Assembly: GCA_963805975.1 (NCBI GenBank)
Contig: CAWDVR010000001.1
Coordinates: forward strand, 1,216,001-1,280,000
Direction of reading: 5' to 3'
Length of the DNA: 64,000 nucleotides
Origin: an uncultured Acidobacteriota bacterium
Lineage (GTDB): Bacteria > Acidobacteriota > Thermoanaerobaculia > Multivoradales > SZUA-115
Shown: positions 1 through 64,000 of the stretch, in pieces
Numbering within the stretch: position 1 is the first letter of the stretch
Layout: every line of letters begins with the position of its first letter
Program-made: the position numbers and the translations under genes
The notes under the pieces: model-generated
Databases searched by the model: none
What the model was told of the DNA's origin: nothing
The model's input: only the letters and a program-made list of their open reading frames with translations

Positions 1-1406
1 CCTTTCGGCTCGGCATCCTGTCGGCCAAGAGCATCTTCGACCTCAATCTCGACGCCGACGCCACGGTCAGCGAGTCCACCTCGCGCACCAGCCGCTCGCT
101 CGAGGGCGCGGACGTGCTCACCAGCGAGCGCCTGTCCTTCAACCTCGGCCTCGCGCAGCTCACGCCGCTCGGCGGCGTCTTCACTCTCAACTGGGACAAC
201 AACCGTTCCGAGAACAACGACGTCTTCGCCACCTTCAACCCGTCGTTCGGCGTCGGCACCGGTGTCAGCTATCGCCAGCCGCTGCTGCGCAACTTCGGCG
301 TCGAGGCCACGACGCGCGACCTGATCGTCGCCAGAAACGCCCTCAACATCAGCCTCGAGGCCTTCGAGCAGTCGGTGGCGGACACCATCCAGCAGGTGGA
401 GAACGCCTACTGGGACCTGGTGGAAGCGCAGGAGAGGCTGCGGGTCGCCGAGGAGAGCCTGGGGCTCGCCGAGGAGCTGCACCGCAGGAACCGCGTGCAG
501 GTCGATGTCGGCACCCTGCCGCCGCTCGAGCTGGTAAGGAGCGAGGCCAACGTCGCCACCCGCCAGGAGGACATCATCACCTCGCGCACCGCGGTCGGCA
601 ACGCCAACGACCGCCTGCGCCTGCTGCTCAACATCGACCAGGGCGAGGCCTGGGACGCCGAGATCATCCCCGAGACCAACCCGCGCACCCAGGCCATCCA
701 GATCGACGTCGCCCAGGCCATCCGGACCGCGCTCGCCGAGCGCCCGGAGATCGAGCGCCAGCGCCTGACGCTCAACCGCCTGGAGCTCGATGCGCGCCTC
801 AGCAAGCGCGAGACCCTGCCGCTCCTCGACGTCACCGTGGGCTACGGCCTGTCCGGCAGCGCCGGCGACCTGCGCGACGTCGATCCGCAGGACCCCACGC
901 CCAGCCCGATCATCATCTCGTCGACCGACTACTTCGACGCCCTCGACCAGCTCCTGGACGGCGATCTGAACGGCTGGAGCGTGACCTTCAACTTCGCCTA
1001 CCCGTTGCAGAACCGTGCCGCCCGCGCCGCCGCTGCCACCGCCCAGGTCAACCTCGACAGCGGCCAGGCCGAGCTGCGCCAGGTGGAGCAGCAGGTGGTC
1101 ACCGAGGTGCGGACCGCTTCGCGCCAGGTGCTGGCGGCGGCGCAGCAGATCGAGTCGGCCGGCGTCTCCCGGCGCCTCCAGGAGAGAAACCTCGAAGCCG
1201 AGCAGAAGCGCTACGAGAACGGCATGTCGACCAGCTTCGAGGTGACGCAGATCCAGGAGGATCTGAACGCGGCCAAGAGCCGCGAGGTGCAGGCCGTGGC
1301 CTCGTACCGCCGGGCGCTGACCGAGTTCTATCGCTCGATCGGCCAGTTGCTGGAGGAGAACGGCGTCGAGCTCGCGGATCCGGCGGGGGAAGCGCCGACG
1401 CGCTAG
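1..1406 (+). CDS. TolC family outer membrane efflux protein (5' end outside window)
   Basis: OEP-like repeats (VENAYWDL..., EQKRYENGMST...); first gene of an efflux cluster; frame is open back to the window start. Confidence 0.85.
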   Translation, partial: FRLGILSAKSIFDLNLDADATVSESTSRTSRSLEGADVLTSERLSFNLGLAQLTPLGGVFTLNWDNNRSENNDVFATFNPSFGVGTGVSYRQPLLRNFGVEATTRDLIVARNALNISLEAFEQSVADTIQQVENAYWDLVEAQERLRVAEESLGLAEELHRRNRVQVDVGTLPPLELVRSEANVATRQEDIITSRTAVGNANDRLRLLLNIDQGEAWDAEIIPETNPRTQAIQIDVAQAIRTALAERPEIERQRLTLNRLELDARLSKRETLPLLDVTVGYGLSGSAGDLRDVDPQDPTPSPIIISSTDYFDALDQLLDGDLNGWSVTFNFAYPLQNRAARAAAATAQVNLDSGQAELRQVEQQVVTEVRTASRQVLAAAQQIESAGVSRRLQERNLEAEQKRYENGMSTSFEVTQIQEDLNAAKSREVQAVASYRRALTEFYRSIGQLLEENGVELADPAGEAPTR

Positions 1407-1470
1407 GCGGACTAGAGTCGGCCCGCGGGCCGTATCCGTCTCGTCTGCTCGTTCTTATCGGGAGAGAAGC

Positions 1471-2736
1471 GTGAAGAAAGTCTTGCTGGCGCTGGCGATC
1501 GTCCTCGTCCTGGCGGCCGCCGTGCTGGTGGCCGTCTTCGTCACCGTGGGTGGCGCCAAGAAGGGCAAGCAGATCTACGCCGACCCGGTCGTGAGGCGCG
1601 ACCTGGTCGAGCTGGTCAAGGCCAGCGGCGAGGTCAATGCCCGGGTCAAGGTCAACATCTCCTCGCATCTGATCGGCAAGATCGAGAAGCTCTACGTCAA
1701 GGAAGGCGACGAGATCGCCGCCGGCAAGCCGTTTCTCGAGCTCGAGAAAGAGGCCTTCGTCGCCGCCCGCGACGACTGGTCCTCGCGTCTCGAGATGGCG
1801 AGGAACGAGGTCGCGCAGGCGAAGATCAACCTCGCCGACAGCGACCTCAAGGTGGAGCGGGCGCGCCGGCTGACCGGCGAGGGCATCCTGACCAAAGAGC
1901 AGTTGGAAGCCGCCGAGCTGGCCTTCGCGTCCGCCCGCCTCCGGCAGACCGCTGCCGAGGAGCAGGTGGTGCAGGCGCGGGCCAACCTCGTCAAGGCGCA
2001 GGACGACCTCGCCAAGACCACGCTCTTCGCACCGCTCTCCGGCCGCGTGGTGAGCCTCAACGCCGAGGAGGGCGAGGTGGTGGTCTCCGGCACCATGAAC
2101 AACGCCGCCTCGGTGATCGGCACCATCGCCGATCTCTCCGAGATCCTGGCCGAGGTGGACGTCGACGAGACGGAGATCGTTCACGTGCGGGTGGGCCAGA
2201 GCGCGACGCTCAGCGTGGATGCGCTGCCCGACCGCACCTTCGCCGGCCGCGTCATGGAGCTCGGCAGCTCGGGCTTCAACCGCCCCCAGCAGCCGGACGT
2301 CACTTTCTTCCGCGTCAAGCTGCTCTTCGAGGCCCCGGACATCGAGCTGCGACCGGGCATGTCGGTGCGCGCCAACATCGAAACCGCAGGAAAGAAGGAC
2401 GTGCCCGTGGTCCCCATCCAGGCCGTGGTGCGGCGCCCCCCGCCGGGGCAAGAGGGGGCCGAGACCGGCGCGCGCGGCACCGCAGGGCGCGAGGCGGAGG
2501 AGATCGAGGTGGTGTTCGTGATCACCGGCGGTAAGGCTGTGCAGCGGGCGGTCGAGACCGGCCTCGCCGACGAGACCGACGTCGAGATCACCTCCGGCCT
2601 CGCCGACGGCGACCAGGTGGTGAGCGGCCCCTACCGCATGCTCAAGGACCTCAAGGACGGGGACGCGGTGACCATCGACGAGCGCCAGGACGAAGACGAC
2701 AAGGACGGCGCAGACAGCAAGGACGGGAAAGACTGA
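1471..2736 (+). CDS. Efflux periplasmic adaptor subunit (MacA/HlyD-like)
   Basis: N-terminal TM segment, lipoyl-like VKEGD and APLSGRV motifs, coiled coil, LRPGMS motif. Confidence 0.9.
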
Positions 2737-3419
2737 TGGCACTGATCGAGCTCGCCGACGTCCACAAGGTGTACGACATGGGTGCCGTCCAGGTGCGCGC
2801 GTTGAATGGCGTCAGCCTCCAGATCGAGCGTGGCGAGTACCTGGCCATCATGGGCTCCTCGGGTAGCGGCAAGTCGACGCTCATGAACCTGCTCGGCTGC
2901 CTCGACACCCCGAGCTCCGGCAGCTACCGGCTGAACGACACCGCCGTGCAGGGCCTCTCGGACACCCAGCTCGCGGCGATCCGCAACAAGGAGATCGGTT
3001 TCGTCTTCCAGACCTTCAACCTGCTGGCGCGGACCAGCGCGCTCCACAACGTCGAGCTGCCGCTGATCTACGCCGGCGTGGCGCGAGGGGAGCGGCGGCA
3101 GCGCGCCGGCGAGGCCCTGGAACGGGTCGGCCTCAAGGACCGCATGCACCACCAGCCGAACGAGCTCTCGGGCGGCCAGCGGCAGCGGGTGGCGATCGCC
3201 AGGGCGCTGGTCAACCGGCCTTCGATCCTCCTCGCCGACGAGCCTACCGGCAACCTCGACTCGGCCACCTCGGCCGAGATCATGGAGCTCTTCAGGGGGC
3301 TGCACGACCAGGGCAATACCGTCATCCTGGTGACCCACGAATCCGAAATCGCCGCTCACACCCAGCGCCAGGTGGTGCTCAAAGATGGGCGCGTGGTGAG
3401 CGACCAGCGCGCTGGCTGA
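2736..3419 (+). CDS. ABC transporter ATP-binding protein (MacB/LolD-like)
   Basis: Walker [19 protein letters not shown] signature, ADEPTGNLD. Confidence 0.95.
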
Positions 3420-3425
3420 GGCGAC

Positions 3426-4655
3426 ATGCTGCTCTTCGAGAACCTGGCCATCGCCTGGCGCTCCCTGCGCGCCAACCTGATGCGCTCGATCCTCACCATT
3501 CTCGGCATCATCATCGGCACCGCGGCGGTGATCGCCGTGGTGTCGATCGTCCAGGGCCTGCAGTTCATGATCGTGGGCCAGTTGCAGGGCGTCGGGGCCA
3601 CCTATGTGATGGTGATGCCGATGCAGCAGCGCAACGATCCCGGCATGGTCGCCAAGCAGGTGAAGCTGACCTGGGAGGACGGCCAGGCGATCCTCGAGAA
3701 GGTGCCGGGCATCCACGCCATGACGCCGATGATCGCCGGCAGCCTGCAACTGAAGTACCTCGACCGCCAGCACTCCGCGATGATCATCGGTTGCCTGGAC
3801 AACTACCCCGAGGTCAACAACCACACCGTGGACGTCGGACGGTTCTTCTCCCGCTTCGACGTCGAGCACCGCCGCAAGGTGATCGTCGTCGGCCGCGAGG
3901 TGGTGGAGGAGCTGCGGCTCGGCTCGGAGCCCATCGGCAAGGAGATCTACGTCGGCAACCTGCGCGCCACGGTGATCGGAGTGATGGAGGAGCGCGGCCA
4001 GACCCTGGGACAGAACGTGGACGATCTCGCCCTGGTTCCCTACGACACGGCCCTCGCGCTCTTCGGCCGCCGGGCCGGCGACCAGATCCAGCTCCGCCTC
4101 AAGGCCGATAACGTCGCGGTGCTGGATCGCGTCCAGGAGGGAATCAAGCAGCTCCTGCGGCAGCGGCACAAGATCCCCGAGGGTGAGGACGACGACTTCC
4201 AGGTGCTGGTGCAGGACCAGATCCTGTCGGTGGTGAGCTCCGTGCTGGGCGGCATCACCGCCGTGGTCGGCGCCATCGTCGGCGTGGCCCTGCTGGTGGG
4301 CGGCATCGGGATCATGAACATCATGCTGGTCTCGGTCACCGAGCGCACGCGGGAGATCGGAGTGCGCAAGTCGGTAGGCGGCCGCAGGCGCGACATTCTG
4401 ATCCAGTTCCTGATCGAGGCCGTGACCCTGTCGCTCGTCGGCGGCGCCCTCGGCGTGGTGCTCGGCTACGGCTTCGGGGTGGCCGCGGTGGCGCTCCTGT
4501 CGCTCACCGGCATCGATTTTCCTCCCGCTCACGTGCCGCTCTGGGCCGTGCTCCTCGCCTTCGGCACCTCGAGCCTGGTGGGCGTGGCCTTTGGCATCTA
4601 TCCGGCCGGCAAGGCCGCACGGCTGGACCCCATCGAAGCCCTGCGCTACGAGTAG
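3426..4655 (+). CDS. ABC transporter permease (MacB/FtsX family)
   Basis: RSILTILGIIIG, GGIGIMNIMLVSVTERTREIG and AARLDPIEALRYE motifs. Confidence 0.95.
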   Translation: MLLFENLAIAWRSLRANLMRSILTILGIIIGTAAVIAVVSIVQGLQFMIVGQLQGVGATYVMVMPMQQRNDPGMVAKQVKLTWEDGQAILEKVPGIHAMTPMIAGSLQLKYLDRQHSAMIIGCLDNYPEVNNHTVDVGRFFSRFDVEHRRKVIVVGREVVEELRLGSEPIGKEIYVGNLRATVIGVMEERGQTLGQNVDDLALVPYDTALALFGRRAGDQIQLRLKADNVAVLDRVQEGIKQLLRQRHKIPEGEDDDFQVLVQDQILSVVSSVLGGITAVVGAIVGVALLVGGIGIMNIMLVSVTERTREIGVRKSVGGRRRDILIQFLIEAVTLSLVGGALGVVLGYGFGVAAVALLSLTGIDFPPAHVPLWAVLLAFGTSSLVGVAFGIYPAGKAARLDPIEALRYE

Positions 4656-4737
4656 CCGCTCGCTCGCGGCGTTCTGTCCCGTTCAGCGGGCGTGGTAGCA
4701 TTCTTCACGCGAACACGCGATCCCTCGGAGGTTTCCG

Positions 4738-6603
4738 ATGCGCTCTCCCCGGCCCTTAGAGCCCGCAGCCACGAGCTTGTCCACGACGGAGAGACCCGGT
4801 AGCGACCGTGCGCTGCTGGGCCGCGCGGCGCGTTTCTGGATCGTGGCCTTCGCCGCCTGCATGGTCGTGCTGCCTCTGGTGCTCAGCGTCTACGCCGGCT
4901 CGTTCACCCCCAACGGCACACAGCCGCCGCTCGCGCACGCCATCATCGAGCCCGGGATCTGCGAGAGCTGCCACGGAGACTTCAACGAGGGTGCCAACAT
5001 CGAGCCCTATCCCACCTGGGCGGGCTCGATGATGGCCAACTCCTCCCGCGACCCGCTGTTCTGGGCGGCGCTCGACGTCGCCAACCACGACATTCCCAAC
5101 GTCGGCGCCTTCTGCCTGCGCTGCCACGTGTCGTCCGGCTACCTGGCGGGCCGCACCGAGGCGCCAGGCGGCACGCCGGACGGCTGCGCGCTCGAAGGCA
5201 ACATCGACCAGCCGGACAACGACTTCGAGGGCGTCTCCTGCCACCTCTGCCACCGCATGATGGTCAACCCCAGCCCGCCGGTAGGCCAGCAGGGGGTCTA
5301 CACCGAGAACGCGCAGTACTGGCTCGACGACGCGGACTGCCCGAACGGCACCGGCTCGGGCCCCTGCCGTCGCGGCCCGTACAACTACCCCGGTGGGGGC
5401 CCCATCCCGCCGCCCCACGAGTGGGCGTTCTCGCAGTACCACGTCGACTCGACGATCTGCGGCAACTGTCACAACGTCACCAGCCCGGCCCAGACCCTGA
5501 TCAACGAGGCCGGCGTCGACACCGGGGTCCCGTACCCGATCGAACGCACCTACAAGGAGTGGCAGCAGAGCGCGTACGCGGTGGCGGGGGCAGGGTTCAA
5601 GACCTGCCAGAGCTGCCATATGCCGGATGCGACGCAGGTCCCGGCCTTCGCCTGCATCCTCGAGCAGAACAACCGCACCGGTGACATGGCCATCCACCAG
5701 TTCGTGGGCGGCAACACCTGGGTGCCGGCCGTGCTGAGGGAGGAGTACCCGAGCCTGGGGCGCACGGACGAGTACAACGCCACCATCGCCGCCGCCACCA
5801 GCATGCTGCAGGCGAGCGCGCTGGTGGAGGTGACGGCGCCGCCCGTTGCACAGCCCGAGGAAACGATCGAGGTCAGCGTCAAGGTGACCAACCTCGCCGG
5901 CCACAAGCTGCCCACCGGCTACACCGAGGGCCGCCGCATGTGGATCAACGTCGAGGCCCGGGACTCGACGAACCAGCTCGTCTGGCAGAGCGGCGCCTAC
6001 AACGCCGCGACCGGGGTGCTCACCGAGGACGCGCAGCTCAAGCGCTACCACAGCGAGCGCGGCATCTGGAACCACAACGGCACCAGCCAGTGCGACATCG
6101 CGGACACCGGCGGCAACCACTTCTTCCACTTCGTCTTGAACGACTGCATCCTCGGGGACAACCGCATCCCGCCCCTGGGCTTCACCGGCGGTGCCGACCT
6201 CGAAACCAAGCCGGTGGGCTACGCCTACCCGGAAACCACACCCGGGTCCGGCAAGCTGGTGAACTACGACACCACCACCTACCAGATCCCGCTGCCGCCG
6301 CTCACCATCCCACCGGTGACCGTGCAGGCGCGGCTCTACTACCAGATCGCGAGCAAGGACTACATCGAGTTCCTGCGCGACGAGGCGGTGACCTTCAACT
6401 TCCCGAACGACTGCATCCCGCGCACCGGCGGCACGCCGGTGCTGTCGCGCGGCGAGCTGCTCTACGACTTCTGGACCGACAACGGCCGCACGCCGCCGGT
6501 CGCGGTGGCAGTGGCGTCGGACTCGGTGGTGATCGACAACGACGTCTTTGCGAACGGCTTCGAGAGCGGCAACACCAGCGGCTGGACGCTGACCTTCCCC
6601 TAG
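4738..6603 (+). CDS. Exported multiheme (five CxxCH) c-type cytochrome
   Basis: CESCH, CLRCH, CHLCH, CGNCH, CQSCH; N-terminal hydrophobic segment; GHKLPTG motif. Confidence 0.85.
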   Translation: MRSPRPLEPAATSLSTTERPGSDRALLGRAARFWIVAFAACMVVLPLVLSVYAGSFTPNGTQPPLAHAIIEPGICESCHGDFNEGANIEPYPTWAGSMMANSSRDPLFWAALDVANHDIPNVGAFCLRCHVSSGYLAGRTEAPGGTPDGCALEGNIDQPDNDFEGVSCHLCHRMMVNPSPPVGQQGVYTENAQYWLDDADCPNGTGSGPCRRGPYNYPGGGPIPPPHEWAFSQYHVDSTICGNCHNVTSPAQTLINEAGVDTGVPYPIERTYKEWQQSAYAVAGAGFKTCQSCHMPDATQVPAFACILEQNNRTGDMAIHQFVGGNTWVPAVLREEYPSLGRTDEYNATIAAATSMLQASALVEVTAPPVAQPEETIEVSVKVTNLAGHKLPTGYTEGRRMWINVEARDSTNQLVWQSGAYNAATGVLTEDAQLKRYHSERGIWNHNGTSQCDIADTGGNHFFHFVLNDCILGDNRIPPLGFTGGADLETKPVGYAYPETTPGSGKLVNYDTTTYQIPLPPLTIPPVTVQARLYYQIASKDYIEFLRDEAVTFNFPNDCIPRTGGTPVLSRGELLYDFWTDNGRTPPVAVAVASDSVVIDNDVFANGFESGNTSGWTLTFP

Positions 6604-8282
6604 CGCGGCTCGGTCTCCTCGGCGACCTCGTCGTCGGGCCGGCCCGTGCGGCCCAGCCGCACCAGTGGCTCCGCTGACTCCGGCCAATCGTCGACGCGGA
6701 TCTTCGTCGAACCCCGGCGCACCCAGAATCGCGTCCGCTTCACGTAGCCGCGCGAGCGCAGGATCTGGCGCTCCTGCTCGGGCTTCAGGTCCCAGACCTG
6801 AAAAACGAGGTCGGGCTTGTAGGTGTCGAGCGTGTAGAGCAAGTCGCTCTTGGTGTGTCCCGGCAGGTAGTTGCGGTAGGTGTCGCTGGTGATCGACGAG
6901 TTGCCTGGCCGGTGCGCCAGAGTGCGCTCGTTGTAACCCAGCGTATCCACCATCTCCCAGGTGGAGAAGTAGGCCGGGATGCCGGCCCACACCGTGGCCA
7001 CCCGGGCGTCGGCCGCGATCAGCCCGGAACGCTCGAGCCCGAACAGCACCCGGGTGTAGTTGCGATGGTCCAGGACGTGGAGCGGTGCCTCGAGGACCAG
7101 CATCCGGTTCCATGCCGGGCCGGCATCCCGGGCCAGGAGGCCGGTAAAGGTCAGCAGCCCGGCGACCGTCAGGGTCACCTGGACCAGCCGCCGTTGGAGC
7201 GGATCGCGTCGCGCCCACGCCGGGGAGGCGAGCCACTGGTTGGAGAGCGCGTTGCCCAGCACGAACACCATGGGCATGACAAAGCAGACGAAGCGGTTGG
7301 ACCCCAGGCTGGCGACCTCCCAGACATCGCCACCCACCCAGATCGAATAGGCGAAGGCGAGCAGGGCGACCGCAGCGGGCAGCAGCAGGCGCGGACGGGC
7401 ACGGGCACGGAGAGCCACGCCGCACCCGATGGCCAACAGCACGAAGAACACCGGGCGCAGAAAGAAGGTGAACGTCCACAAGCCGCGCAGGAGGCGCGCG
7501 TCGAGCGGCACTCCGACCATCTTCAAGTAGTAGGTGTTCGGCAGCAGCTCGTGGAAGTAAACCCAGCGGAAGATGCCGTAGCCCACGAGCGCCACCGCCA
7601 GCGGCAGCAGCAGGGCGAGCCAGCCCCGGCGATCCGCGATCGCGGTCACCCCGTCCCGGCGCCGGAACAGCAGGTAGGCCACGCAAGCCAGGGGCAGGAG
7701 AAGCATGTCCATGCGCAGCAGATAGGCGAGGCCCAGGACCAGTCCGAGGCTCCACTCGCGCCGAGACCCGAGCTCGGTGATATCGAGTGTCAGCAGCACC
7801 GCCATGGTCACCAACCAGGCCTGGAGAGCCGACTCCATTCCCTGGAGAGCCCAGTGGTTCAACGGGTAGTAGAACGCCGTGAGCAGCGCGGCAGGCAGCC
7901 AGCCGCCGACCCCCGAGCCCTCGAAGTGGCGCTGCATCAGCCTGCGGACGGCGAGCACGTTGGCGACCAGGAATCCCAGCGAGACGAGCTGCACGACCAG
8001 GCTCGTCTGCAGGGGACCGACCGGCAGCAGGTGGGCCCCCAGCATGGGAAGGAGCCAGAGCGGATGGGTGAAGCCCTCGACCGGTTCGCCGAACCGGGCC
8101 CAGTTCAGACCGTACCCGGCGAGCAGGTTACGGGCATAGGTCATAGAGATCATGGCGTCGTCGAACAGGCAGAAGGCGCGCTGCCCCAGGGCGACGAACG
8201 AGGTGCGCCAGATGAACCAGCCGCTCCAGAGGACCTGGGCGGTGAGCAAGAGGCTCAGGGGATGGAGGATGCGCTTGCGCAA
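6600..8282 (-). CDS. Multi-pass membrane glycosyltransferase (GT-C fold, AftB/ArnT-like)
   Basis: DDAMISMTYARN, GEPVEGFT, LPNTYYLK motifs; many TM helices; start re-placed at TTG 8282 because the longer ORF overlaps a tRNA. Confidence 0.7.
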   Translation of the reverse strand: MRKRILHPLSLLLTAQVLWSGWFIWRTSFVALGQRAFCLFDDAMISMTYARNLLAGYGLNWARFGEPVEGFTHPLWLLPMLGAHLLPVGPLQTSLVVQLVSLGFLVANVLAVRRLMQRHFEGSGVGGWLPAALLTAFYYPLNHWALQGMESALQAWLVTMAVLLTLDITELGSRREWSLGLVLGLAYLLRMDMLLLPLACVAYLLFRRRDGVTAIADRRGWLALLLPLAVALVGYGIFRWVYFHELLPNTYYLKMVGVPLDARLLRGLWTFTFFLRPVFFVLLAIGCGVALRARARPRLLLPAAVALLAFAYSIWVGGDVWEVASLGSNRFVCFVMPMVFVLGNALSNQWLASPAWARRDPLQRRLVQVTLTVAGLLTFTGLLARDAGPAWNRMLVLEAPLHVLDHRNYTRVLFGLERSGLIAADARVATVWAGIPAYFSTWEMVDTLGYNERTLAHRPGNSSITSDTYRNYLPGHTKSDLLYTLDTYKPDLVFQVWDLKPEQERQILRSRGYVKRTRFWVRRGSTKIRVDDWPESAEPLVRLGRTGRPDDEVAEETEPR

Positions 8283-8296
8283 GAGATCGAGACGGC

Positions 8297-8384
8297 TGGT
8301 GCCGGAGGCGGGACTCGAACCCGCAAGCCCGCGAGGGGCGGAGGATTTTGAGTCCTCTGCGTCTGCCAATTCCGCCACTCCGGC
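8297..8384 (-). tRNA. tRNA-Leu(CAA)
   Basis: GCCGGAG acceptor stem, anticodon arm GAGGA-CTCAAAA-TCCTC, long variable arm, GGTTCGAGTCC, CCA end. Confidence 0.97.
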
Positions 8385-8408
8385 GTAGGGCGAGGGCGTG
8401 GAGGCCGA

Positions 8409-8479
8409 AGCGTAGAGGACGCGCCTCCGAGCTGTCAACGGTGCAAGGGGTTGACGAAGAGGCTCCGATAGTGTATCCT
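8409..8479. promoter_or_regulatory. Divergent sigma70-type promoters for tRNA-Leu (-) and carD (+)
   Basis: + strand TTGACG(8451)-17 bp-TATCCT(8474); - strand TTGACA(8438)-18 bp-TACGCT. Confidence 0.6.
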
Positions 8480-8561
8480 CACAACCCTAAGCGTAAGTCT
8501 GTCATGGACTTACAGCTTCCGTTCCGCCTTTCATCCATCTATTCAAAAGGGGTCTCGCGAC

Positions 8562-9083
8562 GTGTCTTTCAAGGTCGGTCAGAAAGTGGTCTATCCGAAC
8601 CACGGCGTCAGCCTCGTAGAGAAGATCGAGCAGGGCAAGATCGACGGCAACGAACAGATGTACTTCCACCTGCGGCTGCTCTCCAACAACTCGAAGGTGA
8701 TGATCCCCCGCACCAACCTGGATCTCGTGGGCCTGCGCCCGCTCTGCCTCGAGGCGGAGATCAAGGCTCTCTTCGCGATCCTCGAGGACGGGAACATCGA
8801 CACCTACAAGGATTGGAAGGGCCGCTACAAGCAGAACCTGGACAAGATGAAGACCGGCAAGCTGACCGAAGTGGCCGAGGTGTTGAAGAACCTGCGGCTG
8901 GTCAGTCAGAAGAAGAGCCTGTCGTTCCGTGAGAAGAAGATGTTCGAGCGCGCCAAGTACTTCATCGTCAGCGAGGTGGCGCACGTGCGGAACCTCTCGG
9001 AGAGCGACGCCACCAAGCTGGTGGATGCGGCGCTCGACTCCAGTCTCTCGAAGCGCGACCAACGGGCGAAGGCGGCGAGCTAA
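8562..9083 (+). CDS. carD: CarD family RNA polymerase-binding transcription regulator
   Basis: FKVGQKVVYPNHGV N-terminus; DWKGRYK motif with the conserved Trp; LSFREKKMFERA. Confidence 0.92.
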   Translation: MSFKVGQKVVYPNHGVSLVEKIEQGKIDGNEQMYFHLRLLSNNSKVMIPRTNLDLVGLRPLCLEAEIKALFAILEDGNIDTYKDWKGRYKQNLDKMKTGKLTEVAEVLKNLRLVSQKKSLSFREKKMFERAKYFIVSEVAHVRNLSESDATKLVDAALDSSLSKRDQRAKAAS

Positions 9084-9117
9084 GATCGGAGAGGCCGGCG
9101 CGAGCCGGCCTGTAGCC

Positions 9118-9858
9118 ATGCGCCGAGCTCGCGCCGTCTGGGCGCTTCTCACTTTTCTACTCTCAGCCTCCTCGCCGGCGTTCGCCGCCGGTGAGGAGGC
9201 CGCTGCGCTCCGGCGCCAGATCGAGGTCGAGGAGCGCCTGCTGGCCGACGGGCTCGCCGCCTACTCCGACGCCCGGGACCACGAGAAGCCGGCGCTGGCC
9301 GCCCTGGCCGCCGCGGCCACCCGCTTCGACGAGGCCGTGGCCAGTGCCTCGACCACCCCCGAAATGCTCGACCGGCTGGCCGGCGAGCGCGCCGTGGCAC
9401 AGGCTGCGGCGAGCATTCTCACCGCTCGCGCCGAGACTTTGGGGAGGGCGATCGCCGATCAGCTCCGCCGGTCGCGGGCGCTCCGCGGCGAGCTGACCCG
9501 CCTGAGCGCCGCGCAGCCGGCGGGCCGGGATGCCATCACCGGCCGCTGGCGGATCGAGATCAGCGCCCCGGCCGAGACCGGCATCTTCGACCTCAAGCTG
9601 GACGGCGCCCAGGTTGCCGGCACCTTCTCGTTCGCCGGCGGCAAGTCGGGCTCGCTCAAAGGAACGTACGTGGGCGGGCGCCTGCGCCTCGAACGGATCG
9701 ACAGCCAGCGCGGCCTCGACGGCATCTTCGAAGGCAACGTGGACGCGGCGCTCGGCACCGTGCGTGGCTTCTGGAGCCCGTCGATCCTCGCCGACGGTGG
9801 CCCGGGGGGCGCCGGCTGGTCGGGCGTGCGGGTCTCGACCGGCGGCCCTCCCAACTAG
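9118..9858 (+). CDS. Hypothetical exported protein (coiled coil plus Gly-rich beta domain)
   Basis: Signal peptide (...SPAFA) after ATG 9118; codon usage typical of the genome. Confidence 0.65.
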   Translation: MRRARAVWALLTFLLSASSPAFAAGEEAAALRRQIEVEERLLADGLAAYSDARDHEKPALAALAAAATRFDEAVASASTTPEMLDRLAGERAVAQAAASILTARAETLGRAIADQLRRSRALRGELTRLSAAQPAGRDAITGRWRIEISAPAETGIFDLKLDGAQVAGTFSFAGGKSGSLKGTYVGGRLRLERIDSQRGLDGIFEGNVDAALGTVRGFWSPSILADGGPGGAGWSGVRVSTGGPPN

Positions 9859-9879
9859 TCTCGACCGAAGAGGGCCGCC

Positions 9880-10572
9880 GTGAACCGCGACAACGCGCTG
9901 TTCCTGCTCATGGGTATCCTGGTCGGCGTGGTCGCGGCCTATCCGCTGTTCGAGGCCATGTCGGTGCGGCAGCCCGCGTTGCGCGTGCCAGGACCGGCCG
10001 ATGCGGCGGCTTCCGGACCCGTTCCGGGCAGCGCGGGGCCCGGTGGGGGAGCGCCGCCCGTCGAGCAGATCCGCCAGCTCCGCGAGTACGTCGAGGCCAA
10101 TCCCCAGGACGCCGACGCCCTGCTGACCCTCGCGCAGCTCAACATCTCGATCAACGACCTGCTCCGGGCCCGCACCCTCTACGAGCGCTACGTTCAGCTC
10201 CGGCCCGCGGACAGCGCCGGGGCGCTGACTCTCGCCAACCTCTACTTCGACACCCGCGAGTACGCCAAGGCGAGGGACCGCTACCTCGAGGTGCTGGCCA
10301 AGGAGCCGGCCCGGCCCGATGTCCTGACCGATCTCGGCGTCTGCTACCGCAATCTCGGCGACCCACAGCGCGCGGTGGAGATCTTCCGCAAGGCGCGCGA
10401 GCTGCGCCCCGACATGCCCCAGGCGCTCTACAACGAGGCCCTGGTGCTCGCCGTCGACCTGGCCGACTACCCGGCGGCCGACCTCCTGGTGGCGAGGCTC
10501 CGCCAGGTCCAGCCCGGCAACCCTCAGACCGAGGCGCTGGCGAGCGAGATCGAGAGGCGGCGGTCGCGCTGA
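9880..10572 (+). CDS. Membrane-anchored TPR protein
   Basis: N-terminal TM helix followed by TPR repeats (LANLYFD, LGVCYRNLG). Confidence 0.8.
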   Translation: MNRDNALFLLMGILVGVVAAYPLFEAMSVRQPALRVPGPADAAASGPVPGSAGPGGGAPPVEQIRQLREYVEANPQDADALLTLAQLNISINDLLRARTLYERYVQLRPADSAGALTLANLYFDTREYAKARDRYLEVLAKEPARPDVLTDLGVCYRNLGDPQRAVEIFRKARELRPDMPQALYNEALVLAVDLADYPAADLLVARLRQVQPGNPQTEALASEIERRRSR

Positions 10573-12992
10573 AGGGGCCTCCCTACGCCGAGGTCGCCGT
10601 CCCTGTCCCGTTCGCGGACTCCCTGACCTACAAGATACCGCCGGAGCTCGACGGCCTGGTGGCCGCGGGCCTGCGGGTGCGCGTTCCGGTCGGCCGGCGA
10701 CGGTTGAGCGGCGTCGTTCTCGAGCTTCACGACCGGCTGCCGGAAGCAGTCGAGCTGCGGGAGATCGAGGGCGTGCTCGACAGCGAGCCGGTGCTGCCCG
10801 CCGACCTGCTGGCCCTGGCCCGTTTCGTGGCCGGCTACTACCTGGCGCCCCTGGGTGAGGTGGTTCGGGCCATTCTTCCCGCCGACCTGCCCACCTGGGG
10901 AAGCCGCCGGGTCTGGCTGACCAGCCGAGGCGCTCTGGCGCGCCCGCGCACGGTGGACGAAGCCACGGTGATCGACCTGCTGCGCGATGCCGGGCGGCTC
11001 TCGGTCGCCGAGCTGCAACGCCTCTCCCGGGTGGCGGCGTTGGCGCCGGTCCTGGCCGAGCTCGAGGCCGGCGGACGCATCGCGGTCGGTGAGGGGCGCC
11101 GCGCGAGCTCGAGCCGTTACGTTGCCGCGGTCGAGCTGGCGGCCGGAGAGCCCGCGGCCCTCTTCGCCGCGTGCGGGCGCTCGGCGCCGGCGAAGGAAGT
11201 GGTGCAGCACCTGCTCGCGATCGGCCGCCCGGCTACGGTCGGAGAGGTCACGGCCGCGGTGGGCTGCGGCCCGGCAGTGATCCGGCGGCTGGCGGAGCTC
11301 GGGGTGCTCAAGCGCTTCTCGCAGATCGAGCGGCTGGGGCTCGATCACCACGTGCTCTCGCAAGTGCCGTCGGCGCCGTTCCTGCTCCGGCCGGACCAGG
11401 ACGCGGCCCTCGCCGCGGTGGTGGCGGCGCTCGCGGCCGGCCAGCCGGCCTCGTTCCTGCTCGCCGGGGTCACCGGCGCGGGGAAGACCGAGGTCTACCT
11501 GCGCGCCGCCGCGGCGGCGCTGGCGCAGGGGAGGTCGGCGATCCTTCTGGTCCCGGAGATCGCCCTCGTGCCCGCGCTGGCCGCCAGCGCGCGCGCGCGC
11601 TTCGGAGGCGAGCTGGCCATCTTGCACTCGGGCCTCGCCAGCTCCGAGCGGCACCAGGAATGGGAGAAGGTGCGGCGCGGGGAGGCGAGGGTCGTCCTCG
11701 GGCCCCGCTCCGCCGTGCTCGCGCCCGTCGCCAACCTGGGCCTGGTGGTGGTCGACGAGGAGCAGGACGCTTCCTACAAGCAGGACGTCGTGCCGCGCTA
11801 CCACGGCCGCGACCTGGCGCTGGTGCGTGCTCAGCAGGCCGGCGCCGTCGCCATCCTGGTCTCCGCCACGCCCAGCCTCGAGAGCCGCCACAACGTCGAG
11901 CGGGGCCGCCTGACCGCGGTGACTCTGACCGCCCGCGCGGGCCAGGGCCTGATGCCGGAGGGCATCCTCGTGGACCTCAGGCAGGAACCCGTGGCGCGGC
12001 GGCCCGGCGAGGTGGTCTTCTCGGCGCGGCTGGCGGCCGAGATCACGGCCGCGCTCGCGAGCGGCGACCAGGCGATCCTGCTCCGCAACCGGCGCGGCTA
12101 CTCGCCGCTCCTCCTCTGCCGGGCCTGCGGCGAGGACTTCCGCTGCGAGCAGTGCGGTCTGCCACGCACCTTCCACCGCCGCGAGCGGGCCCTGGTCTGC
12201 CACTACTGCGGTTCGCGGACGGCAGCGCCGAGCTCCTGCCCGACCTGCTCCGAGCCCGCGCTCGAGCCCGTCGGCGCCGGCACCGAACGGGTCGAGGAGC
12301 GTTTCGAAGAGCTGTTTCCGGGCACCACGGTCGCCGTGCTCGACCGCGACTCGCTGCGCCGGCCGGGCGGCGCGGCCGGCGTCCTCGAACGCTTCGCGCG
12401 CGGTGACGCGCAAGTGCTGATCGGCACGCAGATGGTCTCCAAGGGTCATCACTTCCCGCGCGTCGCGCTCACCGCCGTGCTGACTGCGGACGCCTACCTC
12501 GGCTTCCCGGACTTCCGGGCGGTGGAGAAGACCTACACCCTCCTGACGCAGCTCGCGGGGCGCGCCGGCCGAGGCGACCGGCCGGGGCGGGTGGTGATCC
12601 AGACCTACCACCCGGAGCACTACGCCATCCGTGCCGCGCTCACCGGCGACGACGCCGGCTTTGCCGCCGAGGAGATGCGCTTCCGCAGGGTGTTCCACTA
12701 TCCGCCGTACACCCGCATGGTCCAGCTCCTGGTGCGGGACAAGAACCGGCTGCGGGTCGAAGAGGCGGTGGGCGAGCTGGCACGCCGGCTGGCGGACCAC
12801 CCGTACTCGGAAGGGGTGCGCATCTCCGGCCCGGCGCCCGCACCGCTCGAGCGCCTGCGCAACGAGTGGCGCTACCAGATCCTGGTCCGCGGCAACTCGG
12901 GCAAGCGCCTGCGGCAGCTCATCGCCGCGGTCCTCTCGCCCCGGCCGGCGGTGGACGTGGCGGTGGACGTGGATCCGTATCAGCTCTTGTGA
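10569..12992 (+). CDS. priA: Primosomal protein N' (replication restart helicase)
   Basis: GVTGAGKTEVY, DEEQD, four CxxC Zn motifs, GTQMVSKG; conserved N-terminus YAEVAVPVP...LTY lies upstream of the annotated start at 10659. Confidence 0.95.
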   Translation: MKGPPYAEVAVPVPFADSLTYKIPPELDGLVAAGLRVRVPVGRRRLSGVVLELHDRLPEAVELREIEGVLDSEPVLPADLLALARFVAGYYLAPLGEVVRAILPADLPTWGSRRVWLTSRGALARPRTVDEATVIDLLRDAGRLSVAELQRLSRVAALAPVLAELEAGGRIAVGEGRRASSSRYVAAVELAAGEPAALFAACGRSAPAKEVVQHLLAIGRPATVGEVTAAVGCGPAVIRRLAELGVLKRFSQIERLGLDHHVLSQVPSAPFLLRPDQDAALAAVVAALAAGQPASFLLAGVTGAGKTEVYLRAAAAALAQGRSAILLVPEIALVPALAASARARFGGELAILHSGLASSERHQEWEKVRRGEARVVLGPRSAVLAPVANLGLVVVDEEQDASYKQDVVPRYHGRDLALVRAQQAGAVAILVSATPSLESRHNVERGRLTAVTLTARAGQGLMPEGILVDLRQEPVARRPGEVVFSARLAAEITAALASGDQAILLRNRRGYSPLLLCRACGEDFRCEQCGLPRTFHRRERALVCHYCGSRTAAPSSCPTCSEPALEPVGAGTERVEERFEELFPGTTVAVLDRDSLRRPGGAAGVLERFARGDAQVLIGTQMVSKGHHFPRVALTAVLTADAYLGFPDFRAVEKTYTLLTQLAGRAGRGDRPGRVVIQTYHPEHYAIRAALTGDDAGFAAEEMRFRRVFHYPPYTRMVQLLVRDKNRLRVEEAVGELARRLADHPYSEGVRISGPAPAPLERLRNEWRYQILVRGNSGKRLRQLIAAVLSPRPAVDVAVDVDPYQLL

Positions 12993-13058
12993 GGGCTCGG
13001 GGCTGCGCCGTCCTTTCGTTGACTCCCTCGAGCCCCGGATGCTAGTTTGCCTCAGCCC

Positions 13059-14012
13059 ATGCAGACCCCTGATTTCGCTTTCGAGACCCCCCTCGTCGAG
13101 CTTCGCCGGCGGATCGAGGAGCTGGAGGGCTATCCCGCCGGCAGCGGTCACGACCGCGAGCTGACCGACTTGCGGGCGAAGCTGAACAAGGACTCCGCGG
13201 AGATCTACGCCAAGCTCAACCGCTGGCAGAAGACCCTCGTCGCCCGGCATCCGGAGCGACCCTACACGCTCGACTACGTCGAGCGCCTGATGACCGACTG
13301 GATCGAGGTGCACGGCGACCGCGCGTTCGGCGACGACCACGCTCTGGTCGCCGGCTTCGCCCGCTTCGCCGGCCGCAGCGTGGCGGTGATCGGTCATCAG
13401 AAGGGCCGCAGCACCCGCTCGCGCATCCTGCGCAACTTCGGCCAGCCCCGGCCCGAGGGCTACCGCAAGGCGCTGCGGGTGATGAAGCTGGCCGAGAAGT
13501 TCGGCCTGCCGGTCCTCACCTTCGTCGACACTCCGGGCGCCTACCCGGGGATCGACGCCGAGGAGCGCGGCCAGGCGGAGGCCATCGCCCGCAATCTGAT
13601 CGAGATGGCGTCGCTCAAGGTGCCGATCCTGGTGACCATCACCGGCGAGGGCGGCAGCGGGGGAGCGCTGGCGCTGGGCGTGGGCGACCGCGTCTTCATC
13701 CTGGAGTTCGCCACCTACTCCGTGATCTCGCCGGAGGGTTGCGCGGCGATCCTGTGGAAGGAGCAGGACCGCAAGGCCGAGGCCGCCGAGGCGCTGCGCC
13801 TGACGGCGCCCGACCTCGCCGAGCTGAAGATCGTCGACGCCATCATCCCCGAGCCCGTGGGCGGCGCCCATGCCGATCCTACCGAGGCGGCGCGGCGGGT
13901 GGGGGAGGTCCTCACCACGGCGTTGAAGGAGCTGGAGGGCAAGAGCGTCGACGAGCTGCTCGCCGCCCGTTACGCCAAGTTCCGCGCTCTGGGAGTGTTC
14001 GAGGAGGGTTGA
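13059..14012 (+). CDS. accA: Acetyl-CoA carboxylase carboxyltransferase alpha subunit
   Basis: ARHPERP, DTPGAYPG, GEGGSGGAL, YSVISPEGCAAILWK. Confidence 0.97.
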   Translation: MQTPDFAFETPLVELRRRIEELEGYPAGSGHDRELTDLRAKLNKDSAEIYAKLNRWQKTLVARHPERPYTLDYVERLMTDWIEVHGDRAFGDDHALVAGFARFAGRSVAVIGHQKGRSTRSRILRNFGQPRPEGYRKALRVMKLAEKFGLPVLTFVDTPGAYPGIDAEERGQAEAIARNLIEMASLKVPILVTITGEGGSGGALALGVGDRVFILEFATYSVISPEGCAAILWKEQDRKAEAAEALRLTAPDLAELKIVDAIIPEPVGGAHADPTEAARRVGEVLTTALKELEGKSVDELLAARYAKFRALGVFEEG

Positions 14013-15703
14013 TCCCCCTGACCTCACAAACGGAGTGGCTGCCAGTGCCCGAGCCGCCGGCCGTTGCTCAGCTCATCCGGGACGGTCTGCCGGCAAGGCT
14101 GGCGCGGCTCCTGGCGCGCCGCGGCGTGTCCGACGCCGCGCAGGCGCGGGCCTTCCTCTCGCCGTCGCTCGACCAGTTGCACGATCCCCTGCTCCTCGCC
14201 GGGCTGCCCCAGGCCGTGGAGCGCCTGCTCCTGGCGTGCGAGCGCAAGGAAGCGGTGGCCGTGGTGGGGGACTACGACGTCGACGGGGTGAGCGCCACCG
14301 CTCTGCTGCTGGCGACGCTGCGGAGCTGCGGCCTCACCGCCCATCCCGTGCTGCCGCACCGGCTGCGCGAGGGCTACGGTTTCCAGCCGTTGCACGCCGA
14401 GCGTGCCGCGGAGCTCGGCTGCGGCGTGATCGTCACCGTCGACTGCGGGGTGGCGGCGCTCGCTGCGGTCGAGCGGGCCCGGGCGCTCGGCATCGATGTC
14501 ATCATCACCGACCATCACCTGCCCGGTGAAGCGCTGCCCACAGGCGTGGTGCTGGTCAACCCGCGCCAGCCCGAGTGCGCCTATCCCTTTCCAGACCTCG
14601 CCGGCGTGGGCCTGGCGTTCAAGCTCGCTCTGGCGCTCCTCGAGCGCGCCGGCCGGCCGGCTCCTTTCGAGGCGCTGCTGCGCGTCGCGTGCCTCGGCAC
14701 CATCGCCGACGTGGTGCCGCTCCTGGGGGAGAACCGCGTCATCGCCTCCCTGGGGCTCGCGGCGCTGGGCGCCACGCGCTCGGTGGGTTTGAAAGCGCTC
14801 ATCGCCGTGGCCGGCGTAAAGCCGCCTTTCTCGGCTTCCGACGTCGGATTCCGGCTCGGGCCGCGGCTCAACGCCGCCGGACGGCTGGCGAGCCCGGACG
14901 GCGCGCTCGAGCTGCTGCTCACGCGCGACCCGGCGCGCGCCGGCGTGCTGGCAGGCGAGCTCGAGCGCCACAACCGGGCTCGGCAAGAGGAGGAGGTCCA
15001 GGTTCTGGACGAGGCGCGGCAGATCGCCCTGGCGCGGACACCGCTGCCGCCGATCCTGGTCGCTTGGAGCAACACCTGGCACCGCGGCGTGCTGGGCATC
15101 GCCGCCGGACGCCTGGCCCGCGAGCTCTCGCGGCCGACCGTGCTGCTGTCCGCAGCCAACGGTTCTGCCGTCGGCTCGGGACGGAGCATCGCGGGAGTCG
15201 ATCTCCATGCCTTCCTCTCCTCGTTCCAACATCGCTGCGAGCGTTTCGGCGGCCACTCCCAGGCCATCGGGCTGTCGGTGCCTGTGCACGAGCTCGAGGC
15301 CCTGCGCCGCGACCTCGAGGAGGCGGCCGCCGAGTGGCCCGCGACGCTCCTCGCCCCGCGCCTCGAGTACGAGCTCGAGGTGGCGCCCGGCGAGGTGCAG
15401 GAGGGTTTGCTCGCCGAGCTCGCCCGGCTCGAGCCGCACGGCCAGTCGAACCCGCAGCCGCTGTTGCGCGTGGGCCCTCTGTGCCTGACAGCAGAGCCGC
15501 GCCTCTTCGGCCGCGGCCACCTCTCGGCATCCGCGGCCGGCGAGGACGGCGCACGCATCGGGCTCCTGGGTTGGCGCTGGCAAGAGAGGCAGGAGGCGCT
15601 CGCCGGCCGGTTCGAGGTCCTGGCTCACCTCGAGCGCGACGACTACACACAACGGCCCGTGCTCCGGCTGATCGACGCGCGGCCCTTCCCGGCCGTTTCC
15701 TGA
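14009..15703 (+). CDS. recJ: Single-stranded-DNA exonuclease RecJ
   Basis: GDYDVDG, TDHH, PRLNAAGRL, FGGH motifs; TTG start overlaps the accA TGA. Confidence 0.95.
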   Translation: MIPLTSQTEWLPVPEPPAVAQLIRDGLPARLARLLARRGVSDAAQARAFLSPSLDQLHDPLLLAGLPQAVERLLLACERKEAVAVVGDYDVDGVSATALLLATLRSCGLTAHPVLPHRLREGYGFQPLHAERAAELGCGVIVTVDCGVAALAAVERARALGIDVIITDHHLPGEALPTGVVLVNPRQPECAYPFPDLAGVGLAFKLALALLERAGRPAPFEALLRVACLGTIADVVPLLGENRVIASLGLAALGATRSVGLKALIAVAGVKPPFSASDVGFRLGPRLNAAGRLASPDGALELLLTRDPARAGVLAGELERHNRARQEEEVQVLDEARQIALARTPLPPILVAWSNTWHRGVLGIAAGRLARELSRPTVLLSAANGSAVGSGRSIAGVDLHAFLSSFQHRCERFGGHSQAIGLSVPVHELEALRRDLEEAAAEWPATLLAPRLEYELEVAPGEVQEGLLAELARLEPHGQSNPQPLLRVGPLCLTAEPRLFGRGHLSASAAGEDGARIGLLGWRWQERQEALAGRFEVLAHLERDDYTQRPVLRLIDARPFPAVS

Positions 15704-15707
15704 AGCG

Positions 15708-17855
15708 ATGGCCGGACAGCGATCGATCGTTCGTTTGCGGCGGGCCCTGCTCGGCCTCCTCGTGCTGCTCGTCGCCGGTCTCGCCGTCCTCTACTGGTTC
15801 GGGCGCTCCGGTCTCGAGCGCCCGCCCAAGGTGGCGATCGAGGAGGGCGAGCTGCCGGCCGACGATCTGACCTTCGCGGGCAAGGACTTCGACTTCAGCT
15901 ACGAGGAGGGCGGGCGGACGATCTTTGCTCTCCATGGGGACGACTTCCGGCGTGACCGCGAGGGCAACGTGGTGGTCGATCAGCTCGCGGTCCGGATCAA
16001 CACCGCCCAGGGAGATACCTTCGAGGTCGAGGGCAAGCAGGGCACCTACAACCAGGAGACGCAGGAAGCGGTCCTCGAATCCGGCGTCAAGGTCAAGAGC
16101 CCGTCCGGCATCGAGCTCGAGACCAGCAAGCTGCAGCTGACCCAGAAAGGCAGAGCCATCCTCGGCCAGGAGCCGATGACCTTCCGCTATCAGGAGAAGG
16201 CTCAGGGGCGCGCGGACCGGATGCGCGCCGACCTCGACGAGCGCCTGTTCATCCTCGCCGGCAACGTGCGGGTGGACAATGGCGCGGACGCCCCGGGGCC
16301 GTTCCGGATCCGTGCCGGCCGGCTCTATCTCGACCGCAACCAGCACCATGCGCGCGCCGATGGGGACGTGTTCGTCTCCTTCCTCTCGCACCGCCTGCGC
16401 GCGCCGCGCATCAACCTGTGGCTCACCGAGGACGACCAGACCGTGCAGTTCGTGCGCGCCGTACGGGGCGTGCGCGGACGGCTGGGGCTCCAGCCCTCGG
16501 CGAGCGCCGTCGGCCCGGTGCGCTTCGCAGGCCGGACTCTCTCGGCCATCTTCGCGCCGGACACCGGCGACCTCGCCCGCTTCGAGCTGGGCAGCAACGC
16601 GGCCGAGCCGGCGACGGTGATCTCGACCTCTCCCGGCGAGCCGGCGCGCAGGCTCGGGGCAAGCTTCATCAACGGCAACCTCGAAGGCGGCAACCTCACC
16701 CGGGCCGAGGCCCTGGGCGGGGTCAAGCTGGCGGAGCTCGCCACCTTGCCGCCCGAAGAAGCCTGGGACGCGGCGGCCGAGGCGGCGCCCGCCACCGAGC
16801 CGGCCGAGGAGAGCGGTGAAGACTCGGAGGAGAGCGAAGCGGAAGCAGCGAAGGCGGCGGCGCTGGGGAACGACTCGGTGGCGCTCGACGAGCTCGACCG
16901 CGGGGCACTGCGGCTCGCCACGGGACGCCGGGCCGAGGCGAGCTTCGGCCCCGACGGCCAGCTCGTCGAGGTCACGCTCTACGAGCGGGTGGACTTTCGC
17001 GACCCGCAGTTCCACGCCGTGGGCGACCAGGTGCGCTTCGACTACAGCAACGGCATCGGGGAGTTCCTCGGCAAGCCGGTGCGCGCCACCAGCGCGCGCG
17101 GCACTCTCACCGCGCCGCGCCTTCTCTATACTCAGCGCACCGGCCTATTGGTGGCGCAGGCCGGGGTCCGTGCCGAGCTCCAAGAAGAGACCGGGGCCGG
17201 CGTGCTCGGCGACAGCCCTCTGGCCGAGGGAGAAGGCCCTATCTTCGTGGAATCCCAAGAGGCTTTTTTTCGCGGCTCCTCCCGCTCGTTCCTCTTTCGC
17301 GGCAAGGTGAAGGCCTGGCGCGGCGAGAGCCTGGTCCTGGCCGACGAGCTCAAAGGAGACGAGGACACGGGCCAACTGACCGCTACCGGCAACGTGCGCA
17401 CGGTGACCAAGCAGCAGAGCGCACCGGCGCGTGGCGCCGCACCCCAACCGCCGGTGGAGGTCACCGCGGCGTCGATGCTCTACGGCAAGGCGGCACGCAC
17501 GATCGTCTACCGCACCGGAGTGAAGGCGGTGCAGGGCCAGCGGGCGCTCTCCTGCGACGAGCTGACCATCGAGCTCGACGACCGGCAGAAGCTCGAGGCC
17601 CTGGTGCTCACCGGCAACGCCAAGATCGAAGATCGCGAGACCGGCCGCACGGTGGTCGGCGACCGCGCCCGCTACGAGCCCGGGGCCAAGACCGTCACCG
17701 TGGAAGGCGAGCGGGCCACGATGCGCGACCGCGACGGCGCCGAGGTCACGGGCCAGCGGATCGTCTACGAGTTCGAGACCGGCAAGGCCCAGGTCACGGG
17801 CGCGCCGCCGGAACTTCCACCCGTCGGCTCCGCTGGAACCGGGAGCGGGCGATGA
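15708..17855 (+). CDS. Large LptC/LptA(OstA)-like LPS transport periplasmic protein
   Basis: N-terminal TM anchor, repeated beta-jellyroll-like segments (ATGNVR, LTGNAKI, GQRIVY), directly upstream of lptB. Confidence 0.75.
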
Positions 17856-18583
17856 GCGAGTCGCGGACACTCTCGACGCGCGGCCTGCGCAAGGTCTACC
17901 GCGGGCGTGCCGTGGTCAACGACGTGTCGATCGAGGTCCAGCCCGGCGAGGTCGTGGGCCTGCTGGGTCCCAACGGCGCGGGCAAGACCACGACCTTCTA
18001 CATGGTGGTCGGTCTGACGCCGCCCGACTCCGGCAGCGTGTTCCTGGGCGAGGAGGACATCACCGAGCTCCCCATGTACCTGCGCGCCCAGCGGGGCATC
18101 AGCTACCTGCCGCAGGAACCTTCCATCTTCCGGCGCATGACGGTCGACAACAACCTGCGGGCCATCTTCGAGACCCTGGACCTGCCGCACGCCGAGCAGG
18201 AGCGGCGCATCGACCAGCTGATCGAGGAGTTCGGCCTGGGCAAAGTCCGGCGCAGTCAGGGCTATGCGCTGTCGGGCGGCGAGCGCCGGCGGGTCGAGAT
18301 TGCGCGGGCGCTGGTCATCAACCCCTGGTACATCCTGCTCGACGAGCCCTTCGCCGGCATCGATCCCATCGCGGTGCTCGATATCCAAGGTATCATTGGC
18401 CACCTGAGGAAGATGGGGATCGGGATCCTCATCACCGACCATAACGTGCGGGAAACACTGAAAATAACCGATCGCGCCTATATCATCAACAATGGCGCCA
18501 TCTTGCGTGCCGGCCCCCCTGCCGAGCTCTCCGCAGACCCCGAGGTGAGGAAGATCTACCTCGGCGAGGAGTTCCGTCTCTAA
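17852..18583 (+). CDS. lptB: LPS export ABC transporter ATP-binding protein
   Basis: [43 protein letters not shown]. Confidence 0.97.
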
Positions 18584-20157
18584 TGGCGTTGGAACAGAAA
18601 CTCTCCCTCAAGCTGTCGCAGCGGCTGGTGATGACGCCGTCGTTGCAGCAGGCCATCAAGCTGCTGCAGATGACCCGGCTGGAGCTCGAGGGCATCCTCA
18701 CTCAGGAGCTGGTCGAGAACCCCGTCCTGGAGGACAACGCCGAGGGGCCGGAGGAGACCGAGGCGGAGCGCCAGGAGGCCGAGGCCGAGCCCGAGCCCGA
18801 GGCCCCGGTGGTCGAGGACCCGCTCGACAAGATCGACTTCGAGGCCTACTTCAGCGACTACATGGAAGGGCCGACCTACGCCTCGACCTACGAGGAGCGG
18901 GAAGAGGCGCCGATCGAGAACAGCCTGATCCGCGAGCCGGACCTCTACGACCACCTGCTCTGGCAGCTTCACATGAGCGGTGTCGAGCCGGACCAGCGCC
19001 TGATCGCCGAGATGATCATCGGCAACCTCAACCCGGACGGCTTCCTGGTGGCGACGGTGGAGGAGATCTGCGGCATGCTGGTGGAGCCGGGGCAGAACGG
19101 CGCGCACGCCCCGGATCACCAAGCTCAGGTCGACCTCGCCCTCGGCCAGGAAAACGGCACGGAGCCGACAGCAGCGTCCGGCGAGGAAGCTGCTCCCCTG
19201 GAGCACGCGCCGGTCATCGACCAGGCGGTCTCGGCCCGGGTGGAGGCGGCGCTCGCGCTGGTGCAGAGCCTCGACCCGCCGGGCGTGGCCCGGCGCGACG
19301 TGCGCGAGTGCCTCCTTGCCCAGCTCGAGCACCGGGGCGAGGACCGGGACAGCCTGGCCTGGAAGATGATCGCCGACCACTGGGAGCTCTTCCTGCGGCG
19401 GCAGTTCGCGCAGGTCGCCAAGGCCCTGAACATCGAGCTCAAAGACCTCGAATCCGTGGTCGAGCTCATCCGTACCCTCGAAACCCGGCCCGGCCGCAAG
19501 TTCACCGCGGACCGCACGCACTACATCGAACCCGACGTCGTGGTGCGCAAGGTGAGCGACGAGTACGTCATCCAGTTGAACGACGACGGACTGCCGCGGC
19601 TGCGGGTCAGCCGCGCCTACCGGCGGATGCTGCAGCAGATGCGGATCGACGGCGGCGAGAACGAGGCCCAGCAGTTCATCAAGGACAAGATGCGCTCCGC
19701 GGTGTGGCTGATCAAGAGCCTCGACCAGCGGCAGCGCACCATCTACAAAGTGGCGGACTCGATCGTCCGCCAGCAGCGCGACTTCCTCGATCACGGCATC
19801 GAGCACCTGCGGCCCATGGTGCTGCGCGACGTGGCCGAGGACATCGGCATGCACGAGTCCACGGTCAGCCGCGTGGTGTCCAACAAGTACATCCATACGC
19901 CGCGCGGCCTGTTCCCCATGAAGTTCTTCTTCCACAGCGGCATCGACCGCGAGTACGGAGAGAACATCTCCTCGCTCACCGTCAAGCGCAAGCTCGAGCG
20001 GATCGTCGAGAGCGAGGATCCCAAGCAGCCGCTGTCGGACAGCGAGCTGATGCGCATCCTCAAACGCGAGGGCATCCAGATTGCACGCCGCACAGTGGCC
20101 AAGTACCGAGAGGAGCTCAACATCCCGTCTTCCACCGACCGCAAGCAGATTTTTTAG
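18583..20157 (+). CDS. rpoN: RNA polymerase sigma-54 factor
   Basis: MTPSLQQAIKLLQ, HESTVSR, RpoN box ARRTVAKYRE. Confidence 0.98.
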   Translation: MALEQKLSLKLSQRLVMTPSLQQAIKLLQMTRLELEGILTQELVENPVLEDNAEGPEETEAERQEAEAEPEPEAPVVEDPLDKIDFEAYFSDYMEGPTYASTYEEREEAPIENSLIREPDLYDHLLWQLHMSGVEPDQRLIAEMIIGNLNPDGFLVATVEEICGMLVEPGQNGAHAPDHQAQVDLALGQENGTEPTAASGEEAAPLEHAPVIDQAVSARVEAALALVQSLDPPGVARRDVRECLLAQLEHRGEDRDSLAWKMIADHWELFLRRQFAQVAKALNIELKDLESVVELIRTLETRPGRKFTADRTHYIEPDVVVRKVSDEYVIQLNDDGLPRLRVSRAYRRMLQQMRIDGGENEAQQFIKDKMRSAVWLIKSLDQRQRTIYKVADSIVRQQRDFLDHGIEHLRPMVLRDVAEDIGMHESTVSRVVSNKYIHTPRGLFPMKFFFHSGIDREYGENISSLTVKRKLERIVESEDPKQPLSDSELMRILKREGIQIARRTVAKYREELNIPSSTDRKQIF

Positions 20158-20213
20158 CGAAAGCTTCTGACCACTTCCGGCGCCACGAGCAGCCGGAGAA
20201 AGGAAGCAGCGCG

Positions 20214-20564
20214 ATGAACGTCGAGTACTTCGGACATCACTACCACGTCGACGACGACCTGCGCGGTTTCATCGAAGGTAAGCTCAAGAAGCTGAGCAAG
20301 TTCGTAGAGGACCCCATCGACGTCCGTGTCACCCTGGCCGCCGAGAAGTACCGCTACCTGGCCGAGCTCCAAGTCTCGCACCGCCACGGCGCTCTGCAAG
20401 CGACCGAAGAGCACCAGGAAGTGAGGGACGCGATCAACCTGGCGGTCGACAAGGTGGAGAAGCAGGCCCGACGCGCCAAGGCGCGATTCGTGGACCGCAA
20501 GCGCCGCGCCGATCCCCTGCATCAGCAGGAGCAGAACGTCGACCTCGTCAACCCGGAGCCGTAG
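20214..20564 (+). CDS. hpf: Ribosome hibernation promoting factor (short HPF/RaiA)
   Basis: KLKKLSKF...AINLAVDKVEKQARR; follows rpoN; AAGGA RBS-like element upstream. Confidence 0.85.
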   Translation: MNVEYFGHHYHVDDDLRGFIEGKLKKLSKFVEDPIDVRVTLAAEKYRYLAELQVSHRHGALQATEEHQEVRDAINLAVDKVEKQARRAKARFVDRKRRADPLHQQEQNVDLVNPEP

Positions 20565-20604
20565 TGCGCCACGTCTCTCAGCCCAGAGGTCGGAGCCAGC
20601 CCGG

Positions 20605-21600
20605 GTGAGCGCGCCCGAGGTACTGGTCTCCGACCTTCTGGGCGACGAGCTCACGGACCTGAAGCTCAAGGTGCTGGCGGGCGAGTCCCACCTCGACAAT
20701 CTGATCACCAACCCGCGGGTGCAGAAGCCCGGCCTCGCCTTCGCCGGCTACTTCGACTACATCAAGCCGGGCCGGGTGCAGATCGTGGGCGAGAGCGAGA
20801 CCGCCTACCTCGCCACCGTCTCCGCCGCCGAGCGCCGCCGGCGCTTCGAGATCATCGCCAAGATGCCGGTGCCGGTGTTCGTGATCACCAAGGGGATCCG
20901 GCCCCTGCCCGGTTTTCTCGACGCCTGCAAGCGGCGCGAGGTGCCGGTGCTGTCTTCGCTCGCCCTTTCCTCCGAGGTCATCCGCCGCATCAGCTACTTC
21001 CTGGAGGACCACCTCGTCCCCACCACCCACATCCACGGCGTGCTGGTGGACGTCTACGGCCTCGGCGTGCTGCTCATCGGCTCGAGCGGCGTGGGCAAGA
21101 GCGAGCTCGCCCTGGACCTCATCTCGCGCGGCCACAGCCTGGTGGCGGACGACCGGGTGACGGTGCGGCGCTACCCCCCGGACGACCTCGTCGGCTACGC
21201 CGAGGGGCCGCTGCGCCACCACATGGAGCTGCGTGGCCTGGGGATCATCAACGTGCAGGACCTGTTCGGCCTGGCGGCGGTGCGCGAGCGGCGGCCGATC
21301 GACCTGGTGGTCGAGCTCGAGCCCTGGGTGGACGGCAAGGCCTACGAACGGCTCGGTCTCGACGAGACCGTCTTCCACATCCTCGATTCCCCCTGCCCCT
21401 ACATCAAGATGCCGGTGGCCGTGGGCCGCAACGTCGCCATGCTGGTCGAGATCGCGGCGCGCAACCACGTGCTCAAGCTCCAGGGGCATCACTCGGCGCG
21501 CGAGTTCGCGCGCAAGCTCGAGCAGGAGCTGGAGCGCAACCGCCATCACCGGCAGCGCAAGGGGCGGACCGCGGGGGCTGAACCGCCGCCGCAATCATGA
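20605..21600 (+). CDS. hprK: HPr kinase/phosphorylase
   Basis: HGVLVDVYGLGVLLIGSSGVGKSELAL, LVADD, ELRGLGIINV. Confidence 0.97.
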   Translation: MSAPEVLVSDLLGDELTDLKLKVLAGESHLDNLITNPRVQKPGLAFAGYFDYIKPGRVQIVGESETAYLATVSAAERRRRFEIIAKMPVPVFVITKGIRPLPGFLDACKRREVPVLSSLALSSEVIRRISYFLEDHLVPTTHIHGVLVDVYGLGVLLIGSSGVGKSELALDLISRGHSLVADDRVTVRRYPPDDLVGYAEGPLRHHMELRGLGIINVQDLFGLAAVRERRPIDLVVELEPWVDGKAYERLGLDETVFHILDSPCPYIKMPVAVGRNVAMLVEIAARNHVLKLQGHHSAREFARKLEQELERNRHHRQRKGRTAGAEPPPQS

Positions 21601-22478
21601 GCCACGAAACGCGCTGCCGCCTGGTGCTGGTCACCGGTCTGTCGGGATCGGGCAAGAGCACGGTTGCCAACTGCTTCGAGGACCTCGGCTACTACGTGGT
21701 CGACAACCTGCCCCTGCCCCTGCTCGAGCCGCTGCTCGCCAACCCGGCCGGGCTGGTGGAGGGCCACGACCGCATCGCGGTGGTCACGGACGTGCGGGCG
21801 CCGGGCTTCGCCGAACGCGCCCCCGGCCTGGTGGACTCGATCGATCGCAAGGCGGTGGAGGTCGCACTGCTCTTTCTCGAGGCCTCCGACGAGGCCCTGG
21901 TGCGCCGCTTCTCGGAGACCCGACGGCCTCATCCCCTGGCCGCGACCGGCACGCTGATCGAAGGCATCCGCCGCGAGCGCGACCTGCTCGCCGACCTCCG
22001 CGGCCGCGCCGACATGGTGGTCGACACCAGCGAGTTCTCGATCCACGAGACCCGCAGCCTGATCTACAGTGAGTTCGCCACCGAGCCCGGCGAAGAGCCG
22101 TCGATGACCGTGTCGGTGGTGAGCTTCGGTTTCAAGCGCGGCATCCCCTACGGCACGGACCTGCTCTTCGACGTGCGCTTCCTTCCCAACCCCCACTTCG
22201 TTCCCGGCCTGCGGGAGCTCACCGGGCAGGACGCGGCGGTGCTGGCCTATCTCGAGGCGGAACCAGACTTCGCCGAGCTGGTCGCCCGCTTGAAAGACCT
22301 CCTCCTCTACCTCCTGCCGCGCTACCGGCGGGAGAACCGGAGCTACCTCTCGGTGGCCATCGGCTGCACCGGCGGCAGGCACCGCTCGGTGGCGGTGGCC
22401 GAGCGCCTGGCGGGGGAGCTCGGCAGCGCCGGCTGGCCGGTGCGCCTGATCCACCGCGACTGCTCCCGCACTCCGTAA
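21597..22478 (+). CDS. rapZ: RNase adapter RapZ (YvcJ family)
   Basis: GLSGSGKS, DNLP, SFGFKRG, GCTGGRHRSV. Confidence 0.96.
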   Translation: MSHETRCRLVLVTGLSGSGKSTVANCFEDLGYYVVDNLPLPLLEPLLANPAGLVEGHDRIAVVTDVRAPGFAERAPGLVDSIDRKAVEVALLFLEASDEALVRRFSETRRPHPLAATGTLIEGIRRERDLLADLRGRADMVVDTSEFSIHETRSLIYSEFATEPGEEPSMTVSVVSFGFKRGIPYGTDLLFDVRFLPNPHFVPGLRELTGQDAAVLAYLEAEPDFAELVARLKDLLLYLLPRYRRENRSYLSVAIGCTGGRHRSVAVAERLAGELGSAGWPVRLIHRDCSRTP

Positions 22479-22490
22479 TAAAATCGATCG

Positions 22491-22949
22491 ATGTTCTCGA
22501 CGCTCATCGTTTCCCAGGGCGGCCTGGCCCGCGAGCTGGTGGCGACCGCCCGCCAGATCATGGCCGAGCCCGTGCCGCTCGAAGCGCTCACCCTGGAGTG
22601 GGAGGACGACCTCGAGGCGGCGCGCTCCAAGGTCCGACAGGCGGTGGACCGGCTACGCGGCGAGGACGGCGTGCTGGTGCTGGTCGACATGGCGGGCTCG
22701 ACGCCGTGCAACGCCGCGGTGAACGCGGCCGAAGCGGGCGGTGTCGAGGTGATCGCCGGCGTCAACCTGCCGATGGTGCTGCGCCTGGCCTGCGGTGCGG
22801 CCCAGGCCTCGGGGCTGGCGGAGTGCGCGGCCTGGCTGAAGGCCAAGGGGCAGAAGAGCATCAGCCGGCCCGAGCGCTGCGGCTGGCCCGAATCGCCCTG
22901 CGACGAGACCCGCGGCGACGAGAACAGTGGGGGAGGGGCCGGGTCTTGA
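22491..22949 (+). CDS. PTS EIIA component, mannose/fructose family (His replaced by Gln)
   Basis: LVLVDMAGSTPCN and GVNLPM motifs; N-terminal LIVSQG instead of the usual xxHG. Confidence 0.85.
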   Translation: MFSTLIVSQGGLARELVATARQIMAEPVPLEALTLEWEDDLEAARSKVRQAVDRLRGEDGVLVLVDMAGSTPCNAAVNAAEAGGVEVIAGVNLPMVLRLACGAAQASGLAECAAWLKAKGQKSISRPERCGWPESPCDETRGDENSGGGAGS

Positions 22950-23212
22950 TCGAGCGCGAGGTCGAGATCGTCAACCGGCTGGGCCTCCACGCCCGGGCCG
23001 CGGCCAAGCTGGTGAAGACCGCCGGCGGCTTCCGCGCCCAGATCCACGTGGAGAGGGACGGCGAGGTGGTGGACGCCAAGAGCATCCTCGGCCTGATGAT
23101 GATGGCCGCCGCCCAGGGCACATGGGTGAAGCTGCGTTGCGAAGGCGAGGACGAGGCACTGGCGATGACCGCCGTCAGCCAACTGATCGCTGACCGCTTT
23201 CAGGAAGAGTGA
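22946..23212 (+). CDS. ptsH: Phosphocarrier protein HPr
   Basis: NRLGLHARAA (His15) and DAKSILG (Ser46); TTG start overlaps the upstream TGA. Confidence 0.95.
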   Translation: MIEREVEIVNRLGLHARAAAKLVKTAGGFRAQIHVERDGEVVDAKSILGLMMMAAAQGTWVKLRCEGEDEALAMTAVSQLIADRFQEE

Positions 23213-24975
23213 TGCCGAGCGACGGCCCGGCCATGCAGGAGATCGAGGGATTGGGAGTCGCGCCGGGGATCGCCATCGGCCGCGCGGTGTGCCTGAAGAC
23301 TCACGCGGTCGAGGTCTATCGCCTACCGATCGAGGCCGCGGGCCTGGACGCCGAGGTAGCGCGCTTCCACGAGGCCAACCGCCGCGCGCAGCAGGAGATC
23401 CGCCGCATCCGCGACAACGTCCGCGAGCAGTTGGGGGACGAGCTGGGAGAGATCTTCGAGGCGCATTCCCTGTTCCTGGACGACCCCGCCTTTCTCGGGC
23501 GCATCGAGCGCAAGATCCGCGAGGAGCTGGTCAATGCCGAGTGGGCGGTCTATCGCACCGCCGAGGAAATGGCGGAGCGGTTCGCGGCGGTCGAGGACGA
23601 GTACATCCGGGAGCGCCACGAGGATCTCTGGGACGTGGCGCACCAGCTCCTGCGCAGCCTCCAGGGCGTTCCCCACCACGAGATCTCCGAGCTCGAGGGC
23701 GAGGTGGTCGTGGTGGCCGACGAGCTCACCCCTTCGCATGCCCTGCGCCTGGGCCGGGAGAACGTGCTCGGCTTCGCCATCGAGTCCGGCGGCAGGACCT
23801 CGCACACCACCATCATCGCGCGCTCGCTCAACCGGCCGCTGGTGAGCGGTCTGGACGGTCTCTCGGCGCTGGTGACCGACAACGACCCGGTGATCGTGGA
23901 CGGCGAGACCGGCAAGGTGATCCTCCATCCCACCGACGAGACGCTGGCCCGCTACCGCACCCGGCAGCGCGAGCTGGCCGCGCGCGACCAGGCCGCCCTC
24001 GCCACCCGCGCCTTGCCTGCGACCTCGCGCGACGGCACGACGATCCACCTGATGGCCAACATCGACCTGCCGGAGGAGATCGGCACCGCGCTCGAGCTGG
24101 GGGCGACGGGCGTCGGCCTCTACCGCAGCGAGTTCCTCTACATCGAGAAGAGCCCGCAGCTCCCCAGCGAAGAGGAGCATTTGCAGATCTACGGCGCCCT
24201 GGCGAGGGCTGCCGCGCCCCACCCGGCGATCATCCGCACCTACGATCTGGGAGGCCGCAAGCTGGCGCGAGAGATGCTGCACACGCGGGAGGAGAACCCG
24301 GTGCTCGGCATGCGCGGCATCCGAGTCACCCTGGCCCGCCCGGAGATGTTTCGCACCCAGATCCGCGCTCTGCTGCGTGCCGCGCTCGAGGGCGACCTGT
24401 GGGTAATGATCCCGCTAGTATCAACTTTAGAGGAAGTAAGAAAATTCAAGTCTTTCGTTCGAGTCGTGTCTGCAGAGCTCGAAGCTGAAGGCGTCCCCTT
24501 CCGCAAGGATCTCAAGCTGGGGATCATGATCGAAGTGCCCTCGGCGGCGATGATCGCCGACCGCCTGGCGCCGGAGGTCGACTTCTTCTCGATCGGCACC
24601 AACGACCTGATCCAGTACGCCATGGCCGTGGACCGCAACAACGAGCACGTGGCCGCGCTCTACCAGCCCATGCATCCAGGGATCCTGCGCATGCTACGCT
24701 TCGTCGCGGAGAGCGCGCGGCACGCCGGGATCGAGGTCTCGGTCTGTGGGGAGATGGCTTCGGACCCTCGCCTGGCTGCCTTGCTGCTCGGGCTGGGGCT
24801 GAGGCGCCTCTCCATGGCTCCGCGTTCGATCCCGGCAATCAAGACGTTTCTGCGCGGACAGCGGATCCGAGCCTTGGAGGCGCTGGCCAAGGAGTGCCTG
24901 GAGCTGGGCACCGCCGCCGAGGTCGAGGCGCGAGTGGCAGCCACGTTGCCCAGCCTCTGGTCTGGGCAACTCTGA
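23209..24975 (+). CDS. ptsI: PEP-protein phosphotransferase (enzyme I)
   Basis: GGRTSH, GLYRSEFL, ENPVLGMRG, SIGTNDLIQY, VCGEMA. Confidence 0.97.
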   Translation: MMPSDGPAMQEIEGLGVAPGIAIGRAVCLKTHAVEVYRLPIEAAGLDAEVARFHEANRRAQQEIRRIRDNVREQLGDELGEIFEAHSLFLDDPAFLGRIERKIREELVNAEWAVYRTAEEMAERFAAVEDEYIRERHEDLWDVAHQLLRSLQGVPHHEISELEGEVVVVADELTPSHALRLGRENVLGFAIESGGRTSHTTIIARSLNRPLVSGLDGLSALVTDNDPVIVDGETGKVILHPTDETLARYRTRQRELAARDQAALATRALPATSRDGTTIHLMANIDLPEEIGTALELGATGVGLYRSEFLYIEKSPQLPSEEEHLQIYGALARAAAPHPAIIRTYDLGGRKLAREMLHTREENPVLGMRGIRVTLARPEMFRTQIRALLRAALEGDLWVMIPLVSTLEEVRKFKSFVRVVSAELEAEGVPFRKDLKLGIMIEVPSAAMIADRLAPEVDFFSIGTNDLIQYAMAVDRNNEHVAALYQPMHPGILRMLRFVAESARHAGIEVSVCGEMASDPRLAALLLGLGLRRLSMAPRSIPAIKTFLRGQRIRALEALAKECLELGTAAEVEARVAATLPSLWSGQL

Positions 24976-25001
24976 CCCGGAGCCAGGCTCCAGAGAAAGC
25001 C

Positions 25002-25844
25002 ATGCGCCGCATCCAACCCAGAGTCATCGCCTGCTGCTGGAGCGCGGTCTTGTTGGCGCTCGCGCTCACCGCCTGCGCCTCGCGAACCAAGCCATCCTCG
25101 TCCCTCTCGCCGCCCACCTCCACCCCGGTGGCCGAGGCTCCGAGGGAACCTGTCACGCCTGCGGCGGAGCCGGCTCCCCAGTCGAAGCCAGCCCCGTCGC
25201 GGCCGGCAGAGCCGACCACCGTGGTGCTGGACAGCGGCGAAGAGACGGCCGAGCAACCCCGGAGCCTGCTCGAGGCATCGCGCCTGGCCAAAGAGAGACA
25301 GCGGACTGCTGGCCAGCCGGTCGCCGTGATCACCAACGAGAACCTCGGCGAGTACGCGAGCCGGGGAAGGCTGACTGTGATCCACCCGGCCCCCAAGCCG
25401 GCTTCCGAGGAACTTGCCGAGGAGGAGGGGACAGCCACCCCCTCGGGGGAGGCCGGTCGGGGGAAGAATGAGACGTACTGGCGAACGACCGCCCTGTCCC
25501 TGCGGGAGAAGTGGCGTGCAGCGCTCGACGCCGTGGTCGAGCTCGAGGCTCGAGCCGAGGCGCTCCGGCACCAGTTCTACAGCCAGGAGGACGTCTATCT
25601 CCGTGACACGCGCGTCAAGCCGGCCTGGGACCGTGTGCTCGACCGACTGGAAGAGGCCCGGCGCGAGTCGGAGTCGGGGCGCACCGAGCTGACAGACTTT
25701 CTCGACGAAGGCCGCCGCGCCGGCGCCCTCCCGGGCTGGCTGCGCGAGGGCATCGAGCTGGAGCCGGAAGAGCAGCGGACCTTCGAAGACGACCTGCCGG
25801 AGGCGGAAGCCGTGGAACCGGTTACGATCGACGACACACCATGA
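25002..25844 (+). CDS. Hypothetical lipoprotein
   Basis: Lipobox LALTA-C, Pro-rich linker, VITNENL motif, coiled coil. Confidence 0.7.
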   Translation: MRRIQPRVIACCWSAVLLALALTACASRTKPSSSLSPPTSTPVAEAPREPVTPAAEPAPQSKPAPSRPAEPTTVVLDSGEETAEQPRSLLEASRLAKERQRTAGQPVAVITNENLGEYASRGRLTVIHPAPKPASEELAEEEGTATPSGEAGRGKNETYWRTTALSLREKWRAALDAVVELEARAEALRHQFYSQEDVYLRDTRVKPAWDRVLDRLEEARRESESGRTELTDFLDEGRRAGALPGWLREGIELEPEEQRTFEDDLPEAEAVEPVTIDDTP

Positions 25845-27220
25845 CCCTCGACCCTCGAACCACTCCCCGGCGCTTCTTCATCGAGACCTGGGGTTGCCAG
25901 ATGAACGAGCTGGACTCGCAGCGCATGGCGGGGCAGCTCATCCAGCAGGGGATCCTGCCCACCCGAGACCCGGGCCAAGCCGATGTCATTCTGCTCAACT
26001 CCTGCAGCGTAAGGGAGAAAGCGGTGCAGAAGGTCTACTCGCGGCTCGGAGAGTACCGGCGCCTGAAGCTGGAGAACGACGAGCTGCTCATCGGCCTCTG
26101 CGGCTGCGTGGCCCAGCAGGAAGGGGAGAGCGCCCTCGCTCGCGTGCCGGACCTCGATTTCGTGATCGGTCCGGCGCGGGTGGGGGAGCTGAAGCAGGTT
26201 CTCGCCGAGCGCCGGGCGGGGCGACGGGTCGTTGCCACGGGTTTTCCAGAGGAGCGCAGTTTCGAGATCGATGCCATCTCCCGGGACGGCGACTACAAGG
26301 GGATGGTCACCATCATCGAGGGCTGCAACAAGAAATGCACCTTCTGCATCGTCCCTTTCACCCGCGGCCCGGAGCGCAGCCGCCGGATCGACGAGGTCCT
26401 TCACGATGTCCGCCACCTTCTCGACTACGGCTTTGTCGAGATCGAGCTCCTGGGCCAGACAGTCAACCACTGGCGCGATCCGGAACAGGATCTTGACTTC
26501 GCGGACCTGCTCGAAGCGGTGGCCGCGCTCGAGGGATTGAAGCGCCTGCGTTTCGTGACCTCCTACCCGCGAGACTTCTCGCCGCGGATGGTCGAGCAGA
26601 TCGGCCGCCGCCCGAACATCTGTCCCTACCTGCATCTGCCCGTTCAGTCCGGCTCCGACCGCGTGCTGCGGCGCATGGGTCGCGGCTACACGATTGGTGA
26701 GTACCTCGATCTGGCCCGACAGCTCCGTGCGGCGCGCCCCGGTCTCGCCCTGTCCACCGACCTGATCGTCGGCTTTCCCGGCGAAACGGCGGAGGACTTC
26801 GAGCAGACCCTCGCCTTGGTCGAACGGGTTCGCTTCTCGAGCTTGTTCGCCTTCTGTTACTCGCCCCGGCCTGGTACGGCCGCTCCAAAGCTCGACGGTG
26901 CCGTAGAGCCGGAAATCGCGCAGCGCCGGCTGCAGGAGCTCCTGGCCCTACAGATCCCGATCCAGCGCGAGCTCAACTCGAGCCTGGTGGGGGAGGAGAT
27001 GGAGGTGCTGGTGACCGGCGGAGGGAAGGAGCCGGGAGCCCAACAGGGTCGCACGGCGTGCCACCGGATCGTTCATTTCCAACCGCCCCGGCCGCTGCCG
27101 CTCGGCAGCCTGACGCGAGTGCGGATCGAGACCGCTCTGCCACACAGCCTGCGTGGAGCTTCTCTCGAGTCGATGCCGTTGTCCCACCACGGCGCTCCTG
27201 GTCTGCACGTTCTGGCGTGA
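25841..27220 (+). CDS. miaB: tRNA methylthiotransferase MiaB
   Basis: TWGCQMNELDS, NSCSVREKA, radical SAM CNKKCTFC, C-terminal TRAM domain. Confidence 0.95.
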   Translation: MTLDPRTTPRRFFIETWGCQMNELDSQRMAGQLIQQGILPTRDPGQADVILLNSCSVREKAVQKVYSRLGEYRRLKLENDELLIGLCGCVAQQEGESALARVPDLDFVIGPARVGELKQVLAERRAGRRVVATGFPEERSFEIDAISRDGDYKGMVTIIEGCNKKCTFCIVPFTRGPERSRRIDEVLHDVRHLLDYGFVEIELLGQTVNHWRDPEQDLDFADLLEAVAALEGLKRLRFVTSYPRDFSPRMVEQIGRRPNICPYLHLPVQSGSDRVLRRMGRGYTIGEYLDLARQLRAARPGLALSTDLIVGFPGETAEDFEQTLALVERVRFSSLFAFCYSPRPGTAAPKLDGAVEPEIAQRRLQELLALQIPIQRELNSSLVGEEMEVLVTGGGKEPGAQQGRTACHRIVHFQPPRPLPLGSLTRVRIETALPHSLRGASLESMPLSHHGAPGLHVLA

Positions 27221-27278
27221 TCCAGCCGGCGGCAGTCCACGTCTTGACGGCCTCCTGACGCAGGCTCACAATAGGCCA

Positions 27279-27773
27279 ATGGCCGACACCGAGCTCAAGA
27301 TGGAGATCCGCGGGTTGATGCTGGACCCCGCCTCCAACCTGCCGATCGTCATCCTGCGCGAGGAAAGCGGCCAACGCATGCTGCCGATCTGGATCGGCGT
27401 TTTCGAGGCCAACGCGATCGCGCTGCGGATCGATGGCTTCGAGCCCGCGCGGCCGATGACCCATGACCTCCTCCTGAACACCTTCCGCGAGCTGGGTGCC
27501 CAAATCGAGAAGATCGTGATCTCCGATCTCAAGGACACCACCTTCTTTGCCGTCATCCACATGAGCCAGGGAGAGCGGCAGAGCAGGATCGACTCACGTC
27601 CCAGCGACGCCATCGCCCTGGCTTTGCGGGCAGACGCCCCGATTTTCGTCCTGAGCTCCGTGCTCGACAAGGCCCAAGCCGCGGACCGCGCCTCGGAAGT
27701 CAGCGACGAGGAGCAGCTCAAGAAGTGGCTGGAGGAGATTAGTCCCGAAGATCTCGGAAAGTACACGATGTGA
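27279..27773 (+). CDS. Bifunctional nuclease family protein (DUF151)
   Basis: LPIWIGVFEANAI, RPMTHDLL, IDSRPSDAIALA. Confidence 0.92.
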   Translation: MADTELKMEIRGLMLDPASNLPIVILREESGQRMLPIWIGVFEANAIALRIDGFEPARPMTHDLLLNTFRELGAQIEKIVISDLKDTTFFAVIHMSQGERQSRIDSRPSDAIALALRADAPIFVLSSVLDKAQAADRASEVSDEEQLKKWLEEISPEDLGKYTM

Positions 27774-27832
27774 CGAGGGTCCGGCCTCTCGTTTCTCCCC
27801 CTAACTCCAATTAAGACAGTAAGTTGCGGTCA

Positions 27833-27850
27833 ATGTCGGCGCGCCGACAT
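27833..27850. promoter_or_regulatory. Perfect 18-bp palindrome ATGTCGGCGCGCCGACAT (candidate parS or operator)
   Basis: Self-complementary; just upstream of the predicted parA promoter TTGACC(27865)-18 bp-TACACT(27889). Confidence 0.5.
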
Positions 27851-27904
27851 CGAGGCTCGTGTCCTTGACCGTCTGTGAAGCGTTCCCATACACTCTCCGC
27901 GGTC

Positions 27905-28666
27905 ATGATCATTGCCATCACGAATCAGAAGGGCGGCGTCGGCAAGACCACGACCGCGATCAACCTCTCTGCAGCACTCGCCGGAAAAGGCCTCAGGACT
28001 CTCCTGCTGGACCTGGATCCACAGGCCAATAGCTCCATGTCCTATATCGACGTACGCAATCTTACCGGCCCCACGTTGTACGACGCGTTGACCGAACCAA
28101 GCGTCCACTTGGCCGACACCGTACGCCCTATCGAGCGGTTTCCTAACCTGTTCATCTCGCCCTCGACCATCTCTCTGGCCAAGATCGAGGCAAAGCTCCT
28201 CGGTGAGCTCGACAGCCACTACCGGCTCAAGGATGAGCTGGACAAGGTCCATGAACAGTTCGACTACGTGATCATCGACACTCCGCCAACGCTCGGCATC
28301 ATTACCTTCAACGCCCTGGTCGCCGCCACCCACGTTCTGGTTCCGGTGCAGTCCAGCTACTTCGCGCTGGAGGGAACGGACGACCTGCTCGACACGATCG
28401 ACAAGATCAAGCTGCGAGCCAACCCGCAGCTCCAGATCCTGGGCGCGCTCATCACTCTGTATGACAAGAGAACGGTGCTGTCCAAAGACATTCAGCGGCA
28501 GATTCACGAGGTGTTCGGCGACAAAGTCTTCAAGACCGTGATCTCGAAGAGCGTCCGTCTCGAGGAGAGCCCTGCTTACCACGAGCCGATCTTCACCTTC
28601 GCGCCCAACTCGAGCGGCGCCTACGAGTACTACAAGCTCACTGAGGAGGTGTTGAGCCGTGTCTAG
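27905..28666 (+). CDS. parA: ParA/Soj family ATPase
   Basis: NQKGGVGKTTT deviant Walker A, DLDPQAN, IIDTPP, SVRLEESP. Confidence 0.95.
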   Translation: MIIAITNQKGGVGKTTTAINLSAALAGKGLRTLLLDLDPQANSSMSYIDVRNLTGPTLYDALTEPSVHLADTVRPIERFPNLFISPSTISLAKIEAKLLGELDSHYRLKDELDKVHEQFDYVIIDTPPTLGIITFNALVAATHVLVPVQSSYFALEGTDDLLDTIDKIKLRANPQLQILGALITLYDKRTVLSKDIQRQIHEVFGDKVFKTVISKSVRLEESPAYHEPIFTFAPNSSGAYEYYKLTEEVLSRV

Positions 28667-29534
28667 CGCCACCGTCGTCACCAAACGCCGCGGGCTGCCG
28701 GATCGGGTGCGGATGCGTCACGAGCCGCATTTCGTCGAAGAGCTCACCAGCCGCCACGAGACGCCGGTGGGTCGGTTCATGCCGATGTCCGAGATCGAGC
28801 TCGATCCCCGGCAGCCACGCTCGGCGATGGGAGATCTCTCGGAGCTCGCGGCCTCGATCCGCACGAAGGGAATTCTCGAACCCATTCTGGTTCGCCCTCG
28901 ACCCGCCAGCGAGGAAGAGCCGGGAGCGCCCTACCGGATCATCTCCGGCGAGCGCCGCTTTCGAGCAGCCCAGGAGGTCGGCCTCTACGAGGTTCCGGTG
29001 ATCGAGATGGAGGTCAGCGAGGAAGAGGCCCTCGAGATTGCTCTCATCGAGAATCTCCAGCGTAAAGATCTGACGCCTTTCGAGGAAGCCGAAGGCTATC
29101 GGGCGCTTTCCGAGATCCATGGTTACACCCAGGAAGAAGTGGCAAGCTCGGTGGGGAAGTCGCGCACTGTGGTCACCGAGGCCCTGTCGCTGCTCCAGAT
29201 CCCACCTCGGGTGCGAAATGCAGTCCAGGCTTTGGGCGTTGGGTCGAAGTCGGTTCTGTTAGAGGTGCTGAAGGCCGGTGGCGAGGACGAGATGATCCAG
29301 CTCCTCGAACAGGTGGCACGTCAGGGACTCAACCGCGATGACCTCCGTCGAAAGCTACGCAACAAGGAGACGGCCAAGGGCGGGCGGCGCAAACCCTACG
29401 TGTTCAAGTTCAGGGCTCCAGACAAGACGTTCAGCCTGGCTTTGACCTTCCGCCAGAGCGCCGTGGACAAGGTCGATCTCATCGCTGCGCTCGAGCAGAT
29501 CCTGCGCGAGCTCCAAGCAGACAAAGACGGTTGA
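28659..29534 (+). CDS. parB: ParB/Spo0J family partition protein
   Basis: PRQPR, GILEPILVR, ISGERRFRAA CTP-binding motif, ALIENLQRKDL, HTH (TQEEVASSVGKSR). Confidence 0.93.
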   Translation: MSSATVVTKRRGLPDRVRMRHEPHFVEELTSRHETPVGRFMPMSEIELDPRQPRSAMGDLSELAASIRTKGILEPILVRPRPASEEEPGAPYRIISGERRFRAAQEVGLYEVPVIEMEVSEEEALEIALIENLQRKDLTPFEEAEGYRALSEIHGYTQEEVASSVGKSRTVVTEALSLLQIPPRVRNAVQALGVGSKSVLLEVLKAGGEDEMIQLLEQVARQGLNRDDLRRKLRNKETAKGGRRKPYVFKFRAPDKTFSLALTFRQSAVDKVDLIAALEQILRELQADKDG

Positions 29535-29627
29535 CTCCGGACCCCGAGAGGGGCTCCAGCAAGGGCGGCTAGTGCGGTCTTTTTGCCGGGGATCGCGGCT
29601 CGATCGCGCCGCCGCATCATCGATATG

Positions 29628-29655
29628 ATGTCCGATAAGATATATTATGTCAACT
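29628..29655 (+). other. dif site (XerC/XerD chromosome dimer resolution)
   Basis: ATGTCCGATAA-GATATA-TTATGTCAACT: 11-6-11 layout, ATAA/TTAT inner ends, XerD arm close to TTATGTTAAAT (E. coli) and TTATGTAAACT (B. subtilis); intergenic and AT-rich. Confidence 0.88.
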
Positions 29656-29775
29656 TTAGCGTGCCGAATGCCGTGGGTTGGGCCACGCTGCTTGCTCGGG
29701 GGGCGCTTCTCCGCTCCTCGGTCTCCAGCTCGCATCAGGACGGCTCAGAGGCTTCGGTCCGTATAATCCGCTCCG

Positions 29776-32187
29776 ATGACGCGGATCAGCCGGTACCTCC
29801 TGCGGGAGATCTGGGGCCCACTGGCCCTGGGGTTCTCCGTCTACACGTTCATCCTCCTAGTGCGGGTGCTCTTCCTCTCGGCGGAGATGATCATCCGCCG
29901 TGGCGTGCCGGCACCGGTAGTCGGCGAGCTGCTGCTCTGGAACCTGCCGAACATCGTGGTCCTGACGCTGCCGATGTCTCTCCTCTTCGGCATCCTGACG
30001 GCCGTGGGCCGGCTGGCGTCGGACAGTGAGCTGATCGCCATCCGGGCCAGCGGCTTGAGCCTGCTCAAGCTCTACCGGCCCATCCTCGTGCTGTCCATTC
30101 TCTTCACCCTGTTGAACGTGGGACTGATGTCCTACGTGCTGCCTTGGGGTAACGCCCGCCTGCAGCAGCTCCGCCTGGAGATGATGTCCCAGGGCGTGTC
30201 CCGCACGGTCGAGCCTCGAATCTTCTACGAGGACTGGCAGGACAAGGTGCTCTATGTGTTCGACATCGATCCGGCTACCGAACGCTGGCGCGGGGTCTTC
30301 CTCGCCCAGTCCTTACCCACTTCCAGCGAGCAGGAGGTGATCGTTGCCGACTGGGGCGAGGTCCGGGTCGACGCCGCCGGCGAGCGAGTCATGCTGATCC
30401 TGGGCAACGCCGAGGACCACAAGCTCGACCCCCTGCGCCCCGAGCGCTATCAACGCCAGCGATTCGCCGATGCCAGGCAGGAGCTGGACGACGCCTTCAC
30501 CAGCCGGGAGCGGGCCAAGATCTCGGCCTCCAAGGGAGTGCGCGAGCTCACCCTGCCGGAGCTGGCGGCGAAGGCGGAGGATCCGTCCACCTCCGCCGAG
30601 GTCCGCAACCTGGCCCGCGTCGAGATGCACAAGAAATTCTCCATCCCCTTCGCCGCCGTGGTCTTCGGCCTCTTTGCCTTGCCCCTGGGGTTCAACAATC
30701 GCCGGGGTGGCAAAGCCTCCGGCTTCGCGCTCTCGATCGGCGTGATCCTGGTCTACTACGTGTTGCTGAACAACGGCGAAGAGGCTGCGCGCTTCGGAAG
30801 GTTCTCTCCCTGGGTCGCCATGTGGCTCCCCAACCTGATGCTGGGAGGCATCGGGTTCTACCTGCTGATCCGCCGTGACCAGGACAGGAGCCTGCTCTTC
30901 TCACCGGTGGACCGCTGGCTGCGGCGAGACCTGTGGGGAGCGCTGACGGGCGCTCTCGGCAGGATTCGGCGGGCGCGCCGGGAGCGCCAGCGTGCCGCGG
31001 CCAGCCGCGCTGGGGGCGGCTCGGGCGGCGGCCTAGTGAAGGTTCTGATCTCCCGGCCACGCCTGACCTTTCCCAGCGTGATGGACCGCTACACCCTACG
31101 CGCCTTCGGTTCCGTGTTGCTGACCGTGCTGGTCTCGATCGTGGCCATTTACATCATCGCGGACCTGACGCAGTTGATCGACGAGATCCTGAAGAACCAC
31201 GTTTCGCAGGACGTCGTCGGCCAGTACTACCTCTACACGAGCTTCCAGGTCTTCTACGACCTGGCGCCGATCGTGGTCCTGGTGACCACGCTCATCACCT
31301 TCAGTCTGCTGTCGCGGACCAACGAGGTGACCGCGGCCAAGGCCCTGGGCATGAGCCTCTACCGCCTCTCACTGCCGGTGGTGGTCGCCGCGGTCCTGAT
31401 CTCGGCCTTCTCCACCTATCTCGAATCGGTCGTGCTGCCGGTCACCAACCAGCGGGCCCAGAAGCTCGAGGACAAGATCCGCGCCAATCCCGTGCCGCAG
31501 ACCTACAGCCGGCCGGACCGCTGGCTGTTCGGCAAGGGTGGCTTCATCTACAACTTCCTCACCTACGACCAGGCGACGGAGACCTTGCAGCGGCTGCAAG
31601 TCTTCGAGCTCGACGAGAACCACCGTTTGAAGAGCCGCCTGACCGCCGCAACGGCCCGCTTCGACCGTTCCCTGCACGGTGGGAAAGGCGGCTGGCTGTT
31701 CACCGACGGCTGGATCCGGCGGTTCGACTCCAGCGATACCGGGTCGAGTCTCCGGGACCCCGAGTACACGCGCTTTGCCGGGCCCGTGGAGGTCGATTGC
31801 AAGGAGACTCCGGAGTTCTTCGTCTCCGAGTTGCGGCGCCCCGAGCAGATGGGCTACGGCGAGCTCAAGCGCTACATCGCCGAGCTCGAGGCCAGCGGCC
31901 AGCCGGTACCGCAGCTCCAGGTGGACTTGCAGAAGAAGATCGCCTTCCCGGTCACCTCGCTGGTCATGGCGCTGGTGGCGCTCCCCTTCGCGTTTCGCCT
32001 CGGCCGGCAGGGAGCGCTCTACGGCATCGGCCTGTCGATCGTGCTCGGCATGGTGTTCTTCGGCGTGCTGGCGCTGTTCACCGCCCTCGGCGGCGCTGCC
32101 GTCCTGCCGCCGACGATCGCCGTCTGGGCACCGAGCGTGGTATTCGCGACGCTGGCGGTTTATCTCTTCCTGGGTGTTCGAAGCTGA
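29776..32187 (+). CDS. Fused LptF-LptG LPS export permease
   Basis: Two tandem YjgP/YjgQ-like halves (GRLASDSELIAIRASG; SRTNEVTAAKALG) in one 803-aa ORF. Confidence 0.9.
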   Translation: MTRISRYLLREIWGPLALGFSVYTFILLVRVLFLSAEMIIRRGVPAPVVGELLLWNLPNIVVLTLPMSLLFGILTAVGRLASDSELIAIRASGLSLLKLYRPILVLSILFTLLNVGLMSYVLPWGNARLQQLRLEMMSQGVSRTVEPRIFYEDWQDKVLYVFDIDPATERWRGVFLAQSLPTSSEQEVIVADWGEVRVDAAGERVMLILGNAEDHKLDPLRPERYQRQRFADARQELDDAFTSRERAKISASKGVRELTLPELAAKAEDPSTSAEVRNLARVEMHKKFSIPFAAVVFGLFALPLGFNNRRGGKASGFALSIGVILVYYVLLNNGEEAARFGRFSPWVAMWLPNLMLGGIGFYLLIRRDQDRSLLFSPVDRWLRRDLWGALTGALGRIRRARRERQRAAASRAGGGSGGGLVKVLISRPRLTFPSVMDRYTLRAFGSVLLTVLVSIVAIYIIADLTQLIDEILKNHVSQDVVGQYYLYTSFQVFYDLAPIVVLVTTLITFSLLSRTNEVTAAKALGMSLYRLSLPVVVAAVLISAFSTYLESVVLPVTNQRAQKLEDKIRANPVPQTYSRPDRWLFGKGGFIYNFLTYDQATETLQRLQVFELDENHRLKSRLTAATARFDRSLHGGKGGWLFTDGWIRRFDSSDTGSSLRDPEYTRFAGPVEVDCKETPEFFVSELRRPEQMGYGELKRYIAELEASGQPVPQLQVDLQKKIAFPVTSLVMALVALPFAFRLGRQGALYGIGLSIVLGMVFFGVLALFTALGGAAVLPPTIAVWAPSVVFATLAVYLFLGVRS

Positions 32188-32212
32188 GCCGGCCACGGCC
32201 TCGCGCGCAGCG

Positions 32213-33442
32213 TCAGAACCGCGACAGATCTCGGCCGAAGAGGCGGCTCTTGATCCAGTCGAAGAGCACCTTGACCTTGTTGGCCAGGCTCACTAGCTTG
32301 GTCAGGTAGACCGAGCGCCAGAACAGCCAGGCGACCCGGCCGCTCCACTTGAATTGCGGCAGGTCGGCCAGCGCGCGGCCGCCTCCGATGTAGGCGAGCA
32401 TGCCTTGCGGCCTGAAGCGAAAGGGCGGTACTTCTTCACCGACCGCGAGCCTGGGAAGCGACCGTGCCAGGTACTTGCCTTGCTGCTGTGCGACCTGGGC
32501 GGTAGCCGGCAGCGGTGGCTCTGGCGAGGCGCAATCGCCGGCCGCGAAGACTCCCGGCAGGCCGGGCACTCGCAGCCAGGCATCGACGGCGAGGCGCCTG
32601 CCCTCCCCCATCGGCTCGCCGAGCGTCGAGATGAAGGGTACCGGGGCGTTTCCTCCGGCCCAGATGACCAGGCCACAGTCCAAGACCTCTCCACCCTCGA
32701 GCACCACCCGATCGGGCCCCACCTCCGTCACCCGCACGGAAAGCCGCAAGTCCACTCCTTCCCGCTTGAACTGGCTCTGGGTGTAGTCGGCCAAGGCCTC
32801 GTCGAAGCCGCGCAGAATCCGCGTCCCGGCTTCGAGCAGGAGAACACGGGCGTAGCGGGCGAGATCGCCATAGCTGCGCCGTATCTCGTGGTCGAGCAAG
32901 TCGTCGAGCTCGGCCGCCACCTCGACGCCGGTTGGACCGGCCCCGCAAACCACGAAGGTCAGGCGGCGGGCGATCTCCTGCTCGGAGATGCCGGGGACAT
33001 TGGCCTTGCCGAACTGCGCGAGCACGCGCTGGCGGATCTCTCGCGCCTGCTCCACCGAGGTAAGGGTGAGCGCGTAGGGATCGACCCCGGGAACTCCGTA
33101 GTCGGACACTGCACTGCCGACGGCGATCAACAGCACGTCGAAGGGCAGCGCGAACTCCTCTCCGGTCAGGACGCTCCGGCACCGCACCTGCCGTGAGGCG
33201 CGATCGAGGGCCAGGGCCTCGGCCTCGATCACCTTCACCCACCGCAGGCGGCGTCGGGCGGGCTCGAGGATGCTGCGGAACTCGACGGTGCCGGTGACCG
33301 CGGACGGCAGCAGCGGGGTGAAGAGGAAGTAGTTGCGCGGCGTGACCAAGACCGCATCCCAGTCACGCGCCTTGGCGCGTGACAGGAGCGAGTAGCCTGC
33401 GAACCCACAGCCGAGGACGATCAGTTTTTTCTTGGAGCTCAT
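32213..33442 (-). CDS. ndh: Type II NADH:quinone oxidoreductase (NDH-2)
   Basis: GCGFAG, FLFTPLLPS, GAGPTGVE, PATAQVAQQQG. Confidence 0.9.
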   Translation of the reverse strand: MSSKKKLIVLGCGFAGYSLLSRAKARDWDAVLVTPRNYFLFTPLLPSAVTGTVEFRSILEPARRRLRWVKVIEAEALALDRASRQVRCRSVLTGEEFALPFDVLLIAVGSAVSDYGVPGVDPYALTLTSVEQAREIRQRVLAQFGKANVPGISEQEIARRLTFVVCGAGPTGVEVAAELDDLLDHEIRRSYGDLARYARVLLLEAGTRILRGFDEALADYTQSQFKREGVDLRLSVRVTEVGPDRVVLEGGEVLDCGLVIWAGGNAPVPFISTLGEPMGEGRRLAVDAWLRVPGLPGVFAAGDCASPEPPLPATAQVAQQQGKYLARSLPRLAVGEEVPPFRFRPQGMLAYIGGGRALADLPQFKWSGRVAWLFWRSVYLTKLVSLANKVKVLFDWIKSRLFGRDLSRF

Positions 33443-33505
33443 GGCCTTGGAGGCGCATCATCCCCCGCCTGTGGCCTCCGCCGCAATGCGCCCAATCAGG
33501 CAGGC

Positions 33506-34069
33506 TCAGCGCAAACCTGCTCCACCGTCAGGACGCCTGGCGAGGAGCACTTGCCGGGTCATCGCCGTCAGGCAACGCGAGGTCAGCTTGCCGATGCTGG
33601 CCGGGCGATAGCCGAGCAGGCGAGCGACCTCGGGAGGCTCGAGACCCAGGCAGTACCGCAGGTGCAAGAGCACCCGACAGCGAGCAGAGAGGCGGCCCAG
33701 CAGCTTGGTCACATCGCACCACAGCTCGGCCCTCTCCTGGGGCGGCGGCACCCCTGCAGCGAGCCACTCGAGAACGGAGACCTCGGCCGCGTCGTAGAGC
33801 CGGCGCCTCTGCTGGCGCCAGTACACCAGGCATCCTTTGCGCAGCGTTCCGATCAACCAGGCTTCGGGCTCACGGATGCTCGCCCAGTGGTAAACCAGCG
33901 CGAGCAGAGCCTGCTGCAGGACGTCCTCGGTGTCGTCGGCCGGGATGCGGTACTGGGAGAGCACCCGCCGGAGGTGAGGGCGGACCCGGGTGAGAAAGCT
34001 CTCGAATGCGGTCGAAGATTCGGGGGAAAGAAAAAGACTGCGCGAAAAGTTCTCTCGTTCGGTAACCAC
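33506..34069 (-). CDS. ECF-type sigma-70 family factor (paralog 3)
   Basis: Region 2 (DTEDVLQQAL, EAWLIG) and region 4 HTH (EVARLLGYRPASI); start uncertain (GTG 34069 or 34114). Confidence 0.75.
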   Translation of the reverse strand: MVTERENFSRSLFLSPESSTAFESFLTRVRPHLRRVLSQYRIPADDTEDVLQQALLALVYHWASIREPEAWLIGTLRKGCLVYWRQQRRRLYDAAEVSVLEWLAAGVPPPQERAELWCDVTKLLGRLSARCRVLLHLRYCLGLEPPEVARLLGYRPASIGKLTSRCLTAMTRQVLLARRPDGGAGLR

Positions 34070-34143
34070 CGAACCGAGGATAGCCGAAAGGCGAAACCCC
34101 GGCAAGGAGGCCACACGAGGCAGAGCGGAGCGGGCCCTCCCGA

Positions 34144-34686
34144 TCAGTCGAGGTCGGGAAGAAGCGTCGTCTGGCTGAAGCCTGCCTCGAGCAGCTCCCG
34201 GGTCAGCGAGGCGAGGCAGCGGCTGGTGACCTTGCGGATGCTGGACTGCCGATAGCCCATCCGCTCGGCGACCTCCGAGGAGCTACAGCCCAGCCCGTAG
34301 CGAAGGCGGAGCAAGGAGCGACAACGGGGCGGGAGCTTGCAGACCAGGCGATCGAGATCGTAGCGCAGCTCGGCCTTCTTCTGGCTGGGTGCCTCCGGCT
34401 CGGACAGCAGCTCGAGGATCGCGGTGTCCACTGCCTGGAAGAGGTGCTTCCGCTTCTTGCGCCAGTAGATCAGGCAGCGGTTGCGCAGCGTGACGATCAG
34501 CCACGCCTCCGGGTTGCGCACCACGTCCTGCTTGTGAATCAGGGTAAGAAAGGTTTCCTGGAGAACGTCGTCGGCATCCTGGGACGGGATGCGGTAACGG
34601 CCGAGAATCTGCACCAGCTTGGGCTGCACGTCTCGCAGGAGATCTTCGAAGACGACCGGCTCAGGAGCAGCGAAAGGAATGGTCAT
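34144..34686 (-). CDS. ECF-type sigma-70 family factor (paralog 2)
   Basis: DADDVLQETF, EAWLIV, EVAERMGYRQSSI; AGGAGG RBS before ATG 34686. Confidence 0.8.
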   Translation of the reverse strand: MTIPFAAPEPVVFEDLLRDVQPKLVQILGRYRIPSQDADDVLQETFLTLIHKQDVVRNPEAWLIVTLRNRCLIYWRKKRKHLFQAVDTAILELLSEPEAPSQKKAELRYDLDRLVCKLPPRCRSLLRLRYGLGCSSSEVAERMGYRQSSIRKVTSRCLASLTRELLEAGFSQTTLLPDLD

Positions 34687-34693
34687 AATCCTC

Positions 34694-35245
34694 CTAGAGC
34701 ACCGGGTCCGCAGGTTCTTCCGGCACTTCCGGCAGGAAGCCAACAGCGACCAACTGCCGGTTGAGCGCCGCCAGGCAACGGCTTGCCACCTTGCGAATGC
34801 TCGAGGCCCGGTAGCCCAGACGATCGGCGACCTCGGCCGGCTTGTATCCCAGCCCGTAACGGAGGCGAAGCAAATTCTGGCACCGCGCCGGCAGACACTC
34901 GAGCGCGCGCTCCAGATCGTGTGAAAGCTCCGACTGCGCCTGTTCCGGTGAGGCCGGTTCCGCCAGCAGCTCGAGGATCGCGGAGTCCACCGCGTCGGTC
35001 AGGCGTGAGCGCCGGCTGCGCCAATACATCAGGCAGCGCCGCTTGAGCGTGGCCAAGAGCCAAGCCTCGGCGCTGTGGATCTTCTCCCACTTGTACAAGA
35101 GGGTCAGAACGGAGTCCTGGATCAGATCCTCCGCATCCTGGGGCGGGATCTGGTAGTAACAGAGGATCCGTTCCAGCTTCGGCTGAACCTTGGGTACCAG
35201 GCGGTTCAGCGATTCCCAGGCAGAAGGGTCGTCAAGAGTCGCCAT
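34694..35245 (-). CDS. ECF-type sigma-70 family factor (paralog 1)
   Basis: DAEDLIQDS, EAWLLA, EVADRLGYRASSI; start at 35245 or 35257. Confidence 0.8.
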   Translation of the reverse strand: MATLDDPSAWESLNRLVPKVQPKLERILCYYQIPPQDAEDLIQDSVLTLLYKWEKIHSAEAWLLATLKRRCLMYWRSRRSRLTDAVDSAILELLAEPASPEQAQSELSHDLERALECLPARCQNLLRLRYGLGYKPAEVADRLGYRASSIRKVASRCLAALNRQLVAVGFLPEVPEEPADPVL

Positions 35246-35575
35246 GCGAATTCCCATACCCTCCGAACGTTGTCTCCCTGCCGGCTGATGGGAGATTCTA
35301 TCCCATCTCCAGCCCGAGACCTCGATCCTTTGCGCCGCTGCCGGCCATTCTCTCGGGAGATCCAGCTCATGCAACGGGGTCGCGCCGAATCATTCCCAGG
35401 TCTCTATATGCTAACACCACCGGCCGAACCTGTCTACAGTTTTTCTCAGTGCAGCACTGTTGTCGTTTCCCCGTCGGAGACTTGGCATACTCGGCGGACT
35501 AACCCAGACTTTCGCGAAAGTAGAGAAGGAGAGATGAGGCACTCTCTTTTGGGTACGGTCCCTACACGCCAGGCT

Positions 35576-36757
35576 CTATGCCCCGATACCGGCCACGACC
35601 TCGCCCGGTACTCCGGCCGCCGCCCGGATCTCTGCCGCACGGTCCGTCCGCTCCCAACTGAAACCCGATTCGGCGCGGCCGAAGTGGCCGTATGCCGCGG
35701 TCTGCCGATAGATCGGCTGCCGCAGAGCGAGGAACTCGATGATGCCGCGCGGGGAGAGCGGGAAATGCTCGCGCACCAAGCCCTCGATCCGGCGATCGTC
35801 GATGCACCCCGTGCCCCGGCTGTCGACGTGGATGGAGACCGGCTCGGCAACGCCGATCGCATAGGCGAGCTGGATCGCCACGGTGTCCGCCAGGCCGGCC
35901 GCCACCAGGTTCTTGGCAATGTGCCGGGCCATGTAGCTCGCCGAACGGTCCACCTTCGTCGGGTCTTTGCCCGAGAACGCCCCTCCCCCGTGGCTGCCCA
36001 CGCCGCCGTAGGTGTCGACGATGATCTTGCGGCCGGTCAGGCCGCAGTCTCCTTGCGGCCCGCCGATGACGAAGCGGCCGGTGGGGTTGATGTGGAAGAT
36101 GGTGTCGCCGTCGATCCACTGGCTGGGGATCACCGGGCGGATGACGCCCTCGATGACCTCCGCTTTCAGCTCGTCGAGGGGAACGTCCGGATGGTGTTGC
36201 GTGGAAACGACGACCGTGTGCACCCGGCTCGGCCGGCCGTCGGCATACTCGACGGTCACCTGGCTCTTGCCGTCCGGGCGCAACCAGCGGATCTCGCCGC
36301 TGCGCCGCGCCTCGGCCAGGCGGCGGGTCAGCTTGTGCGCCAGGGTGATCGGCAACGGCATCAGCTCGTCAGTCTCGCGGCAGGCGTAGCCGAACATGAT
36401 CCCCTGGTCGCCGGCGCCGCCGGTGTCGACGCCCATCGCGATGTCGGGCGACTGCGGGTCGATCGCCGAGATCACCGAGCAGGTATTGCCGTCGAAGCCG
36501 ATCGCGGCGTCGTCATAGCCGATGTCGAGGATCACGCCGCGCGCCACGCGCGCGAAGTCGACCCGGGCCTGCGTCGTGATCTCGCCGGCGAGGAACGCCA
36601 AGCCGGTCGTGACCAGGGACTCGCAAGCCACTCGGCTCGTGGGGTCCTGCTTCAGAACCTCGTCGAGGATGGCGTCGGAGATCTGGTCACAGACCTTGTC
36701 GGGGTGCCCCTCGGTCACCGACTCGGAGGAAAAGAGGTAGTGGTGCGCTCGGCTCAT
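35576..36757 (-). CDS. metK: S-adenosylmethionine synthetase
   Basis: [33 protein letters not shown]. Confidence 0.98.
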
Positions 36758-36851
36758 CGATCTTCACCTTGAATTGACTTCGTAAATGAACTCGTTTTGG
36801 GTCGAGGAGGGAGGGTACTTCAGCGATGGTAGCAGAGCGACGCCGCCGGCG

Positions 36852-37448
36852 TCACTCCCCCGCTCTGCTCTGCAGCACCCCGTAGCAAAGAGTCGAAAGA
36901 GCGTGGAAAGTGGAGAGCGCGACGGCAGTCCGACGGGTCTCGACACCCGCCGTCACCGAGCTGATGATGCCGCCCTGGCGCCGGGTTCCGGGAATGGTGA
37001 CCCGCTCGCTGCCACCGGCGATCTCGCTCGACAGATGGCGATCGGGGAGCTGCACGGCGCCGCTCGAGCCGCAAGCTTCGCCGAGCGCGCTCGCCACCAC
37101 GCACCAGCTGCGGATGAAATAGCGAGTCCGACCGGCGACCTCGACCGGCTGCAGGCCGCCTTCGATCGCGACGTAGAAATGATAGGTGTCGCGCAGGCGA
37201 TCTCGCAGCTCGACCGCCTGCGACCTGGCCAGCTCGAGGGTGGCCTGATCGGTGATCGGCAGGCCGGCGGCCGGTTCGTCTTGCTGTTGCGGCACCACGA
37301 CCACGGAGGTGGCGCGCTGGAGGCCTTGTTGGAAATAACGCAGGAAGGCGTCGCGCACGCCCAGGAGCTTCTCCGGGGCCGCACCCGCGACGGTGACCTC
37401 GACGCCCTGTTGGAGACGGCGCCAGAACTCCTTAGGATGCTCGTTCAT
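36852..37448 (-). CDS. DUF84/YjjX-like inosine/xanthosine triphosphatase family protein
   Basis: P-E-K N-terminal motif, YVAIEGG, GSSGAVQLP, GGIISSVTAG...R. Confidence 0.6.
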   Translation of the reverse strand: MNEHPKEFWRRLQQGVEVTVAGAAPEKLLGVRDAFLRYFQQGLQRATSVVVVPQQQDEPAAGLPITDQATLELARSQAVELRDRLRDTYHFYVAIEGGLQPVEVAGRTRYFIRSWCVVASALGEACGSSGAVQLPDRHLSSEIAGGSERVTIPGTRRQGGIISSVTAGVETRRTAVALSTFHALSTLCYGVLQSRAGE

Positions 37449-38226
37449 GATCACCAGCCGCCAGAATAGGACGCTGAAGGATATTCGCCGTCTCCGGCGA
37501 AGTAAAGGCGACTGGGTGCTGCTCGAGGGCGAGCACCTGGTCGCCGAGGCCATCGCCGGCGGCCTGCTTCTGCACGACGTGCTGGCGACACCGGAGTACC
37601 TGGCGACTCCCGCGGGACAGGCCCTCGCCCGGCGAGTTTCCTTCCCCCTGACCGAAGTGGCCGCCGAGGCCATGCGCTCGCTGGCCGACACCGATTCACC
37701 GCCAGGCGTGCTGGCGACCGCCGAGCTTCCGCGGCTGAAGGTCGAGGAGCTGCCGATGATCGAAGGCGGCGTCTACGTCTATGGCGACGGCTTGCAGGAT
37801 CCCGGCAATCTGGGCGCACTCGCCCGGGTTGCGGAGGCGAGCGGCGCCGCCGCCCTGGCCCTGGCACCCGGCGGCGCTCACCCCAACCACCCGCGGGCCC
37901 TCCGCGCCTCGGCCGGCAGCTTGCTAAGGCTGCCCACCGCAACCCAGGTCGTCCCCGAGGCACTGGCCCGTCACCTGCGACCGATCGAGCCGCGTTGGAT
38001 CTGCCTGGTCGCGGCCGGTGGCGAGAGTCTCTATGAAGCCGACCTCACCGGACCGCTGGTGGTGGCGATCGGCGCCGAGGGTCCAGGAGTGTCGAGCCCG
38101 GTGCTCGAGCGCGCCGACCGCCGCATCACCATCCCCGTCCGCCCCCCGGTCGAGTCCCTCAACGCGACCGTCGCCGCCGCTCTCACGCTCTTCGAGGCAG
38201 CAAGGCAGCGAGTCGGCCGGCTCTAG
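37447..38226 (+). CDS. TrmH/SpoU family RNA methyltransferase
   Basis: MITSRQN, LEGEHL, QDPGNLG, GAEGPG, VESLNA. Confidence 0.92.
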   Translation: MITSRQNRTLKDIRRLRRSKGDWVLLEGEHLVAEAIAGGLLLHDVLATPEYLATPAGQALARRVSFPLTEVAAEAMRSLADTDSPPGVLATAELPRLKVEELPMIEGGVYVYGDGLQDPGNLGALARVAEASGAAALALAPGGAHPNHPRALRASAGSLLRLPTATQVVPEALARHLRPIEPRWICLVAAGGESLYEADLTGPLVVAIGAEGPGVSSPVLERADRRITIPVRPPVESLNATVAAALTLFEAARQRVGRL

Positions 38227-39206
38227 CTCTTGGCCTCGCGCACCGCCTGGGTGATCAACGGCAGCAGCTCGTGCAGGTCGCCGACGATGCCGTACCGGGC
38301 GATCTGGAAGATGGGGGCGCTCGGATCCTTGTTGATGGCGACGATGACCGACGAGCCCTTCATCCCCACCGTGTGCTGGATGGCGCCGGAGATCCCGGCC
38401 GCGATGTAGAGCCGTGGCGCCACGGTCTGGCCGCTCGAGCCGATCTGGCGGTCGCGGGGCAGCCAGCCGTTGTCGATCACCGGCCGGCTGGCCGCGATCT
38501 CGGCGCCCAGGGCCTTCGCCAGCTCCTCGATGGGGCCCAGCTTGTCGGCGCCGCCCACGCCCCGCCCGGCTGCGACGATGATTCCCGCCTTGGTGAGGTC
38601 GACCTTCTCGCCGCCCACCGCTTCGACGCCGAGGATCTCGCGGTCCGGCCGGGCCGCGTCGAGATCCACGGCCAGCGCTGCGATCGGCGCGGAGCCGCTC
38701 TCGGCCGAGTCGGCGGCGAAGGCTCCGGACTGCACGGAGAGGATCACCGTGCCCTCCCCCTTCACCCGCACCCGTGCCTCCATCTTGCCGCCCAGGATGG
38801 GCCGCTTCCACACCAAGCCCTCGGCCCCCCCCTCGAAGCCCGTGACCTCCGGCAGCAGGCCAGACCCCGTCGCCTGCGCCAGGCGGGCCATGAAGTCCAC
38901 AGACTGGTAGGTATGGGGCAGGACCACGAAGCTCGGGCGGTCGGCGGCGATCGCCGGCGCCAGGGCCGCCACGTAAGCGCCCGGCGTGTAGGCCGCGAGA
39001 TGCGGATGGTCCGCGACCCGGACGGCGCCCAACTGGTAGCCCGCCACGGTCTCGGCGAGAGAGGCGACGCCGGACCCCAGGAGGATCGCTTCCGCAGTCG
39101 CACCGATCTCCTGGGCCAGGCGCTGTCCGGCCGCGAGAGCCTCGCGAGACATGCGGTGGAGCTGGCCTTCACGCTGCTGTACGACCACCCAGACCGTGCT
39201 CGCCAT
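38223..39206 (-). CDS. etfA: Electron transfer flavoprotein alpha subunit
   Basis: [29 protein letters not shown]. Confidence 0.95.
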
Positions 39207-39207
39207 C

Positions 39208-40002
39208 TCAGATCACCCTCGCTTCTTGCTGTAGCTTGGCGACCAGCGCCTTCGCCGCCGTGGCTGGATCGCCGGTCAGGATCTCCGCTCCGGAGCCGCT
39301 CGCCGGGAAGGCCACGGAAACGATCTCCAGCCGCGAGCCGGCGGCTCCCACCTCTTCGGCGGCGAGGCCGAGATCGGCTGCCTTCACTTCGTCTACCGGC
39401 TTTTTCTTCGCCGCCATGATCCCTTTGAGCGACGGGTAGCGCGGGTGGTTGATCCCCGCCTGCACCTCGAGCACCGCGGGCAGCGCGAGGCGCAGGAGCT
39501 CGTTCATGCCGCTCTCCATCTCGCGGGTGACGCGGGCGTGCGTGCCGCTATCCTCGACCTCGATCCCCATCACCAGCCAGGCATGGGGCCAGCCGAGATG
39601 GCCGGCGATCACCGAGCCGGTGCCGCCGTAGCCGACGTCGTCGGACTGCGAGCCGGTGAGCACCAGGTCGAAGGTCTCGCGACCGATGGCGGCGGCGAGA
39701 GCTCTGCCGGTCGCCAGCGCGTCGCCGCCCGCGAAGCCGGGGTCGTTCAAGTGGACGGCGCGCGCGGCGCCCAGGGCCAGGGCCTTGCGGAGCGCGTCCT
39801 TGGCCCGCTCCGGGCCGAGCGTGAAGACGACCACCTCGCCACCCCGCTTCTCCGTCCACGCGAGCGCTTCTTCCAGCGCGTACTCGTCGCTCTCGTTGAG
39901 GACGAAGGGCAGATCGGATTCCTCGATCCATCGGCCGTCCCTCGCAACCCGGAGCCTCGCTTCCGTGTCGGGGACCTGCTTGATGCAAACAGCGATGCGC
40001 AT
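39208..40002 (-). CDS. etfB: Electron transfer flavoprotein beta subunit
   Basis: VCIKQVPD, DEYALEEA, PRYPSLKGIMAAKKK. Confidence 0.95.
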   Translation of the reverse strand: MRIAVCIKQVPDTEARLRVARDGRWIEESDLPFVLNESDEYALEEALAWTEKRGGEVVVFTLGPERAKDALRKALALGAARAVHLNDPGFAGGDALATGRALAAAIGRETFDLVLTGSQSDDVGYGGTGSVIAGHLGWPHAWLVMGIEVEDSGTHARVTREMESGMNELLRLALPAVLEVQAGINHPRYPSLKGIMAAKKKPVDEVKAADLGLAAEEVGAAGSRLEIVSVAFPASGSGAEILTGDPATAAKALVAKLQQEARVI

Positions 40003-40171
40003 CGCGATATCTCCTGCGGCAGAAAGACGCGGCGAAGCCCGAAAGCGGCGGCAGGATAACACGCTGCAACGAGCCTCGGCCGGTGCTCGGCGCGTGGACA
40101 GATGCCGGCCCGCATGCTACCTTTCGCGCCGGCTCGGCGGCCATTCCGCGAGCCGGCTCGCGGGCTATCCC

Positions 40172-40921
40172 ATGCACATACCTGCCGTTCTTCCGTTCGC
40201 TCTCCTCGCCGCCGCGCAACCGCCGTCGGGCGCCGCGGGCTCGGGCCTGACGGAGTCGTTCGCGCGCTCCGGACCGATGGCGAAAGTGGTCCTCGCCATC
40301 CTAGTCGGCTTCTCGCTCGTCTCCTGGGCGATCATGATCTGGAAGGTGCTCCAGCTCCGCCAGGCCGAGCGCCAGAGCGCGCAGTTCCTCGACACCTTCC
40401 GCCACAGCAAGCGCTTCTCCGAGGTCAGCGCCATGGCGCCGCGCGTGCACTCCTCGCCGCTCTTCGGCATCTTCCAGGCCGGTTACGCCGAGATCGACAC
40501 CCAGATCAAGAGCCAGGAGCCGGCCGGTGCCAACGACCCCAAGCGCTACCGCATCCGCTCCCTGGCCTCGGTCGAGCGGAGCCTGCGCCGGGCGCTGGCG
40601 GCCGAGCTCGGAGACCTCGCCCGCGGCAGCCACTTCCTCGCCACCACCGCCGCCGCCACGCCGTTCATCGGCCTCTTCGGCACGGTGTGGGGCATCATGA
40701 GCTCCTTCCAGCAGATCGGTGCCACCGGCTCGACCTCGCTGGACGCCATCGCACCGGGCATCGCCGAGGCGCTGATCAACACCGCGGCCGGCCTGGGTGC
40801 GGCGATCCCGGCGCTCGTCGGTTACAACTTCCTCGCCCACCGCCTGCGGCGATTGCGGGCGGGAATGGAAGACTTCGTGAGCGAGTTCCTGAATCTGACG
40901 GAGAGGAATTTCACGGCATGA
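40172..40921 (+). CDS. tolQ: TolQ (MotA/TolQ/ExbB family)
   Basis: TPFIGLFGTVWGIM, APGIAEALINTAAGL; first gene of the tol-pal cluster. Confidence 0.9.
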   Translation: MHIPAVLPFALLAAAQPPSGAAGSGLTESFARSGPMAKVVLAILVGFSLVSWAIMIWKVLQLRQAERQSAQFLDTFRHSKRFSEVSAMAPRVHSSPLFGIFQAGYAEIDTQIKSQEPAGANDPKRYRIRSLASVERSLRRALAAELGDLARGSHFLATTAAATPFIGLFGTVWGIMSSFQQIGATGSTSLDAIAPGIAEALINTAAGLGAAIPALVGYNFLAHRLRRLRAGMEDFVSEFLNLTERNFTA

Positions 40922-40970
40922 GTGGCACGGCATGAGTGGCACGGCATGAGCGGCACGGCATGAGCGGCAC
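40912..40970 (+). repeat. 14-bp tandem repeat CACGGCATGAG(T/C)GG, four copies, at the tolQ-tolR junction
   Basis: Units start at 40912, 40926, 40940 and 40954. Confidence 0.95.
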
Positions 40971-40973
40971 CCG

Positions 40974-41405
40974 ATGATGAACCCGGGCGCCGATTCCGAA
41001 GACGAGGTCCTGGCCGACATCAACGTCACTCCCCTGGTGGACGTGATGCTGGTGCTGCTCATCATCTTCATGATCGCCGCGCCGATGCTGCACCAGGGCA
41101 TTCCCGTCGAGCTGCCCAAGGCGCAGGCGCAGCCACTGCCGCAAGACGTGAAAGACCCGCTCGTGCTCTCCGTCAACCGCGACGGCATCGTCTACCTCCG
41201 GGACACCCCGGTGCATCCCAGCCAGCTCGTCCAGCGCCTGCTGCCGCAGCTCCAGGCGCGCAGTGACAAGAGCGTTTTTTTAAAAGGCGACAAGGACGTG
41301 GCCTACGGCAAGGTGATCGAGGTGCTGGAGGTGCTGCGCCAGGGAGGGATCACCGACGTGGGCATGGTGACCGAACCGCTCCGACCTTCGGGCACCGCTC
41401 GCTAG
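40974..41405 (+). CDS. tolR: TolR/ExbD
   Basis: INVTPLVDVMLVLLIIFM; KGDKDVAYG. Confidence 0.92.
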   Translation: MMNPGADSEDEVLADINVTPLVDVMLVLLIIFMIAAPMLHQGIPVELPKAQAQPLPQDVKDPLVLSVNRDGIVYLRDTPVHPSQLVQRLLPQLQARSDKSVFLKGDKDVAYGKVIEVLEVLRQGGITDVGMVTEPLRPSGTAR

Positions 41406-41421
41406 CGTTCCGCAACGCGCC

Positions 41422-42207
41422 ATGGCCGACCTCGTGGACCAGGTCCTTGCCGAGCGCCGGCGGCGAACCTCGAGCCGCGGTTTTCTCGGGGGCCTGATCA
41501 CCGCCTCCCTGCTCCACCTGAGCGTGCTCCTGTCCGTCGTCCTGCTGCCCACCGGGGAGCGGCAAGTGCCCACGGAATACGTCAACGTGCGCGTGGTGCC
41601 GCTGGCCGCACTCGGTACCCCGAAGCCTCCGGTCCCGCGGCCCCAACCCCCCGAGCCTCAGCCCCCCGAGCCTCAACCCGAGGCTCCGACTCCACCGGCC
41701 CCCGAACCCGAGCCAGCCACGAAGCCCAGCCCCGCCGAGCCGGAGCCAGCCCCGCGGGCAACGGCTCCGGTGCTCCCGCAGGCGAAGCCGCAGAAACCGC
41801 AGTCGGAACCGAGGGTAGCGGCACCGGCTGACGAGCCGGCCACGGACGCGGCGCCGGTGCCACCCCAGCGCGCCGGCTCGGCGCAAGGAAGCGTTGCCGG
41901 CACCTCGGCCTTCGGCACCCTGGAAGGCATCGACCCGGATTTCACCTACGATTACTACCTGGACCGGATGCTGGCGCTGATCCACGCGCAGTGGCTACGG
42001 CCGCCGGCCGAGGGAGAGGTCAAGGCCGTGGTGCGGTTCGTGGTGAGCAGGAGCGGCGAGATCACGGACCTGGAGCTCGCCGAGCCCTCCGGCTTCAACG
42101 CCTTCGACCTCGCCGCCCTGCGCGCGGTGCAGAACGCGAGCCCCTTGCCCAGGCTGCCCGCGAGCTACCGTCGCGACTCACTGCAAGTGACCCTCATCGT
42201 CCGCTAG
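41422..42207 (+). CDS. TolA/TonB-like energy transducer
   Basis: TM helix with SxxLH, Pro-rich linker, C-terminal PSG...FDLAALRAV...P domain. Confidence 0.85.
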   Translation: MADLVDQVLAERRRRTSSRGFLGGLITASLLHLSVLLSVVLLPTGERQVPTEYVNVRVVPLAALGTPKPPVPRPQPPEPQPPEPQPEAPTPPAPEPEPATKPSPAEPEPAPRATAPVLPQAKPQKPQSEPRVAAPADEPATDAAPVPPQRAGSAQGSVAGTSAFGTLEGIDPDFTYDYYLDRMLALIHAQWLRPPAEGEVKAVVRFVVSRSGEITDLELAEPSGFNAFDLAALRAVQNASPLPRLPASYRRDSLQVTLIVR

Positions 42208-42226
42208 ACCTTCCCGAAAGGCCGAC

Positions 42227-43627
42227 ATGCGCTGCCACCGCTCTCCACGAACCGCCCTCTACGCCGCCGCCGGCTCGTGGCTCGCCGGCGTGGCGGCACT
42301 CACCGCGCTCGGCGGGCTGGCCTGGGCCTCGCCGGCGTTTGCCCAGGCTCCTCCGGCCACCACGGAACCACCGCCCGGCTCCGGCGTGGTGCTCGAGCTC
42401 TCCGGCGGCCAGGCGGCCTTGCTCAAGCTCGCCTTCCCGGACTTCGAGCGTCAAGAGAGCCTGGCCGGTGCCGCCCGAGATGCCGCGGCGGAGCTCGAGG
42501 CCACGCTCCGCGCCGACCTCGAGGAGACCCGGGTCTTCGAGATCCAGGGGCCACAGGCCCTCTCGGTGCTGACGCTCTCCGGCGACCGCGCCCGGGACTT
42601 CGAGCAGTATCGCTCCCTCGGCAACCAGCTCCTGCTCTCTGCCGCTCTGCTCCGCGAGGGCGACCGGCTGGTCTTCGAGGGCACGCTCTACAACCTGGAC
42701 GACGGCAAGTCGATCCTCGGCAAACGCTACCGCGGCGGCTTCGAGATGGCGCGCCAGATGGCGCACACCTTCGCCGACGAGATCCTGGCCTACCTGACCG
42801 GCCGCGCCGGCATCGCCCGCACCACCCTCGCCTTCTCTTCCGACCGCGACCAGCCGGGGCGCAAAGAGATCTACCTGATGGACTACGACGGCCACAACCA
42901 GCGGCGGCTGACCGCCCACCGCTCGACCTCGCTGTCGCCGGCCTGGGCGCTCGACGGCTCGGGGGTCGCCTATACCTCGTTCTTCAGCGGCACGCCGGGC
43001 ATCTACTTCGCGGAGGTCTCGAACGGCCGCAAGACCCCGATCACCAACCAGGGGCGCTTCAACGTCTCGCCCAGCCTCTCGCCGGACGGCAGGCGCGTGG
43101 TCTTCGCCCGCTCGCTGGACGGCAACGTGGAGATCTTCATCGCCAACCGGGACGGCAGCAACGCGCGCCAGCTCACCCATTCCTCCGCCATCGACACCAA
43201 CCCGAGCTGGAGCCCCAAGGGCAACGAGATCGCTTTCACCTCGAGCCGGGCCGGCAGCCCGCAGATCTACGCCATGGACCCGGAGGGGACCAGCGTGCGG
43301 CGCCTGTCTTTTGACGGCGAGTACAACGACAACGCGGCCTGGAGCCCGGACGGCACCAAGATCGCGTACTCCTCGCGTCGCAACGGCCGCTTCCAGATCG
43401 CCGTGAGCGACGTCGTGACGCTCGACACGAAGGTGCTGACCAACGGTCCCGGCAGCCAGGAGGACCCCAGCTTCTCGCCCGACGGCCGGCGCATCGCCTT
43501 CGCCAGCAAGCGCGGCGCAGGGAAGCAGATCTGGCTGATGGACGCCGAAACCGGTCAGAACCTCAAGCAGCTCACCACGGCCGGCAACAACGACTCTCCG
43601 GCCTGGTCGCCCTACCCCACGCCATGA
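42227..43627 (+). CDS. tolB: Tol-Pal beta-propeller protein TolB
   Basis: AHTFADEI, MDYDG, repeated PxWSPDG motifs. Confidence 0.93.
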   Translation: MRCHRSPRTALYAAAGSWLAGVAALTALGGLAWASPAFAQAPPATTEPPPGSGVVLELSGGQAALLKLAFPDFERQESLAGAARDAAAELEATLRADLEETRVFEIQGPQALSVLTLSGDRARDFEQYRSLGNQLLLSAALLREGDRLVFEGTLYNLDDGKSILGKRYRGGFEMARQMAHTFADEILAYLTGRAGIARTTLAFSSDRDQPGRKEIYLMDYDGHNQRRLTAHRSTSLSPAWALDGSGVAYTSFFSGTPGIYFAEVSNGRKTPITNQGRFNVSPSLSPDGRRVVFARSLDGNVEIFIANRDGSNARQLTHSSAIDTNPSWSPKGNEIAFTSSRAGSPQIYAMDPEGTSVRRLSFDGEYNDNAAWSPDGTKIAYSSRRNGRFQIAVSDVVTLDTKVLTNGPGSQEDPSFSPDGRRIAFASKRGAGKQIWLMDAETGQNLKQLTTAGNNDSPAWSPYPTP

Positions 43628-43751
43628 GCGGCGCAGTGAAGACCATTGATCCGATTGATTTCACGGGGTTTTTGCCCACCGGAGGGTTGCCGCCGTGGGC
43701 ACCCGTTTGCTAGAGTCTGCTCGGAGCAGCCGCAGCCGGCGGGCAATCCCC

Positions 43752-43785
43752 CTTGCAGTTTCGTGCCACTTGCAGTTTCGTGCCA
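43752..43785. repeat. 17-bp direct repeat CTTGCAGTTTCGTGCCA, two copies, upstream of pal
   Basis: Two exact adjacent copies. Confidence 0.9.
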
Positions 43786-43822
43786 CCGGGGCTTTTCGAC
43801 GTGATGGGAGGAGTGAGGGATC

Positions 43823-44404
43823 ATGAGCCGAAAGCAGATCGCGTTTGTCCTTCTACCTTTGGTTGCCGGCCTGGTTCTGGGTTGCCCCAAGAAGAAGCCC
43901 GAGCCACCCAAAGACGAGATCAAGATGGACACCACCCGGGTCGAGCCACCACCGACCCAGGAGATCCCCACCCCGCCGCCGTCCCCGCCGGCTGACGAGA
44001 CCGAGGTCGATCCCCTGGCCTCGGAGGATCTGCGCATCGTCAACGAGGAGGCGCGCCGGCAGGGCTTCACCGCCAATATCTACTTCGAGCTCGACAAAAG
44101 CGACCTGCTCGACGCCTCGCGCGACGCGCTGGCCCGCAATGCGGACTTCCTGAAGCGGCGGCCCGAGTTCGCTCTCACCATCGAAGGCCACTGCGACGAG
44201 CGCGGCACCAACGAGTACAACCTGGCGCTCGGCGAACGGCGTGCCAACGGCGTCAAGTCCTACCTCGCCTCCCTCGGGGTCTCGGCCGACCGGGTGGTGA
44301 CCATCAGCTATGGCGAGGAGCGGCCGGTGTGCACGGCGAGCGACGAGAGCTGCTGGTCGCAGAACCGCCGCGCCCACCTGCTGATCACTGGCCGGAAGCC
44401 GTGA
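43823..44404 (+). CDS. pal: Peptidoglycan-associated lipoprotein
   Basis: Lipobox VLG-C, IEGHCDERGTNEYNLALGERRA, SYGEERP. Confidence 0.97.
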   Translation: MSRKQIAFVLLPLVAGLVLGCPKKKPEPPKDEIKMDTTRVEPPPTQEIPTPPPSPPADETEVDPLASEDLRIVNEEARRQGFTANIYFELDKSDLLDASRDALARNADFLKRRPEFALTIEGHCDERGTNEYNLALGERRANGVKSYLASLGVSADRVVTISYGEERPVCTASDESCWSQNRRAHLLITGRKP

Positions 44405-45279
44405 CGCAAGGGCCGGAAGCCATGAGAGGGGGGCCGGAAGCCGTGGGAGGGATTGCGGTGAGCCGTTCGACTCCGTTCGCTCTCCTCACTCTGCTGGTGG
44501 CTGGAGGGCTGGCCTCCGGCTGCGTCTCGACGAAGGACATCGAGGCCATCCAGAGCCAGCTCGCGGACATTCAGCGCCAGGTCCTCCAGGTCCAGATGCA
44601 GGCGTCGAGCAAGACCGAGGTCGAAGGGCTGTCCTCCTCCATCTCGCGCCAGACCTCGACGCTCCTCAAGTCCGAGGCGGACATGCAGCTCAAGATGGAG
44701 CAGCTCTCCGCCCAGCTCGAGGAGCTCCAGGCCCGGCTCGAGGACACCAACAACCGGCTCTCCAATGTGTCGCAGCAGATCGCGACCACCAACCAGGAGC
44801 TGAAGGCCTTCCGCGAGCTGCCCCGCTTCCAGCCGCCGGTCGATCCGGCCGCTGGTGTCGTGGACCCGAATGCCCCCAGCCCTCCCCCGCCTACCCAGGC
44901 GACCGACCCGAAGGCGCTCTACGAGGCGGCTTACAGCGACTACGTGCGCGGCAGCTACGACCTGGCGATCCGGCAGTTCCAGGAGTACCTGCAGACCTTC
45001 CCGGAAACCGACCTCTCCGACAACGCCGCCTACTGGATTGGCGAGTGCTACTACCGCCAGCGCAAGTTCAAGCAGGCGATCTCGGCGTTCGACCGGGTGC
45101 TGGAGTCCTACTCGACCAGCGACAAGGTGCCGAGCGCCCTGCTCAAGAAGGGCTACTCCCACCTCGAGTTGGGAGAAAAGGCGCCCGGGCAAGCGCAGCT
45201 CCAGAAGGTGATCCGGGACTTCCCGAAGAGCGATGAAGCCAGTCTGGCGCGGCAGCGCCTGCGGGAGGCGGCGGGCTGA
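44401..45279 (+). CDS. cpoB: Tol-Pal protein CpoB/YbgF (lipoprotein, TPR)
   Basis: Lipobox ASG-C, coiled coil, NAAYWIGE, KVPSALLKKG; start could be 44401, 44422, 44443 or 44458. Confidence 0.9.
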   Translation: MTQGPEAMRGGPEAVGGIAVSRSTPFALLTLLVAGGLASGCVSTKDIEAIQSQLADIQRQVLQVQMQASSKTEVEGLSSSISRQTSTLLKSEADMQLKMEQLSAQLEELQARLEDTNNRLSNVSQQIATTNQELKAFRELPRFQPPVDPAAGVVDPNAPSPPPPTQATDPKALYEAAYSDYVRGSYDLAIRQFQEYLQTFPETDLSDNAAYWIGECYYRQRKFKQAISAFDRVLESYSTSDKVPSALLKKGYSHLELGEKAPGQAQLQKVIRDFPKSDEASLARQRLREAAG

Positions 45280-45294
45280 GAGCGCGGCTAGCGT

Positions 45295-45324
45295 TTGACA
45301 GCAAGGGCCGCAGGTTGCTATAAA
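45295..45324 (+). promoter_or_regulatory. sigma70 promoter for rpsT
   Basis: TTGACA-18 bp-TATAAA with an extended -10 TG. Confidence 0.7.
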
Positions 45325-45415
45325 CCGCTGCCTGGGCCGCACCTAGCGTGCGGCCTTTTCACGTCACACCAACAGAACAGAACGTAGACCAGGACAACAG
45401 AGCTGAATCCCCGCT

Positions 45416-45682
45416 ATGGCCAACAACAAATCCGCCGAGAAGCGTGATCGCCAGTCGCTGGTGCGCCGCGATCGCAACCGCACGGTCCGCAGCAACATGC
45501 GCACCGCGATCAAAAAGCTGCGCAGCGCCGTCTCCTCAGCCGACGCCAAGGTCGCCACCGAGCTGCTGCCGGGAACCCTGAGCGTGATCGACGTCACGGC
45601 GCGCAAGAAGGTGATCGCCCGCAACACGGCAGCCCGCTACAAGTCCCGCCTGACCAAGGCGGTGGCTGCGCTCGGCGGCTAG
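45416..45682 (+). CDS. rpsT: 30S ribosomal protein S20
   Basis: MANNKSAEKR...NTAARYKSRL. Confidence 0.97.
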   Translation: MANNKSAEKRDRQSLVRRDRNRTVRSNMRTAIKKLRSAVSSADAKVATELLPGTLSVIDVTARKKVIARNTAARYKSRLTKAVAALGG

Positions 45683-45684
45683 GG

Positions 45685-46233
45685 CTAGAACCCCTCCAGC
45701 AGGTCGCTCACCATCGTTTCGGCGAAGCTCTCGGCCACGTCCTCGATGGCCGCGTCCTCCTGGTCGAAATAGCCGGTCTCCGAGACCTCGACCTGGTAGT
45801 TCTCGCGGAACAAGTAGCGGTCGTTGCTCCACAGCACCGCGCCCTCCGGGCCGGTGCGCCGGAAGCTCATACGGGCGATGACCGCGATCTGGTACTCCGT
45901 GGCCCTACCCTCGGCGTCGAAGGTCACCGGCGTGACGGTGAAGCCGGTGACCGCGCCGGCCAGCACCGCGTCGGACTCCGCCTCGCTCTGCACCACCGCG
46001 AAGCGCTGTCGCGTCACCAGCTCGTCCGCGATGGCATTGGTCAGGGCCTGCTCGACCTGTGAGCGGGGAGTCTGGTTCTCGAGCGGCCGGATGAAGATCT
46101 CGCGCACGTCGGGCGGCAGGTTCGAGCCGCGGCCGACCAGGCTGTAGCCGCAGCCGACGGCGAGCATCGCCAGGGCCACGACCAGGAACCAGCCGAGCGC
46201 TCCCTGCGGCGCCTTCTGCTGTCTCTCTCTCAC
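45685..46233 (-). CDS. lptE: LptE family lipoprotein
   Basis: Lipobox AVG-CGY, PLENQT, ATEYQI. Confidence 0.8.
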   Translation of the reverse strand: MRERQQKAPQGALGWFLVVALAMLAVGCGYSLVGRGSNLPPDVREIFIRPLENQTPRSQVEQALTNAIADELVTRQRFAVVQSEAESDAVLAGAVTGFTVTPVTFDAEGRATEYQIAVIARMSFRRTGPEGAVLWSNDRYLFRENYQVEVSETGYFDQEDAAIEDVAESFAETMVSDLLEGF

Positions 46234-46697
46234 GATCCCACCTCCCGGCTCTTGAGCCTGGCGCCACGCAGCAAGCCGTCCAGCAGGCCGTTGATGAAGC
46301 GACCCGACTGCTCGGATCCGAACTTCTTTGCCAGCTCGATCGCCTCGTCCACCACCACCAGGTCGGGCGTCTCCTGCTCGTAGAGCATCTCGTACACCGC
46401 CAGGCGCAGAATGTTGCGGTCCACGGCCGGCATCCGCTCCAGCCGCCAGTTGTCGGCCTGGGAACGAATCAGCTCGTCGATCTCGTCGCGGTGGGCGAGC
46501 GTGCCGACGAGGAGCGCCCGCGCGTAGTCGAAGGCCTCCTCCACCGTCCGCCGCCGCTCGAGGTACTCCCCCGGCGCACCCGCCAGGTAGTCCGCGCGGT
46601 CGAAGCTCGCCACCACCTGCGGCGCCGTGCTCGACCCCAGCTCGCTCTGGTACAACATCTGGACGGCCATCTCCCGGGCCATGCGCCGCTTGCCCAT
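46230..46697 (-). CDS. nusB: Transcription antitermination factor NusB
   Basis: RRMAREMAVQMLY, VDRNILRLA, FINGLLD. Confidence 0.95.
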   Translation of the reverse strand: MGKRRMAREMAVQMLYQSELGSSTAPQVVASFDRADYLAGAPGEYLERRRTVEEAFDYARALLVGTLAHRDEIDELIRSQADNWRLERMPAVDRNILRLAVYEMLYEQETPDLVVVDEAIELAKKFGSEQSGRFINGLLDGLLRGARLKSREVGS

Positions 46698-46705
46698 GGC
46701 GGAGC

Positions 46706-47200
46706 TCAGGCCCCGCCCGCGTCCGGTTCCCGGAGCGAGGCGAAGACGTTGGCCATCTCGAGGGCTGCGAGCGCCGCCTCCCAGCCCTTGTTGCCGGCCT
46801 TGCCGCCGGAGCGCTCGGCCGCCTGCTCGCTCGAGTCGCAGGTCAGGACGCCGAAGGCCACCGGCAGCCGATGCCGCTCTGCGACGCGGGCACAGCCCTG
46901 AGTGCAGGCGGCGCAGAGGTAGTCGAAGTGCGGCGTCTCGCCGCGCACCACCACGCCGAGCGGGATGAGGCCGTCGCAGCCCCCTGCCGCGGCCAGCTCT
47001 TCGAGGGCCTGTGGGATCTCCCAGGCGCCGGGCACGCGCACCAGGTGGATGGCGCTGCGTTCCACGCCGTGCCGCACCAGCCCGTCGATCGCCCCTTCGA
47101 TCAGCGTCTCCACCAAGCGGCCGTTGAACCGCGAGGCCACGATGCCGAAACGAAGGCCTCGGCCATCGAGGCGTCCGGATGTCTGGCGGAGGTCGGTCAT
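46706..47200 (-). CDS. ribH: 6,7-dimethyl-8-ribityllumazine synthase
   Basis: VASRFN, VPGAWEIP, RGETPHFDY, GNKGWEAA. Confidence 0.97.
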   Translation of the reverse strand: MTDLRQTSGRLDGRGLRFGIVASRFNGRLVETLIEGAIDGLVRHGVERSAIHLVRVPGAWEIPQALEELAAAGGCDGLIPLGVVVRGETPHFDYLCAACTQGCARVAERHRLPVAFGVLTCDSSEQAAERSGGKAGNKGWEAALAALEMANVFASLREPDAGGA

Positions 47201-47252
47201 CGAGCGGTGTCGCGGGAAGGCAGGCGGATGCTAGAGGAGGACGGAGGAAAAT

Positions 47253-47329
47253 TGGTCGGGACGCCGGGATTTGAACCCGGGACCCCCTGAACCCCATTCA
47301 GGTACGCTACCAGACTGCGCCACGTCCCG
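47253..47329 (-). tRNA. tRNA-Pro(GGG)
   Basis: CGGGACG acceptor stem, CCTGA-ATGGGGT-TCAGG anticodon arm, GGTTCAAATCC, CCA end. Confidence 0.97.
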
Positions 47330-47350
47330 ACCGAAAGGGTGCTTGTCTTG

Positions 47351-47809
47351 TCAGTGCGAGTGCTCGGATCCGAGGAGCTCCAGGATTTCCCGGGCCTGCC
47401 GGAGTGCATCTCCAACGCCTTCGCGGAGCTTTTCTATCCGCTCCTCCGTGTGAGTGTCAAGGTGGCGGACGGCGGACGGGCGTGGCGGCGAGAACAGCGG
47501 CCCGCGGGCCGCCGTTGATTCCGCCTCGAGCTCGGCCACCCGGACCGCCGTCCCGCCGGAGGAAGTCTCGGCTTCCAACCGCTTCTTCGCGCCGGCGATG
47601 GTGAAACCCTCGTCGTAGAGCAGCTCCTTGATCCGCCGGATGATCCCCAGCTCGGCCTCACTGTAGACCCGCTGCCCCGACTTGCTCTTGTTGGGGGCGA
47701 GCAGCGGAAACTCGGTCTCCCAGTAGCGCAGCACGTAGGGCTGGATGTCGAGCAGCTTACAAGCCTCGCCGATCTTGTAGTAGAGGCGCTTCGGTGCGCT
47801 CACGGTCAC
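47351..47809 (-). CDS. MerR family transcriptional regulator
   Basis: YYKIGEAC...VLRYWETEF...GFTIAGAKKRL; conserved ihf-merR-tRNA-Pro context. Confidence 0.92.
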   Translation of the reverse strand: MTVSAPKRLYYKIGEACKLLDIQPYVLRYWETEFPLLAPNKSKSGQRVYSEAELGIIRRIKELLYDEGFTIAGAKKRLEAETSSGGTAVRVAELEAESTAARGPLFSPPRPSAVRHLDTHTEERIEKLREGVGDALRQAREILELLGSEHSH

Positions 47810-48135
47810 TGGCCGTCCCGGCCGCGATCCGCGAGCGAGCTACGCAGGCGGCGTGCGGGACGGAAGTTCAACCCCTTGTGGGGCTCGATGAAGATCCTTT
47901 CGCCGCTCGTCGGGTCCACTCCCACTCTCCCTGGCCGTGCGGTCACTTCGAAGCTGCCGAAGTTCTTGATTCGCACCGGCCGGCCATCTCCCAGCGTCGT
48001 CTTCACGGTGTTGAAGATCGCCTCGACGATCTCGCTCGCCTCGCCCTTCGTCAGCCCGCCATGCCGCTGGTAGACCGCATCGATGAGGTCCGCCTTGGTC
48101 AGGCCCGGTCGATCGGAGACATTGCCCTTGCCCAC
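47806..48135 (-). CDS. Integration host factor alpha / HU family protein
   Basis: LTKADLI, IKNFGSF, GVDPTSGE, FRPA. Confidence 0.9.
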   Translation of the reverse strand: MGKGNVSDRPGLTKADLIDAVYQRHGGLTKGEASEIVEAIFNTVKTTLGDGRPVRIKNFGSFEVTARPGRVGVDPTSGERIFIEPHKGLNFRPARRLRSSLADRGRDGQ

Positions 48136-48286
48136 GGGATCACCCTACCGTTGGATCGACTGCAATCCGTAGATCCCGCGCTCTCTCGAACCATCGGAGC
48201 AGACTCTCTTCGCCGTGGCGCGGAGCTGAAGAAGTGGGTGAAGTATAGGGAATCAACCCGGCATGGGCAAGAGATTCTGGGGCACT

Positions 48287-49591
48287 TCAGCGTTTGCGGA
48301 TCACCAGCCGGATGGGCACCCCCGGCAGCTCCAGCTCTTCCCGCAGCCGGTTCTCGAGGTAGCGCCGGTAGGGATCATGCCGCGGCAGGGTGCGGTTGGC
48401 GAACAGCATGAAGGTCGGGGGGGCGGTCGCTACCTGGGTGGCGTAGTACATCTTCCAGGGGCGTCCATGGTCGGCCGGCGGCCGGGCGCGGGTGACCGCT
48501 GCCTCGAAGAGCCGGTTGACCTCCGCCGTCCCGAGCTGGAGCTCGTGGGCCGCCAGAGCACGATCGAGAGCCGGGAAGAGCTTCTCGACGCCGCGCCCGG
48601 AGAGCGCCGAGACGTTGACCCGCTCCGGATCGGCCAGGAGCTGGGCCAGGCGCTCCCAGGATCTTTCGAGCTCCTCCCGCTTGTCGGTGGTCAGGAGGTC
48701 CCATTTGTTGATCACCACCACGGCGGCCCTGCCGAGCTCCCAGATGGAGCCCGCGATCGCCAGGTCACCCGAGGTCACGCCGTCGACGGCGTCGATCACC
48801 AGCGCCCCCACCCGGGCGCGCTCGATCTGGCGCCGGGCGAGCATCACGGCGATCCCCTCCGCCTCGCCCGAGACCTGGCTCCGCCGCCGGATCCCCGCGG
48901 TGTCGATCAGCAGGTACTCCTTGCCGCTCCGAGACAGCAGTGTGTCCACCGGGTCTCGCGTGGTGCCCGCCTGGGCGGAGACCAGCACCCGCTCGGTGCC
49001 CAGCAGCCGGTTGAGGAGCGAAGACTTGCCCACGTTCGGCCGGCCCACGATGGCGACCGCCGGCACCGCCGAGGTGGGTTCCGGGGCTTCGGGCTGGACG
49101 GGGAGGGCGAGCGCCAGGGCCTGACGCAGCTCCTCGATGCCACGGCCGTGCTCGGCCGAGACCACCAGCAGCGGCTCGATCCCCAGGGCATAGAACTCCC
49201 CCGCCTGCTCGCGCGCCTCGCGGACGTCGGCCTTGTTGACCACCAGGAACGCGGGCTTGCCGCTCCGGCGCGCACGCTCGCAGACCTCGTGGTCCGCGGG
49301 GGTCAGCCCGGCCTTGCCGTCCACCACTACCAGCAGCAGGTCGCTCTCCTCGATCGCCAGCATCACCTGCTGGTTGAGGCCGAGCACGTCCTCGACGGCG
49401 AGCAGGCCCCCGGTGTCGATCACCTCCACCCGGCGCTCGCCGTCGAGCGTCGCCTCACCCGTGATCCGGTCGCGGGTCACGCCCGGCTGGTCGTGGACGA
49501 TCGACTGCCGCCTGCGCACCAGGCGGTTGAACAGGGTCGACTTGCCGACGTTCGGGCGGCCGACGATGGCGATACGCGGCGTGACGCTCAT
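48287..49591 (-). CDS. der: Ribosome biogenesis GTPase Der
   Basis: Two GRPNVGKS G-domains, GVTRD and GTTRD. Confidence 0.97.
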   Translation of the reverse strand: MSVTPRIAIVGRPNVGKSTLFNRLVRRRQSIVHDQPGVTRDRITGEATLDGERRVEVIDTGGLLAVEDVLGLNQQVMLAIEESDLLLVVVDGKAGLTPADHEVCERARRSGKPAFLVVNKADVREAREQAGEFYALGIEPLLVVSAEHGRGIEELRQALALALPVQPEAPEPTSAVPAVAIVGRPNVGKSSLLNRLLGTERVLVSAQAGTTRDPVDTLLSRSGKEYLLIDTAGIRRRSQVSGEAEGIAVMLARRQIERARVGALVIDAVDGVTSGDLAIAGSIWELGRAAVVVINKWDLLTTDKREELERSWERLAQLLADPERVNVSALSGRGVEKLFPALDRALAAHELQLGTAEVNRLFEAAVTRARPPADHGRPWKMYYATQVATAPPTFMLFANRTLPRHDPYRRYLENRLREELELPGVPIRLVIRKR

Positions 49592-51501
49592 CTCGTCCGG
49601 CGGCGCGGTGGCCGCTTGCCCGGAGCTCGTTTGCCTGGGGTTCGCTTACCTGGGGGCCGCTGGCCCGAGCGCTGGGGCGCCTTGCGTCTCTCCTTGCTCG
49701 GCGGCCCGGCCTGGGCGAGCCTGAAGTCGAGGCCCCGGTGGCGCTCGCTGACGCCGGCGAGCAGCACCTCGATTTCCTGCGCGAGCTGGAAGACGCGGCC
49801 GGTGCGGGCCCCAACCAGACGATGGGCCTCGGCCTCGAAGACGTAGAAGTCGTCGCCCAGCTCGCGCACCGGCAGCAGGCCGTCGACGAACAGCTCGTCG
49901 AGCTGGACGAAGCAGCCGAAGGCCGTGACCCCGGTCACCCGGCCGTGGAAGGTCTCGCCCACCCGCTCGGCCAGGAACCGCACCTTCTTCCACTGCAGGA
50001 GATCGCGCTCGGCCTGCTCGGCCCGGCGCTCGAGGAGGCTCGTCTGCTCCGCGATGGCCGGCAGGCGGAGGGCGAAGTCCTCCGCGCCACCGGGAGGCTC
50101 CTCGCTTCGCAGGAGCGCCTTGAGCACGCGGTGGACCACGAGGTCCGGATAGCGCCGGATCGGCGAGGTGAAGTGGGTGTAGGCCGGGGCGCCCAGGGCG
50201 TAGTGGCCCCGGCACTCCGGCGAGTAGAGCGCGCGGGCCACGGAACGCAGCACCAGCGACGAGACGAAGCCCGACTCCGGGCGCTCCGCGGACTGGGCCA
50301 GCACGTCCTGGAGGGCGGCCGGCGAGTGTGCCGCCAGCTCCGTGTCGAGCTTCACGCCCAGGGGGCGAAGCACCTCGGCGAGCTCTTCGAGCGCCGGCCC
50401 CGGCGGCGGATCGTGGACCCGATAGAGGCTGGGCGCAGCGCGGCGCTCGGTCTCCCCTGCCACCGCCTCGTTGGCGGCGATCATCAGCTCCTCGATCACC
50501 CGATGGGCCACGTTGCGCTCGGAGGCGCGGATGTCGATCGTGTGGCCCTCGTCGTCGAGCACCAGGTCACCGGTCGGCAGATCGAAGTCGATCGAGCCCC
50601 GTTCCACGCGCCTGCGGTTGAGGGCCCGCATCAGCCCGGCCATGTCGGTGAGCAGCGGCAGGACCTCGCCGTAGTGCGCCGCGTCGTCCTCTCGCGGCTC
50701 TTCGAGCACGCGGCGCACCTCGGTGTAGGTCAGGCGCCGCCGGCTCTGGATCACGGTCTCGGCGAAATGGCGCGCCCGGACGTTCCCCTCCGAGTCGAGA
50801 TCGAGGAACACCGAGAGGGTGAGCCGCGGCACCCCGGGCCGGAGCGAGCAGAGGCCGCTCGACAGCGCCTCGGGCAACATGGGAACGGCGCGATCGGGGA
50901 AGTAGACGCTGGTACCGCGCTCCAGGGCAGAGCGGTCGAGAGGCGTGCCCTCGACCACGTAGTGGGCCACGTCCGCGATGTGAACGCCGAGCCGAAAGCC
51001 GCCGTCGGCGCTCCGCCACAGAGAGATGGCGTCGTCGAAGTCGCGGGCGGTCTCGCCGTCGATCGTCACCACCAGCTCGCGGCGCATGTCCTCCCGGCCC
51101 CGCCAGTCCTCGGGGGTCGGGTCGGGCGGCAGCCGTTCGGCTGCGCGGAGGACGTCCTCGGGAAAACCCTCGGGGATCCCCGCGTGACGCAGGAGGACGG
51201 TGGTATCCACCCCCGGCGTCTCGGGGCGCCCCAGCACCTCGACGACATGACCGCGATGCGGGCGCCGCGGCTTGGGGTTCGGCTCGACGCGGGCCACCAC
51301 GTAGACCTTGTCCTCGAGCTCGTCGGCATCGACGAGCTCGATGTCGAGCGAGATCCGGGGATCGAAGGGCACGAGCCATCGCCGTCCGGCGCCGTCGGCC
51401 TCGATCGAGCCCACCATGAGCTGGGCCGCGGCTTCCACCGCGGCGCTGTCACCTGCAAGAGTCGCGGCGCTGTCGCCTGCAAGAGTCATATTGTTTGACA
51501 C
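49588..51501 (-). CDS. rnr: Ribonuclease R (VacB/RNB family)
   Basis: TIDGETARDFDDA, HFTSPIRRYPDL, S1 domain, basic C-terminal tail. Confidence 0.92.
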   Translation of the reverse strand: MSNNMTLAGDSAATLAGDSAAVEAAAQLMVGSIEADGAGRRWLVPFDPRISLDIELVDADELEDKVYVVARVEPNPKPRRPHRGHVVEVLGRPETPGVDTTVLLRHAGIPEGFPEDVLRAAERLPPDPTPEDWRGREDMRRELVVTIDGETARDFDDAISLWRSADGGFRLGVHIADVAHYVVEGTPLDRSALERGTSVYFPDRAVPMLPEALSSGLCSLRPGVPRLTLSVFLDLDSEGNVRARHFAETVIQSRRRLTYTEVRRVLEEPREDDAAHYGEVLPLLTDMAGLMRALNRRRVERGSIDFDLPTGDLVLDDEGHTIDIRASERNVAHRVIEELMIAANEAVAGETERRAAPSLYRVHDPPPGPALEELAEVLRPLGVKLDTELAAHSPAALQDVLAQSAERPESGFVSSLVLRSVARALYSPECRGHYALGAPAYTHFTSPIRRYPDLVVHRVLKALLRSEEPPGGAEDFALRLPAIAEQTSLLERRAEQAERDLLQWKKVRFLAERVGETFHGRVTGVTAFGCFVQLDELFVDGLLPVRELGDDFYVFEAEAHRLVGARTGRVFQLAQEIEVLLAGVSERHRGLDFRLAQAGPPSKERRKAPQRSGQRPPGKRTPGKRAPGKRPPRRRTR

Positions 51502-51545
51502 CCCTCTAGGTCTTCCCTAGAATTCCCGGACCGCGAAACTGGCGG

Positions 51546-51635
<90 letters not shown>

Positions 51636-51753
51636 CTCACTCTCATCCTTCTCATCCGGTAGTAGATTCGCTGGCTGGGCGACGGTCGCGTCGCTGGGCG
51701 GCGACCGCTCGCCACCCTGACCGGGCGGCCGAGCCGGCAAGCCGAGGAGGGCT

Positions 51754-52026
51754 CTAGGAAGCGGCGACCTGCTGCTTGGAGAGCACGAAATCGGCGAGCG
51801 CGTCCACGGAAGCCAGGGCACGGGCGCCGACCTCCTCGTCCTCGACCTTGACGCCGAACTCCTGCTCGATGCCGAGCACCAGCTCCAAGGCGTCGATCGA
51901 GTCCAGCCCCAGGCCTTCTCCGAACAGCGGGGTCGTGTCGCCGATCTGCGATGGTTCGACGTCGAGCTTGAGGCGCTCGACGATGGTCTTTTTGATCCGG
52001 GCCTTTAGATCCAATACATCCGTCAT
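51754..52026 (-). CDS. Acyl carrier protein
   Basis: LFGEGLGLDSIDALEL phosphopantetheine motif. Confidence 0.92.
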   Translation of the reverse strand: MTDVLDLKARIKKTIVERLKLDVEPSQIGDTTPLFGEGLGLDSIDALELVLGIEQEFGVKVEDEEVGARALASVDALADFVLSKQQVAAS

Positions 52027-52095
52027 GCCGCGAATGCTAGCACAGGGTTCCGAGGGCTTCATGAACCCGATGGCGGGTGCGTCGGGAGCGCGGCG

Positions 52096-52175
52096 GATGG
52101 ATTCCCGCTTTCGCGGGAATGACGTAGAGGAGAGCGGCTGCCCCTCTGTCATTCCCGCGAAAGCGGGAATCCATC
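52096..52175. repeat. Inverted pair of REP-like palindromes (GTCATTCCCGCGAAAGCGGGAATCCATC)
   Basis: 28-bp perfect inverted repeats at 52096-52123 and 52148-52175, each internally palindromic. Confidence 0.9.
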
Positions 52176-52179
52176 GACC

Positions 52180-52938
52180 TCAGGCCATGATGAGGCCGCC
52201 ATCCAGCCTCAGCACCTGCCCCGTCATGTACCCCGCCTCTTCGGACGCCAGGTACGCCACCAGCGCCGCCACCTCCTCGGGCCTTCCGATGCGCTTCAGC
52301 GGGACCTCGGCGAGGTACTGCTGGAGCTTCTGAGGCGGTACCGAGGACAGCATCTCGGTGTCGATGAAGCCGGGGGCCACGGCGTTGGCCGTCACTCCAT
52401 AGGAGGCCACCTCGCGGGCCAGCGCCTTGGTGAAGGCGATGAGGCCGCCCTTGGCCGCGCTGTAGTGCGTCTGGCCGATCTGGCCGCCCACGCCGCTGGC
52501 GCTGGCGATCGAGATCACCCTTCCCCACCGCGTCTTGAGCATGCCCTTGAGCAAGGCCTTGGTGAGCACATAGGGGCCCTTGAGGTTCACGTCCATGACC
52601 TCGTCCCAGTCCTTCTCCGGCAGGAAGGCGAGGAGCGAGTCGCGGATCAGGCCCGCGTTGTGGACCAGGACCCCGACCGCGCCGAGGTCGTCTTCCACCG
52701 CGGCCGCCACCCGTTTCACTTCCGCCGCATCCCGCAGATCCAGAGCATAGGCCCGGGCGCCGAGCTCCGCGGCCAGCCTCTGCGCAGGCTCACGCTGGCT
52801 GCGGTAGGTGATGGCTACACGGCAGCCACGGGCAGCCAGCTCCCGCGCGCACGCGGCGCCGATGCCGCCGGCCGCGCCGGTGACCAGCGCGGTGCGCACC
52901 GGGCTCACCCCGGAGTCGATCATCCGGGGCTCGATCAT
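52180..52938 (-). CDS. fabG: 3-oxoacyl-ACP reductase (FabG-like SDR)
   Basis: TGAAGGIG, HNAG, YSAAK, APGFIDT. Confidence 0.88.
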   Translation of the reverse strand: MIEPRMIDSGVSPVRTALVTGAAGGIGAACARELAARGCRVAITYRSQREPAQRLAAELGARAYALDLRDAAEVKRVAAAVEDDLGAVGVLVHNAGLIRDSLLAFLPEKDWDEVMDVNLKGPYVLTKALLKGMLKTRWGRVISIASASGVGGQIGQTHYSAAKGGLIAFTKALAREVASYGVTANAVAPGFIDTEMLSSVPPQKLQQYLAEVPLKRIGRPEEVAALVAYLASEEAGYMTGQVLRLDGGLIMA

Positions 52939-53885
52939 CCGAGGCTCGCTTCGACGCTGGGCGCCGGGACGGCGAAGGGCTCTTCCGGGAGGCGGCTCGA
53001 CGCCTCCCGGAGCGCGAGCGTCGCGGCCACGCTCTGCCAGGGCAGCGCGGCGAGCAGCGTGCGGAACCGCTCGCGATATCCGAGCCTCCCGGTCTCGTGG
53101 ACGAAGTGGGCGAGGCCCGTCAGGCGGCCGGGCGTGGGACGGCCGGAGACCTCCCACGGGTGGACCACTGCGAGCGGCAGGCCACCCCGGCGTTGCATCG
53201 ACCGCGCCGCAGCCACCACCCAGGAAGCCGGGAGGGACCGGCCCGTCCAGCTTCCGGCCGGCAGGCGCAACGGGCCGCCCAGGGGCAGCGGGGGCAGCTC
53301 GAGGAGGCTCGGTCCGGGGCCGGCGGCCCCGCGGTCCGGCCAGGTCAGGCGCGTGGGCCACCGCGGGTTGCCGAGGCTCCCGGCACCCCAATAGGGCGCG
53401 AGCGAGCTGTCGTACTCGTAGCCCAGGGCCGCCAGCTCGGCGAGGCGCGGGTTCCCGGGCTCGCGGAGCGACCACTCCGGCGCCCTGAAGCCGCGCACGG
53501 GCGCGCCGGTCAGATCCTCGAGCATGGCCTTCGAGTCCCGAGCCTGCGCGACGAAGTCCCGCACCGGGAGGTCGTTTGCCCGCAGGTGATGGAAGGAGTG
53601 GCTGCCGATCTCGTGGCCGGCGGCGGCGATCTCCCGGATGCGCCCTCCGTGCCCTGCGGCGACCTCGCCCAGCACGAAGAACGTGGCCTGTCGTCCCGCC
53701 TCAGCCAAGAGGTCGAGGAGCTCCGGCAGCAGGAAACCCAGCTCCTCCGCCAGGCCCGCGGGCCGCAGCTCGGGCCGCACGTAGGCCGGCACCAGGCAGG
53801 TGTGGTACCACTCCTCCACGTCCACCGAGAGCGCGTAGCCGAACGGCCCGCTGATCCGGGCCAGATGAGGGAGCTCAGGCCTCAT
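52935..53885 (-). CDS. Polysaccharide deacetylase family protein (DUF3473-like)
   Basis: SVDVEEWY, ATFFVLG, HEIGSHS, GFRAPEWS, YDSS, HPWE. Confidence 0.88.
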   Translation of the reverse strand: MRPELPHLARISGPFGYALSVDVEEWYHTCLVPAYVRPELRPAGLAEELGFLLPELLDLLAEAGRQATFFVLGEVAAGHGGRIREIAAAGHEIGSHSFHHLRANDLPVRDFVAQARDSKAMLEDLTGAPVRGFRAPEWSLREPGNPRLAELAALGYEYDSSLAPYWGAGSLGNPRWPTRLTWPDRGAAGPGPSLLELPPLPLGGPLRLPAGSWTGRSLPASWVVAAARSMQRRGGLPLAVVHPWEVSGRPTPGRLTGLAHFVHETGRLGYRERFRTLLAALPWQSVAATLALREASSRLPEEPFAVPAPSVEASLG

Positions 53886-54570
53886 CGAAGACCTTGAAGT
53901 AGACCGCGGCCCAGGAGATGCGGAGTGTGTCCCGGATCGGTTGGAAATGGCTGGGAGCCCCGTCGTAGATGGTGGCGATCGGCACGTGGCCGATCTTGGC
54001 GCCGAGCGCCGCGGCCTTGAGCAGCATCTCGGACTCGATGGCATAGCCGCGGGAAGAGAGACGCAGGCGCCGCGCCAGCCTCGCCGACAGGAGCCGGTAG
54101 CCGGACTGGCTGTCCTCCAGCTCGACGCCGCTCATCCAGGTGAGGACCCGGGAGCCGATGTAGTTGGTGAAGTAGCGGGCCCGGGGAATGCACTCACTGT
54201 CCCGGAGCCGCGAGCCGATGATCAGCTCGCCCTTCCCGGCCTCCCAGGCGCCGATCAGCCCGGGAAGGTCCGCCGGTGCGTGCTGACCGTCGCCATCGAG
54301 CAGGACGATCGCTTCCGGCGAGGAGGGGGCCGCGGGCGAGCCGGCCAGCGCCAGCTCCAGGCCGCGCCGCAGGGCGGCACCCTTGCCCTGGTTGGTCGCC
54401 AGACGCTCCACCCGGGCTCCGGCGGCTTGCGCGGCCTCGGCCGTCCCGTCGCTCGAGCCGTCGTCCACCACGATCACGGTGCCCACGTGATCGAGACAGC
54501 CGGCGACCACCCGGCCGATCGTGGGAGCGCAGTTGAAGGCGGGGATGGTGGCGACCAGGTCGCGGTGCAC
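53875..54570 (-). CDS. Glycosyltransferase family 2
   Basis: IPAFN, VDDGSSDGT, DGDGQH, DSQSGYR. Confidence 0.92.
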   Translation of the reverse strand: MHRDLVATIPAFNCAPTIGRVVAGCLDHVGTVIVVDDGSSDGTAEAAQAAGARVERLATNQGKGAALRRGLELALAGSPAAPSSPEAIVLLDGDGQHAPADLPGLIGAWEAGKGELIIGSRLRDSECIPRARYFTNYIGSRVLTWMSGVELEDSQSGYRLLSARLARRLRLSSRGYAIESEMLLKAAALGAKIGHVPIATIYDGAPSHFQPIRDTLRISWAAVYFKVFDEA

Positions 54571-54646
54571 CCATAAAGTCTAGCCCGATCCTTGCTCGCT
54601 TGCGGTCCTTGTGACATCGTTCACGAGTTCGCTAGACTTGCGCGCC

Positions 54647-55054
54647 ATGCCCCAAGACTATTACCCCGTGCTGCTGGCCCTGGGGGTCGGCATCCTGGTC
54701 GGAACCGGCATGCTCGTGGTGTCGCGTCTGCTCGGCAAACAGGTCGGGGGCCGCTCGAAGCTCACCCCCTACGAGTCCGGCGTCCCGCTCCTCGACCGCT
54801 CGCACAAGCGCCTGTCGATCGCCTTTTTTCTCGTCGCCATCGACTTCATCGTCTTCGACCTCGAGGCCGCCTTCCTCTTTCCCTGGGCTCTGGTGATGAA
54901 GGAAAAGGGCTGGCCGCTCTTCTGGCCGGTGATGGGCTTCGTGGCCCTGATCCTGGTGGGCTACGCCTACGTGTGGCGCAAGGGCGGCCTGGATATTGGC
55001 CTTAAGAGCAATGCGGGCCTCAAGAGCAGGCAAGTGGAAAGGTTGGGCGGCTGA
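54647..55054 (+). CDS. nuoA: NADH-quinone oxidoreductase subunit A
   Basis: PYESG, FIVFDLE...FPWA, WRKGGL. Confidence 0.95.
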   Translation: MPQDYYPVLLALGVGILVGTGMLVVSRLLGKQVGGRSKLTPYESGVPLLDRSHKRLSIAFFLVAIDFIVFDLEAAFLFPWALVMKEKGWPLFWPVMGFVALILVGYAYVWRKGGLDIGLKSNAGLKSRQVERLGG

Positions 55055-55524
55055 TGGTGCTCTCGGCCGAGGTCCGCCAGCAGATCGCCGAGGCGCGGCG
55101 CCGCTACCCCACGGAGCGGGCAGCCCTGCTGCCGGCGCTGCACATCGCGCAGGACGCCTCCGGCGGCTGGTTGCCGGACGCGGTGATCGACGCGGTGGCC
55201 GCCGAGCTGCACCTCGATCCGGCGGACGTCTACGGCGTGGTCACCTTCTACGACCTCTACCACCAGAAGCCGGTCGGCCGGCACCGCATCCGGGTGTGCA
55301 CCAACGTACCCTGCATGCTGCGCGGCTCGGACGGCATCCTGGCCACGCTCAAGGCCGAGCTCGGGGTGGACGAGGACGAGGTGACGCCCGACGGCCGCTG
55401 CTCCTACGTCCACTTCGAATGCCTGGGCTCCTGCGACACGGCGCCGATGATGATGGTCGACCAGGACTACCACGAGAACCTGACGCACGAGCAAGTGCGC
55501 GAGATCGTCAAGGGGCTTGCCTAG
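55054..55524 (+). CDS. nuoE: NADH-quinone oxidoreductase subunit E
   Basis: VVTFY, CTNVPC, ECLGSC. Confidence 0.95.
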   Translation: MVLSAEVRQQIAEARRRYPTERAALLPALHIAQDASGGWLPDAVIDAVAAELHLDPADVYGVVTFYDLYHQKPVGRHRIRVCTNVPCMLRGSDGILATLKAELGVDEDEVTPDGRCSYVHFECLGSCDTAPMMMVDQDYHENLTHEQVREIVKGLA

Positions 55525-56597
55525 TGTACCGTCCTCGTAATCCGCGCAAGGATGCGGTTGTGGTTACGGACGATGCGGTGTGGGGACTTGGTCCAGACAA
55601 AGGGCGTGGGGTTGTCGTTCCAAGCTCGCAGGAAGTCCTTGATGTGGCGCATGAGAGCGGCCTTCGATGGGAAGCTCGTACGTCGCAGGCTGCGACGGGT
55701 CAGGATGCTGAAGAATCCCTCTACTTGGTTGAGCCAGGAAGCACTGGTGGGAGTGAAGTGAAAGGTGATCCGAGGGTTCTTCGTCAACCAGGCCTGGACC
55801 TCGGGTGTCTTGTGAGTGGAGGAGTTGTCCAGGACGACGTGCAATTCGCGCCGCGGAAACTCGCGCTGGAGCCGATCGAGGAAACTAAGGAAGTCCGCGC
55901 CGGTGTGAGAGTCCCGACAGTCTCCGACCACTCGGCCCGTCGCCAGTTCCAAAGCCGCGTAGAGGTCTGTGACTCCATGCCTCTTGTAGTCGTGGGTGCG
56001 CCGTTGCGGTTGCCCGGACCTCAAGGGCAGCAAAGGTTGGGTTCTCTCCAGCGCCTGAACTTGGGTCTTCTCGTCCAGACACAGCACGACAGCCTTCTCC
56101 GGCGGGTTCAGGTACAGACCCACCACGTCCTGGACCTTCTCAGCGAACCGCGGATCCTTGCTGACTTTGAAGGTCTGCTGCAGATGCGGCTTCAGGTCGT
56201 TCGCCCGAAGAATCTTATGCACGACCGTGTGCCCCAGCTTCACCCGAACCGCCAGCTGCCGAACCGACCAGTGCGAGTAGCCGGCCGGCGGCGGCTCCAT
56301 CACCGTCTTCACGATCTCGCGCACCTTCGCCTCCGAGACGTTGTTCCCGCGACCCGGCTTGGGCTGGTCCGCCAAGCCGGCCACGCCTCCACGTTCGAAG
56401 CGCTTGCGCAGGCGGCTGACCTGGGGAACCGAAAGGTGAAGACGCTTCGCGATCTCCACGCCCGAGACCCCCTCGTGGGCCAACAAAACCAGCCGAGCCC
56501 GACGCACATGGCCCGCCGGCGCTGTCGGCTGAGCCACCAAGGCTTCCAGAGCCGCCCGATCTCGGGCACTCACACGAAGAACCCTCGTCTTTCCCAT
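55521..56597 (-). CDS. IS630 family transposase
   Basis: LDEKTQVQAL, HDYKRHG, VLDNSSTHK, SWLNQVEGFF (DDE). Confidence 0.95.
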   Translation of the reverse strand: MGKTRVLRVSARDRAALEALVAQPTAPAGHVRRARLVLLAHEGVSGVEIAKRLHLSVPQVSRLRKRFERGGVAGLADQPKPGRGNNVSEAKVREIVKTVMEPPPAGYSHWSVRQLAVRVKLGHTVVHKILRANDLKPHLQQTFKVSKDPRFAEKVQDVVGLYLNPPEKAVVLCLDEKTQVQALERTQPLLPLRSGQPQRRTHDYKRHGVTDLYAALELATGRVVGDCRDSHTGADFLSFLDRLQREFPRRELHVVLDNSSTHKTPEVQAWLTKNPRITFHFTPTSASWLNQVEGFFSILTRRSLRRTSFPSKAALMRHIKDFLRAWNDNPTPFVWTKSPHRIVRNHNRILARITRTVH

Positions 56598-56657
56598 GCT
56601 CCTTCATACGAATCTACCTCGATCTTCGTTACACCTATTTCGAGGACGACACACTAG
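55521..56657 (-). mobile_element. IS630 family insertion sequence
   Basis: CTAG at both ends; imperfect terminal IRs CTAGTGTACCGTCCTCGTAAT / CTAGTGTGTCGTCCTCGAAAT; lower GC than its neighbours. Confidence 0.93.
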
Positions 56658-57944
56658 ATGGTTTCCGAGCCCGTCCTGATGCGCAACGTCGGCCACCCGG
56701 AGGCCCTGACGGTCCAGGGCTACCGGGACCGTGGCGGCTACGTGGGCCTGGCCAAGGGACTGGCCATGACGCCCGAGGCGCTGATCGAGGAAGTGAAAGC
56801 CTCGGGCCTGCGGGGCCGCGGCGGCGCCGGCTTCCCCACCGGCTCCAAGTGGAGCTTCGTTCCGAAGAGCAAGGACAAGCCGAAGTACATCGTCTGCAAC
56901 GCGGACGAGTCCGAGCCCGGCACTTTCAAGGACCGCCTGCTGATGGAGAAAGACCCCCATCAGTTGATCGAGGGCTGCGCGCTGGCCGGTTACGCCGTGG
57001 GCGCGGAGACGACCTACATCTACATCCGCGGCGAGTACACCTATGCGGCTCGCGTGCTCGACGACGCCATCCGCGAGGCCTACGCCGCCGGTTTCCTGGG
57101 CGAGAACATCTTGGGGTCCGGCTTCCGGCACGACATGTACGTCCATCGCGGCGCCGGCGCCTACATCTGCGGCGAGGAGACCGGGCTGCTCGAGTCGCTC
57201 GAGGGCAAGCGCGGCCAGCCCAGGGTGAAGCCGCCGTTCCCCGCCGTGGTCGGCGCCTTCGGCTGCCCGACGGTGATCAACAACGTCGAGACCCTGTGCT
57301 GCGTGCCGCACATCCTGGAGCGCGGCGCGGCGTGGTTCAAGGCCATCGGCACCGACGAGCGCAACACCGGCCCCAAGCTCTACGCGGTCTCCGGCCACGT
57401 GGAGCGGCCCGGCACCTACGAGCTGCCGATCGGCGTCACCTTCGACGAGCTGCTCGAGGTCTGCGGCGGCATGTGGCAGGGCCGGGCGCTCAAGGCCTAC
57501 ATCCCGGGCGGCGCCTCCGCGGCCGTGCTCACTGCCGAGGACCGCGGCTTGAAGCTCGACTTCGACACCATGGCCAAGGCCGGCAGCATGCTCGGCTCGG
57601 CGGCGGTGATGGTGCTCGACGAGACCACGGACATGGTGCGGGTGGCCTACCGCTTCGCCAAGTTCTTCAGCCACGAGTCCTGCGGCCAGTGCACGCCCTG
57701 CCGCGAGGGCACCAACTGGCAGGAGCTGATCCTCGAGCGCGTCCTCCACGGCCACGGCCGGCCGAGCGACGTGGACCTGTTGATCAACGTCAGCGACCGC
57801 ATCGGCGGCAACTCGCTCTGTGCCCTGGGTGACGCCGCCGTGGGCCCGGCGCGATCGATCGCCATGAAGTTCCGCCACGAGTTCCTGGCCAAGATGCCGG
57901 CGGCGGCCCCCGAGGCGCGCGTCGCGCTGCCCATCGCGAGCTAG
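56658..57944 (+). CDS. nuoF: NADH-quinone oxidoreductase subunit F
   Basis: GRGGAGFPTG, NADESEPG, YICGEET, ESCGQCTPCREG. Confidence 0.97.
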   Translation: MVSEPVLMRNVGHPEALTVQGYRDRGGYVGLAKGLAMTPEALIEEVKASGLRGRGGAGFPTGSKWSFVPKSKDKPKYIVCNADESEPGTFKDRLLMEKDPHQLIEGCALAGYAVGAETTYIYIRGEYTYAARVLDDAIREAYAAGFLGENILGSGFRHDMYVHRGAGAYICGEETGLLESLEGKRGQPRVKPPFPAVVGAFGCPTVINNVETLCCVPHILERGAAWFKAIGTDERNTGPKLYAVSGHVERPGTYELPIGVTFDELLEVCGGMWQGRALKAYIPGGASAAVLTAEDRGLKLDFDTMAKAGSMLGSAAVMVLDETTDMVRVAYRFAKFFSHESCGQCTPCREGTNWQELILERVLHGHGRPSDVDLLINVSDRIGGNSLCALGDAAVGPARSIAMKFRHEFLAKMPAAAPEARVALPIAS

Positions 57945-57983
57945 AGCGCCGCGCGAGCCACCCGAGACTGGAGCCCGGACCCG

Positions 57984-59630
57984 ATGCCCATCGTCACCAT
58001 CAACGACCGCACCGTCGAGGTGGAGGCCGGCACCAACCTGATCGAGGCGGCGGCGAAGGTCGGCGTGCAGGTGCCGCACTACTGCTACCACCCGCGGCTG
58101 TCGATCGTCGGCCAGTGCCGCATGTGCCTGGTCGCCATCCAGGGCATGCCCAAGCTCCAGGCCGGCTGCTCCACCCAGGTGATGAAAGACGGCATGGTGG
58201 TGCGCACCGACACCGCGGAGGTCGAGACCGCGCAGAAGGCGATGATGGAGTTCCTGCTCATCAACCATCCGCTGGACTGCCCGATCTGCGACCAGGCCGG
58301 TGAGTGCGGCCTCCAGGACTACTCCTTCAAGCACGGCGTGCCCTACTCCCGCTTCGAGTACGAGGACAAGCGCACCTACCCGGAGAAGGAACGCATCCCG
58401 CTCGGCCCCACGGTTCTCCTCAACATGAACCGCTGCATCCAGTGCACGCGCTGCGTGCGCTTCACGCAGGAGGTGGCGGGCACCGGGGAGCTGGGCTTCT
58501 TCAACCGCGGCGCACGGGCGGAGATCGGGGTCTTCCCCGGCAAGCCGCTCGACAACGAGCTCTCGACCTGCGTGGTCGACATCTGTCCGGTGGGCGCTCT
58601 CACCTCCACCCGGTTCCGCTTCGCCGAGCGCGTCTGGTACCTCGACAAGGAGCCCTCGATCTGCACCGGCTGCGACGTGGGTTGCAACGTCACCCTCGAG
58701 CACCGGCGGGGCCAGATCCGCCGCTACAAGCCGCGCTTCAACGCCGAGGTCAACGACTACTGGATGTGCGACCACGGCCGGACGACCTTCGAGCGCTACG
58801 GCAAGCTGCCGCGCCTCAACTCGCCGCGCTTCACCCAGAACGGCGTGGTGCAGCCGGCGAGCTGGAAGGAAGCTCTCGACCTCGTGGCGCGGCGGCTCAA
58901 GGCCCGGGACGCGGCCGGCGCCGTGGCCTTCCTGGGCTCCGGCAACCTGACCAGCGAGGAAGCCTTCCTACTCGCGGCGGTGGCGGACTGGGTGGGCTCG
59001 CCCCATCGCTCGGTAGCTTCCGGTGAAGGGCCGACGCGCAGGATCCCCAACACCCGTGGCGGCATCGCCGGCCACGAGACCACGCCGAACCGCCGCGGTG
59101 CGGAGCTCGCCGGCCTGACTCCGGGCGAGGACTCGATCGACGCCGCGGCGCTGCTCGACGGCGACGGCGCCGCGGACTGCGCGCTGCTCATCGTCGCCGA
59201 CAGCGACTTCGGGCCCGGCGCTCACGATCCGGCAGTGGTGGCGAGGCTGCGCCGGGCACAGTTCCTGGTGGTGCTGGGTTGGGCGGACACGCCGCTGGCC
59301 CGGGCCGCGGACGTGGCCCTTCCCACCGCCACGCACGCGGAAAAGGACGGCACCTTCGTCAATGTGGCGTGGCGGCTCCAGGCGTTCCGTGCCGCGTTCC
59401 CTCCTCCGGGACAAGTCAGGCCGGCGGTGGAGGTGCTCTCCGACCTCCTCGGCCGCTTCGAGGCCGCATGGGCCAACCTCGACGCCGCGCGCGCCTTCGC
59501 ACGGCTGGCCGAAGAGCGCCCGGTGTTCAACGGCCTCGACCTCGAGAGCCTGCCCGCCTCCGGCACCCAGCTCGCCATCCAGGGGCCCGGCGTGCAGGGG
59601 CCCGCGGCCCAGGGAGACGCCGCGCCTTGA
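57984..59630 (+). CDS. nuoG: NADH-quinone oxidoreductase subunit G (short form)
   Basis: CYH...CRMC, HPLDCPICDQAGEC, CIQCTRC, CTGCDVGC. Confidence 0.92.
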   Translation: MPIVTINDRTVEVEAGTNLIEAAAKVGVQVPHYCYHPRLSIVGQCRMCLVAIQGMPKLQAGCSTQVMKDGMVVRTDTAEVETAQKAMMEFLLINHPLDCPICDQAGECGLQDYSFKHGVPYSRFEYEDKRTYPEKERIPLGPTVLLNMNRCIQCTRCVRFTQEVAGTGELGFFNRGARAEIGVFPGKPLDNELSTCVVDICPVGALTSTRFRFAERVWYLDKEPSICTGCDVGCNVTLEHRRGQIRRYKPRFNAEVNDYWMCDHGRTTFERYGKLPRLNSPRFTQNGVVQPASWKEALDLVARRLKARDAAGAVAFLGSGNLTSEEAFLLAAVADWVGSPHRSVASGEGPTRRIPNTRGGIAGHETTPNRRGAELAGLTPGEDSIDAAALLDGDGAADCALLIVADSDFGPGAHDPAVVARLRRAQFLVVLGWADTPLARAADVALPTATHAEKDGTFVNVAWRLQAFRAAFPPPGQVRPAVEVLSDLLGRFEAAWANLDAARAFARLAEERPVFNGLDLESLPASGTQLAIQGPGVQGPAAQGDAAP

Positions 59631-60652
59631 GCACTCCCGTGGTCGCGGTGCTGGCCAAGTACGGGATCTTCTTCCTGTTCTTTCTCGGCCTGCTGGCGCC
59701 GCTGATGGTATGGGTGGAGCGCCGCATCTGCGCCTTCATCCAGGACCGGCCGGGACCCAACCGGCTCGGCCCCTGGGGCCTGCTCCAGCCGCTCGCCGAC
59801 GCCCTCAAGTTCATGTTCAAAGAGGACGTGACGCCGACCGCGGTGGACAAGCCCCTCTACCTGCTGGCCCCGGCCCTCTCCATGGTGCCGGCGCTCACCA
59901 CCTTCATCGTCATCCCCTTCGGCCCCCCGATCCAGGTCGGCGGCGAGACCATCCGCCTGGTGCCGGCGGACGTCGACGCCGGGGTGCTGCTGCTGCTGGC
60001 CCTGGCGAGCATCGGCGTCTACTCGCTGGTGATGGCCGGCTACGCCTCCAACAACAAGTACTCGCTCCTGGGCTCGATCCGCGCCTCGGCGCAGATGATC
60101 AGCTACGAGCTGGCGCTCACCATCTCCGTGCTGGCGGTGCTGCTGCCGGTGGCCTCGTTCCGGCTCGACGTGGTGGTGGACTACCAGCGCGAGCACATCT
60201 GGAACGTTATCCCGCAAGCGATCGGCTTCCTGGTCTTCCTGATCTCCGCCTTTGCCGAGACCAACCGTCTGCCCTTCGACCTGCCGGAGGCGGAGTCCGA
60301 GCTGGTGGCCGGCTACCACACCGAGTACAGCGCCATGCGCTTCGCGGCCTTCATGGCCGCGGAGTACCTGAACATGGCGACCCTCTCGGCGCTCGCCGCC
60401 ACCCTCTACTTCGGCGGCTGGAGCCTGCCCTTCGTGCCGATGCCGGAAACCTGGTGGCTCGCGGCGCTCACCGGCTTCACCATCCTGGCGGCCAAGATCG
60501 CGGTGTTCATGGTGTTCTTCGTCTGGGTGCGCTGGACTTTCCCCCGCTTCCGCTACGACCAGCTCATGCGGCTGGGCTGGAAGGTTCTGCTGCCGCTGGC
60601 CATCCTCAACCTCATCTGGGTGGCGGTCGGCACCCTCTCCGGGTGGCTCTAG
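59627..60652 (+). CDS. nuoH: NADH-quinone oxidoreductase subunit H
   Basis: QDRPGPN, AETNRLPFDLPEAESEL, RFRYDQLM; TTG start overlaps the nuoG TGA. Confidence 0.96.
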   Translation: MSTPVVAVLAKYGIFFLFFLGLLAPLMVWVERRICAFIQDRPGPNRLGPWGLLQPLADALKFMFKEDVTPTAVDKPLYLLAPALSMVPALTTFIVIPFGPPIQVGGETIRLVPADVDAGVLLLLALASIGVYSLVMAGYASNNKYSLLGSIRASAQMISYELALTISVLAVLLPVASFRLDVVVDYQREHIWNVIPQAIGFLVFLISAFAETNRLPFDLPEAESELVAGYHTEYSAMRFAAFMAAEYLNMATLSALAATLYFGGWSLPFVPMPETWWLAALTGFTILAAKIAVFMVFFVWVRWTFPRFRYDQLMRLGWKVLLPLAILNLIWVAVGTLSGWL

Positions 60653-61191
60653 TGGAGCTCGCCGTCTTCTTGCTGTTCGCCCTGCTGGCCCTGGCCTCGG
60701 CCCTGGTGGTGGTCACGCACAAGAACCCCGTCTACTCCACTATGAGCCTGGTGGTGACGCTGTTCTCGATCGCCGTGCTCTTCGTGCTCCTCGGCGCGCC
60801 GTTCATCGCCACGCTGCAGGTCCTGATCTACACCGGCGCCATCCTGGTGCTCTTCCTCTTCGTCATCATGCTGCTCAACGTGGGCCGTGACGACTCCGAG
60901 GCGGGCAGTGCCCGCAACGCCCAGAAGTGGGGCGCGATCATCGGTGCAGGAGTTTTCGCCGGCACCGTGGGCGCCACTCTGTGGCGGACCTACGAGGACC
61001 GCGAGCTGCAGCCCTTGACCCCGGACCTGGTGGCTCTGAAGCCGTTCGCGGCGGCGCTCTTCGACCGCTACCTGCTGGCCTTCGAGATGATCGGCGTGCT
61101 GCTCCTGGTGGCGGTGATCGCGGCCACGGTCCTGGCCCGCAAGCAGGCCGATCCGGCTGCCGCGGCGGACGCGGGGAGCGCCGAGCCATGA
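60652..61191 (+). CDS. nuoJ: NADH-quinone oxidoreductase subunit J
   Basis: NPVYS, QVLIYTGAILVLFLFVIMLL, FEMIGVLLL. Confidence 0.95.
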   Translation: MELAVFLLFALLALASALVVVTHKNPVYSTMSLVVTLFSIAVLFVLLGAPFIATLQVLIYTGAILVLFLFVIMLLNVGRDDSEAGSARNAQKWGAIIGAGVFAGTVGATLWRTYEDRELQPLTPDLVALKPFAAALFDRYLLAFEMIGVLLLVAVIAATVLARKQADPAAAADAGSAEP

Positions 61192-61490
61192 TCCCCATCT
61201 CCTGGTACATGGTGCTGGCCGCGGCGCTCTTCGTCATCGGCACCATGGGCGCCCTGACGCGGAGGAACGGCATCACCATCTTCCTGTCGATCGAGCTGAT
61301 GCTCAACGCGGTGAATCTGATCCTGGTGGCCTACTCCCGCCTGCTGGGGGACACCACGGGCCAGCTCGTGGTGCTTTTCGTGATGGCGGTGGCGGCGGCG
61401 GAGGCGGCGGTGGGCCTGGCACTCTTCATCGCCATCTACCGGCACCGCCACACGCTCGACGTGAACCGCATGAATTTGATGCGCTGGTAG
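61188..61490 (+). CDS. nuoK: NADH-quinone oxidoreductase subunit K
   Basis: SIELMLNAVN, AAAEAAVGLA. Confidence 0.96.
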   Translation: MIPISWYMVLAAALFVIGTMGALTRRNGITIFLSIELMLNAVNLILVAYSRLLGDTTGQLVVLFVMAVAAAEAAVGLALFIAIYRHRHTLDVNRMNLMRW

Positions 61491-61512
61491 TTGGGACGCA
61501 CTGGTAATCGAG

Positions 61513-63480
61513 ATGGAAGCGCGCGACCTCCTCTGGCTGATTCCTGCCCTGCCCCTCCTGGGGGCGGCGCTCAACGGCGTCCTCGGGCCGCGAGCGCCGC
61601 GCTCCGCGACGACGGCGGTGGCGCTGGGGGCGCCGTTCCTCTCGCTCCTGGTGGCGCTGGTCTGCCTCTACCAGTACGTGACCGGCATCCATCCCGGGGC
61701 CGTGGAGCAGAGGCTCTACGCCTGGTCGGTGGGGCCGCTCACGGTCGACGTCGCCTTTCTGCTCGACGCGCTGTCGGCGGTGATGCTCTTCATCGTCACT
61801 TTCATCGGCTTCCTGATCCACGTCTACTCCGCGGGCTACATGAGCCACGAGAAGGGGTACCAGCGGTACTTCGTGTACCTCAACCTCTTCATGGCCGCCA
61901 TGCTGCTGCTGGTGCTCGGCAACAACTTCCTGGTGATGTTCGTGGGCTGGGAAGGCGTCGGCCTCTGCTCCTACCTGCTGATCGGCTACTACTACGAGGA
62001 GCGCGTGCCGCCCGAGGCGGGCAAGAAGGCGTTCATCGTCAACCGCATCGGTGACTTTGCCTTCCTCGCCGGCCTGCTGGCCCTGTTCGGCAAGTTCGGC
62101 ACCCTCACCTTCTCGCCGCTCTTCGACCAGATCCGCGCCAACCCGGAGGCGCTCACCGAGCCGTACCGCATGGGCCTGTCGTTCGCGAGCTTCGTGGCGC
62201 TCTGCTTCTTCATCGGCGCCATGGGCAAGAGCGCCCAGATCCCGCTCTACGTCTGGCTGCCGGACGCCATGGCCGGCCCGACCCCGGTCTCCGCGCTGAT
62301 CCATGCCGCCACCATGGTGACGGCCGGCGTCTACATGGTGGCGCGCACCAACGTCATCTACCAGCTGGCACCGGACATCTCGCTGTTCGTCGCCTCGATC
62401 GGCGCGGCCACGGCCATCTTCGCCGCCACCATCGGCCTCGCCCAGAACGACATCAAGAAGGTGCTCGCCTACTCCACCGTCTCGCAGCTCGGCTACATGT
62501 TCCTCGCCGCCGGGCTGGGTGCCTACTCGATCGCCATCTTCCACGTCGGCACGCACGCCTTCTTCAAGGCCCTGCTCTTCCTGGGCTCGGGCTCGGTGAT
62601 CCACGCCATGGGCGGCGAGCAGGACATGCGGCAGATGGGCGGCCTGCGCAAGAAGCTGCCGATCACCTTCTGGACTTTCCTGATCGCCACCCTGGCCATC
62701 GCCGGCTTCCCGTTCGTCACCGCCGGCTTCTACTCGAAGGACGCGATCCTGGCCACTGCCTGGGAGCAGCAGAAGGTTCTGTGGATCATCGGCCTGGTGA
62801 CCGCCGGCCTCACCGCCTGCTACATGTTCCGCGCCGTGTTCCTGACCTTCTACGGCAAGTTCCGGGGCACCCATGAGCAGGAGCACCACCTGCACGAGTC
62901 GCCGCCGATGATGACTGTGCCGCTCGTGATCCTGGCTGTGGGCTCGATCGCCGCCGGCTGGGTGAATTTGCCGGCCTTTCTGGGGCCGCCGATCCTGGAC
63001 TTCCTGGGCAAGCCCAACCAGTTCGACCACTTCCTCGCACCGGTGACGGCCTCGGTCCACGCCGGGGAGCACGGCGCGCACCATCTCTCCCATGCGACCG
63101 AGTGGCTGCTGACCCTGGCCGCGGTAGGGATCGCGGCGCTCGGCATCTTCATCGCCTGGCGCGTCTACGGCGGCGCCAGGGGCCTCGCTGGGGGCGCCGC
63201 CTGGGCGGCGCGCTTCCCGGCCCTCCACCGGCTGCTCGAGAACAAGTGGTACGTGGACGAGATCTACGACCGCCTGATCGTGCGGCCGCTCGCCTGGCTG
63301 GCGCGCGTCTCGTGGAAGGTGATCGACACGCTGCTCATCGAGGGCTCGATCCACGTCGGCGCCTTCCTGACCGAGCTCACCGGCGACCTCGGTCGCTTCT
63401 CGACCACCGGCAACGTGCGCAACTACGCGCTCTACTTCTTCGTGGGGTTGGTCGCCCTGTTCTGGTGGATCCTCCTCTAG
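61513..63480 (+). CDS. nuoL: NADH-quinone oxidoreductase subunit L
   Basis: GWEGVG, WLPDAMAGPTPVSALIHAATMV, HAFFKA. Confidence 0.97.
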   Translation: MEARDLLWLIPALPLLGAALNGVLGPRAPRSATTAVALGAPFLSLLVALVCLYQYVTGIHPGAVEQRLYAWSVGPLTVDVAFLLDALSAVMLFIVTFIGFLIHVYSAGYMSHEKGYQRYFVYLNLFMAAMLLLVLGNNFLVMFVGWEGVGLCSYLLIGYYYEERVPPEAGKKAFIVNRIGDFAFLAGLLALFGKFGTLTFSPLFDQIRANPEALTEPYRMGLSFASFVALCFFIGAMGKSAQIPLYVWLPDAMAGPTPVSALIHAATMVTAGVYMVARTNVIYQLAPDISLFVASIGAATAIFAATIGLAQNDIKKVLAYSTVSQLGYMFLAAGLGAYSIAIFHVGTHAFFKALLFLGSGSVIHAMGGEQDMRQMGGLRKKLPITFWTFLIATLAIAGFPFVTAGFYSKDAILATAWEQQKVLWIIGLVTAGLTACYMFRAVFLTFYGKFRGTHEQEHHLHESPPMMTVPLVILAVGSIAAGWVNLPAFLGPPILDFLGKPNQFDHFLAPVTASVHAGEHGAHHLSHATEWLLTLAAVGIAALGIFIAWRVYGGARGLAGGAAWAARFPALHRLLENKWYVDEIYDRLIVRPLAWLARVSWKVIDTLLIEGSIHVGAFLTELTGDLGRFSTTGNVRNYALYFFVGLVALFWWILL

Positions 63481-63484
63481 CGCC

Positions 63485-64000
63485 ATGGAAACCTTCCTGA
63501 GCCTCTGCCTGGGCAACACCCTGACCCGGCTGGTGATGTTCCCGGTAGCGGCCTGCCTGCCCCTGCTCTTCTTCCGGCGCGGCAGCGAGCGGCCGGTGAA
63601 GATCTACCTGCTCGCCGTGTCGCTCCTCGAGGTGGCGCTCACTCTGCTCTACGTCTTCACCCACCTGGCGGCGGACGGCTCCTTCGCCTTCACCCGCGAC
63701 GGCGGCGCGCCCCTGCCGTGGATCGGGAGCTTCGGCATCTCCTACGACCTGGTGGCGGACGGTATCTCGCTGCCGCTGGCGCTCCTGGGAGTGGGCCTGC
63801 TGCCGATCGTCGTGCTCGGCTCCTGGAAGGGGATCGACAAGCACTGGCGCTCGTTCGGGGCCTCGCTGCTGCTGCTCACCACCGGGGTGCTCGGCGCCCT
63901 CTTCGCCTTCGACATGTTCCTGTTCTACATCTTCTGGGAGCTGATGCTGGTGCCGATGTACTTGATCATCGGCATCTGGGGCGGCGAGCGGCGGATCTAC
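63485..64000 (+). CDS. nuoM: NADH-quinone oxidoreductase subunit M (3' end outside window)
   Basis: DGISLPL, FLFYIFWELMLVPMYLIIGIWGG; follows nuoL. Confidence 0.93.
   Translation, partial: METFLSLCLGNTLTRLVMFPVAACLPLLFFRRGSERPVKIYLLAVSLLEVALTLLYVFTHLAADGSFAFTRDGGAPLPWIGSFGISYDLVADGISLPLALLGVGLLPIVVLGSWKGIDKHWRSFGASLLLLTTGVLGALFAFDMFLFYIFWELMLVPMYLIIGIWGGERRIY

Follow-up and report, generated by a model that had tools for sequence, protein, structure and literature searches.

The window that we analysed is a 64,000-nucleotide stretch (G000:C1:1,216,001-1,280,000) of an uncultured Acidobacteriota genome of 5.36 Mb in 6 contigs, whose near kin with names belong to the Thermoanaerobaculia, and it contains a two-gene partition operon, parAB2, between a palindrome and a dif-type site (Table 1). 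The palindrome reads ATGTCGGCGCGCCGACAT and is perfect over all 18 bp, with TGTCGGCGCGCCGACA as its core. A putative promoter sits between it and the parA2 start, and a counterpart of the promoter motif precedes parA2 in 29/30 loci of the order. The start of parB2 overlaps the end of parA2 by 8 nt, and 93 bases past the parB2 stop lies the 28-bp dif-type site, ATGTCCGATAA-GATATA-TTATGTCAACT; no further copy within 7 mismatches exists genome-wide. These are the parts that an earlier sequence-only reading had described (a perfect palindrome, parA, parB with a GERR motif and HTH, and dif at 93 bp), and we recover every one, with GERR at ParB2 residues 97-100. The flanks are miaB, a bifunctional nuclease, an lptF-lptG fusion and PTS/rpoN genes. 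The same reading had denied any mobile-element gene nearby; its housekeeping flanks stand, and Rep and integrase are absent among the 40 further window ORFs scanned (hand-picked from 73 ORFs of at least 280 aa), but this set does include one mobile gene, an IS630-type transposase (55521-56597), 26 kb off. A plasmid, ICE or IMEX integrated at dif was considered and rejected, because the housekeeping neighbors are conserved and there is no second dif-like boundary, nor any Rep, relaxase or integrase among the ORFs scanned.

Table 1. Features of the parAB2 locus and its context, in positions of the window.
Feature	Position	Strand	Detail
miaB and bifunctional-nuclease genes	25841..27773	+	conserved upstream neighbors (context, outside the module)
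Perfect palindrome, candidate parS2 loading site of ParB2	27833-27850	.	16-bp core 27834-27849
Putative sigma-70-like promoter of parAB2 (TTGACC, 18 bp, TACACT)	27865..27894	+	motif comparison
parA2, Soj-type deviant Walker A ATPase	27905..28666	+	ATG, 253 aa, AAA_31 E 8.6e-55
parB2, predicted ParB CTPase clamp, altered HTH, divergent C-terminal domain	28659..29534	+	GTG, 291 aa
ParB2 N-terminal peptide codons (KRRGLP...MRHEPHFVEEL), predicted ParA2-contacting motif	28683..28745	+	tracks parA2
Putative dif-type XerC/XerD site (11-6-11)	29628..29655	+	single copy, arms conserved, centre variable
lptF-lptG fusion	29776..32187	+	frequent downstream neighbor of dif (context)

The parAB2 locus sits at the replication terminus. 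Contigs C2-C5 were used to learn the 40 octamers with the strongest strand bias; on C1 these flip at position 1,247,378, only 1.8 kb from dif (C1:1,245,628), and the cumulative GC-skew maximum on C1 (1,193,640) is 52 kb from dif. The genome encodes two ParB proteins. The genes for ParB1 and its own ParA lie on another contig than parAB2 (C5:73-74 kb), some 20 kb away from dnaA. Three degenerate canonical parS-like sites (C5:75174, 75231 and 94040) lie near this origin parAB and dnaA, and no canonical parS is found at the parAB2 locus. The locus is therefore neither near oriC nor on a plasmid or ICE, it is not the only parAB of its genome, and its place at the terminus together with the separate origin parAB supports the earlier suggestion of a second, ter-linked system. 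The origin-proximal position of canonical ParB/parS (Spo0J) is accordingly not shared by parAB2. Among 12 genomes that have parB2 and dnaA on one contig, the two are separated by 41.6-49.5% of the chromosome in 11 (rounded genome sizes were used for three genomes). In the exception, G140, parB2 and dnaA are 62 kb apart, and parA2 is absent, as are the site and dif in the vicinity.

The dif-type site has the 28-bp 11-6-11 form, occurs once and marks the polarity switch, and the genome encodes two XerC/D-type genes, FtsK and SMC; we regard it as a putative dif. MatP was not found in the genome. Allowing up to 4 mismatches in 20 arm positions, we find that the adjacency of parAB2 and dif recurs in relatives: dif is within 2 kb downstream of parB2 in 34/38 order loci and in 33/69 other phylum loci (27 of these 69 had only about 1.5 kb of flank), versus 0/9 loci of the origin parB. 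From the parB2 stop to dif, the median is 141 bp over 69 linked loci. Families f18 and f35 do not match the canonical dif pattern; a variant dif lies 31-39 kb from parB2 in 5/5 genomes tested, so parAB2 appears to be linked to the region of the terminus more than to dif as such. Conversely, dif regions fetched from ParB2-negative genomes retain miaB/nuclease or lptFG beside dif in 9/14 cases, and in G144, whose family is otherwise ParB2-positive, dif directly follows the nuclease gene in what looks like a clean loss of parAB2. The housekeeping block is itself terminus-linked, and gene-order inertia could explain part of the location of parAB2, a point that counts against a positioning role.

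A ParB2-grade match (E 1e-73 or better) occurs in 39/41 genomes of the order, and the two genomes without one are 79% and 89% complete. Across the phylum sample, 72/121 genomes carry ParB2 (E 1.3e-51 or better; other ParB matches in this sample are 1e-40 or weaker, and genome G061 with its locus L072 is taken as one row, on which no conclusion depends by itself); these counts, the dif adjacency counts above and the site counts below are descriptive, as related genomes are not independent. Given that the query is unmatched in 49/121 genomes, often with the same dif gene block retained, ParB2 seems dispensable in many lineages. G044 and G062 have parAB2 and show neither the site nor dif in the regions fetched. 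The distances among ParB1 and among ParB2 sequences correlate over 19 genomes (Spearman 0.39; 0/5000 permutations as high), consistent with long vertical descent, and dN/dS against two relatives (0.04-0.15) points to strong purifying selection. Names of the clade representatives are sparse in the 30 looked up: Acidoferrales, Aminicenantes, Acidobacteria and one Dormibacteraeota label.

The products of both genes resemble those of type Ia ParABS systems. In ParA2, KGGVGKT, D36/D38, D125, R189 and R218 are invariant in 69 sequences; these catalytic and DNA-binding residues mark it as a deviant Walker A ParA. We presume that the ParA2 arginines correspond to the B. subtilis Soj numbering. Two arginines are named for DNA binding in the accessible part of a study of Soj (PMC3778016), and ParA2 retains both. 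ParA2 is 43% identical to the origin ParA1 and 38% to the Nitrosococcus plasmid ParA, and its mean column identity is 68%, versus 43% for ParB2. In 115/124 loci parA2 adjoins parB2. Five genomes that lack ParA2 hold one ParA match only, 38-45% identical to ParA2.

ParB2 matches the ParB_N and HTH_ParB models, both above cut-off, and its predicted structure (mean pLDDT 89.7) matches the fold of ParB, Noc and KorB structures. Residues Q52, R54, G97, E98, R99, R100, E131, N132 and R135 are invariant in 86 ParB2 sequences and align with the catalytic and clamp residues given for Myxococcus ParB in the available portion of bioRxiv 2021.05.05.442810. With a GERRxRA CTPase N-domain, the catalytic Q/E and an HTH, ParB2 is predicted to be a ParB of the type Ia class. 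Its DNA-reading surface is another matter. Canonical ParB has R173 and G201 fixed, with N178 and R204 common to Noc (C. crescentus numbering; PMC7383237, as far as the accessible text goes); ParB2 has R169 at the R173 position, an invariant E174 at N178, and S-K-S-x-L-L in place of the GHAR segment (register uncertain). The canonical parS-reading set R173, N178, G201 and R204 thus does not appear to be kept. The C-terminus had been read as short and unlike that of Spo0J. It is not short, as ParB2 has 291 aa versus 282 for the origin ParB, but the divergence holds up: Pfam ParB_C finds no match in ParB2, whereas ParB1 matches, and the hhalign probability is 4.6%. In the model, this part forms two strands and a long helix.

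The N-terminus of ParB2 is a basic peptide with a GLP motif that tracks ParA2, and it is not an evident amphipathic helix. The peptide and an adjacent parA2 are both present in 115/124 loci and both absent in 8, from three families, with one further locus broken; the peptide is thus lost jointly with parA2 in 8/8 loci. The same peptide loss is noted for S. pneumoniae ParB in the accessible part of PMC9449133. When the ParA2 dimer was modelled together with the peptide, the score was 0.44 (best control 0.00), with a partner pLDDT of at least 47 and a contact agreement of 56%, a weak signal that may come from likeness to solved ParA-ParB pairs. The score mark is reached by 116/157 solved and 2/215 mismatched pairs, and among pairs that reach it, 18/157 solved and both mismatches score 0.60 or below. 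That three families have ParB2 but no ParA2 suggests a role independent of ParA, and counts against one in positioning.

Perfect palindromy by itself is weak evidence for the site, since the genome has 159 perfect palindromes with arms of at least 9. The 16-bp core, on the other hand, has one copy in the genome (order-0 expectation 0.009 copies) and is conserved across relatives. Exact TGTCGGCnnGCCGACA is present in 53/72 ParB2-positive versus 1/49 ParB2-negative genomes, and a reversed control in 2/121; it is missing in 19/72 ParB2-positive genomes. There are usually 1-2 sites per genome. In loci of the order, as many as six copies of the site lie ahead of parA2, at distances of 50-740 bp; elsewhere in the phylum the site is just downstream of parB2, tens of kb off on the same contig, or within parB2. 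Some sites are 5-77 kb from parB2 and still in the ter region, and in G141, a single contig, all 5 copies fall within 875-1005 kb, 130 kb around parB2.

Where the site is inside parB2 it encodes the peptide C-R-x-A-D. The codons are exactly palindromic in 26/27 loci with this peptide, versus about 2% expected from the codon use of the same genes, and the sole locus without palindromic codons has a site upstream. Other cysteines at the C-R-x-A-D column are encoded by TGT in 6/30 cases. In the order with the upstream site, the peptide is replaced by V-Q-A-L-G and the like. The synonymous palindromic codons, together with a peptide that is altered where the site lies upstream, indicate that the in-gene palindrome is kept by selection on DNA and not on protein; protein constraint as its cause is ruled out by the synonymous codon use. 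In the window the single site lies 15 bp upstream of the -35 box, as an operator could, and in two ParA-less loci it is over the parB2 start codon; a fixed-position operator as its sole role is ruled out since the site moves. Based on the co-occurrence with ParB2 and the synonymous conservation, the genomic evidence points to a cognate palindromic centromere linked to the parAB2 genes, and the palindrome is likely the loading site of ParB2.

A comparison with known systems places parAB2 in the ParABS family and apart from its canonical members. Like origin ParABS (Soj/Spo0J-parS; T. thermophilus 1vz0, M. xanthus 7bnk, C. crescentus 6t1f), it has a parA-parB operon, a Soj-type ParA, a ParB with the CTPase and HTH fold, a basic N-terminal peptide and R169 as the R173 equivalent, and its 16-bp palindrome has the TGT...ACA ends of origin parS. 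Unlike origin ParABS, it is at ter and coexists with a canonical copy, its half-site has CGGC as inner bases versus TTCA in canonical parS, and ParB2 departs from canonical ParB in E174, the S-K-S-x-L-L segment and a C-terminus that gives no ParB_C match. Noc/NBS, the nucleoid occlusion system of Bacillota, likewise has an additional CTPase of the ParB family that uses a 16-bp site of its own. Noc has no known ParA partner, has many sites, binds the membrane and is depleted from ter. We rejected Noc as the identity of ParB2, which scores 146.9 bits against a cut-off of 315, has R169 and no QKKR specificity code, has few sites and has a ParA partner. MatP/matS of E. coli and ZapT of Caulobacter are likewise site-specific terminus-region proteins tied to division (for ZapT, see the accessible text of PMC7858052); they are unrelated to ParB2 and have no CTPase or ATPase partner.

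A further close likeness is to the Nitrosococcus plasmids pNHAL01 and pNWAT01, whose type Ia ParABS are known from annotation; we found no study of their centromere. Their ParB proteins have E at the N178 position and SKS-x-L, a palindrome core GTCGG-N4-CCGAC in the same parB codons, and a place on the same side of the tree. Both plasmid parB genes carry GAGTCGGACGTCCGACTC at these codons, and again about 80-90 bp downstream. The N- and C-termini of ParB2 differ from theirs, ParA2 shares the 38% identity given above with their ParA, and unlike these plasmid-borne systems ParB2 is chromosomal and tracks its host phylum.

In a profile search, the ParB2 sequences come out as a compact clade, and next to match is a family that shares their HTH type but has other N-termini. 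ParB2 forms one clade (support 96 in a 143-row tree and 100/99 in a 38-row tree; bootstrap not fully settled) placed among this sister family, and canonical ParBs form a separate clade (99 and 100/100 in the 143- and 38-row trees). A topology that unites ParB2 and the ParB1 of its phylum in one clade is rejected (p-AU 0.0002). ParB2 therefore appears to fall outside the canonical ParB clade, in agreement with the distinct subfamily that the sequence-only reading had suspected. The annotated members of the sister family lie on the Nitrosococcus plasmids; the nearest tree neighbors of ParB2 are metagenome proteins, and a metagenome scan for sister proteins returned mainly ParB2 and canonical ParB. 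A simple plasmid origin is disfavored because ParA2 is nearer to ParA1 than to the plasmid ParA and these neighbors come from metagenomes and not from annotated plasmids. The in-gene palindrome is absent from the related metagenome genes L194 and L195 and from two other plasmid ParBs, L350 and L187. A recent plasmid or phage origin was rejected: 72,556 plasmids contain no close ParB2 relative and give 2 weak matches at E 6e-22, no relatives were found in viral contigs, and a wider viral scan of 80 loci had none with both the ParB2-type HTH and the site. Taken together, parAB2 likely descends from a plasmid-type partition family and has since been domesticated.

Plasmid ParABS systems space their cargo. 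Based on this analysis, we propose that parAB2 is a second chromosomal ParABS, likely plasmid-derived, that is predicted to position ter and separate sister termini, a reading to which we give a probability of a little under 60%. ParABS biochemistry suggests that ParB2-CTP clamps would use TGTCGGCnnGCCGACA as their loading site and spread from it across the dif region, and that the N-terminal peptide of ParB2 would stimulate nucleoid-bound ParA2-ATP. By analogy with plasmid ParABS, a single unreplicated terminus would be centred where FtsK/XerCD act, and two ter copies, once replicated and resolved, would be driven apart, clearing the septum. The altered DNA-reading surface of ParB2 may insulate parAB2 from the origin ParABS. 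We consider it somewhat better than an even bet that Acidobacteriota chromosomes have two centromeres, a canonical one at ori and, at ter, an orthogonal plasmid-derived ParABS that centres ter for FtsK/XerCD and separates the sisters.

In chromosomes, ParABS segregates the origin region (PMC7333895, accessible part), and the terminus systems treated in the available part of a review are MatP, ZapT, XerCD/dif and SMC unloading (PMC8242196). The literature that we searched, with most subscription papers and supplements outside its scope, gave no account of a ter-linked ParABS. If our proposal is correct, the occurrence of a complete ParABS at ter across a large phylum would mean that a single chromosome can carry two insulated centromeres. 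It would also be a new way to segregate the terminus, driven by a motor and with the centromere in many cases embedded in parB. How ter reaches and clears the septum without MatP would become directly testable. parAB2 would also offer a natural example, in addition to ParB/Noc, of an HTH and its site evolving together, as well as a plasmid-to-chromosome domestication that can be traced, and loci could be labelled with ParB2 and its site as a new, orthogonal pair of the ParB/parS kind.

In a possible but distinctly less probable alternative, ParB2 would organise the terminus or license division in the manner of MatP, ZapT or Noc. Spreading from its site, it would compact ter, keep out or unload SMC, or connect ter with the divisome, and ParA2 would be a spatial regulator of division and not a segregation motor. 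This would account for the three families in which ParB2 persists without ParA2, two of them still with ParB2 beside dif, and would suit a genome that encodes SMC, FtsK and two XerC/D-type genes and in which MatP was not found. The C-terminal domain without a ParB_C match could bind other partners, and anchors between ter and the divisome exist in E. coli and Caulobacter (PMC8242196, in the part available). However, ParA2 is adjacent in nearly all loci, is better conserved than ParB2 and keeps its DNA-binding arginines; the sites usually number one or two and are not spread in quantity over a macrodomain or chromosome; and the N-terminus of ParB2 follows ParA2 and has no evident amphipathic helix.

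We think it unlikely that parAB2 is an old insertion at dif of a plasmid-derived parABS that persists for reasons other than the terminus, such as autoregulation, the handling of a different replicon or some regulatory function, and that its location reflects conserved gene order. Plasmid-type ancestry, placement directly at dif and patchy loss would all fit such a history, as would the off-terminus ParB2 of G140 and a site that adjoins the promoter in the order and, in two loci without ParA, covers the start codon of parB2. Yet sites within parB2, downstream of it or at a distance of 5-77 kb cannot be operators, and they remain in the ter region. Strong purifying selection, the correlation of ParB1 and ParB2 distances and the lack of a close ParB2 relative on the plasmids and viral contigs searched also argue against it.

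Finally, a direct action of ParB2 with XerCD/FtsK at dif, for example in presenting dif for synapsis or gating recombination, is very improbable: the variant dif 31-39 kb away leaves proximity (the median of 141 bp) as what speaks for it, dif orientation relative to parB2 varies (44 versus 25), the gap between the two can be anything from 0 to 39 kb, and the same dif is kept in lineages without ParB2, such as G055, where the motif is about 49% from dnaA.

We find that several loci depart from the usual layout of parA2 and parB2, the second ParA-ParB pair beside a dif-type site. In two loci of family f37 that lack ParA2 (L110 and L115), the palindrome, a predicted ParB2 loading site, overlaps the parB2 start codon. 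In L120 (genome G044), parAB2 lies 62 kb from the other parAB, with no site or dif in the region retrieved, and in L125 (G140) ParB2 is encoded 62 kb from dnaA, with ParA2, site and dif all absent from its surroundings. One ParB2 protein, P0287, is labelled Candidatus Dormibacteraeota, and its cluster also has an Acidoferrales label; the Dormibacteraeota label may reflect a mislabel, a binning error or transfer.

The dif site itself also varies. The dif downstream of parB2 in G024 (L129) has lost the XerD arm relative to its close relative, the G014 locus, possibly a scar of integration at dif. In families f18 and f35 (G042, G076, G090, G102 and G114), we identified a variant dif-like site whose XerD-side arm is TTATGGAAA, and a Xer-type gene lies about 15-17 kb off.

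In the Nitrosococcus plasmids pNHAL01 and pNWAT01, an 18-bp palindrome lies within parB and a second copy just downstream. We propose that this palindrome is likely an undescribed plasmid centromere. A dif-like motif is present in plasmid locus L186, 3.4 kb downstream and close to two tyrosine recombinases.

Palindrome copies in the two plasmid loci and genes in the window
Feature	Position	Strand	Remark
18-bp palindrome copies	L186: 4447-4464; 4871-4888		
18-bp palindrome copies	L348: 4447-4464; 4862-4879		
LptC and LptA-like domains in a single 715-aa ORF	window 15708-17855		
LptF-LptG fusion, single 803-aa ORF	window 29776-32187		
Three tandem, mutually related ECF sigma-factor genes	window 33506-35374	-	just past dif region
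IS630-type transposase	window 55521-56597	-	directly ahead of nuo genes

The source genome, G000, also encodes a third Soj-like ParA, an orphan that has no accompanying ParB gene (C1:706,500-707,260, minus strand), and an additional ParA/MinD-family match is found at C2:697,904. The top strand-biased octamers of contigs C2-C5 are of the GGGGGAG type, together with GACCTGTC and CGTTTCCC, and are candidates for the KOPS or Chi-like motifs of this lineage. Lesser GC-skew reversals, attributable to either inversion or an assembly effect, occur close to contig ends, at around 852 kb on C3 and around 649 kb on C5.

Follow-up and report, generated by a model that had tools for sequence, protein, structure and literature searches.

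What controls a sigma factor whose gene has no regulator beside it? The question is raised by three adjacent ECF sigma factor genes in a stretch of 64,000 nucleotides (the window) from an uncultured Acidobacteriota bacterium, whose genome assembly of 5.36 Mb is 96% complete. An original prediction had described three neighbouring, co-oriented ECF sigma genes with five shared motifs, no C-terminal extension, and neighbours that are neither anti-sigma factors nor kinases. This description stands: the genes, here P1, P2 and P3 or jointly the trio, are intact, lie on the minus strand and are flanked by metK and ndh, each of the five motifs is found in all three proteins, no extension is present, and the neighbours encode MetK and NDH-2. 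The features of the locus are as follows.

35576-36757, minus strand: metK, an upstream landmark kept with the array, no regulator
35431-35458, plus strand: family-type site TGTC-N21-ACT, matrix score 14.0
35436-35408, minus strand: predicted promoter of the trio, of sigma70 type with an extended -10, TAGACA-17-TG-n-TAGCAT, the only match of the scan (0.2 expected)
35245-34694, minus strand: P1 (183 aa), a clade-A ECF sigma factor
35035, 34882 and 34777, minus strand: first positions of the P1 codons for C71, C122 and C157
34686-34144, minus strand: P2 (180 aa), a clade-B ECF sigma factor
34105-34077, minus strand: predicted sigma70-type promoter of P3, TTGCCG-17-TATCCT, below the threshold of the consensus scan
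33506..34114, minus strand: P3, ECF sigma factor of clade C, stop at 33506
32213-33442, minus strand: NDH-2 (ndh), downstream neighbour, present at the locus in some relatives only

All three proteins consist of sigma2 and sigma4 without sigma3, the architecture of ECF (group 4 sigma70) factors. Sigma70_r2 is above the Pfam cut-off and TIGR02937 above its own in each of them, sigma4 is matched in all three (below cut-off in P3), and the model resembles ECF structures. The acidic core-binding motif of region 2.2 reads DAED in P1, DADD in P2 and DTED in P3, and the D and Q columns are conserved at 88-97% in family representatives. The same-genus genome has ACG in place of an alternative P1 ATG at 35257, and the AGGAGG ribosome site of P2 overlaps the P1 stop; the start of P3 is uncertain, at GTG 34114 (202 aa) or GTG 34069 (187 aa), and the GTG start of the same-genus P3 ortholog is absent from the window's P3. 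Pairwise identities within the trio are 56, 46 and 48% over 160-164 aligned residues, and dN/dS against same-genus orthologs is 0.044 for P1, 0.083 for P2 and 0.14 for P3 (0.15 for ndh), values that indicate purifying selection on all three genes. Of the pieces listed across 20 kb, the longest is a 1020-nt contig from a soil metatranscriptome with about 97% likeness, which spans 34331-35350, hence P1 and the greater part of P2; it is a single contig and gives neither strand nor single-transcript status.

An ECF family of Thermoanaerobaculia and its cysteines

We placed the trio in a quick maximum-likelihood tree of 169 rows, made up of 168 locus rows (179 before identical sequences were merged) and a fourth full-length paralog that is encoded elsewhere in the genome, as are four sigma2-only ORFs. 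P1 falls in clade A (support 95), P2 in clade B (96) and P3 in clade C (82). A recent triplication was rejected because the three proteins represent old, separate clades with dS of about 0.8-1.3. Named homologs of the trio come from Thermoanaerobaculia, to which the family is almost confined; among 69 loci of a GTDB scan, drawn from the best 80 of 266 confirmed stretches, one lay in a Myxococcota bin, one was unlabelled and the remainder were Acidobacteriota. Clustered at 50% identity, the family comprises 258 clusters (E up to 1e-30).

The earlier suggestion that these proteins may form an unclassified ECF group is supported. No named ECF subfamily of NCBIfam matched P1-P3 above cut-off, and none of the groups in 18 Acidobacteria and 16 TPR passages of the PMC7826278 supplement fits, in a comparison made by description only. 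We conclude that the trio belongs to a real and probably undescribed ECF family, set apart from known groups by their descriptions. The metal-sensing ECF238 (CorE-like) factors carry CxC within their linker as well as a C-terminal domain rich in Cys, according to passages of PMC7826278 and PMC8999054, whereas P1-P3 have neither; ECF57, in the passages of PMC7826278 that treat it, pairs a sigma2 Cys with a sigma4 Cys and has a membrane-bearing C-terminal extension, whereas the trio has no such extension and its C71 is uncoupled from C122 and C157. Control of the ECF43 type, through a kinase, was rejected because the DAED-type motif is kept; there is also no S/T substitution and no adjoining kinase. 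Atlas look-ups yielded no more than sigma clusters of Acidobacteriota and, at 0.83, weak leads to zf-HC2.

Each protein of the trio has five cysteines, of which three are common to all copies, as had been noted (C71, C122 and C157 in P1 numbering); P2 has an additional Cys134 that is specific to clade B. The three are conserved in close homologs (165, 157 and 159 of 169 rows, respectively), but the claim that they are invariant fails at greater distance: the best 149-150 representatives at 50% identity retain C71 in 139, C122 in 78 of 149 and C157 in 84 of 149, and the fourth paralog of this same genome lacks C122. Across 138 representatives, C122 and C157, both in sigma4, co-vary more strongly than any other of the 11,871 column pairs (z 11.3), with both present in 74, neither in 55 and one in 10. 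The co-variation of C71 with these two comes in at ranks 5155 and 10069. The pattern thus gives no sign of a three-Cys site and agrees with either a disulfide or a pair of packing residues. When solved structures were searched with sigma4 by itself, there were 0 matches.

These observations bear on an explanation in which the sigma factors are switched mainly by their own cysteines, through a C122-C157 disulfide or a metal site, with no partner needed. The strength of the co-variation favours it, as does precedent: passages of the PMC7826278 supplement describe a sigma4 disulfide beside an anti-sigma factor for SigK (ECF19) and propose one for ECF18, a possible likeness to the trio, whose co-varying cysteines also lie within sigma4. 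Yet the pair is missing in about 40% of distant members, only 2-4 independent pairs occur on supported branches (not significant), C71 is uncoupled, and both a CxC linker and a Cys-rich tail are lacking; at the C157 column, moreover, FliA has Cys and most often Ala is found, as would suit a residue involved in packing. We regard self-contained cysteine control as distinctly improbable, and a thiol switch would be at most a second layer, because C122 and C157 are lost in so many distant members. For the thiol or metal control first proposed, the conservation in close homologs and the co-varying sigma4 pair count in favour.

Sigma, ZT and peptide genes in relatives and in this genome

That no anti-sigma gene accompanies the trio is correct for this locus, but relatives have a candidate for one. 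In twenty stretches fetched from relatives, the trio locus recurs, often with additional genes, and in other families of the order the full array reads promoter-peptide-sigmaA-ZT-sigmaB-promoter-peptide-sigmaC-ZT. ZT denotes a gene of about 460 aa that follows some of the sigma genes (families f3 and f7); its product has H-x3/4-C-x2-C near the N-terminus, followed by TPR repeats. The peptide gene ahead of each unit encodes a small protein with a signal peptide, a Trp-rich helix and at least one C-terminal G-x-x-x-D-P/G-x-G unit. Here metK marks the same side of the array in loci L031, L032, L037 and L043-L047. A ZT gene or its zinc-less form follows 27/38 clade-A and 24/53 clade-C sigmas, and none directly follows a sigma of clade B (0/31), B2 (0/26) or the basal group (0/21).

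The association of sigma and ZT is close. In 45/45 measured pairs the zinc motif starts 2-24 nt past the sigma stop, and ZTs behind clade A and those behind clade C form separate clades (support 94 and 100; FastTree), so that sigma and ZT appear to have been duplicated as units. Among 41 genomes of the order, the 30 with the sigma family all have ZT, 4 have ZT only and 7 have neither; in 7/8 low-copy genomes a ZT-type gene comes immediately after a family sigma, and one natural fusion (P0125) joins such a zinc domain to a clade-C sigma. Lone cassettes occur in distant genomes, including one Myxococcota bin. Sigma-only arrays occur in families f1 (that of the window), f2 and f11. In the quick tree, seven clade-A sigmas of the window's family are placed between partner-bearing branches; loss of partners is therefore the simplest reading, and the trio is likely a remnant of the array from whose locus the peptide and ZT genes were lost, as judged from tree and gene order. 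No peptide remnant was found before P1, P2, P3 or the fourth paralog.

One may postulate instead that the three genes are ordinary redundant duplicates that belong to no joint system, and that common descent alone ties them to ZT, peptide and motif. All supporting genomes are indeed kin, and P3 is absent from the locus in several genomes of the window's family. The co-divergence of sigma and ZT, their gene overlap, the lone cassettes in distant genomes and the purifying selection on all three genes make this scarcely credible.

The ZT proteins have the appearance of soluble anti-sigma factors. In 72 rows, chosen for the motif, H5 is conserved in more than 90% and H30, C34 and C37 are invariant; the motif is mostly H-x4-C-x2-C, and the Hx3Cx2C-type pattern of class I anti-sigma factors is found together with its upstream ligand (alignment A5 excludes L080, an oversize ZT). 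The predicted model (pLDDT 90) has helices at 8-15, 21-33 and 35-44, a short helix at 50-56 and a long one at 68-102, followed by a TPR solenoid, a layout that would fit the three-helix bundle, linker and helix 4 of class I anti-sigma factors. TPR_12 is found in 70/72 members, and no membrane helix is predicted (1/72 reaches 1.9). Matches of the N-terminus to the ChrR anti-sigma model (11/72) and to zf-HC2 (8/72) are all below cut-off. When residues 6-172 of P1 were modelled in complex with the first 120 residues of a ZT from this genome, the best score was 0.13 against a mark of 0.32, which counts neither for nor against binding. For the TPR part, alignments reach Z 20 with Rap and NprR and Z 22-25 with eukaryotic TPR proteins (24.7, 23.0); peptide binding is thus not singled out by the fold, because the eukaryotic proteins align better.

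The genome of the window itself holds 14 ZT-type genes, spread over all six contigs, so it is only at the trio locus that a candidate anti-sigma gene is missing. The zinc motif is retained in 7/14. A peptide-motif ORF lies within 900 nt upstream of 9/14 of these genes, compared with 8/500 control genes, and 21/30 ZT genes from five relatives adjoin a peptide gene (by reading). Many peptides contain several tandem copies of the motif, each cassette with its own variant; some are only 30-36 aa long with no clear signal peptide. The genome also has 2 PF00496 binding-protein genes, and Thermoanaerobaculia MAGs have 14-40 ZT-type genes each and many biosynthetic clusters. All 14 ZT-type proteins lie outside the ZT clades that go with sigma A or C (0/14 inside; FastTree); the cognate partner is therefore absent, and control of the trio in trans is an assumption.

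The TGTC-N21-AC motif and the control sites of the trio

A promoter-like motif newly found here, TGTC-N21-AC, lies before peptide genes. It emerged from reading TGTC contexts in peptide leaders; a two-block Gibbs search of 47 such leaders gave 10.8 against 9.2-10.0 for shuffles, with nothing above. Spacing 21 occurs in 19/47 training leaders (shuffles 1.2) and 8/35 held-out leaders (shuffles 0.8), with 0 and 1 on the reverse strand, counts that must be interpreted cautiously given that the spacing was read with training and held-out sites both in view. The held-out leaders come from ten later-fetched genomes, and some few of their peptides are miscalled. Three patterns derived from training leaders alone performed poorly on them: plain TGTC was not enriched (14/35; shuffles 13.4), and two loose two-box patterns failed or were weak (5/35 and 3/35). 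A stricter form, TGTCH-N18-GCACT, has 346 sites against 112-151 in three controls (2.6-fold) in 22 expanded-family genomes, which are kin and hence not independent; it exceeds all controls in 19/22 and shows no excess in 3/22. In 8 low-copy and 11 sigma-less genomes the ratio is 1.04.

The motif also tracks the gene family. It stands ahead of the lone cassettes of G010, G034 and L135, outside the training set, and of L088 and L133, inside it (G010 and G034 have no genome-wide excess), and is missing before the cassette in 6/8 low-copy genomes. Ahead of clade-A sigmas, at 380-580 nt, it is present in 7/34 leaders, with C before AC in 7/7; at the same distance from clade-C sigmas it is present in 19/31, with A before AC in 17, and 11/19 are outside the training set. 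This position is the head of each peptide-sigma-ZT unit. The motif is absent before B2 (0/26) and basal leaders (0/14). Because this placement resembles autoregulation, the sigma family likely reads TGTC-N21-AC, an assignment made from the sequences. Passages of the PMC7826278 supplement list TGTC -35 boxes for ECF37, 41, 42, 103, 131, 250 and 288, with TGTCA/CGCAC as the predicted promoter of ECF131. About 35 other sigma2-bearing genes in the genome count against the assignment, and any of them could read the motif. In its favour, no copy was found within 400 nt of the genome's other sigma genes.

In the window's genome, the matrix has 46 non-coding matches, compared with 22 and 19 at wrong spacings. 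A gene lies behind 31/46, and 13/31 of these genes have a signal-like N-terminus against a background of 38/291; among them are genes for peptide, ZT, FKBP, subtilase, amidohydrolase and NRPS proteins (20/31 scanned, 10 without a Pfam match). The bias toward export, including an FKBP foldase and a subtilase, suggests an alternative in which the exported peptide is a monitor: its tail would meet the cytoplasmic TPR part only when export or processing stalls, and the sigma factors would sense the state of secretion or of the envelope. The short peptides that lack a clear signal peptide, and two membranes that would hinder re-import, also agree with such a monitor. The tandem motif copies and cassette-specific variants, as in RRNPP propeptides, do not, and dozens of distinct pairs per genome suit many channels better; we consider the monitor quite unlikely.

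At the trio, the TG-n-TA block of the predicted promoter ahead of P1 is kept in 5/5 aligned genomes of the window's family. The separate P3 promoter that had been proposed is there, and the same-genus genome has TTGCCA-18-TATTCT in its place. No family-type site is directed into P1, P2 or P3, so the cascade that had been suggested is not seen. The one family-type site points the other way: its TGTC box overlaps the -35 of the predicted trio promoter, and the same-genus genome has a site at the same place (score 13.4). Negative feedback on the trio through this antisense-strand site is possible, as a lead only.

This arrangement suggests another scenario, in which the trio is free of anti-sigma control in this organism: the sigma70-type promoters would set the levels of the three sigmas, perhaps with a contribution from the antisense site, the trio would be a master regulator of TGTC-N21-AC genes, and the dispersed ZTs would serve sigma2-only proteins or other targets. 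The genome has no ortholog of the A or C partner ZTs, sigma-only arrays persist in f1, f2 and f11, the sigma70-type promoters ahead of P1 and P3 are conserved, and a sigma2-only ORF directly precedes 10/30 ZT genes in five genomes of the window's family and two ZT-type genes in this genome. Set against this are the high conservation of P1 and P2, the retention of ZT in every genome with the sigma family, and the zinc motif kept in 7 ZTs of this genome, and we hold the scenario to be unlikely.

A candidate peptide-controlled sigma switch

The explanation we prefer, to which we give roughly even odds (about 0.5), is that the trio consists of leftover ECF sigmas that act at TGTC-N21-AC promoters, are held in trans by ZT anti-sigmas and are freed by peptide. 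Soluble ZT proteins encoded elsewhere would bind the sigmas through the zinc three-helix bundle and helix 4 and keep them inactive. A small peptide would be exported, trimmed and re-imported, and its tail would bind the TPR part of ZT, releasing the sigma. The freed sigma would transcribe peptide and ZT genes, giving positive and negative feedback, together with a set of mostly exported proteins; clade A would read cAC and clade C aAC, slightly different -10 boxes, and the C122-C157 pair may add a redox layer, as in SigK. Several points count against this explanation. The genome has 4 full-length family sigmas for 14 ZT-type genes, and in a cell with two membranes peptide re-import is harder. 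Clade B is never found with a ZT, and anti-sigma models match weakly and in a minority.

Known systems provide parts of this switch, in other combinations. Like the trio family, RpoE/ChrR of Rhodobacter, SigR/RsrA, ECF270 and ECF271 have sigmas of sigma2 and sigma4 only. In the RpoE/ChrR type, as in the relatives' arrays, a soluble partner gene lies directly downstream, with a His/Cys zinc motif, three-helix bundle and helix 4 (passages of PMC7406223), the helices being predicted for ZT. The ZT sensor, however, is a TPR solenoid of 370 residues rather than a cupin or none, a peptide gene heads the ZT unit, and the trio locus is partner-less with partners multiplied elsewhere. In DdvS/DdvA of Myxococcus xanthus, a zinc three-helix anti-sigma domain with TPR controls an ECF sigma, much like the predicted ZT, whereas DdvA is described as a membrane protein with a periplasmic TPR-CHAT part, released by proteolysis (PMC11506125); ZT has no membrane helix and no CHAT, and has a peptide gene alongside.

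The closest parallel in layout is the RRNPP(A) group (Rap-Phr, NprR-NprX, PlcR-PapR, AimR-AimP), in which a secreted propeptide gene sits beside a cytoplasmic TPR protein, with many pairs and repeated units, as for ZT and peptide. Intracellular peptide receptors with a neighbouring propeptide have been described for Bacillota. The TPR folds align at Z 16-20 with marginal sequence likeness (E about 1e-3), and the system differs in its two-membrane Acidobacteriota host, its anti-sigma-type zinc N-terminus instead of an HTH or Rap bundle, and its predicted sigma output; it is RRNPP-like by layout, not an RRNPP member. In a literature search mostly outside subscription journals, we found no report of a peptide-receptor system in Acidobacteriota or with an ECF sigma output and nothing on Thermoanaerobaculia ECF or sigma factors or on the motif, and only Bacillota work appeared among the matches listed for RRNPP with anti-sigma.

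A more elaborate form of the preferred explanation, which we offer tentatively and think unlikely as a whole, would make the trio the output of a many-channel peptide network in a soil bacterium with two membranes. About 14 dispersed cassettes would converge in trans on three orthogonal sigmas, with sigma2-only proteins as decoys, TGTC-N21-AC (C or A before AC by clade) driving the cassettes and a regulon of secreted proteins and NRPS, and a sigma4 disulfide as redox gate.

With the sigma trio and a concrete promoter consensus in hand, the system can be tested in E. coli, with no need to grow its host, since it requires just four small parts: a sigma, a reporter for the promoter, a ZT and a synthetic peptide. 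If the preferred explanation is true, the family would be a source of new orthogonal, ligand-switchable ECF parts, and these bacteria would possess a peptide-controlled sigma switch of a kind not previously described.

Start codon and promoter-like sites

The start codon used by P3, the clade-C gene of the tandem trio, in a same-genus sister genome is absent from the window at 34069-34114, and the likeliest start of P3 is a leaderless GTG 7 nt past the predicted -10 box. Upstream of the trio, the -10 part of the antisense copy of the promoter-like motif TGTC-N21-AC is overlapped by a perfect 6-bp inverted repeat (CAGTGC-A-GCACTG, window 35447-35459), which is only partially conserved in the sister genome. 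Sites elsewhere were as follows.

Window 4672-4706, plus strand: motif match (score 14.1, imperfect -10 part)
L133:9396-9470, L135:5200-5310 and L248:4590-4680: back-to-back TGTC-N21/22-AC pairs upstream of lone cassettes

The match in the window lies 66 nt upstream of a 621-aa ORF for which no Pfam match was found. The paired motifs suggest a second, divergent target at their three loci.

Other full-length members of the family

The window's own genome (G000) encodes a fourth full-length sigma factor of this family.

L059:3277-3951 (G000:C1:1331276-1331950), minus strand: fourth paralog, clade C

It lacks C122, one of two co-varying sigma4 cysteines, and is directly followed by a 726-aa gene whose C-terminal part is SARP/BTAD-like. 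Clade B2 (L092-L127, 26 rows) is a very conserved, single-copy sigma clade; ZT (the proposed zinc-motif anti-sigma), peptide and motif are all absent nearby. P0125 is a clade-C sigma carrying a zinc anti-sigma-type domain fused at its N-terminus. Among distant family members, P0247, P0265, P0237, P0255, P0241 and P0210 carry 130-300 additional residues that, judged by eye, resemble integrase N-terminal domains.

Cassettes and sigma2-only proteins

The profile match of one ZT gene (L061, G000:C2:839130-840602) is divided between two frames, covering positions 1-351 and 352-442. Two back-to-back peptide/ZT cassettes at L051 (G000:C5:627000-629100) flank integrase-like fragments and an apparent tRNA end, both judged by eye. 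G000 also encodes further members of the P1-P3 family.

G000:C5:626021-626260, C5:45124-45414, C4:146601-146860 and C5:412380-412640: sigma2-only proteins

ZT-type genes follow two of these four ORFs, and a sigma2-only ORF occurs at 10 of 30 ZT loci (five relatives). The G000 proteins partly retain the core-binding region and lack sigma4; sigma2-only proteins may act as decoys.
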